A stretch of 4,828 bases of DNA from a virus (Duplodnaviria; Heunggongvirae; Uroviricota; Caudoviricetes). Positions 1-4,828 of the stretch are shown one piece after another. The stretch lies in IMG/VR virus record IMGVR_UViG_2547132270_000008. One strand, given 5' to 3'. The translations under genes were made by a program, and so were the position numbers. The notes beneath the pieces are model-generated. The model did not search any database and was not told the DNA's origin. It worked only from the letters and a program-made list of their open reading frames with translations. Every line of letters begins with the position of its first letter. Within the stretch, counting starts at the first letter, position 1.

Positions 1-20
1 CAGCCGTGAATAAATCGTAG

Positions 21-50
21 AATATCGGAAAATATCTGCAAATATCTTCG
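21..50. repeat. Three tandem 10-bp units (AATATCGGAA / AATATCTGCA / AATATCTTCG), so the hexamer AATATC recurs every 10 bp; candidate protein-binding array or intrinsic bend in the leader upstream of alpA
   Basis: Read directly: AATATC at 21-26, 31-36 and 41-46 with exact 10-bp spacing, plus a degenerate AAATCG at 12-17. The repeat is certain; the function is inferred. Confidence 0.45.
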
Positions 51-387
51 CTTTATATATGTCAACCATCAAAAAATTGGAATGTCTTCTTCTGAACTTT
101 TATTCTCTGTTTCTTGATTGTTCCAATACTTGATGGTTTATCTATTTGTTTTTAATGAGATAATTCAAGCGTAATGCCAAATAACGACATTTTTTGTTGC
201 ATCGCTTAAAAACTCGTGACACGATTTTAAACACTAACGAGCTTCTACGAACCTTAGCGAACAAAGCCTTTAGCAAGGTTGTGTTTTTAATTTAAGAGGT
301 GAAAAAAGAATCTAAGTAATATCCGATCTCATATATCTACAGCTAAGAGAAAAGTTTATATACGTAATTTTTTATGTAGGTTTTTGT

Positions 388-597
388 ATGCGTGAAATAA
401 ATGAAGATCGCGTAATCCGTGAGGATGAATGTCGTAAGTTAACTGGAGTGTGTCGCACTACACGCTATGAACTGGAGAAAAAAGGGAATTTCCCGTCACG
501 CCGTAATCTGGGCGGTCGTTCTGTAGGTTGGCTGCTGTCCGAGGTTATGGAATGGGTTAAAAGCCGGGATCGCATTAATTCAGGCAAGGCAGCGTAA
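388..597 (+). CDS. alpA: AlpA-family (Xis-like) small helix-turn-helix prophage regulatory protein, 69 aa
   Basis: Complete ORF, ATG 388 to TAA 595-597. Small basic protein with a central HTH-like segment and the C-terminal motif G-R-SVGW...E..EW that I recognise from AlpA/Vis/Xis-type regulators of P4-like elements. Weak AGG 7 nt upstream of the ATG. Family call is from motif memory, not a search. Confidence 0.85.
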   Translation: MREINEDRVIREDECRKLTGVCRTTRYELEKKGNFPSRRNLGGRSVGWLLSEVMEWVKSRDRINSGKAA

Positions 598-610
598 AGG
601 GGGGCATATG

Positions 611-647
611 ACACATAAAACAAAGGCGACCCGGATCAGAGGTCGCC
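611..647 (-). terminator. Putative intrinsic terminator for the minus-strand operon (hairpin plus U-tract on the minus strand only)
   Basis: Perfect 7-bp GC-rich inverted repeat GGCGACC (625-631) / GGTCGCC (641-647) with a 9-nt loop. On the minus strand the stem is followed immediately by TTTGTTTTATGTGT (complement of 624-611). On the plus strand no T-run follows the stem. Lies 65 bp downstream of the stop of ORF 712-921. Confidence 0.4.
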
Positions 648-711
648 AGTGGGAATACACTAAACATAAGCCCAGCCATCATAGCGATTTGCTGGCTGGT
701 GGGCAATGTGA

Positions 712-921
712 TCAGCCTGGTGGGCGGTTCCTGTTAGCTTTCATTACCCGGGGCTGTTTATTGAGAAACTCATCAAGCGCAAATTTTGTAGGCGCTGGTT
801 CTGTATTTGGTGGCATTTGTTTAGCGTGTGCCTTTTCTTTCTGGCGTGCAACAATGCTCTGTAAAAGCAATCTTCGTTGTTCTGCGAAAATCTCTTCAGT
901 GGATAGGTATTTTTTGCTCAT
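712..921 (-). CDS. Hypothetical 69-aa protein, second gene of the minus-strand operon
   Basis: ATG at 921-919, TGA at 714-712. Charged, helix-prone sequence (MSKKYLSTEEIFAEQRRLLLQSIVARQKEKAHAKQ...), unlike the Cys/Ser/Arg/Trp-rich antisense plus-frame ORF 608-1561. Same strand as the RHH gene, 57 bp downstream of it, and followed by the 611-647 terminator. No family recognised. Confidence 0.5.
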   Translation of the reverse strand: MSKKYLSTEEIFAEQRRLLLQSIVARQKEKAHAKQMPPNTEPAPTKFALDEFLNKQPRVMKANRNRPPG

Positions 922-978
922 AGTGCCGACCTGTAAAGCAATGCGCCGGAGTACCTCACACCACAGCGCTGATAGTGA

Positions 979-1158
979 TTATTCTTGCTCTTTAGCCTTG
1001 CGTCGCTGGCGGCGTTTGATCTCGCCTTCTAATGCGGCTGTTACAAACTGCCCTGTACTTTCGCCGTCTTCTTTGACCTTATCCATGGCATCAACGATAT
1101 GGAGTGGGACACGTGCATCTATTCTTTTCGATTTTGCATTTACTGATTTCGTTGCCAT
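979..1158 (-). CDS. Ribbon-helix-helix (CopG/Arc/MetJ-like) DNA-binding protein, 59 aa; candidate repressor
   Basis: ATG at 1158-1156, TAA at 981-979. The track ORF starts at an upstream GTG (1236) that would lie inside the palindromic operator region, so I prefer the ATG. Sequence MATKSVNAKSKRIDARVPLHIVDAMDKVKEDGESTGQFVTAALEGEIKRRQRRKAKEQE has a short basic N-terminal strand (KRIDARVPL), two helices and a basic tail, the RHH pattern. Weak GGA about 9 nt upstream. Confidence 0.6.
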   Translation of the reverse strand: MATKSVNAKSKRIDARVPLHIVDAMDKVKEDGESTGQFVTAALEGEIKRRQRRKAKEQE

Positions 1159-1179
1159 TTCTGATTTCCGATTGGTTTG

Positions 1180-1261
1180 GTGTCCGACAATGATAGCGAG
1201 AAAAAAGTTTAATGCAATGCTTGACGTGTCCCACACCGATAAAATAACATGTGTCCGACAC
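1180..1261. promoter_or_regulatory. Divergent promoter/operator region: three copies of the 11-bp palindrome GTGTC-C-GACAC overlapping candidate promoters for both strands
   Basis: Palindrome copies at 1180-1190 (GTGTCCGACAa, 10/11), 1226-1236 (GTGTCcCACAC, 10/11) and 1251-1261 (GTGTCCGACAC, perfect). Candidate plus-strand promoter TTGACG (1221-1226), 18-bp spacer, TAACAT (1245-1250). Candidate minus-strand promoter TTGCAT (complement of 1217-1212), 16-bp spacer, TATCAT (complement of 1195-1190). Promoter hexamers are weak matches called by eye. Confidence 0.45.
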
Positions 1262-1357
1262 TTGATTTTTATCAGTCATAAAATGACGAAACCCCGCACT
1301 GTTGGAGCAGTAACGGGGCTTCTAACCACCAACGATAGCGAAAGTATCGAGGTAGCT

Positions 1358-1561
1358 ATGCTAAATCATACCACACACCCGCAAGGGCGGGACTCGCACA
1401 ACCTGAATAAATACATCTGGCGTTTTATCGCCCTGAGCACCGCACAACCGCGCGTGATTCACATCGTGGCCACCAGCGAACAGGAAGCACGCCAGCAATC
1501 CCCGGCTGGCTGCGTGATGGTATTCGCCGCCCGTATTCGTCAGGGGGTGTGCCATGCCTGA
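1358..1561 (+). CDS. Hypothetical 67-aa protein, first ORF of the plus-strand operon
   Basis: ATG 1358 preceded by GAGGT (1349-1353). Stop TGA 1559-1561 overlaps the ATG at 1554 of the next ORF (ATGCCTGA). Codons are dominated by E. coli-preferred CTG/CCG/CGC/GTG/ATC/ACC. This is the 3' end of track ORF 608-1561, whose upstream part I treat as antisense artefact. Alternative in-frame ATG at 1283 has no SD. The opposite-strand ORF 1361-1555 is a competing reading. Confidence 0.4.
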   Translation: MLNHTTHPQGRDSHNLNKYIWRFIALSTAQPRVIHIVATSEQEARQQSPAGCVMVFAARIRQGVCHA

Positions 1562-1874
1562 TATGTCAAATTACCAGTACCTGATTAATCCGCATTTTAA
1601 CTGTGAGCATGATATTGCTAAAAAGGTTTATTCCGCTGCGGATGGGGCTACTGACAATATATCAATGGCTGTTGCGTCAATTGGTAGCCTGATGTGGCAT
1701 GCGTCAGAAAATGAGGAATATGACGAAAAGGCCATGCGCATTGATATGGGTAATATCGGTTTGTTACTGGCAATGCTTGGACATTTTGATATTTCGTTAC
1801 GGTGCACCATTGAAAATGCCACAGATGCATTAAATGCTATAAAGAAAGCGAATACTGATTCAAATCGGGGATAA
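1554..1874 (+). CDS. Hypothetical 106-aa acidic protein
   Basis: ATG 1554 with GGGGG (1543-1547) 6 nt upstream; TAA 1872-1874. Noticeably AT-rich (about 37% GC in the first 60 nt, counted by hand) compared with the flanking GC-rich genes. Overlaps the stop of the upstream ORF, suggesting translational coupling. No family recognised. Confidence 0.55.
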   Translation: MPDMSNYQYLINPHFNCEHDIAKKVYSAADGATDNISMAVASIGSLMWHASENEEYDEKAMRIDMGNIGLLLAMLGHFDISLRCTIENATDALNAIKKANTDSNRG

Positions 1875-1880
1875 ATAATC

Positions 1881-2180
1881 ATGAGAACATATTTATCTGG
1901 CTTGACTGCCAGCGGTTATGCACACCCCAAAATTATCCCCGGCGCTATTTATTGGGATAAGAACGGCAACAGAGTAACAGTAAAATCGATAATGTTTGAC
2001 CGTGTGTATTTTATTCGTGATGGCTATTCATTTCATAGCTCGCTGAACGTGGAGATCTTTATTTGCAGATTCCGGCGGGAAATCCCGCCTTCCAGAAATA
2101 ACCATGTGTCATGTATGGATGTTGATAAAAAACTACAGGAACTGAAAAACATGATTGCCGCGTGGAGAGAGCAGAAATGA
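1881..2180 (+). CDS. Hypothetical 99-aa protein
   Basis: ATG 1881 (GGGG at 1867-1870). Stop TGA 2178-2180 overlaps the ATG 2177-2179 of the large replication gene (ATGA coupling). Contains a beta-rich-looking stretch YWDKNGNRVTVKSIMFDRVYFIRDGYSF. No family recognised. Confidence 0.55.
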   Translation: MRTYLSGLTASGYAHPKIIPGAIYWDKNGNRVTVKSIMFDRVYFIRDGYSFHSSLNVEIFICRFRREIPPSRNNHVSCMDVDKKLQELKNMIAAWREQK

Positions 2181-4300
2181 AAAAAGCGCCAAATTTAAAA
2201 CACCAGCCACGTGACAAAATGACGGAAGTCATCATTTTTGCGGGTAGTGATGCGTGGGCACATGCGAAGCAGTGGCAGGAACAGGACGGGCGACTGGCTG
2301 GCGATAACGTGCCTCCTGTCTGGCTTGGAGAGCAACAACTTGCCGAACTGGACAACCTGCAAATCGTACCGGACGGACGCTATCGCGTGCGTCTCTATCA
2401 GGCGGGGTTATTGCGTCCGGGGCTTGTTAATACCATCGGGCAGAAACTGGCAGCGGCAGGTGTCAGGGATGCTGATTATTACCCTGAAGGAATGCACAGC
2501 CAGAAACGGGAGAACTGGCGCGAATATCTGGAACGTGAACGGGCAGAGCAGGCGGAAAAGAAAAAGGTAGTTGAACTGCCTGTAAAGAAAAAAGAGCCAT
2601 GCTATCAGGATGATGAATTAAAGCCCCGCGTTGAAAGTCGCGTCGATGGTGTTTTCTGGGTAACGCCCAAAGTGGATAAGCAGTCAGGCGAAATTATCCG
2701 GCCTGAGACGTGGTTATGTTCTCCGCTTGAACTACTGGGAACGGGGACGATCGGTAAAGAGCATTACCGCGTGATGCGCTGGAAAAAATTAGCAAACCAT
2801 GAAGTCATCACAATGGCGATCCCGTGTGGTGGCATTGGCGACCGTGACGGCTGGCGGTTGCTTAAAGATCACGGGCTGAACGTGACAACAAACGGCAAAT
2901 ACAGGGCTATCCTGGCTGACTGGATGCAGTTAAGCGGAAGCCATGAGGAATGGCAGCTAAGCACAACAACGGGCTGGCATTTTGGCGCGTATATCATGCC
3001 GGACGGCTCAATCATTGGTGATTCTGAAAAACCGATCCTGTTTACCGGAAAAAGTGCCGCTGTTAATGGCTATTCGGTTGCGGGTACGGCGGAGGGCTGG
3101 CGCGACTGCGTGGCGCGGCTGGCTGGTGGCAATCCGTCCATGATGCTGGGTGTTGCCACGTCACTGGCAGCACCTTTGATTGGCCTTGTTGGTGCTGACG
3201 GCTTCGGGGTACATCTTTTCGAACAGTCATCGGCAGGGAAAACCACCACGCAGAACATCGCATCAAGTTTATGGGGAGAGCCGGACGCACAACGGCTGAC
3301 CTGGTACGGCACAGCGTTAGGTATCGCTAACGAGGCAGAGGCGCACAACGACGGGCTGTTACCCCTGGATGAAATAGGCCAGGCCGGAAACGCGCGGGAG
3401 GTGTCCACGTCAGCCTATACGTTGTTTAACGGTTCCGGGAAATTACAGGGGGCGAAGGACGGCGGCAACCGGGAGATAAAACACTGGCGCACGGTGGCAA
3501 TCAGCACCGGAGAAATGGACGTTGAGACATTCCTCAAAACGGAGGGGATAAAAGTCAAAGCGGGGCAGCTTGTCCGCCTGCTTAACGTTCCGATGGAAAA
3601 AGCCACGCACTTTCACGAATACAGCACCGGAAAGGCGCACGCAGACGCGTTAAAGGATGCCTGGACAGAAAATCACGGGGCAGCGGGTCGTGAGTGGGTT
3701 AAATGGCTGGCAGGCCACCAGCAGGAGGCAAAGGATACGGTAAGGGAATGCCGCGAACGGTGGCGCAACCTGATACCGGAGAGCTACGGCGAGCAGGTCC
3801 ACCGCGTGGGTGAGCGTTTCGCCATACTGGAGGCCGCGCTTGTGCTTTCCGGTCATGTAACTGGCTGGGCCGCGCAGGAATGCCGGGACGCAATACAGCA
3901 TAACTTTAATGCCTGGGTGAAGGAGTTCGGCACGGGTAACAGGGAATTTAAACAGATGGTTGAACAGGCTGAGGCGTTTTTGTCGTCGTTCGGGTTCAGT
4001 CGATACCTTCCTTACCCAAACAGTGATGAACGTGATTTACCGATTAAAGACCTTGCCGGATACAGAAAGGGGAGTATCAGAAATGAAGATGATGAGTTCC
4101 GTTTTTACACGTTTCCTCATGTGTTTGAGGGGGAGATCGCACAGGGATTTAACCCGTCCCACTTTGCCCGCGCGTTGAGTGCTGCCGGAATGCTGGAAGC
4201 GGGTAACGATCGCCGTTACAAGAAAAAGGCTCTCGGCAAAATTGGGGGGAAGCAGCATGTTTTTTACGTGCTGATGTTCCAGCCTGAGGCAGAAGATTAA
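2177..4300 (+). CDS. Replication initiator of the primase/helicase type found in P4-like satellites and PICIs (P-loop NTPase core; often annotated as DUF927 / P4-family primase), ~707 aa
   Basis: Long uninterrupted ORF. I place the start at ATG 2177 (GGAGAG at 2164-2169, 7 nt upstream; ATGA overlap with the preceding ORF) rather than the track GTG at 2162. Stop TAA 4298-4300. Walker A-like SSAGKTT (nt 3227-3247) and Walker B-like LLPLDE (nt 3356-3373) are in frame. Size, position downstream of alpA and adjacency to an iteron origin fit the family. The N-terminal stretch VIIFAGSDAWA resembles a Toprim strand but lacks the usual acidic residue, so primase activity is unproven. Confidence 0.8.
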   Translation: MKKAPNLKHQPRDKMTEVIIFAGSDAWAHAKQWQEQDGRLAGDNVPPVWLGEQQLAELDNLQIVPDGRYRVRLYQAGLLRPGLVNTIGQKLAAAGVRDADYYPEGMHSQKRENWREYLERERAEQAEKKKVVELPVKKKEPCYQDDELKPRVESRVDGVFWVTPKVDKQSGEIIRPETWLCSPLELLGTGTIGKEHYRVMRWKKLANHEVITMAIPCGGIGDRDGWRLLKDHGLNVTTNGKYRAILADWMQLSGSHEEWQLSTTTGWHFGAYIMPDGSIIGDSEKPILFTGKSAAVNGYSVAGTAEGWRDCVARLAGGNPSMMLGVATSLAAPLIGLVGADGFGVHLFEQSSAGKTTTQNIASSLWGEPDAQRLTWYGTALGIANEAEAHNDGLLPLDEIGQAGNAREVSTSAYTLFNGSGKLQGAKDGGNREIKHWRTVAISTGEMDVETFLKTEGIKVKAGQLVRLLNVPMEKATHFHEYSTGKAHADALKDAWTENHGAAGREWVKWLAGHQQEAKDTVRECRERWRNLIPESYGEQVHRVGERFAILEAALVLSGHVTGWAAQECRDAIQHNFNAWVKEFGTGNREFKQMVEQAEAFLSSFGFSRYLPYPNSDERDLPIKDLAGYRKGSIRNEDDEFRFYTFPHVFEGEIAQGFNPSHFARALSAAGMLEAGNDRRYKKKALGKIGGKQHVFYVLMFQPEAED

Positions 4301-4322
4301 CCCCCTGTGTGAGGTGAAAAGT

Positions 4323-4639
4323 TGCGGGTTATGCGGGTTACTCTGTGTATAAGTGCATTAACTGCATGAATAAAAAGGAAATCAATAACCCGCACGTAAC
4401 CCGCAAAACGGCAGTTATAACCCGCAAAAGTGCGATTATAACCCGCAGATGAATAACAGGAAGTGACAGCAAACAGCCACGCGTAACCCGCAGAAAAAAC
4501 CCCGTTTGCGGGTTATTTTGAGCATTTTGCGGGTTACGCCACGGCTAAACAGTAAACAGTTAATTTTGTAATGTATTGATATTAAGGAATAAAAAATACT
4601 TAGCAAGCGAAGATAACCCGCTAACCCGCATAACCCGCA
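4323..4639. repeat. Putative origin of replication: 12 copies of the 9-bp iteron TAACCCGCA (both orientations) flanking an AT-rich spacer
   Basis: Reverse-orientation TGCGGGTTA at 4323-4331, 4332-4340, 4507-4515, 4528-4536. Forward TAACCCGCA at 4386-4394, 4397-4405, 4418-4426, 4439-4447, 4484-4492, 4614-4622 (TAACCCGCt), 4622-4630, 4631-4639. Spacings of 9, 11, 21 and 21 bp recur. AT-rich spacer 4541-4612 contains tandem TAAACAG x2. The array begins 23 bp after the replication gene stop. Confidence 0.65.
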
Positions 4640-4678
4640 CTGTTTTGTATATATATACGAAAAATTGAGATCTGAACT

Positions 4679-4828
4679 ATGAAGGCAAACCGCAAACAAC
4701 CACACTACCGCGCTATTGACCTTACAGAGCACTGGCTGAGAGTGGCGATAAAAATCATCGACCGAAACACGGGGGAAGGATATGCAAAAGCACATCCCGA
4801 ACTGATAAGCGCATTCATGACAACGGCA
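4679..4828 (+). CDS. 5' part of a hypothetical protein gene; 3' end lies beyond the window
   Basis: ATG 4679, open for 50 codons to the window end (MKANRKQPHYRAIDLTEHWLRVAIKIIDRNTGEGYAKAHPELISAFMTTA). Absent from the supplied track because no stop is reached. Weak SD (GAGA 8 nt upstream). Preceded by the TG-TATATATA element at 4646-4655. Several rare codons (AGA, ATA, CGA, GGA). No family recognised. Confidence 0.35.
   Translation, partial: MKANRKQPHYRAIDLTEHWLRVAIKIIDRNTGEGYAKAHPELISAFMTTA

Follow-up and report, generated by a model that had tools for sequence, protein, structure and literature searches.

What is the function of short direct repeats set exactly 10 bp apart in the spacer between an integrase gene and alpA, and what, if anything, reads them? 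The window, i.e. the whole stretch of 4,828 nt that was analysed, begins with CAGCCGTGAA TAAATCGTAG AATATCGGAA AATATCTGCA AATATCTTCG. An exact motif search placed AATATC on the plus strand at 21-26, 31-36 and 41-46, which bears out the triple repeat with 10-bp steps reported in the preliminary description. The pattern AATATC-N4-AATATC-N4-AATATC arose in none of 200 dinucleotide-preserving shuffles, and Tandem Repeats Finder returned a period of 10 with 2.7 copies and 88% matches for positions 21-47. A scan allowing two mismatches revealed a further in-phase copy that begins at position 11. A degenerate copy had previously been assigned to 12-17; the string AAATCG given for it is correct, but the placement that keeps the phase is 11-17, where TAAATCG agrees with AATATCG at five of seven positions. 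The window thus holds an array in the sense of two or more direct repeats in helical phase, with four units starting at 11, 21, 31 and 41 (Table 1). Elsewhere in the 20-kb locus, as represented by L001 and L002, no second phased AATATC pair was found. Outside the island family, matches to the triple pattern among viral contigs lie mainly in contigs labelled GVMAG.

The array in its phage satellite

The window covers the left portion of a phage satellite of the PICI type, which is located between yljB/cspD and clpS. By BLAST alignment it is about 98% identical to a chromosomal island of many E. coli strains, and some part of it is matched in 1,853 of 5,426 complete E. coli genomes. In 322 genomes the first 126 bases occur together with the int 3′ end, in every case downstream of the same integrase. 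In annotated relatives the gene order is cspD, yljB, a tyrosine integrase (+), an AlpA-family regulator (+), two small minus-strand genes, an Icd-like gene, DUF4222, DUF927 or a primase, a capsid/terminase or shorter packaging module, and clpS. L001 represents the capsid-forming kind of island and L002 a different type. Pfam assigns DUF927 to the replication protein, and an arm-binding domain (PF13356) and a catalytic domain (PF00589) to the integrase. A 317-aa ORF at 608-1561 (+) of the window is annotated in no relative; it is probably spurious, since relatives annotate the two small minus-strand genes (712-921 and 979-1158) and the Icd-like gene over this region instead.

Both the integrase gene and the att site that had been expected to the left of the window are present. 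The integrase gene runs on the same strand as the array and ends 33 nt to the left of position 1, so that the array begins 53 nt after the integrase stop codon; it ends 341 nt before the alpA start codon. The int-alpA spacer has a G+C content of 31%, compared with 48% for the window. Comparison with the empty site in K-12 gave the att core ATGATAGTTATYTATCA, which lies about 1.47 kb to the left of the window array. In L002 the core occurs at 6546 and 17278, which makes an island of 10.7 kb. In L001 the attL core (6546-6562) and the array (8011-8047) are about 1,475 bp apart, with the whole of int between them.

Table 1 Coordinates of the array units and associated features (window positions unless a locus is named)
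Feature	Position	Strand	Remarks
Unit 0	11-17	+	TAAATCG; degenerate, in phase
Unit 1	21-27	+	AATATCG
Unit 2	31-37	+	AATATCT; extra 10-bp unit, class I alleles only
Unit 3	41-47	+	AATATCT
Hairpin HP1	L001 7977-8007; 3′ arm (CAGCCGT) = window 1-7	+	ACGGCTGT-N17-ACAGCCGT
T/A-rich tract, then TGTCAA (60-65)	52-66	+	TGTCAA complementary to TTGACA overlapping the int stop codon; closes the segment of HP1 and array
Weak sigma-70-like promoter candidate TTGGAA-18-TATTCT	77-106	+	8/12 matches in the window; putative
CGAAC-N5-CGAAC (GTTCG pair on the minus strand)	248-262	-	shares its core with the TGTTCG repeats of both att arms
alpA	388-597	+	AlpA-family winged-helix regulator/excisionase-like, 69 aa; PF05930, E = 2.9e-16
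Twelve AACCCGC/GCGGGTT iterons	4324-4638	both	on either side of an A/T-rich tract (~4550-4600), following directly on the DUF927 primase gene
TGTTCG/GTTCG att-arm clusters at 10-bp phase	L002 6569-6656 and 17152-17176		three clusters on two arms
Doubled 12-mers GGTGTAGT(C/T)AAT GGTGTAGTTAAT	L002 6683-6706 and 17183-17206		~140 bp right and ~90 bp left of the att core centre

Arm-type integrase sites were among the functions initially proposed for the repeats. The N-terminal arm-DNA-binding domain of the integrase and the position of the array next to int would suit such a role. However, the array lies beyond int, and its distance from the core far exceeds the roughly 200 bp that served as the criterion for arm sites. 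The arms themselves use other motifs. In the P′ arm, which extends from the core to int, two copies of GTGTTCG by the core are followed by three to four copies of TTGTTCG at 10-bp phase and then by GGTGTAGTCAAT GGTGTAGTTAAT. The P arm at the right end has three copies of TTGTTCG and then two of GGTGTAGTTAAT. The doubled GGTGTAGTTAAT stands 90-140 bp from the core, and neither att arm contains a phased AATATC. The arm repeats annotated in P4 ('attP arm sequence repeat', NC_001609) are likewise short direct repeats that go with an arm-binding-domain integrase, and they too are doubled 12-mers near the core, one set on each of its two sides. P4, CP4-57 (upstream of intA) and the present island share this arrangement, and AATATC is not among the doubled 12-mers. 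A doubled motif described for helper-embedded PICIs resembles those of the island (PMC10111431). We consider it scarcely credible that the array provides arm-type sites for integrase-mediated recombination.

On the model of P4, where int is followed by ori, vis, alpha and crr, the array could also have been taken for a replication origin. The iterons that follow the primase gene form an origin-like field separate from the array (Table 1), and a position after the primase gene is the usual site of PICI origins. The array has neither this motif nor this location, and identical arrays occur with different primase types; a role as the origin was therefore rejected. P4 nevertheless offers a formal parallel: three tandem 10-bp 'ori type 2 repeats' (GCTTTAAGTG-like; L257 9176-9205) lie 146-175 nt upstream of vis and agree with the window array in number, period and gene side. 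Yet their sequence is unrelated to the array, the P4 annotation counts them as part of the replication origin, and int does not lie beside them, so that we regard this as a resemblance and not as evidence of homology. We know of no established function for these P4 repeats.

Variation of the array among sister alleles

We compared 23 distinct haplotypes of the segment from the int stop codon to the array, which came from E. coli genomes, viral contigs and metagenomes. The array element is found at the same spot in all 23 of them and falls into six sequence classes. Class I, to which the window belongs, reads AAATCG/AATATCG/AATATCT/AATATCT, class II AAATCG/AATATCG/AATATCG, and class III AAATCG/AAGTTCG/AAGTTCG. 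The remaining classes are AAATCG/AATATCG/AAGTTCG (IV), AAAACG/AATATCG/AAGTTCG (V) and AAATCG/AATATCG/AAATTCG (VI). The number of units changes in whole 10-bp steps, from two in the metagenome contig L256 through three in classes II-VI to four in class I. Units are spaced by 10 bp in 10 of 12 representative alleles, and 11 and 9 bp occur once each. As to the conservation of repeat number and phase in relatives, the 10-bp phase is kept and the copy number varies from two to four.

The units conform to the logo W-A-n-W-T-C-(G/T), in which A2, T5 and C6 are invariant, and three spacer bases are nearly free. Unit 0 is AAATCG in five of the six classes (AAAACG in V), with AGATCT in the L002 lineage. 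Unit 1 is AATATCG in classes I, II, IV, V and VI despite differing flanking spacer bases, and the homologue of unit 3 is AATATCG in class II, AAGTTCG in classes III-V and AAATTCG in class VI. Of the 8-9 mutational events inferred within the 12 class-I haplotypes, none struck any of the three AATATC hexamers (a rough p of ~0.01-0.02 from small numbers); unit 0 was hit twice in one lineage. Every one of the 322 E. coli genomes with this int 3′ end has retained the element. Three contigs (L006, L025 and L156) share a 28-bp deletion that takes the T/A-rich tract and TGTCAA and leaves the three AATATC units intact. One genome, NZ_CP024815.1 (strain CREC-629), matches the int 3′ end and array in six places, and nearly all other genomes do so in one.

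Across classes I, IV, V and VI the int 3′ end, HP1 and the downstream sequence are nearly identical, so that the hypervariability is local to the array. The HP1 type and the array class recombine independently of each other. The array class showed no covariation with the alleles of AlpA or of the integrase, or with primase type. We regard the element at the int-alpA boundary as genuine, conserved in phase and variable in sequence. Our preferred, still tentative reading is that it represents a phased DNA-level array for AlpA at this boundary, which has become degenerate in the window allele.

The hypervariability between near-identical flanks, together with the independent recombination of HP1 and array, would also suit a site at which a factor encoded by the helper phage docks to switch on the satellite, with the classes reflecting different helpers. 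Helper phages activate alpA transcription, and the inducer is not identified in the reports concerned (PMC6092414; PMC11773190). However, class I is present in L001 as well as in L002, nothing ties the classes to helpers, and the array is far from alpA with no defined promoter nearby, which makes a helper-specific docking site very improbable. A broader version, in which the array is a cis-acting sensor for satellite switch-on that is read by low amounts of AlpA or by a helper-phage protein and whose classes tune the threshold or the helper specificity, appears to us quite unlikely.

RNA structure and possible DNA curvature of the boundary

HP1 begins 9 nt after the integrase stop codon. All six classes keep its fold, even with the different 3′ arms found in class I and in classes II/III. 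In L186 two paired changes convert U-G/G-U into U-A/A-U. HP1 is without a U-run on the plus strand; a terminator, an mRNA stabiliser and an antisense stop are candidate roles for it. Over about 100 nt from the int stop codon, fold z-scores range from -4.7 to -6.3 in all six classes, and nearly all of this stability comes from HP1 and from the closing stem formed by TTGACA with TGTCAA (60-65). The six pairs of the closing stem are invariant in 12 of 12 aligned haplotypes and for that reason provide no covariation. The consensus fold of the alignment is uninformative owing to indels.

The array itself behaves differently from class to class. In the window it folds alone with -6.8 kcal/mol (z -0.35), and in classes I, IV, V and VI it is no more stable than shuffled sequences. 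Class II forms a strong array hairpin (-14.5 kcal/mol, z about -4) and class III a moderate one. The two units of L256 give a perfect hairpin of 12 bp around a 3-nt loop; class II shares this stem, with a loop that is 10 nt longer. Classes II and III show the geometry of A-run, hairpin and T-run, and a terminator on the minus strand is called in class III. A terminator hairpin was considered as the conserved feature and rejected, as it holds only for classes II, III and L256 and none is called at the array in the window. No Rfam match was found in the window at E <= 1.

These data bear on the idea that the element is an RNA structure, i.e. a structured 3′ end of the int mRNA composed of closing stem, HP1 and a second hairpin, which terminates or stabilises the transcript. 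The z-scores of the segment, the compensatory changes in HP1, and the runs and the terminator call in classes II and III agree with it. But almost none of the stability resides in the array, and no compensation is seen in the changes within class I, where L002 has TCG to TCT on both sides. As an explanation of the array, an RNA element is in our view very unlikely.

The same data leave more room for the proposal that the array is a decaying remnant of an alpA-proximal terminator or operator that became separated from alpA, with three exact hexamers that arose by recent slipped-strand duplication of 10 bp within what was once a hairpin loop and are not read by any protein. Exact 10-bp steps between the alleles with two, three and four units, the common stem of L256 and class II with loops differing by 10 nt, and a hairpin that is strong in class II and absent in the window would all be expected on such a history. 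So would the lack of a GTTCG core in the window units, the missing covariation with any protein allele, and the presence of a separate GTTCG pair that now lies nearer to alpA. Drift alone, however, does not sit well with core positions and a 10-bp phase that were kept over six divergent classes in which the spacers change freely. Nor does it fit the identity of unit 1 in five classes, the invariance of the hexamers in the class-I haplotypes, or the retention of the element in 322 of 322 genomes. Altogether we rate a mere remnant as somewhat unlikely, though as the chief rival of the AlpA reading.

A further possibility concerns the shape of the DNA. Each unit consists of an A-rich run, TCG and a G/C-richer spacer, and the low G+C content of the spacer would suit bent A/T-rich DNA that nucleates the host proteins H-NS, IHF or Fis and helps to silence alpA until a helper arrives. 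The AA/TT periodicity at 10-11 bp places the array at the 99.5th percentile of 50-bp segments of the locus. In addition, ATCAAAAAATTG at 68-79 is a candidate match to the IHF consensus, and ATATCGA resembles the high-affinity motif of H-NS. On the other hand, the array ranks only 12th among the clusters in 20 kb, and about a dozen other sites have equal or higher periodicity. In most relatives a 1-nt insertion interrupts the IHF-like match, and curvature does not require the conservation of a specific T-C-G core. We rate nucleation of a host nucleoid protein as unlikely.

The array, the GTTCG motif and AlpA

Phased direct repeats serve as sites of small winged-helix recombination directionality factors; examples are X1-X1.5-X2 of lambda Xis, the Cox boxes of P2, and boxes I and II of P4 Vis. 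Like the array, these sites have three to four head-to-tail units about one helical turn apart, and the island has int nearby and encodes a Vis/Xis-like protein. Since cooperativity tolerates degenerate middle units in such sites, the weak cores of the array would be explained as well. There are, however, two differences. Xis, Cox and Vis sites are found inside an att arm, at distances of tens of bp up to about 150 bp from the core, whereas the array is 1.47 kb away and beyond int. Moreover, unlike in sites of this type, the array units differ from the motif that is repeated in the att arms of the island.

AlpA of the island is 45% identical to P4 Vis, and one relative was found in the PDB (8C3T). 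No AlpA binding site is described in the searchable literature. The Pseudomonas AlpA antiterminator was dismissed as a guide to the site, as it is a different, larger Q-like protein. In the model island, AlpA activates the promoter of its own gene and triggers int-dependent excision (PMC6092414). That island, EcCICFT073, is a Gram-negative PICI with the order int, alpA, primase and origin, like the one studied here, and has an AlpA-autoregulated alpA promoter (PMC6092414). Its operator has not been mapped, and in the present island the GTTCG pair at 248-262 is a better operator candidate than AATATC.

Because P4 annotates doubled 12-mers as attP arm repeats, we assigned the doubled GGTGTAGTTAAT to Int as its likely arm sites, and by this analogy TGTTCG would be left for AlpA. 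TGTTCG/GTTCG is thus a candidate recognition motif for AlpA as excision factor and autoregulator. That it belongs to AlpA rather than to Int we infer from the P4 arrangement; a related Int and a related AlpA are both present in every island compared. All relatives keep the GTTCG pair at 248-262, even where the alpA module is divergent. It is probably the alpA-proximal operator, a role for which the AATATC array had initially been considered. The array is less suited to it, with 341 nt between its end and the alpA start codon, no promoter called in window 1-700, and the GTTCG pair closer to the gene.

More distant islands support the view that such elements belong to the boundary. A profile scan of genome contigs with the AlpA alignment gave no matches, and an integrase scan of the contigs provided one useful locus, Shigella L133. 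Four islands (L176, L178, L181 and L188) have integrases that are 66-93% identical, an extra gene between int and alpA, and GTTCG pairs upstream of alpA. They carry TAGAATCG TCCTC GTTCG GCAAC GTTCG AGGACG TTTTTTT ATG, in which AATCG/GTTCG/GTTCG make up three TCG-containing units 10 bp apart, inside a hairpin of -17 to -20 kcal/mol with a U-run. About 40 bp of this homologous element can be aligned with the class III array. The hairpin directly abuts the alpA start codon and holds the ribosome-binding site in its 3′ arm, so that it could both terminate and translationally silence read-through transcripts. Hairpin and U-run are located at 2045-2090 in L176 and at 2430-2470 in both L188 and L181, and in L176 a TAGAAT hexamer lies just upstream. 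The loop bearing the GTTCG pair is inverted in L181; this keeps the double-stranded motif but not the RNA sequence and therefore points to a site at the DNA level. The window element differs from these hairpins in that it is without a hairpin, without GTTCG and 341 nt away from alpA. In L200-L230 and in Shigella L133 (4255-4320), with an integrase about 77% identical, five to seven tandem 10-bp GAACAA(C) units begin 30-40 nt after the int stop codon. As distant islands carry such arrays, a phased repeat array between int and alpA is a general feature of the group. The family of the window has two sets in opposite orientation, namely the array and the pair at 248-262.

For scoring the array, 18 TGTTCG-type sites from the att arms and from upstream of alpA were combined into a matrix. 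Among all 11-mers of the locus the window units reach only the 65-94th percentile and so score at background. AAGTTCG units in sister alleles (classes III-V) rank at the 99.8-99.9th percentile, in the range of the weaker genuine sites. The relaxed pattern WTCG-N6-WTCG is the sole one common to the window array, the att arms and the alpA upstream region. In L001 four of its seven matches fall in the P′ arm (two), the array and the alpA-upstream site, and in L002, where unit 0 is AGATCT, there is no match at the array and two more in the P arm; 2.5 are expected in either case.

Promoter evidence near the array is scarce. The candidate at 77-106 exists in relatives in a TTGAAA version with 9/12 matches, no more than in shuffled sequences. 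If it were used, the array would occupy positions of about -65 to -100 relative to its predicted start. Within window 1-700 the only terminator called is a minus-strand one at 625-647, just past alpA. There, a terminator-like hairpin (GGCGACC...GGTCGCC with a T-run) is kept in relatives and probably ends the leftward transcript of the small genes.

We infer that the array is bound by a protein, that this protein is AlpA, and that binding would have a regulatory consequence. The AATATC triplet is the form that class I has of a boundary element conserved in this PICI family. This element is placed directly after the int 3′ hairpin and upstream of the alpA control region and is composed of three to four W-A-n-W-T-C-(G/T) units 10 bp apart on one face of the helix. 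The winged-helix AlpA, a Vis/Xis-like regulator and probable excision factor, may dock cooperatively on the phased units and bend the DNA, so that the array would act as an accessory upstream set of sites alongside the GTTCG pair at 248-262. The element of sister alleles and related islands also folds into a hairpin of the intrinsic-terminator type, which would insulate alpA from int read-through. In the window allele the units would have drifted from GTTCG to TATC(G/T), one 10-bp unit would have been gained and the hairpin lost. Binding to this allele, if any, would be expected to be weak and dependent on cooperativity.

In favour of AlpA we count the placement and phase in 23 of 23 haplotypes, the invariance of the hexamers, the AAGTTCG scores, the WTCG pairs, the elements of distant islands and the analogy to P4. 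The points counted against it are the background matrix scores, the absence of allele covariation, the variation between two and four copies, the one 9-bp spacing and the three contigs without the adjacent block. The distance of 341 nt to the alpA start codon, with no convincing promoter adjoining the array, also speaks against it.

In the switch-on of Gram-negative PICIs by helper phages, AlpA figures as the master activator. For a widespread E. coli island family, found in 322 of the 5,426 complete genomes, the TGTTCG/GTTCG motif, the doubled 12-mers and the phased array now provide concrete candidate cis-elements. If the array binds AlpA, one small protein would couple excision, autoregulation and the insulation of alpA from int transcription. 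If it does not, we would be looking at a displaced regulatory element that decays and expands by slippage.

A last observation concerns the spacer closer to alpA. In L200-L230 and L133 the GAACAA units are followed by GAGGCGAAAAAG, which matches GAGGTGAAAAAAG at 296-308 of the window. This conserved block opens a 6-codon GTG mini-ORF (MKKESK, 296-319), and the Shigella relative has a 7-codon mini-ORF at the matching position; the mini-ORF may be a leader peptide or a coincidence.

Follow-up and report, generated by a model that had tools for sequence, protein, structure and literature searches.

Gram-negative phage-inducible chromosomal islands (PICIs) depend on AlpA, an activator required for their induction, and the paper that founded the group left the presence of a global repressor unclear, with AlpA as the only known regulator (PMC6092414); in EcCICFT073, the ORF downstream of alpA is expressed only with AlpA (PMC6092414). 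In the left operon of phage P4, an AlpA/Vis-type gene, vis, is directly followed by a translationally coupled 214-codon eta ORF (Phage_ASH PF10554, 4.5e-23), which spans the internal promoter PLE and ends in frame as the 65-aa kil, upstream of the primase-helicase operon. When transcripts from the upstream promoter are translated through eta, Rho-dependent termination is suppressed (PMC10111431). P4 immunity is provided by the CI (C4-type) RNA and its seqA target, located on the sense strand within eta. For staphylococcal islands (SaPIs) and Gram-positive PICIs, the genes of the Stl and Rpr repressors are divergent from the satellite replication operon (PMC6092414).

We analyzed a 4,828-nucleotide stretch of DNA, called the window here, and found it to be the left arm of a PICI from E. 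coli, containing alpA, a DUF927 primase, and 12 TAACCCGC iterons. In the closest genome, the island is flanked by yljB/cspD and clpS and is ordered int, alpA, repressor module, DUF927 primase, TAACCCGC iterons, ssb, capsid, protease, portal, HNH, TerS, and TerL; judged by these genes, the satellite there is a capsid-forming PICI. The window carries a pair of small minus-strand genes, convergent with alpA and divergent from an operon of an Icd-like ORF, a 106-aa ORF, DUF4222, and the DUF927 primase (Table 1), and the RefSeq record of the closest genome carries both CDSs, named "YlcI/YnfO family protein" and "hypothetical protein." The sequence-only reading had described two such genes running toward alpA and ending at a hairpin, and we confirmed this layout. 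The hairpin is the sole minus-strand terminator-like site in a scan of positions 300–1700, lies 28 nt from the alpA stop (597), and lacks a T-run after it on the plus strand, indicating a one-way terminator; it is kept in the allelic locus L002, and the 3′ region of the minus-strand operon folds more stably than shuffled sequence (z = −2.35). On balance, we favor a model in which the locus is a satellite regulatory switch made of a ribbon-helix-helix (RHH) repressor, a small partner co-transcribed with it, and an antisense read-through frame.

Table 1. Features of the predicted regulatory switch, in window coordinates
Feature	Position	Strand	Description
alpA, activator/excisionase-type HTH	388-597	+	Pfam Phage_AlpA 2.9e-16; first gene of rightward transcription unit
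SD AGGGGGG (598-604) and ATG (608-610) of long ORF	598-610	+	starts 1 nt after alpA stop codon (595-597)
eta-like ORF, 317 codons	608-1561	+	antisense through terminator, 69-aa gene, spacer, RHH gene, and promoter/operators; Icd-like end
Intrinsic terminator of minus-strand operon	625-647	-	GGCGACC-N9-GGTCGCC, 7-8 bp G+C stem, then TTTGTTTTAT
69-aa small protein	712-921	-	E. coli-restricted family, core P..FALExF[LV]xK.PRRLKxxKNRPPG
Spacer, RHH stop to small-ORF start	922-978	-	57 nt, in frame with both genes, unusually conserved
RHH repressor (predicted), YlcI/YnfO (DUF3950) family	979-1158	-	59 aa, starts MATKSVNAKS
Putative operator O1	1180-1190	.	GTGTCCGACAa; at start region of leftward promoter
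Putative leftward promoter P_L of RHH operon	1190-1217	-	-35 TTGCAT (1217-1212), 16 nt, -10 TATCAT (1195-1190); by eye
Rightward promoter P_R, Icd-like ORF and replication genes	1221-1250	+	TTGACG, 18 nt, TAACAT; promoter scan
Putative operator O2	1226-1236	.	GTGTCCCACAC; between -35 and -10 of P_R
Putative operator O3	1251-1261	.	GTGTCCGACAC, perfect GTGTC-C-GACAC palindrome; at P_R start site
Structured leader of P_R transcript	1291-1357	+	hairpin 1 (1291-1319), single-stranded CTAACCACC, hairpin 2 (1333-1349), SD GAGG
Icd-like (P4 Kil-like) ORF, 67 aa	1358-1561	+	NF033153 5.5e-20; phrog_6196 2.3e-43; nested in frame at long-ORF end

The product of the first minus-strand gene had been recognized from its letters as an RHH DNA-binding protein, and our analysis supports the RHH assignment. 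It matches NCBIfam NF041551 at 58.7 bits (cut-off 30), placing it in the YlcI/YnfO family; the Pfam DUF3950 model misses it and matches an E. coli homologue at the same position. An N-terminal strand followed by two helices and structural similarity to known RHH proteins assign it to the RHH superfamily, and the G-x-S/T/N turn capping helix 2 is present as G32-E33-S34, invariant among 24 homologues whose variable residues are those of the strand and helix 1. The protein is a bare 59-aa core with a basic tail. P22 Arc and Mnt, plasmid omega, and CopG are RHH repressors with repeated operators; none has a detectable sequence relationship to it. Stl and Rpr, which it matches in gene position and presumed role, are unrelated in fold and size. 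In K-12, members of the YlcI/YnfO family are encoded next to the terminase gene of lambdoid prophages; a literature search found no functional study of YlcI/YnfO, or of RHH together with PICI, and tblastn of the protein against 50,697 phage records gave no match. The earlier view that the pair had been inserted between alpA and the replication operon is misleading for the RHH gene, which holds the same position, next to homologues of Icd-like and/or alpA, in some 80 loci spanning many Enterobacterales genera; the view is apt solely for the 69-aa gene, a lineage-specific addition.

To the right of the RHH gene, we found three copies of a candidate GTG-N5-CAC operator (0.01 expected), spaced by about 45 and 24 bp, an arrangement that, like the YlcI/YnfO family itself, sets the locus apart from Arc, Mnt, omega, and CopG. 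In about 75 loci from many Enterobacterales genera, three repeats occur near −32, −77, and −101 relative to the RHH start codon and are interleaved with conserved −35/−10 elements; those of P_R, TTGA and TA...T, hold fixed positions in 75 loci. The assignment of P_L is putative: it falls below the promoter-scan threshold in the window, and its −10 position is kept as CAGTATAC in 75 loci. The leader of the P_R transcript is also conserved, with compensatory changes in 11 of 13 pairs, and it matches no Rfam family. The central 5 bp of the operators co-vary with RHH strand residues 11–17, as loci with the same residues shared O2 in 205 of 219 pairs and loci with differing residues did so in 68 of 2631, counts that overstate independence because the loci are phylogenetically related. 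We distinguished at least 15 specificity classes (another class, for example, has strand residues KKLEARV, with GTGGCTGACAC as its predicted operator), and, judged by this co-variation, there are many specificity types, like phage immunity types.

From these sequence patterns, we conclude that the 59-aa protein most likely represses the Icd-like/replication operon in the manner of an immunity repressor. It would bind the three 11-bp operators, with O2 and O3 covering the −35/−10 spacer and start site of P_R and O1 covering the start of P_L, from which the repressor itself would be expressed, and P_R would drive the Icd-like ORF, the 106-aa ORF, DUF4222, and the DUF927 primase-helicase. With the operators so placed, the RHH protein would silence the replication genes while the island is quiescent and would also control its own synthesis, a step of the model that is well supported by sequence comparison. 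The sequence-only reading had suggested a repressor with an accessory factor; the operators on P_R uphold the first half of this proposal, and the accessory role of the 69-aa protein is only an association.

That reading had also raised, as the weaker possibility, a type II toxin-antitoxin pair in which the RHH protein would be an autoregulating antitoxin and the 69-aa protein a small toxin for island maintenance or abortive infection, and we now consider this very improbable. The RHH fold and the two-gene layout with RHH first and a small partner second are those of type II systems with RHH antitoxins (ParD, CopA, TacA), O1 would be an autoregulatory site at the operon's own promoter, and CopA, HicB, TacA, ParD, and MazE9 are among the structural neighbors of the RHH protein. 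The protein, however, has no toxin-binding extension, and two of the three operators sit on the divergent replication-operon promoter, where they would govern the neighboring operon. The toxin-antitoxin assignment is unsupported because most RHH homologues are without a downstream partner: none is conserved across 80 non-E. coli RHH loci, and none of the 80 carries a member of the small-ORF family. The 69-aa protein is predicted to be non-globular, and sequence searches of Pfam, NCBIfam, PHROGs, PADLOC, and the PDB gave no match to it, toxin families and folds included. Members of its family are found with an unrelated Arc-like RHH protein as well, and they occur in tandem copies.

The 69-aa protein had been described as having no recognizable family; this was correct for Pfam, NCBIfam, and PHROGs models, yet an exhaustive profile search with a follow-up profile search uncovered a real E. 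coli family, of which a word-indexed search gave 3 clusters. The family comprises 68 clusters of 57–79 aa, is found in E. coli alone, diverges fast, and has a motif-linker-motif architecture with in-frame indels. The predicted structure agrees with the earlier description of the protein as helical, with helices at residues 8–35 and 48–55 and a disordered basic tail; the model is non-globular overall (pTM 0.40), and its first helix is confident (pLDDT 96 across residues 11–30). In 12 of the 13 loci examined, the small ORF adjoins, and is in phase with, an upstream small gene, mostly RHH; no upstream gene could be identified in the thirteenth (L090). The window's RHH and 69-aa genes likewise share a reading phase, and a segment covering the RHH 3′ end and the spacer (910–1009) matches 1670 of 5426 complete E. 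coli genomes (about 31%). The RNA fold predicted for the spacer is not unusual. Separately, we dropped as chance a repeat, TAAWGCAATGC (934 and 1210), that is not kept in the allelic locus.

Could the 69-aa ORF instead not be a gene, its conservation mirroring constraint on the plus-strand ORF or the DNA, with function confined to the RHH gene and the long ORF? We measured dN/dS for the small ORF at omega 0.27 in the sense frame and 0.23 in the antisense frame. Third codon positions of both minus-strand genes are also those of the antisense frame, so both strands look constrained (omega 0.23–0.32) and the values are uninformative on the coding strand; low dN/dS on both strands is what a non-gene would also show. 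Its Shine-Dalgarno sequence is weak (AGG, 8 nt before the ATG), the NCBI pipeline PGAP leaves it unannotated in several genomes, and the family is limited to one species. Against this, the minus-frame protein has a conserved amphipathic motif, FALExFL, together with the confidently predicted helix, the linkers differ in length by in-frame indels, and start and stop positions are kept between subfamilies at 20–50% identity. Substitutions between the two alleles are mostly conservative, falling 7, 4, and 16 at sense codon positions 1, 2, and 3 (position 1 above position 2), and the plus-frame mirror peptide is low-complexity (S/N/A/R/C) and matches no Pfam family. The non-gene explanation is therefore, in our estimate, quite improbable, and, on its conservation pattern, the 69-aa ORF most likely belongs to a real gene family and is a predicted co-transcribed partner of the repressor in E. 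coli.

Within the favored model, this helical, non-globular protein would be made after the repressor from an operon that stops beside alpA, and it most likely acts by protein contacts in the quiescent island because it is co-expressed with the repressor; it could modulate the switch, or target a phage or host factor, and the link to the switch is only an association. Alternatively, it could be cargo outside the switch, made together with the repressor during quiescence; it might, for example, interfere with or exclude a helper phage, or neutralize leaky Icd-like toxicity, comparable to lambda rexAB, which is co-transcribed with cI. Among loci, the slot between the RHH and alpA stops measures anywhere between 155 and about 2000 nt, and elsewhere it holds unrelated ORFs, the family has diversified fast inside one species into its 68 clusters, and the same small-ORF type is paired with RHH proteins of differing specificity and family, all of which fit cargo. 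By contrast, the absence of any PADLOC defense-model match speaks against it, and adjacency and phase lock with the repressor across a conserved spacer hint at a closer functional tie. We regard the cargo role as somewhat unlikely, while giving it real weight.

On the plus strand, the window contains a 317-codon ORF that the sequence-only reading had overlooked. The SD/ATG stretch behind the alpA stop is kept in L002, and, in 38 of 60 loci (63%), the equivalent ORF has an SD-like tetramer ahead of its first ATG, compared with 11.7% of all ATG triplets; at its other end, the ORF's stop overlaps the next gene's start (ATGCCTGA at 1554–1561). The antisense frame that shares wobble positions with the RHH gene crosses that gene without a stop in 95% of loci; the other two frames do so in 4% and 0%. 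Beyond the RHH start it remains open for 60 codons or more in 79% of loci (other frames, 0% and 3.7%), and on the upstream side it is open for 30 codons or more in 83% (other frames, 11% and 7%). Judged by these stop codon patterns, the long frame is kept open across genera, with about 20% of loci in which it is not. The Icd-like end is in frame in 31 of 63 long ORFs (the window's and 62 from related loci), whereas in L002 the long frame ends 20 nt short of the Icd-like ATG, leaving the two parts unfused.

We find in the window, and recurring across genera, the P4-type arrangement of a long ORF, placed for translational coupling directly behind an AlpA/Vis-type gene, that spans an internal promoter. 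Its in-frame end is a Kil/Icd-like ORF of roughly 65 aa, and the primase-helicase operon follows. The Icd-like protein has 26% identity to P4 Kil, a weak pairwise match (E = 0.025), and matched one of the 50,697 phage records, and the long ORF, like its 62 relatives, is without the Ash (Bro-network) domain of P4 Eta. The window further differs from P4 in having an opposite-strand protein-repressor operon and three candidate operators. We also dropped a P4-type CI RNA, since Rfam found neither C4 nor isrK in the window even at E ≤ 10 and recovered both from the P4 positive control (C4 1.3e-14, isrK 2.4e-12). The 106-aa ORF, although equal in length to P4 ORF106, is not related to it.

The long ORF might alternatively be a functional full-length Icd-like/Eta-type regulator, with its protein sequence, and not mere translation, mattering. 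Conservation of the open frame and its SD fit this reading, PGAP names long "Icd-like" or "ash family" forms and calls disrupted ones pseudogenes, and P4 Eta is a genuine domain protein. The product itself argues otherwise: NF033153 at residues 269–312 is its sole NCBIfam match, its N-terminal 250 residues have no Pfam or NCBIfam match, and none of the 63 long ORFs scanned contains a Pfam domain. Conserved columns beyond the Icd-like end in these 63 ORFs only mirror the RHH gene or promoter motifs, the composition is rich in Cys, Ser, and Arg, as antisense translation would give, and the separation of the two parts in L002 adds to the case against it. We therefore judge a full-length regulator improbable.

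By analogy with P4 eta/kil, we infer instead that the long ORF may serve as an anti-termination bridge. When the helper phage turns alpA on, the transcript would run on rightward, and ribosomes loading at the SD/ATG behind the alpA stop would translate the 317-codon frame through the repressor operon and operators, reaching the Icd-like ORF and the overlapping downstream genes. Unbroken translation would shield the transcript from Rho-dependent termination (base composition shows no evident Rho-utilization signal), so the replication genes would be on despite the repressor, and convergent transcription would also cut repressor synthesis. The long frame probably lets AlpA's transcript read through into the replication genes. 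That the repressor operon, whether or not it includes the small partner gene, is phase-locked inside a translated antisense frame linking alpA to the replication genes, with "off" encoded on one strand and read-through "on" on the other, is a tentative proposal to which we give slightly less than even weight.

The diversified RHH protein, with predicted operators on the replication-operon promoter, makes the locus a concrete candidate for the repressor of Gram-negative PICIs, and homologues are found in many genera besides that of E. coli. If correct, the model would settle whether Gram-negative PICIs have a repressor and would provide a protein-repressor counterpart of P4 RNA immunity, spread over Enterobacterales satellites with many immunity specificities. 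It predicts which operator sequence accompanies which strand residues, that islands sharing a specificity type would be immune to one another, and that stop codons in the plus frame would render AlpA-driven expression of the replication genes Rho-sensitive. The locus also illustrates that standard dN/dS cannot pick the coding strand when two frames share wobble positions. The overlap also bears on annotation: PGAP omits the small ORF in some genomes and both minus-strand genes in O157:H7, and in all of these an opposite-strand "pseudogene" is reported.

The window represents the left arm of a phage-inducible chromosomal island (PICI) from Escherichia coli, in which alpA is followed by a replication module whose origin is the iteron array 3' of the primase gene. 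The nearest complete genome (98.3% identity) continues with int on the upstream side and with ssb, major capsid, prohead protease, portal, connector, HNH, TerS and TerL on the downstream side, in an island between yljB/cspD and clpS; its own capsid and packaging genes place it in the capsid-forming type.

Features of the island left arm, with positions in the window
Feature	Position	Strand	Description
alpA	388-597		Pfam Phage_AlpA, 2.9e-16
Long ORF	608-1561	+	317 codons; AGGGGGG from 1 nt past alpA stop; ATG at 608
Terminator hairpin	647-625	-	GGCGACC-N9-GGTCGCC, then TTTGTTTTAT
Small ORF	712-921	-	69 aa; in RefSeq
RHH gene	979-1158	-	59 aa; in RefSeq
O1, O2, O3 (predicted)	1180, 1226, 1251		GTGTCC[CG]ACA
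Rightward promoter	1221-1250		TTGACG, 18 nt, TAACAT
Leader hairpins	1291-1319, 1333-1349	+	
Icd-like ORF	1358-1561	+	NF033153, 5.5e-20
106-aa ORF			
DUF4222 ORF			
Primase-helicase	2177-4300		DUF927
Origin	4324-4638		3' of primase gene; 12 exact TAACCCGC iterons, both orientations (0.19 expected)

The sequence-only reading had placed a two-gene operon on the minus strand, a ribbon-helix-helix (RHH) gene followed by a helical protein of no recognised family and closed by a hairpin, and our analysis bears out each of these elements. An AlphaFold2 model of the first protein (24 homologues as input; pLDDT 89.5) consists of an extended N-terminus and two helices, and the protein matches NCBIfam YlcI/YnfO (58.7 bits; cut-off 30) and phrog_949 (1.6e-20), both families without an assigned function; a literature search found no study of this repressor. 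Its G32-E33-S34 turn is invariant among homologues, and variable residues fall in the strand and helix 1. The two ORFs lie 57 nt apart in the same phase, with a single TAA as the only break in a spacer that is itself in frame with both. Conservation of this spacer and the final RHH codons (910-1009) extends to 1670 of 5426 complete E. coli genomes, whereas the operators, the small ORF and the N-terminal end of the RHH protein are allelic; the RNA fold of the spacer is not unusual (z=+0.77). The hairpin ends 28 nt from the alpA stop and lacks a T-run on the plus strand, so it should terminate leftward transcription only. The family name-giver, ylcI of the E. coli K-12 DLP12 prophage (locus L089, 6252-6446), is divergent from the terminase small-subunit gene nohD and only 20% identical to the window protein, placing the family in at least two different genomic settings, a lambdoid prophage and a PICI.

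We compared 80 loci encoding RHH homologues (one genome per species, about 30 genera). The repeat GTGTCC[CG]ACA occurs three times in the window against 0.01 expected, and nearly all 80 loci have a repeat of approximately 10 bp in three copies, placed near -32, -77 and -101 relative to the RHH ATG. Gap-free alignment from this ATG revealed a conserved layout that runs outward from the RHH Shine-Dalgarno (SD) sequence through O1, CAGTATAC (on the minus strand, the -10 of the leftward promoter), a spacer rich in A, the TTGA of the rightward -35, O2 directly after it, a TA...T -10, and O3 at the start site. Across loci the operator has the form GTG-N5-CAC, and its centre varies with the RHH strand sequence: KKLEARV is found with GTGGCTGACAC, KRFDVRV or KRIDARV with GTGTC[CG]GACAC, QMTTVRI with GTGTATTTCAC, LQVSVRL with GTGGTGTTCAC, QQLNARF with GTGCGATTCAC, and QS[IV]T[VA]R with GTGTAAGACAC, with further classes following the same pattern. 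O2 was common to 205 of 219 locus pairs with identical residues 11-17 and to 68 of 2631 pairs in which these residues differ, although the loci are related and the counts not independent. Another E. coli island, which occupies the same chromosomal site, has an allelic cassette that likewise combines different strand residues with different repeats (GGTGTGTTTCA) between conserved flanks. Because at least 15 classes obey this strand-operator rule, there is strong indirect evidence that the RHH protein binds O1-O3, represses the rightward promoter and regulates itself. The earlier suggestion of a repressor with an accessory factor is thus supported for the RHH gene, by operators on the rightward promoter and strand-operator covariation. 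An inverted 14-nt copy of O2 (13/14 bases) also lies inside the RHH coding sequence at 1101-1114, over codons R16-L19, where the RVP motif is nearly invariant; this copy might serve as a fourth operator or be a chance product of this allele's codons.

The 69-aa protein has no match in Pfam, NCBIfam, PHROGs, PADLOC or PDB. Searches for relatives recovered 3 clusters at first, 10 when 1.84 billion representatives were searched exhaustively with a profile, and 68 in a profile search of a 5.8-billion set, where all source-named clusters are E. coli and labelled hypothetical. Common to the members (57-79 aa) are a helix at the N-terminus with the sequence IFAEQRRxLL or a variant of it, a linker rich in Pro and Gln whose length varies, and the core P..FALExF[LV]xK.PRRLKxxKNRPPG, and their genes lie directly downstream of a gene of about 60 aa in int-alpA-primase islands. 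In the predicted structure (pTM 0.40), residues 8-35 form a confident helix, residues 48-55 form a short one and the basic tail is disordered, which suggests that the protein is not globular. Family members are absent from all 80 non-E. coli loci; the slot downstream of the RHH gene mostly holds no ORF there, and in a few loci an unrelated one of 78-87 aa. The small gene is therefore a lineage-specific companion of an ancestral RHH gene, which argues against a toxin-antitoxin pair, the reading already considered weaker. That alternative is not supported, as most RHH homologues lack the partner, the 69-aa protein has no toxin signature, the RHH protein has no toxin-binding extension, and two operators sit on the promoter of the neighbouring operon. 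Fast-evolving and presumably co-expressed with the repressor, the 69-aa protein has the look of an interaction peptide and could either tune the switch or be quiescent-state cargo aimed at a phage or host target. Its residues 47-56 (755-790, minus strand; ...DEFLNKQ) resemble the C-terminal peptide of FtsZ (...PAFLRKQ), a possible lead given that the adjacent gene carries a cell-division inhibitor annotation; other family members do not consistently retain the K-Q.

A conserved antisense reading frame encloses the repressor operon in phase, which makes the locus more interesting than first described. The long ORF runs antisense through the terminator hairpin, small gene, spacer, RHH gene and promoter/operator region and ends as the Icd-like domain, its stop overlapping the following start (ATGCCTGA). 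This open frame is not peculiar to the window: the RHH gene is stop-free in the long-ORF frame in 95% of loci (4% and 0% in the other antisense frames), and that frame stays open for 60 or more codons beyond the RHH start in 79% (median 121; others 0% and 3.7%) and for 30 or more codons toward alpA in 83% (others 11% and 7%). An SD-like tetramer precedes the first ATG in 38 of 60 loci, whereas 11.7% of ATG triplets overall have one, and in about 10 loci no more than about 12 nt lie between this ATG and the alpA stop. Among 63 scanned long ORFs, 31 end in frame in an Icd-like domain and none has a Pfam domain; the Icd-like end aside, conservation is limited to columns that mirror promoter motifs or the RHH gene. 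In 12 of 12 E. coli loci with an identified upstream gene, that gene and the small ORF share a phase, and the plus frame is open across both for 242-623 codons.

Codon third bases coincide on the two strands in this frame, leaving both free to change at the same silent sites. In a comparison with an allele encoding a small protein of 80% identity, the sense frames gave omega values of 0.27 for the small ORF and 0.25 for the RHH gene, and the antisense frame over the same genes gave 0.23 and 0.32, so dN/dS cannot tell the selected strand and fold, operators and motif structure must decide.

Other E. coli islands show related arrangements. In the O157:H7 island next to roxA (EDL933 capsid-forming type; L096, 2627-3571), a 62-aa family member (2839-3027) follows a different, Arc-like RHH gene (57 aa, 3070-3243; Pfam Arc only E=0.038), with the two genes antisense within a 314-codon ORF; PGAP annotates neither and places a 'pseudogene, Icd-like, incomplete' on the opposite strand. 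Locus L086 (1697-2917) has three minus-strand genes in one phase beneath an open plus-strand frame of about 405 codons: a 59-aa relative of the Arc-like protein, assigned to RHH by eye and without a Pfam RHH match, a 75-aa family member and a YlcI-type RHH. Loci L091 and L092 each carry two tandem small-ORF paralogues.

The window shares its skeleton, an alpA-type gene, a long ORF and an in-frame Icd/Kil-like end, with phage P4, where vis (ORF88) is followed by eta, a 214-codon ORF that overlaps the vis 3' end, encodes an Ash domain (4.5e-23) and contains kil as its last 65 codons. The Icd-like protein aligns weakly with P4 Kil (26% identity, E=0.025) and matches PHROGs labelled 'transcriptional repressor', a label that presumably stems from the old P4 'cI' ORF annotation. 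In P4, transcripts from a promoter inside eta are terminated by CI RNA, only the late promoter upstream allows eta to be translated in full, and eta translation, coupled to the alpA homologue, prevents termination (PMC10111431); that paper mentions neither RHH, YlcI nor DUF3950, and the word 'antisense' is absent from it. Unlike P4 Eta, the window ORF has no Ash domain, and an Rfam search that matched P4 as positive control found no CI/C4 RNA or isrK-like target in the window; in their place, a protein repressor operon occupies the other strand. We rate the locus as a probable repressor-operator switch combined with P4-like nested genes. For Gram-negative PICIs, whether a global repressor exists has been called 'unclear', and AlpA is needed for induction and for the ORF downstream of alpA to be expressed (PMC6092414).

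In the mechanism we propose, the well-supported step is that the RHH protein on O1-O3 would shut the rightward promoter and regulate its own. By analogy with P4, helper-induced alpA transcription may run on rightward; ribosomes that translate 608-1561, as well as the overlapping genes further downstream, would hold Rho off the RNA, so that polymerase could reach the replication genes whatever the repressor state. Convergent transcription and antisense RNA would lower repressor output, and the 69-aa protein would be expressed together with the repressor, in either of its candidate roles.

The leader of the rightward transcript (1291-1357, plus strand) matches no Rfam family. It contains two conserved hairpins separated by single-stranded CTAACCACC, with the SD and ATG of the Icd-like ORF just downstream. 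Compensatory changes affect 11 of 13 predicted pairs across 30 loci, and the leader might be a processing or regulatory element.

Follow-up and report, generated by a model that had tools for sequence, protein, structure and literature searches.

The three short boxes between the divergent ribbon-helix-helix (RHH) and icd-like genes of this phage satellite are probably operators of the adjacent 59-aa RHH protein of the YlcI/YnfO family, which is proposed to repress both the replication operon and its own gene; on the sequence comparisons described below, this reading is given a probability of roughly three in four. The window (the whole stretch of viral DNA that was analysed, 4,828 nucleotides) is, judged by its gene content, a capsid-forming PICI-type phage satellite of Escherichia coli with the cf-PICI gene set. 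Its coordinates equal those of a 99.4 %-identical E. coli chromosome, designated L001, minus 7401. The L001 region adjoins cspD/yljB and begins with the integrase and alpA, followed on the opposite strand by a small ORF and the YlcI/YnfO-family gene. It continues with the Icd-like gene, a hypothetical gene, DUF4222, the DUF927 primase/replicase (pri-rep) and an iteron origin, and ends with SSB, major capsid, prohead protease, portal, connector, HNH and terS. The characters of Gram-negative PICIs and cf-PICIs are thus present, namely int, alpA, pri-rep with an iteron origin, a size of ~10-15 kb, and the island's own capsid, protease, portal, HNH and terS genes.

The gene starts that the first-pass annotation placed on either side of the boxes, at 1158 on the minus strand and 1358 on the plus strand, are the same in the PGAP annotation of L001. 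A longer RHH frame of 85 aa from a GTG at 1236 was rejected because all homologues and PGAP start at MAT (1158). The features of the window are listed in Table 1. The hairpin of the terminator that ends the RHH operon is not followed by a T-run on the plus strand.

Table 1 Features of the window, with positions counted from its first nucleotide (an arrow marks minus-strand features given 5' to 3')
Feature	Position	Strand	Basis or remark
alpA (AlpA-family regulator/excisionase)	388-597	+	Pfam PF05930, 59.5 bits; annotated in L001; convergent with RHH operon
Intrinsic terminator of RHH operon, GGCGACC...GGTCGCC then TTTGTTTTAT	647->615	-	Terminator scan and RNA fold
69-aa ORF downstream of RHH gene	712-921	-	ORF list; small-protein family, motif P..FAL[DE].FL
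59-aa YlcI/YnfO-family RHH protein, candidate repressor	979-1158	-	Beta-strand residues 11-17 K-R-I-D-A-R-V
Box-like sequence	1101-1114		Inside RHH ORF, codons R16-V17-P18-L19; inverted; 13/14 bases as in O2 and flanks
Box O1, GTGTCCGACAA	1180-1190		10/11 match to palindrome; overlaps last base of minus-strand -10 and predicted RHH-promoter +1
RHH promoter, predicted -10 TATCAT	1195->1190	-	Read from sequence
RHH promoter, predicted weak -35 TTGCAT	1217->1212	-	Read from sequence; 16-nt spacer
icd-like/DUF4222/pri-rep operon, -35 TTGACG	1221-1226	+	Promoter consensus scan; last base is first G of O2
Box O2, GTGTCCCACAC	1226-1236		10/11 match to palindrome; in spacer directly after plus-strand -35
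icd-like operon, -10 TAACAT	1245-1250	+	Promoter consensus scan; 18 nt from -35
Box O3, GTGTCCGACAC	1251-1261		Exact 11-bp palindrome; one base after plus-strand -10, covers predicted +1
SymR-like cis-antisense RNA gene, ~80 nt (predicted)	1362->1280	-	Covariance model R1, RNAalifold, compensatory pairs
Antisense RNA terminator hairpin, then UUUCGUCAUUUU	1321->1291	-	
Antisense RNA promoter, predicted extended -10 TGgTATGAT	1373->1365	-	Inside icd-like codons 3-6
Icd-like small protein gene, first in operon under boxes	1358-1561	+	NCBIfam NF033153, 71.2 bits; PHROG 6196
DUF927 primase/replicase, last operon gene in window	2177-4300	+	Pfam PF06048, PHROG 1139
Iteron origin, TAACCCGCA iterons	4322-4640		After DUF927 gene

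An 11-bp palindrome occurring three times had been reported for this region. All three boxes are present at those positions, but only the third is a perfect palindrome, and the part shared exactly by the three is a direct 10-mer, GTGTCC[G/C]ACA, with start-to-start distances of 46 and 25 bp. When up to two mismatches to the palindrome were allowed, the window gave 7 strand-hits against 0.86 expected, a number reached in none of 200 shuffles. When the 199-nt intergenic region was shuffled 1000 times with doublets preserved, a 10-mer present three times at no more than one mismatch arose in only 6 cases, and clustering of the boxes by chance is unlikely. In a 17-kb copy of the island the box word, at up to one mismatch, is confined to the three boxes, one site in the RHH ORF and a distant site at 16825-16834. 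The site in the ORF is present also in locus L008 and absent from other specificity classes; it is possibly an auxiliary site, or a by-product of R-V-P-[LH] codons that spell the box.

The boxes had further been placed on two divergent promoters. Of these, the plus-strand promoter of the replication operon was returned by the consensus scan, whereas the minus-strand promoter of the RHH gene fell below the threshold of that scan, has a poor -35 that is also poorly conserved in the family, and was read by eye. The TTGAC of the plus-strand -35, immediately next to box 2, shows little or no variation across the homologous loci; in the aligned homologues a TAnnnT hexamer is found 17-18 nt past the -35, and box 3 lies at up to ~+17 in other classes. 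On the minus strand the family consensus beside box 1 is cagtatac, that is TATACT, and a -10 at this place is plausible. Both promoters are consensus matches, and their transcription starts are predicted positions. A second plus-strand match (CCGACA at 1255, TAAAAT at 1284) is weak and lacks conservation in the homologues, and was set aside.

Homologous loci were collected from E. coli genomes, species-representative genomes, metagenomes and viral contigs, giving 130 distinct combinations of protein and intergenic region, and boxes were located in them by a de novo search for the most repeated 10-mer. Three boxes were found in nearly every one of the ~130 loci, which come from E. coli, Salmonella, Yersinia, Pectobacterium, Xenorhabdus and others, at offsets from the RHH ATG of about +22, +67/68 and +88 to +107; some islands of the QT[VI]AAR class have a fourth box just upstream of the -35. 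The general form of the box is GTG-N5-CA(C), in which the GTG and CA(C) arms are conserved. Within a given island the boxes have N5 centres that are identical or one base apart; from island to island the centre varies. In classes with an asymmetric centre (GTGTAAGACA, GTGTATTTCA, GTGTGTTTCA, GTGGAACAC) box 3 stands in inverted orientation. Most specificity classes have asymmetric cores, with symmetry limited to the GTG...CAC arms, and palindromy therefore belongs to the specificity class of this window and not to the family. Each island's own box word occurs essentially nowhere else in its ~4-kb locus, and co-resident copies of the module in one genome are mostly of different classes. Absence of the palindromes from homologous islands had been named as an observation against a regulatory role. 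The exact palindrome is indeed absent from such islands, but a class-specific box stands at the same place, which strengthens the operator reading.

The candidate repressor models as an RHH fold. The identical protein is named YlcI/YnfO family by PGAP, and it scores 58.7 bits with NCBIfam NF041551 (YlcI/YnfO), above the curated cutoff of 30. An AlphaFold model built with 40 homologues (pLDDT 89) shows an extended N-terminal segment leading into two helices, so that a beta-alpha-alpha fold of ~45 residues is predicted for the window protein. Pfam gave no match for the window protein, and the best among the 40 homologues were weak (PF07704, E 0.026; PF18064, E 0.029); Foldseek against the PDB and a PDB sequence search both returned no match, and the assignment of the fold consequently rests on structure prediction. 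No significant profile match to any curated RHH family was found with Pfam, the PDB sequence search or hhalign to Arc, and tblastn against 50,697 phage records gave no match. The alignment to the Arc sequence by hhalign is weak, with a probability of 6.8 %. In its register R12, D14 and R16 of the window protein (strand numbering S10 K11 R12 I13 D14 A15 R16) correspond to Q9, N11 and R13 of Arc, and P18 to P15. Gln9, Asn11 and Arg13 are the base-contacting residues of Arc in its complex with the operator. Among the homologues the residues at positions 12 and 14 change with the box class and R16 is nearly invariant, and the Arc register would place these two covarying residues and the near-invariant arginine at the three positions expected to face the DNA. 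Around the ylcI gene of K-12, which lies beside cos/nohD in prophage DLP12, a comparable box triplet was not seen.

Across the ~130 loci about 12 classes of beta-strand map one-to-one onto box cores (Table 2). Fewer than 100 bp separate the RHH gene from the boxes, and part of this covariation is therefore co-inheritance. As co-inheritance alone could yield such a table, all pairs of loci were stratified by the identity of the remaining protein, the scaffold. Pairs with the same residues 12 and 14 had the same core in 90-100 % of cases in every bin of scaffold identity, including 14 of 14 pairs below 40 % identity. Pairs that differed at residues 12/14 seldom shared a core below 80 % scaffold identity (0-4 % in those bins), and 46 % of them did so in the bin at or above 80 %, the last figure being attributed to conservative S/A and L/M substitutions. 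In a case of a swap, locus L054 combines the 101-aa scaffold of L006 (86 % identical) with a QSLTAR strand and GTGTAAGACA boxes like those of L002, although its overall identity to L002 is 44 %; independent swap events are few.

Table 2 Beta-strand classes of the RHH family and the boxes found beside them
Strand residues 11-16	Box
KR[IF]D[AV]R	GTGTCCGACA
KKIDVR	GTGTC[A/T]GACA
[KR]KLEAR	GTGGCTGACA
Q[SA]LK[SA]R	GTGGGCCACA
QS[VIL]T[AV]R	GTGTAAGACA
QMTT[VI]R	GTGTATTTCA
QLTTVR	GTGTGTTTCA
QT[VIL]AAR	GTGTTCAACA
KKMQAR	GTGGAGCACA
QK[LV]QAR	GTGGAGTCCA
QKIHAR	GTGGAACAC
QQLNAR	GTGCGATTCA

The other proteins encoded beside the boxes do not follow the core. AlpA is 99-100 % identical between islands with different boxes (the window and L054, L002 and L004, L003 and L055), and the Icd-like protein of the window is 96 % identical to that of L006 or L054 despite different boxes. 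Within this set of loci the box core covaries with RHH residues 12 and 14, independently of the scaffold, AlpA and the Icd-like protein. The comparison of palindromes with RHH recognition residues across islands that the first-pass annotation suggested has accordingly a positive outcome, with boxes at kept promoter positions and a core that tracks the beta-strand residues. Its candidate ligand, the adjacent RHH protein, is favoured by the same covariation, AlpA and the Icd-like protein being excluded by their near-identity. Its proposal of an autoregulated repressor that would also shut off the replication operon is well supported by the comparison, through the conserved box positions and the covariation.

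Between the boxes and the icd-like gene, the stretch 1280-1357 is predicted, from its pattern of conservation, to be a minus-strand SymR-like antisense RNA gene and not a passive leader. The sequence beyond about position 1281 recurs at 90-97 % identity in over 1000 E. coli genomes, and its hairpins carry compensatory changes. The predicted RNA has its 5' end at the complement of the icd-like ATG, followed by an anti-Shine-Dalgarno hairpin and a terminator hairpin, and almost all of 73 distinct sequences share a minus-strand TAnnnT at a constant distance from the start-codon complement. RNAalifold gave -21.6 kcal/mol for the minus strand versus -3.8 kcal/mol for the plus strand, and the minus-strand structure comprises 813 Watson-Crick pairs, 135 G-U pairs and 20 mismatches. 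In a 46-sequence alignment 95.1 % of cells pair, versus 36-47 % when the partners are slid, and 11 pairs are changed on both sides; the observed values were reached in none of 500 shuffles. Support from covariation for the structure is confined to the minus strand. A structured leader, attenuator or AlpA-bypassed terminator on the plus strand had also been considered. The plus-strand fold is weak and the apparent mismatches on that strand are G-U pairs on the other, and the leader reading was therefore replaced by that of an antisense RNA, which would be expressed from the promoter in Table 1.

The likeness to SymR was assessed with a covariance model, R1, built from island sequences only, that of this window among them, and its score of 74.9 bits on the window follows from this construction. 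Over its full length R1 aligns with symR as annotated in E. coli K-12 (31.6 bits, E 4.7e-6); it also matches islands outside the training set. With the Rfam model of SymR (RF01809) the window gave no match at E<=10, and its relatives score 28-36 bits at the same position and strand, the gathering score of 61 being reached neither in the window nor in the relatives. The architecture and register of SymR are present, with a 5' end at the start-codon complement, two 5' helices, a terminator hairpin and a length of ~77 nt. An immunity RNA of the C4/CI type upstream of icd, as in P1 and P4, was set aside as no Rfam C4 or isrK match was found at E<=10, and a match to the sar RNA of P22 (Rfam 14 bits, E 3.7, plus strand) was taken as a chance likeness of one hairpin.

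The same module is present in EcCICFT073, which has a YlcI/YnfO gene (C_RS30120), the boxes GTGGGGGACA, GTGGGCCACA and GTGGGCCACA, and an Icd-like gene (C_RS30125); from their high numbers, these locus tags appear to have been added to the annotation later. Of 5426 complete E. coli genomes at least 870 carry the module, with as many as six copies in a single genome. EcCICFT073 is the prototype Gram-negative PICI, for which the global repressor was called "unclear" and AlpA an activator, and induction of Gram-negative PICIs was ascribed to helper-induced alpA (PMC6092414). In EcCICFT073 over-expression of AlpA alone induces the island, and deletion of alpA abolishes induction (PMC6092414). Later papers treat an integration zone, a 'Bro zone' with C4/isrK-type RNAs, and dependence on AlpA. 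Neither an RHH repressor nor a SymR-like RNA was found described in the searchable literature, subscription-only papers lying outside the search.

In the mechanism proposed here, an RHH dimer would dock on each 11-bp box (GTG-N5-CAC) with its two-stranded beta-sheet in the major groove, the near-invariant Arg16 reading the symmetric GTG/CAC arms and residues 12 and 14 (here Arg and Asp) reading the class-specific centre (here TCCGA). In the quiescent island dimers would occupy O2, which fills the spacer beside the -35, and O3, which covers the predicted +1 of the icd-like/DUF4222/primase-replicase promoter; from these positions the bound repressor is proposed to exclude RNA polymerase and so keep the replication module silent. 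Binding at O1, over the -10 and +1 of the repressor's own divergent promoter, would give negative autoregulation and limit synthesis of the RHH protein. A constitutive SymR-like antisense RNA would act as a second lock: paired to the icd-like mRNA over its ribosome-binding site and start codon, it would block translation of any message that escapes, as SymR does for symE.

The leading guess for the relief of repression is AlpA-driven transcription converging on the RHH operon, a helper-encoded anti-repressor being the other candidate. The alpA gene is convergent with the RHH operon and the RHH terminator works on the minus strand only, so that AlpA-driven read-through could interfere with RHH expression; this guess was prompted by the induction of EcCICFT073 by AlpA over-expression alone (PMC6092414). 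Since AlpA alone induces that island and loss of alpA abolishes induction, the RHH protein cannot be an autonomous master switch, and AlpA must override it or act through it. A wider joint reading is offered tentatively, with the odds against it. According to it, the YlcI/YnfO-type RHH protein and its boxes would be the immunity or master repressor that has long been missing for Gram-negative PICIs, EcCICFT073 among them. The dozen or more classes would be orthogonal, so that co-resident satellites avoid cross-repression; AlpA-driven antisense transcription through the RHH operon (transcriptional interference) would drain the repressor, and the SymR-like RNA would be the second lock on a toxic first gene.

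The alternative nearest to the proposed repressor accepts that the RHH protein binds the boxes, but takes the module to be in the main a self-contained unit of containment or addiction around a toxic Icd-like protein, made of the repressor and the SymR-like RNA (compare type I toxin-antitoxin control), rather than a switch of the satellite life cycle, with AlpA chiefly controlling the replication genes. The product of the first gene under the boxes does belong to a family of host cell-division inhibitors, the gene faces a predicted antisense RNA resembling the RNA antitoxin of symE, and AlpA suffices to induce EcCICFT073 (PMC6092414). This alternative is nevertheless judged improbable, as the icd-like gene and the ORFs that follow it, up to pri-rep, overlap or abut on one strand, no promoter or terminator being obvious within this series, and repression of the box-covered promoter should therefore silence replication as well. 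It is very unlikely that the RHH protein is instead the antitoxin of a type II toxin-antitoxin pair with the 69-aa ORF, the boxes being its autoregulatory operator. That ORF had no match in Pfam, PHROG or NCBIfam and none to any toxin family, its own family is weakly conserved and missing from many islands that keep the RHH gene and boxes (L003, L004, L054, L055), and two of the three boxes lie on the divergent promoter and not on that of the RHH operon itself.

Equally little weight is given to binding of the boxes by another factor, such as AlpA, the integrase (as arm binding), the Icd-like protein, or a host or helper-phage protein, with the RHH protein unrelated to them. PHROG 6196, which the Icd-like protein matches, is labelled 'transcriptional repressor', and AlpA is a known activator of island genes (PMC6092414); both proteins, however, are near-identical between islands with different boxes. 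Some 12 island-specific box classes are beyond what a host factor can explain, and the class follows RHH residues 12 and 14 even across dissimilar scaffolds. Only one copy in three is a perfect palindrome, which might suggest that the repeats arose by chance or are left over, without function, from a duplication. Against it stand the rarity of three copies in the shuffles (6 in 1000) and positions that are kept while the sequence changes in concert over 130 loci from many genera, and the comparison effectively refutes this explanation.

The proposed switch resembles several known systems. Like the immI region of P22 (Mnt/Arc), it would combine a small RHH repressor, operators that overlap back-to-back divergent promoters (Pmnt/Pant in P22), autoregulation, and a short cis-antisense RNA (sar in P22) over the ribosome-binding site of the first regulated gene. 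It differs in having one repressor instead of two, and three or four separate 11-bp boxes instead of one 21-bp operator bound by a tetramer. Its targets are the icd-like gene and the replication operon and not an antirepressor, and its antisense RNA is SymR-like, the Rfam model of sar scoring only 14 bits and on the other strand; beyond the fold, no sequence homology is detectable. Among the nearest analogues are also the omega repressor of pSM19035 and CopG of pMV158. Omega binds as one dimer per short repeat in either orientation, but to 7-10 contiguous 7-bp heptads, whereas the boxes here are three or four, 11 bp long and dispersed at fixed promoter positions, and the present family has diversified into ~12 specificity classes. 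SymR of E. coli K-12 is likewise a ~77-nt cis-antisense RNA that begins opposite the start codon of its target and has its own terminator in the target's leader; its target is SymE, while that of the satellite RNA would be the Icd-like protein. In immI of phage P1, icd is likewise held down by an RNA (c4). P1 c4 acts in trans from the same transcript and belongs to a different RNA family, to which no match was found here. Stl and Rpr of the Gram-positive PICIs (SaPIs) are larger proteins that are not known to be RHH. As in the present module, their gene is divergent from the excision/replication operon and lies between the integrase and replication sides (PMC6092414), and they may be regarded as functional analogues. 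Stl and Rpr are relieved by binding a helper-phage protein; here induction is known to need AlpA, and the repression by the RHH protein is itself a proposed one.

The comparisons point to an overlooked repressor switch in Gram-negative satellites. The module would be a diversified form of the familiar RHH repressor/operator switch with a SymR-like antisense RNA alongside, the latter adding a previously unlisted group of such RNAs opposite icd-like genes. The ~12 natural repressor/operator pairs, whose specificity is apparently set by two residues, are of interest for RHH-DNA recognition and as orthogonal parts; if this is true, the table of residues 12/14 against box cores would be a natural recognition code for re-engineering RHH specificity. 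For the Gram-negative phage satellites themselves, the RHH protein and its boxes provide a concrete and widespread candidate for the repressor.

The arrangement of the RHH gene, boxes, predicted antisense RNA and Icd-like gene is also found in EcCICFT073, the prototype Gram-negative PICI (comparison sequence L058, 8243-9053, corresponding to NC_004431.1 1380242-1381052). The locus tags of this module (C_RS30120, C_RS30125 and C_RS30800) carry high numbers and seem to have been added to the annotation at a later stage. In the island of L056 (3138-3450), whose AlpA is 97 % identical, the place of the YlcI/YnfO gene is taken by another small protein, which is Arc-like (PFQFRLDPDL...) and accompanied by a palindrome of its own, GTGTAATGACACATTACAC; this replacement suggests that repressor and operator form an exchangeable cassette. 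A tandem pair of RHH cassettes was found at locus L005 (1809-2729), each with three boxes and with differing specificities (GTGTATTTCA versus GTGTAAGACA boxes), and a remnant of the antisense/leader region follows the first of the two. In the multi-copy genomes of Yersinia pekkanenii and four Xenorhabdus species (loci compared: L008/L029/L033, L019/L036/L042, L017/L043, L014/L044 and L040/L041), the RHH/box modules within a genome differ in specificity class, except in X. indica, where every copy, some of them fragmentary, is KKLEAR. Loci L018 and L052 (both at about 1870-2000) have lost the interval between box 1 and box 3 together with the promoters, retaining one hybrid box, and these deletions look like the result of direct-repeat recombination in decaying copies.

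The coordinates of further features of the window are listed in the table.

Features of the window associated with the RHH module and the replicase operon
Feature	Position	Strand	Remark
69-aa ORF	712-921	minus	co-transcribed with RHH
Box-like sequence	1101-1114		within the RHH ORF
SymR-like cis-antisense RNA gene (predicted)	1280-1362	minus	spans icd-like ribosome-binding site and start codon
TAACCCGCA repeat array	4322-4640	both	directly 3' of the primase/replicase gene

The box-like sequence, also present in locus L008, agrees with box O2 and its flanks, inverted, at 13 of 14 bases, and this may be coincidental because the codons for R-V-P-L/H spell the same bases. The 69-aa ORF, which occurs in some islands only, is a member of a family of small proteins with weak conservation, the motif P..FAL[DE].FL and no database match. 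The repeat array comprises at least 13 copies of TAACCCGCA around AT-rich stretches, and it represents the island's expected iteron origin.

Only on the minus strand does the predicted antisense RNA show a conserved structure, the RNA adjoins the RHH gene in 31 of the 33 further loci searched, and a model built from the island sequences matched the annotated symR of strain K-12. A weak full-length match on the plus strand to P22 sar RNA (RF00262; window 1267-1326, 14 bits, E 3.7) is probably a chance similarity of a single hairpin. The predicted antisense promoter lies within the opening codons of the Icd-like genes (window 1358-1380; 3320-3341 in comparison sequence L220), which encode the N-termini M-x-N-H-T or M-A-D-x-Q-S/H-T-Q-T. 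The symE product begins with M-T-D-T-H-S, a hint of a 5' regulatory cassette common to symE and the icd-like genes.

Follow-up and report, generated by a model that had tools for sequence, protein, structure and literature searches.

The window (the whole stretch of DNA that was analysed, 4,828 nt) is a PICI-type phage satellite of Escherichia coli, and three small genes, ORF1, ORF2 and ORF3, open its replication operon (Table 1). The layout that we propose for such elements is alpA, an Icd-like gene, one or more small ORFs, a DUF4222 gene and the replicase gene, followed by the origin and, further on, ssb. Near-identical E. coli loci carry, in order, int, alpA, YlcI (minus strand), the Icd-like gene, a hypothetical gene, DUF4222, a DUF927 replicase gene and ssb, then capsid and terminase genes, and they lie between cspD/yljB on one side and clpS on the other. 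Two of them (L001 and L002), which are at least 98% identical to the window where they align with it, have the layout of Gram-negative PICIs and cf-PICIs of the EcCICFT073 type: int, alpA, replicase (the replication module), origin and packaging module, co-oriented over ~10–16 kb at this fixed yljB–clpS site. Some near-identical cassettes go with a short packaging module (major capsid, head decoration and small terminase genes), others with a full capsid-forming module. Published maps of PICIs and cf-PICIs label the genes between alpA and the replicase ‘hypothetical’ (PMC6092414). Induction by helper phages and transfer have been demonstrated for EcCICFT073 only (PMC6092414). Of 5426 complete E. 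coli genomes, 1591 carry the block of leader and ORF1 and 460 carry the entire cassette. Satellites of the PICI type occur in roughly one in three complete E. coli genomes, enterohaemorrhagic (EHEC) and uropathogenic (UPEC) strains included.

Table 1. Features of the window, in order of position.
Feature	Position	Strand	Evidence or remark
alpA (AlpA-family regulator)	388..597	+	Pfam PF05930, E 2.9e-16
Strong SD (AGGGGGG, 598-604) and ATG 608	598..610	+	begins long stop-free frame
Stop-free stretch, 250 codons, frame of ORF1	608..1357	+	antisense across two minus-strand genes; amino acids not conserved
Terminator-like hairpin, then T-run	624..647	-	consensus scan only
Hypothetical gene, 69 aa	712..921	-	annotation
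YlcI/YnfO-family gene, divergent from ORF1	979..1164	-	NCBIfam NF041551, E 4.6e-16
Candidate operators, GTGTCC(G/C)ACA x3	1180, 1226, 1251 (1180..1260)	.	bracket sigma-70-like promoter
Leader hairpin	1289..1321	+	outer stem 1289-1295/1315-1321, inner 1298-1302/1307-1311; compensatory changes between alleles
Near-invariant UCUAACCACCAACGAUA, 17 nt, then SD hairpin	1321..1352	+	first 15 nt invariant or nearly; single occurrence in window
ORF1, Icd-like, short form, 67 aa	1358..1561	+	ATG 1358, TGA 1559-1561
ORF2, 106 aa	1554..1874	+	rare family phrog_15327; ATG 1554, TAA 1872-1874
ORF3, 99 aa	1881..2180	+	DUF4222/RgdR family; ATG 1881, TGA 2178-2180
Replicase gene, DUF927 primase/helicase type	2177..4300	+	ATG 2177
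Probable origin	4322..4667	.	~14 TAACCCGCA iterons, both orientations, then AT-rich palindrome

The three ORFs were first read out in a first-pass annotation, and both the sequence and its relatives bear them out as co-oriented frames of 67, 106 and 99 aa that are tightly chained into the replicase gene, between alpA and the replicase of a satellite. That annotation had the chain joined by overlapping stop and start codons, which holds at two of the three junctions: ORF1 and ORF2 overlap by 8 nt (ATGCCTGA at 1554-1561; -8) and ORF3 and the replicase gene by 4 nt (ATGA at 2177-2180; -4), whereas ORF2 and ORF3 are separated by the 6-nt gap ATAATC (+6). The SD-like elements described before each ORF are present, namely GAGG at 1349-1352 (spacing 5 nt) for ORF1, AGGGGG at 1542-1547 (6 nt) for ORF2 and GGGGA at 1867-1871 (9 nt) for ORF3, and the replicase gene has GGAGAGAG at 2164-2171. 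It could be argued that the region is a non-coding leader in which ORFs have arisen by chance. ORFs of similar length do arise in this way, since the wrong frames of the replicase gene hold many of 60–119 aa in the ORF listing of the window; length alone is therefore within chance, and it is conservation that exceeds it. Among 77 distinct copies of the cassette, ORF2 is 106 aa long with an ATG start and zero internal stops in 74 close copies (two distant relatives and one copy truncated by its contig were not comparable), and relatives of ORF2 at 27–67% identity are still ~100 aa long. ORF3 is 99 aa in each of the 77 copies unless cut by a contig end, with no internal stop. The -8/+6/-4 geometry is identical in 66 of these 77 copies, 109 of 111 full-length DNA alignments are gap-free, and pN/pS against six E. 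coli copies was 0.13–1.04 and mostly below 0.55, on small counts. Loss of the ORFs in close relatives had been named as the outcome that would mark the region as a leader; instead, they are intact, with neither frameshifts nor internal stops, across the 77 distinct cassettes wherever these are covered. Together with the curated family matches of ORF1 and ORF3, these data already refute a chance origin, which we regard as extremely improbable: ORF1, ORF2 and ORF3 are genes and not a leader.

No nameable family had been recognized for any of the three products, which was mistaken for ORF1 (NF033153) and ORF3 (PF13973), and because two of the ORFs fall in named families the cassette is a common one and not a novelty. 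ORF1 matches the NCBIfam model NF033153 (phage_ICD_like, ‘host cell division inhibitor Icd-like’) over residues 19-62 (71.2 bits, cutoff 25; E 5.5e-20). The same model is matched by residues 12-51 of Icd from phage P1, and these residues constitute the FtsZ-binding core of that protein (PMC11897509). ORF1 aligns with this core directly; the identity between its residues 18-60 and residues 11-50 of P1 Icd is just 37% over 43 aa (BLASTP, E 6e-7), which, alongside the reported species-specificity of Icd, a protein shown to bind FtsZ (PMC11897509), limits how far Icd function can be read onto ORF1. Judged by its sequence, ORF1 belongs to the Icd family; its most likely action is to prevent the Z-ring from forming and so to keep the host undivided during replication and packaging of the satellite. 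A tblastn search of 50,697 phage records with ORF1 had the cf-PICI vB_KppS-Ant as its sole match, and P1 Icd was missed even at E ≤ 10. Two PHROG families, phrog_6196 and phrog_1743, carry the label ‘transcriptional repressor’, and if this were followed ORF1 would be a repressor. This is very unlikely: both the curated NCBIfam model and the P1 alignment group ORF1 with an FtsZ-binding protein, and among tblastn neighbours a label of this kind appears only on one weak match, a ‘putative secondary immunity repressor’ (E = 9). The PHROG label presumably came from annotation of the c4/immI region.

It is the immI operon of P1 (c4–icd–ant1/ant2) that the cassette resembles in its opening. A small Icd-family ORF stands in head position in both, and in both the end of this ORF runs into the start codon of the gene that follows, by 8 nt at 1554-1561 here and by ATGA in P1, an arrangement which would tie downstream expression to translation of the Icd-family ORF. 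The annotation of the P1 record gives the icd/ant1 ATGA overlap and describes Icd as apparently needed for expression of ant. In the satellite, the 8-nt overlap is retained with divergent ORF1 alleles. The two systems differ in that an antirepressor lies downstream in P1, whereas small ORFs and a replicase gene do so in the satellite, and in that the satellite has a structured leader of its own and an open frame that extends back as far as alpA. An Rfam scan of the window gave 0 hits at E ≤ 1, whilst the same scan detected C4 (68.8 bits) and c4-a1b1 in P1 as a positive control; the window therefore has no antisense RNA of the C4/CI type, the class to which the regulator of icd in P1 belongs, and no a/b target sites for it ahead of the Icd-like gene.

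A survey of the interval between alpA and the replicase, which had been suggested as a means of separating conserved core from variable cargo, found some of each: its head (Icd-like) and its tail (DUF4222) are constant, and the ORFs in between, ORF2 among them, are exchangeable. In related elements an Icd-like gene opens the chain and a DUF4222 gene closes it with an ATGA overlap on the replicase gene, and ORF2, for which a two-helix hairpin is predicted by structural modelling, belongs to a set of small helical proteins that can stand in for one another between these two fixtures. A Foldseek search of the PDB with ORF2 retrieved generic helical hairpins only, all at E > 0.3, and across PADLOC, PDB and Foldseek searches no significant structural or family match gave a functional lead; PDB sequence searches with ORF1, ORF2 and ORF3 likewise gave no meaningful match. 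Matches of ORF2 to large TPR_12, Ig-like and other repeat proteins in a representative search were judged to be repeat-inflated or compositional. The match to a TPR protein is confined to a single YDEK..NIGLLL..LG stretch.

ORF3 matches Pfam DUF4222 (PF13973) over residues 16-67 (62.4 bits, threshold 27), and structure prediction gives it a Tudor/SH3-like barrel followed by a C-terminal helix. It resembles RgdR (ECs1581, in cryptic prophage CP-933C/O-island 51) and C1493 of strain CFT073, which are also DUF4222 proteins of 99 aa encoded directly before, and overlapping, the replicase gene of an alpA-type element; identity to the RgdR clade is only 30–34%. RgdR has been shown to have pleiotropic effects on host transcription and to bind DNA non-specifically, and when supplied alone in trans it alters expression of LEE1 and motility, activating LEE1/type III secretion and repressing motility (PMC3378721). 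The RGD tripeptide is important for its activity (PMC3378721); it is present in O157 RgdR (L007), and residues 20-22 of ORF3 read PGA. ORF3 most likely acts via protein contacts, with either RNA polymerase or the N-domain of the replicase. A narrower version of this would make ORF3 a replication accessory factor (e.g. a loader, a chaperone or a means of origin recruitment) that binds the conserved replicase N-domain, with the changes in host transcription being side effects. Each of the 82 distinct DUF4222 genes closes with ATGA, with a replicase gene directly after it in 80 cases, and the first ~120 residues of the replicase form an N-terminal domain which is common to replicases with three different catalytic cores. 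Elements such as vB_KppS-Ant and L092, however, have the replicase N-domain without a DUF4222 gene ahead of it, and L091 and L092 couple a 60-aa DUF4222 gene to another gene; taken with the action of RgdR by itself on LEE1 and motility, this makes a purely replicative role unlikely. The family assignment ties the replication module of the satellite to a known regulator of type III secretion in EHEC. A tblastn search of the 50,697 phage records with ORF3 found no match, and a BFVD search found just uncharacterized small barrels and DUF1653. A scan of genome contigs with the DUF4222 alignment gave one match, in a cyanobacterial MAG, which was judged to be chance.

The reading that we favour, and hold to be rather probable, is that ORF1–ORF3 are the proximal genes of a translationally coupled early/replication operon that arrests division of the host and licenses expression of the replicase. 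The data establish that these are genes, and they establish their families, geometry and synteny; we infer the division arrest, the coupling (from the geometry), the dependence of the replicase on it, and which partners ORF3 and ORF2 have. Ribosomes ending one ORF would restart on the next, via the 8-nt overlap, the 6-nt gap and the ATGA, and production of the replicase would therefore depend on the ORFs ahead of it being translated; the icd/ant1 pair of P1 would be the analogue of such coupling. Each ORF has an SD of its own, so independent initiation is also possible. With an Icd (FtsZ-inhibitor) head and an RgdR-family tail, the cassette offers direct, cheap tests of host takeover by satellites.

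The suggestion that the cassette is defence or anti-defence cargo found no support: a search of PADLOC-DB 2.0 gave two sub-threshold matches at E ~0.04, with ORF1 at E 0.039 and none for ORF2, ORF3 or the replicase. The unit could still act chiefly in abortive infection or superinfection exclusion, a protein of an incoming phage serving as the trigger and the Icd-like protein halting the cell so that the population is protected. Helper phages turn on alpA in EcCICFT073 (PMC6092414), and a cell-death unit in a prophage of strain ECOR61, set off by the phage accessory gene orf24, includes an Icd-like gene: transposon suppressors fell in three genes, one of them Icd-like, all six linked genes, a primase gene among them, were needed to reproduce death, and removal of the Icd-like gene abolished the effect (Silas et al., bioRxiv 10.1101/2023.04.06.535777, preprint). 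As described, that unit may be akin to the cassette; the window, too, has an open frame extending ORF1 upstream. Ordinary induction of the satellite predicts the same phenotype, being itself toxic (uncontrolled induction of EcCICFT073 damages the host; PMC6092414), the two PADLOC matches indicate no known defence family, and the chain closes with a replicase gene and an adjacent iteron origin. We therefore consider a chiefly defensive role improbable, and retain the coupled replication operon as the preferred reading.

Between alpA and ORF1 lie two minus-strand genes and what appears to be a regulated leader. The hairpin at 624..647 probably ends a leftward transcript of the YlcI and hypothetical genes. 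The hypothetical gene has no family match and no codon-position bias (substitutions 43/35/32 by position), whereas substitutions in the YlcI/YnfO gene pile up at third codon positions (133/175/488). The YlcI/YnfO product, whose sequence we read as a possible ribbon-helix-helix fold, is a candidate repressor of the rightward operon. The promoter bracketed by the candidate operators comprises TTGACG (1221-1226) and TAACAT (1245-1250); taken alone, this match is at chance level (6 sites against 6.4 expected). The operators have allele-specific equivalents, such as three copies of GTGTT(T/C)AACAC in L059. In the leader hairpin, 7 of the 9 pairs in the two helices have both partners altered (24 cells), a level reached by 0 of 500 shuffles, and slid controls gave 1–4. 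The SD hairpin is formed by CGAUA (1333-1337) with UAUCG (1345-1349) and CC (1329-1330) with GG (1351-1352); it pairs three of the four bases of the ORF1 SD, and its stem is invariant whilst its loop is variable.

Across this whole region the frame of ORF1 stays open. The ATG at 608 starts 10 nt past the alpA stop, and the frame from there to the end of ORF1 (608-1561) has 317 codons. An ATG placed 8–10 nt past an alpA-like stop behind a G-rich SD was found at at least seven other loci in which an alpA homologue was located (at least eight with the window). Upstream of ORF1 homologues the frame is open for a median of 260 codons (84 distinct places), and in 16 of 29 distinct upstream alleles it is free of stops over 525 nt, where each other frame has 6–16 (totals 64/284/325). 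It is possible, if on balance doubtful, that ORF1 is mis-bounded, the first product being a protein of ~317 aa with a C-terminal Icd-like domain and the coupled relay beginning at alpA; a short form from the internal SD and ATG 1358 would be compatible with this. Annotators of related records sometimes call a longer ORF1, and the GenBank version in vB_KppS-Ant has 324 aa. Against this, the third-position excess expected of a coding frame is absent from the parts free of minus-strand genes (209/129/131 for 608-711 and 150/122/116 for 922-978), and in the overlap purifying selection falls on the minus-strand YlcI gene. In the window, the N-terminal 250 aa match no family, and among six alleles tested L003 alone gives weak anti-repressor matches. 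The stretch also holds the structured leader and the near-invariant SD and ATG 1358; the hairpin loop has 1-nt indels, and in L054 the long frame and Icd are not in the same frame, whilst in L007 the long frame forms a separate ORF. On the codon-position counts, coding of a conserved product by the long upstream frame was rejected.

Stops are purged from this stretch in most alleles and its amino acids drift freely, and it would therefore be the act of translation that is selected and not the product. We tentatively suggest that an unbroken relay of translated frames may run from alpA to the replicase as a commitment switch, with the 250-codon bridge of 608-1357 passing antisense through YlcI/YnfO and joining the Icd-like ORF, so that the coupled cassette of ORF1–ORF3 would make up no more than the distal half of a longer relay of ribosomes. 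AlpA is known from EcCICFT073 as the activator of the satellite cycle, turning on downstream genes (PMC6092414); a literature search for AlpA, PICIs and antitermination found no paper. Translation of the bridge would guard the transcript driven by AlpA against Rho-type polarity along 750 nt, open the leader that sequesters the SD and override the convergent repressor transcript. If real, the stop-free bridge would be a clear example of selection acting on translation as such, and would show an AlpA activator overriding a convergently transcribed repressor.

The cassette of three small ORFs, together with the replicase gene that it precedes, is best explained as a translationally chained early operon. 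The first-pass annotation had described these ORFs as linked by overlapping stop and start codons, each with its own SD-like element, and this is accurate in the sequence save that one of the three junctions is not an overlap: ORF1 and ORF2 share 8 nt (ATGCCTGA) and ORF3 meets the replicase gene at ATGA, while ORF2 and ORF3 are spaced by 6 nt. That the ORFs are genes, and are not lost in relatives as a non-coding leader would be, was borne out across 77 distinct sequences drawn from IMG/VR and E. coli loci. In the 74 close copies ORF2 is 106 aa long, starts at ATG and has no internal stop; ORF3 has 99 aa wherever a contig end does not cut the copy, and the junction geometry (-8/+6/-4) is unchanged in 66 of the 77. 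Full-length DNA alignments are free of gaps in 109/111 cases, in contrast to the leader just 5′ of the ORFs, which shows one-nucleotide indels. Comparison with six E. coli copies gave pN/pS values mostly of 0.13-0.55, from small counts.

Features of the cassette in the window, and positions of the recurrent 71-80 aa protein in related loci (L handles)
Feature	Location	Strand	Remark
ORF1	ATG 1358 to TGA 1559-1561	+	67 aa, read from sequence
ORF2	ATG 1554 to TAA 1872-1874	+	106 aa, read from sequence
ORF3	ATG 1881 to TGA 2178-2180	+	99 aa, read from sequence
Replicase	ATG 2177	+	read from sequence
SD-like element, ORF1	1349-1352	+	GAGG
SD-like element, ORF2	1542-1547	+	AGGGGG
SD-like element, ORF3	1867-1871	+	GGGGA
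SD-like element, replicase	2164-2171	+	GGAGAGAG
71-80 aa protein	L003 6056-6289		
71-80 aa protein	L004 5490-5708		
71-80 aa protein	L005 5443-5676		
71-80 aa protein	L007 7401-7643		
71-80 aa protein	L008 9340-9558		
71-80 aa protein	L091 5253-5477		
71-80 aa protein	L092 5114-5329		

Two variants of the ORF1/ORF2 junction were observed. Loss of one G from the G5 run at 1543-1547, just 5′ of the overlap, fuses ORF1 and ORF2 in frame, and such a fusion is seen in two database proteins (P0001 and P0057; 171 and 324 aa), which could reflect sequencing error or natural slippage. Three IMG/VR loci (L063, L081 and L089) carry a 449-nt insertion between the two ORFs, coinciding with a second, divergent Icd-like copy with 37-45% identity to ORF1.

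The window was found in chromosomes by megablast against complete E. coli genomes, where two loci, each at least 98% identical to it where aligned, occupy the site between cspD/yljB and clpS. These begin with an integrase, an alpA-type regulator and, on the opposite strand, a YlcI/YnfO gene, and continue with an Icd-like gene, a hypothetical gene, a DUF4222 gene, a DUF927 replicase and ssb; next, one version has a short packaging module (major capsid, head decoration and small terminase) and the other a full capsid-forming set (capsid, protease, portal, connector, HNH, TerS and TerL). This gene order is that of Gram-negative PICIs and of capsid-forming PICIs (cf-PICIs), in which AlpA is the activator and is switched on by helper phages (PMC6092414). 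Downstream of the replicase gene, approximately 14 copies of the iteron TAACCCGCA in both orientations (4322-4639) include an 18-nt perfect inverted pair (4323-4340 with 4622-4639) and are followed by an AT-rich palindrome; 4322-4667 is the probable replication origin.

None of the three ORFs had initially been assigned to a nameable family, which proved wrong for ORF1 and ORF3 and holds for ORF2. ORF1 matches NCBIfam NF033153, ‘host cell division inhibitor Icd-like’, at 71.2 bits (cutoff 25). That model also matches residues 12-51 of the Icd protein of phage P1, the shortest segment to retain FtsZ binding and inhibition of division (PMC11897509), and ORF1 aligns to this core stretch with 37% identity (pairwise E 6e-7); ORF1 probably targets FtsZ likewise. 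A PHROG label of ‘transcriptional repressor’ for ORF1 was found to be without support. ORF3 matches Pfam DUF4222 at 62.4 bits (cutoff 27). The one studied member of this family is the 99-aa RgdR (ECs1581) from cryptic prophage CP-933C of O157:H7, an activator of LEE1 and type III secretion and a repressor of motility, whose DNA binding is non-specific only (PMC3378721). An O157:H7 genome has, at the equivalent place, a DUF4222 gene with the RGD motif described for RgdR, and this gene overlaps a DUF927 replicase; ORF3 is only 30-34% identical to the RgdR clade and has PGA at residues 20-22 where RgdR has RGD. The AlphaFold model of ORF3 (24 sequences, core pLDDT ~89) is a four-strand small barrel with a short helix, then a long C-terminal helix. 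Among 50,697 phage records both ORF1 and ORF3 were absent except from the cf-PICI vB_KppS-Ant, and the two families look satellite-associated.

The sole family match of ORF2 is phrog_15327, of unknown function. Its relatives number 19 among 5.8 billion proteins and 15 representatives among 1.84 billion, and three distant ones of ~100 aa align with 27-40% identity. Large repeat proteins were discounted as relatives, as they match via repeated short stretches, and the match of a TPR_12 protein is one short motif. Of the structure searches that had been suggested, that of the ORF2 model (a two-helix hairpin, pLDDT 76) against the PDB gave no match better than E 0.38. In the proposed operon, the replicase would be co-expressed with ORF1 as a division inhibitor, with ORF2 as a helical protein that is exchangeable, and with ORF3 as a small regulator of Tudor-like fold, the last two acting through putative partners; the geometry would tie each product to translation of the preceding gene. 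The icd-ant genes of P1 are annotated with an arrangement like the cassette chain; there, Biere, Citron and Schuster reportedly found in 1992 that blocked icd translation led to premature transcription termination before ant.

The synteny survey proposed at the outset revealed a conserved head and tail around a variable middle. Of 5426 complete E. coli genomes, 1591 have the leader and ORF1 block and 460 the whole three-ORF cassette. In other elements the chain still opens with the Icd-like gene and closes with DUF4222, with one to four differing small ORFs between, chained by overlaps or gaps of <10 nt. The middle slot is filled from a few recurrent small-protein families, ORF2 among them: always with the same junction geometry, it is combined with various replicases, with ORF1 alleles that are 43-63% identical and with a DUF4222 allele that is 36% identical, and its distant relatives occupy the same pre-replicase slot in other satellites. 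Another such family, the 71-80 aa protein (motif ..WL(E/D/Q/N)..L..), is found in other elements as the final ORF ahead of DUF4222 or of the replicase (table); the window has ORF2 in that position and no such protein. ATGA ends each of the 82 distinct DUF4222 genes, and a replicase follows in 80. Three different catalytic cores occur among the replicases (DUF927, ‘DNA primase family’ and RepA helicase), all with a common N-terminal domain of ~120 residues; the conserved unit is therefore DUF4222 plus this domain. The domain (2177-2540 in the window; also in L003, L004, L006, L008 and L092) is 67-93% identical to the window's in E. coli and 39-54% in distant elements, and a recombination breakpoint lies inside the replicase gene. 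As an arrangement, the cassette is common and has been annotated before; its proteins are unstudied in satellites. The parts worth follow-up are the stop-free stretch upstream of ORF1 and its covarying leader.

No stop interrupts the ORF1 frame from an ATG at 608, which lies 10 nt 3′ of the alpA stop and is preceded by AGGGGGG; at no fewer than seven other loci a G-rich SD likewise precedes the frame, which starts 8-10 nt after an alpA-like stop. The median length for which the frame is open 5′ of the ORF1 ATG is 260 codons (84 distinct ORF1-homologue places; at least 100 codons in 68). Over 525 nt in 29 upstream alleles sharing <30% of 12-mers, stops in the three frames total 64, 284 and 325, and the 16 alleles with none in the ORF1 frame have 6-16 in either of the other two. 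Outside the minus-strand genes, substitutions by codon position (209/129/131 and 150/122/116) show no third-position excess, and in the YlcI overlap they fall on YlcI third positions (133/175/488). Stops are thus avoided, but the amino-acid sequence is not conserved. No family was found for 608-1357 of the window, and weak anti-repressor matches occurred in one of six alleles tested. In L054 the long frame is out of frame with Icd, and the O157 element has a separate 247-aa ORF in place of an in-frame extension. The stretch could be either a translated bridge or a fast-evolving extension of ORF1.

Several smaller features lie in this stretch. At 624-647 the minus strand alone has a terminator-like hairpin followed by a T-run, where the leftward YlcI/hypothetical transcript would be expected to end, just before alpA. 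The annotated 69-aa hypothetical gene at 712-921 (-) has no family match, shows no codon-position bias (43/35/32) and is missing in some close relatives, e.g. L001; it may not be genuine. A perfect Chi sequence, GCTGGTGG, lies at 695-702 (+) and a Chi-like CCTGGTGG at 717-724, and this DNA signal may underlie the ‘AAGGQ’ motif that recurs when the long frame is translated in divergent alleles.

The control region of the cassette lies outside the interval first noted. In the segment that separates ORF1 from the divergent YlcI/YnfO gene, three copies of GTGTCC(G/C)ACA (1180-1189, 1226-1235 and 1251-1260) bracket a sigma-70-like promoter, itself a match at chance level when taken alone. Other alleles have their own repeat at similar spacing, e.g. 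GTGTT(T/C)AACAC three times in L059, which fits allele-specific operators for the YlcI-family protein. No Rfam family matched the leader, and C4 RNA, the icd regulator in P1, was absent here when sought with a tool that detects it in P1. Within the leader, 17 nt are near-invariant (UCUAACCACCAACGAUA), and the hairpin at 1289-1321 has changed in a compensatory way between alleles: 7/9 pairs change on both sides, in 24 cells, a level reached by 0/500 shuffles (slid controls, 1-4). A second hairpin within the 1289-1352 leader has an invariant stem and a variable loop, and pairs three of the four ORF1 SD bases.

Follow-up and report, generated by a model that had tools for sequence, protein, structure and literature searches.

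A probable iteron-type replication origin downstream of a DUF927 Rep gene in an E. coli PICI

Described satellite origins and the island in the window

It has been reported that the origin of a phage-inducible chromosomal island (PICI) is the region immediately 3′ of the replication gene, with iterons on both sides of an AT-rich region, and that for EcCICFT073 a temperature-sensitive rep-ori plasmid was maintained only when both rep and ori were intact (both according to the available text of PMC6092414). The stretch analysed here, called the window, is 4,828 nucleotides of DNA from IMG/VR virus record IMGVR_UViG_2547132270_000008 (Caudoviricetes), and its origin-like region is an array of iterons at 4323–4639, directly after the replication gene. 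Read directly, the origin of EcCICFT073 has the same layout as that of the window. [quoted passage not shown] There are also differences: the Rep of EcCICFT073 has a D5-type core (annotated as a DNA primase family protein), whereas that of the window is DUF927; the iteron is GTCTACC in the former and TAACCCGCA in the latter; and the origin of EcCICFT073 has been functionally tested, whereas that of the window is known by sequence.

A closer likeness is found in EcCIEDL933, the prototype capsid-forming PICI (cf-PICI) from E. coli O157:H7, which, in the part of the literature available, is reported to replicate after helper-phage induction. Its Rep is 89% identical to that of the window, and its origin has 11 exact copies of TAACCCGCA in the same layout; the rep-ori of locus L008 is identical to that of strain EDL933 itself. 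EcCIEDL933 differs in its att site (roxA-phoQ), in possessing a full capsid and terminase module, and in the non-iteron positions of the origin, which are 23% diverged from those of the window. When the two alleles are compared column by column, 105/107 iteron columns are identical versus 184/238 of the other columns (p = 7e-8), that is to say, the iterons are selectively conserved between them.

The Rep of SaPIs is a hexameric helicase-initiator that loads itself and binds the iterons through a winged-helix domain at its C-terminus, and the origins consist of 6–12 iterons located just after rep, half of them on each side of an AT-rich centre and in opposed orientation (PMC9371898). The SaPIs (SaPIbov1, SaPI1 and SaPI5) and Cch are like the window in having a homologous core (8tch_A and 5dgk), and the SaPIs also in having iterons directly downstream of rep, but the SaPIs have Gram-positive hosts, iterons of 5–6 nt instead of 9, and one AT-rich region instead of two. 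In addition, the C-terminal domains of the SaPI and Cch proteins are without significant sequence similarity to that of the Rep in the window, and the N-terminal module is unrelated.

For phage P4, the alpha protein of this satellite replicon is said to be a multifunctional primase, helicase and origin-binding protein, and its C-terminal winged-helix domain reportedly binds octamer iterons. The helicase of P4 alpha is of the D5 type, the type I iteron is TGTTCACC, and the iterons that P4 requires are in two clusters, ori and crr, kilobases from each other. These two clusters resemble the left and right units of the array described below, and also the split arrangement of TUM1881, but in the window the two units are adjacent. 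Since the iteron of the window is TAACCCGCA and its protein is DUF927, the resemblance to P4 is one of mechanism and not of membership. As a separate observation, the octamer TGTTCACC occurs nine times after the D5-type rep of EcCIRM13514 (L006, 8054–8546).

The origin region of the window matches 296 of 5426 complete E. coli genomes and is always chromosomal. In strain AR_0077, the identical locus is an island of about 10 kb between cspD and clpS, with an order of integrase, AlpA-type regulator, Icd-like genes, DUF4222, DUF927 protein and repeat region, followed by a small gene, ssb, capsid-like, decoration-like, HTH and small-terminase-like genes. The gene coordinates in the window agree with the RefSeq annotation of this identical locus, and the AlpA, DUF4222 and DUF927 proteins in the window were confirmed with Pfam. 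The att core of the AR_0077 island is ATGATAGTTAT, as in EcCIIHE3034, and both this core and the gene order are those of the Gram-negative PICIs in the available text of Fillol-Salom et al. 2018, for example EcCIIHE3034 (PMC6092414). All the marks of a Gram-negative PICI are thus present, namely an integrase, AlpA, a rightward unidirectional operon, a PICI att site, a length of about 10 kb and packaging-hijack genes, and the island to which the window belongs can be placed among the E. coli PICIs with the cspD-clpS attachment site.

Some smaller features of the island can be added. Between alpA and the replication genes (608–1561), RefSeq annotates an Icd-like pseudogene, a YlcI/YnfO-family gene (979–1158, minus strand) and a second Icd-like gene; the C4/isrK immunity RNAs, which some PICIs are reported to have, were not matched in this segment with Rfam, and no Rfam match at E ≤ 0.1 was obtained anywhere in the window. 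The DUF4222 gene precedes rep in most of the E. coli PICIs examined, EcCIRM13514 being an exception. At the other end of the cspD-clpS islands, an att core of the EcCIDI14 type, GGTGTAGTTAATGGTGTAGTTAAT, sits within the 3′ end, to the left of the island's own core ATGATAGTTAT (about 16944–16968 and about 17029–17039 in L001; about 3895–3920 and about 3990 in L010), and a second island may be able to land there.

The array and its counterparts in relatives

With at most one mismatch allowed, the iteron TAACCCGCA has 12 sites in 4323–4639, 11 of them exact and one, TAACCCGCT at 4614, with a single mismatch. In dinucleotide shuffles of the window, such sites number 1.19 on average and 5 at most, and the only other site in the window, at 1586, is a lone one-mismatch copy unrelated to the array. 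The iterons start at 4323, 4332 (both minus), 4386, 4397, 4418 and 4439 (all plus) in the left part, and at 4484 (plus), 4507, 4528 (both minus), 4614, 4622 and 4631 (all plus) in the right part, so that the pattern of orientation is --+++++--+++ and the start-to-start spacings are 9, 54, 11, 21, 21, 45, 23, 21, 86, 8 and 9 bp. The first iteron lies 23 bp past the stop codon of the gene at 2177–4300.

The array is made of two origin-like units in tandem and not of one, and each of them has its inverted copies and its direct copies separated by an AT-rich spacer. The left unit begins with an inverted pair (4323–4340, minus strand), which is two abutting copies of TGCGGGTTA 9 bp apart; it is followed by an AT-rich spacer of 45 bp (4341–4385, GC 0.31) and by four direct iterons (4386–4447, plus strand) at 4386, 4397, 4418 and 4439, with spacings of 11, 21 and 21 bp. 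After a linker (4448–4483), the length of which differs among relatives, comes a fifth direct iteron (4484–4492, plus strand). The right unit has an inverted pair (4507–4536, minus strand) whose copies start at 4507 and 4528 with a spacing of 21 bp, then an AT-rich spacer of 77 bp (4537–4613, GC 0.31) with a 40-bp core at 4560–4599 whose GC is only 0.15, and finally three abutting direct iterons (4614–4639, plus strand), the first of which is the variant copy and overlaps the next by one base. The right spacer, 4537–4613, which contains islands of sequence conserved across five contexts, is the best candidate for the unwinding element. The next gene starts at 4679 (4679–4828 in the window, plus strand) and encodes an 80-aa phrog_1231 protein, with ssb after it in the full element; it lies beside the origin and does not form part of it.

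The initial annotation of this region had counted 12 copies of one 9-mer in both orientations within about 320 bp, and this count stands against about one site by chance. It had also described recurring spacings of 11 and 21 bp together with a single AT-rich spacer of roughly 70 bp: the 21-bp spacing does recur (three times), but the 11-bp spacing occurs only once, the abutting copies at 8–9 bp at the two ends had gone unmentioned, and there is an AT-rich spacer indeed, but there are two of them, of 45 and 77 bp. As to the comparison that it drew with the known origins of P4, SaPIs and PICIs, the part concerning PICIs and SaPIs holds, and the relevant family is the E. coli PICIs and cf-PICIs rather than P4.

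For comparison, 80 loci with relatives of the Rep were collected, one genome per species and nearly all from Enterobacterales, and in the 78 with enough downstream sequence the commonest 7-mer was counted in the 600 bp past the rep stop codon. The median count was 8, versus 3 in control windows. At least 8 copies were present in 43 of the 78 relatives, when the maximum in controls was 6; a threshold of at least 4 copies was reached by 73 of the 78, but it is not specific alone, because 7 and 15 of 78 control windows also reach it. In the other 5 of the 78, rep is not followed by any clear array. Among the arrays that were mapped in detail, the distance from the rep stop to the first iteron is 22–45 bp, and nearly always 22–32 bp.

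Where an array is present, its layout is kept almost to the base pair, while the iteron sequence differs by lineage. The orientation in relatives is --+++++--+++ or ---+++++-+++, and the spacings are 9, 54/66, 11, 21, 21, a variable linker, 21–22, 21, 54–94, 8–9 and 9 bp. Among them, the 11/21/21 series recurs across iteron classes, and an AT-rich gap of 45 or 57 bp, equivalent to the left spacer, is found in relatives of every iteron class. Examples of iterons by lineage are TAACCCGCA, TAACCCAC, TAACCCGT, TGAACCAAC, TGAACCGAC and TGAACCACG, and further TGAGACAAC, TGGGACAAC/G, TGGGATAAG, TGGTACAAC and TGACACACT. There is also a short form, consisting of the left unit only.

Sites for host factors were considered as well. 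One relaxed DnaA box lies in the left spacer (4344–4352, minus strand) and one match to the IHF consensus in the right spacer (4569–4581, minus strand), and such sites are found in 11 and 12 of 76 relatives, respectively; being present in few relatives, they are not a conserved feature and are probably not essential. Nor does the array appear to imitate the origin of a helper phage: apart from short satellite-derived records, the array or a close Rep is absent from phage records, the exception being one Klebsiella phage record with a Rep 64% identical.

The DUF927 Rep and its match to the iterons

The gene at 2177–4300 (plus strand) encodes a DUF927 protein of 707 aa (Pfam DUF927, E 2e-47), and the ORF is annotated likewise in RefSeq. 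DUF927 proteins have been documented as helicases in mobile elements. The protein matches the "Pathogenicity island protein" of PDB 8tch_A with E 4e-15 (1e-17 with a profile) and the SCCmec Cch helicase, PDB 5dgk, with E 1e-4 by profile, and 5dgk is also the only significant Foldseek match of its AlphaFold2 model (E 6e-8). It is therefore a helicase-initiator homologous to SaPI Rep and SCCmec Cch, and the earlier assignment of this gene as the replication gene beside the array is upheld.

Three parts can be distinguished in the Rep: residues 1 to about 125 form an N-terminal module, after which come the DUF927/AAA+ core and, at the C-terminus, the specificity segment. The full-length AlphaFold2 model has a mean pLDDT of 59 and is confident only in the N-terminal and core parts; the C-terminus stays below 50 in the full-length model and at 43 in a run of the domain only. 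When the profile of the C-terminal domain was searched against PDB, only chance matches were obtained, and the hint of a winged helix comes solely from a low-confidence extension of the alignment into the C-terminal region of Cch, where the domain has been described as a winged helix. Residues 1–118 (window 2177–2530) are 70–80% identical to the N-termini of the Reps of EcCICFT073, EcCI042 and EcCIRM13514, which have other helicase cores and the iterons GTCTACC, CCTCACTTT and TGTTCACC, respectively; since the N-terminal module is common to Reps with other iterons, it cannot set the iteron specificity. The model of this module is confident and has an alternating beta/alpha fold, for which no significant structural match was found.

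The relation between iteron class and Rep was studied in pairs of Reps matched in overall identity, with pairs of the same iteron class set against pairs of different classes. In residues 671–700, the identity is 0.81 for same-class pairs versus 0.45 for different-class pairs; the gap in the adjacent residues 656–685 is 0.23, and elsewhere in the Rep it is 0.00–0.14. The iteron class is predicted by the nearest neighbour in 61/65 cases from the C-terminal segment versus 47/65 from the core, and after core identity was regressed out, none of 2000 label shuffles (0/2000) reached the observed effect. Natural swaps are also present: the E. albertii Rep (L015) is 90–100% identical to that of the window up to about residue 585 and 22–51% beyond, and its iteron is TGGGACAAG; in other pairs the core identity is 93–97%, yet both the C-termini and the iterons differ.

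That the iteron class follows Rep residues of about 656–707, natural swaps included, supports recognition by the C-terminus. These residues, encoded at 4142–4297 (plus strand), are the segment whose sequence tracks the iteron class, and they are probably a recognition helix with a beta-hairpin wing. The initial annotation had assigned the binding of the repeats to the C-terminal domain of this protein and had proposed co-variation with the iteron as the check; the outcome of that check is strongly positive, and it speaks for the binding so assigned, judged by sequence comparison. The co-variation means that Rep and iteron are matched, and it says nothing of whether the matched sites are where replication starts.

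The matched pair of Rep and iteron and the origin layout are established here. The window has what characterises an origin of the PICI/SaPI type: the array is directly 3′ of rep, opposed iterons surround an AT-rich spacer twice over, the gene beside the array codes for a helicase-initiator of the SaPI Rep/Cch kind, and the iteron specificity appears, from the co-variation, to reside in the C-terminal domain of Rep. Very probably, then, 4323–4639 is the replication origin of an E. coli PICI, whose iterons are recognised by the last 50 or so residues of the upstream DUF927 Rep.

The function of this design has been shown by others in related elements, where the rep-ori of EcCICFT073 drives the replication of a plasmid and EcCIEDL933 replicates after induction, and in the window the process may be pictured as follows. 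A helper phage would induce the island, the AlpA-dependent operon would be expressed and the DUF927 Rep made, which is presumed to be an MCM/Cch-like hexameric helicase doubling as initiator. With its C-terminal 50 or so residues, this Rep would recognise the 9-bp iteron TAACCCGCA, presumably by direct binding, and Rep complexes would assemble on both sides of an AT-rich spacer, one or other of the two, and melt it. Rep would then load itself as a helicase and replication would start, as described for SaPI Reps, presumably with priming at this stage.

Another explanation of the repeats is that they are mainly transcriptional operators, by which Rep or another island protein autoregulates or controls the downstream gene and the ssb operon, while replication starts elsewhere. 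The array does lie between rep and the next co-oriented genes, where a bound protein would be in the path of read-through transcription, and the co-variation with the C-terminus is compatible with Rep as a repressor, too. But no sigma-70-like promoter was found in 4200–4828, and the array holds its place after the rep stop whichever gene comes next (a hypothetical gene here, ssb directly in TUM1881), and even where that gene is missing. AT-rich spacers with opposed iterons are features of an origin, and the same design is a functional origin in EcCICFT073 (in the available text of PMC6092414) and in SaPIs (PMC9371898). The role of operator is thus quite improbable, including the version raised by the initial annotation, in which the repeats would serve only the gene at 4679: the array follows rep whatever lies downstream. 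As for an intrinsic terminator, the hairpins of the array are terminator-like on the minus strand only and are built from the iterons themselves.

The preferred reading is accordingly that of an origin, with 4323–4639 annotated as such and 2177–4300 as its cognate initiator. The design was already known, and the locus is a sound but ordinary case of a PICI iteron origin with a DUF927 Rep. The iteron TAACCCGCA was not found described in searchable text, where full-text matches to the 9-mer were to unrelated papers, and the supplements of PMC6092414 contain no iteron text; a figure of that 2018 study may show it. A rule can be given for most PICIs of Enterobacterales with a DUF927 Rep, namely that the array about 25 bp past the rep stop, with its conserved layout, is the origin. 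Moreover, the comparative set amounts to a natural table of specificity, in which about 18 iteron classes are paired with short C-terminal variants, together with several near-isogenic domain swaps, and which could guide work on how initiators read DNA and on the compatibility of satellites within one cell. In this set, L018, L045/L061 and L022/L052 have near-isogenic Reps (93–97% in the core) that differ by a few residues of the predicted wing, and their iterons differ accordingly; for example, the difference of RKSPRI versus GRV-RE in the wing pairs with iteron TGAACCAAC versus TGAGACAAC.

The right unit outside the contiguous array

The right unit corresponds to 4504–4667 of the window, and other copies of it are found at L010 3482–3640, L011 3482–3645 and L014 16766–16920. 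Over the 5426 complete E. coli genomes, a rough count gives about 135 with the contiguous arrangement, 230 with the left unit and 296 with some part of the array; by subtraction, also rough, about 95 genomes have the left unit without an adjacent right unit and about 66 the right unit only. TUM1881 is a cf-PICI within a prophage terminase gene; its rep is followed by the left unit alone, and 8.4 kb separate this from the right unit, which is close to attR. Right units close to attR are also seen in ECONIH2 and ETEC1747, in PICIs that have D5-type or RepA-type Reps and their own iterons. Because the right unit is the sole match to the origin query in the genome of ECONIH2, no left unit is present there; the genome of ETEC1747 has a second match to the query besides the right unit. 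Stand-alone right units sit in a conserved block of 600–770 bp and have an inverted iteron in place of the direct copy at 4484; compared with the window, 44/44 of their iteron columns are identical versus 78–83% of the other columns.

Since the right unit is found without the left unit and without a cognate Rep, the units may have different roles. It is conceivable, though doubtful, that only one unit is the initiation site, the other being a crr-like enhancer, a second origin, or a site of copy control or incompatibility that titrates or handcuffs Rep. The split in TUM1881, the many relatives with only 5–6 iterons, the right units standing alone in PICIs with unrelated Reps and the full conservation of their iterons all accord with such a division, as does the need of P4 for two separated clusters, ori and crr. 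Across genera and iteron classes, however, the contiguous layout of 12 iterons is seen most often, and this points to a single functional unit. Each unit alone already shows opposed iterons with an AT-rich spacer between them, which is the minimal design in the literature (PMC9371898). The reading of the whole of 4323–4639 as the origin is therefore retained here.

The position of some stand-alone right units, near attR of PICIs that are without a lambda cosN, would also fit a packaging (cos/pac) or recombination site instead of a replication element. The element of the window, however, has a lambda-type cosN, GGGCGGCGACCT, 3 kb downstream of the array and beside the small-terminase-like gene, and therefore the repeats are not its packaging site. 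The iteron sequence, moreover, co-varies with the replication protein, and against recombination, the att cores differ in sequence from the array and have other positions. The array is thus extremely unlikely to serve in packaging or recombination, and it continues to be regarded as a replication element.

For the retention of the right unit in islands with other initiators, the possibilities are replication in trans, incompatibility, or a 3′ block that recombines. One can speculate, and it is rather unlikely, that the right unit is a portable origin or crr-like module, and that the islands carrying it are replicated in trans by a co-resident DUF927 Rep of the TAACCCGCA type or compete for it; if true, this would be a layer of parasitism or incompatibility between satellites. 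The stand-alone right units are the only part of these results that goes beyond what is described. A (TA)5 tract directly past the last iteron (4648–4657) is invariant in 5/5 right units that were aligned, among them the allele of EcCIEDL933, which is diverged in other respects.
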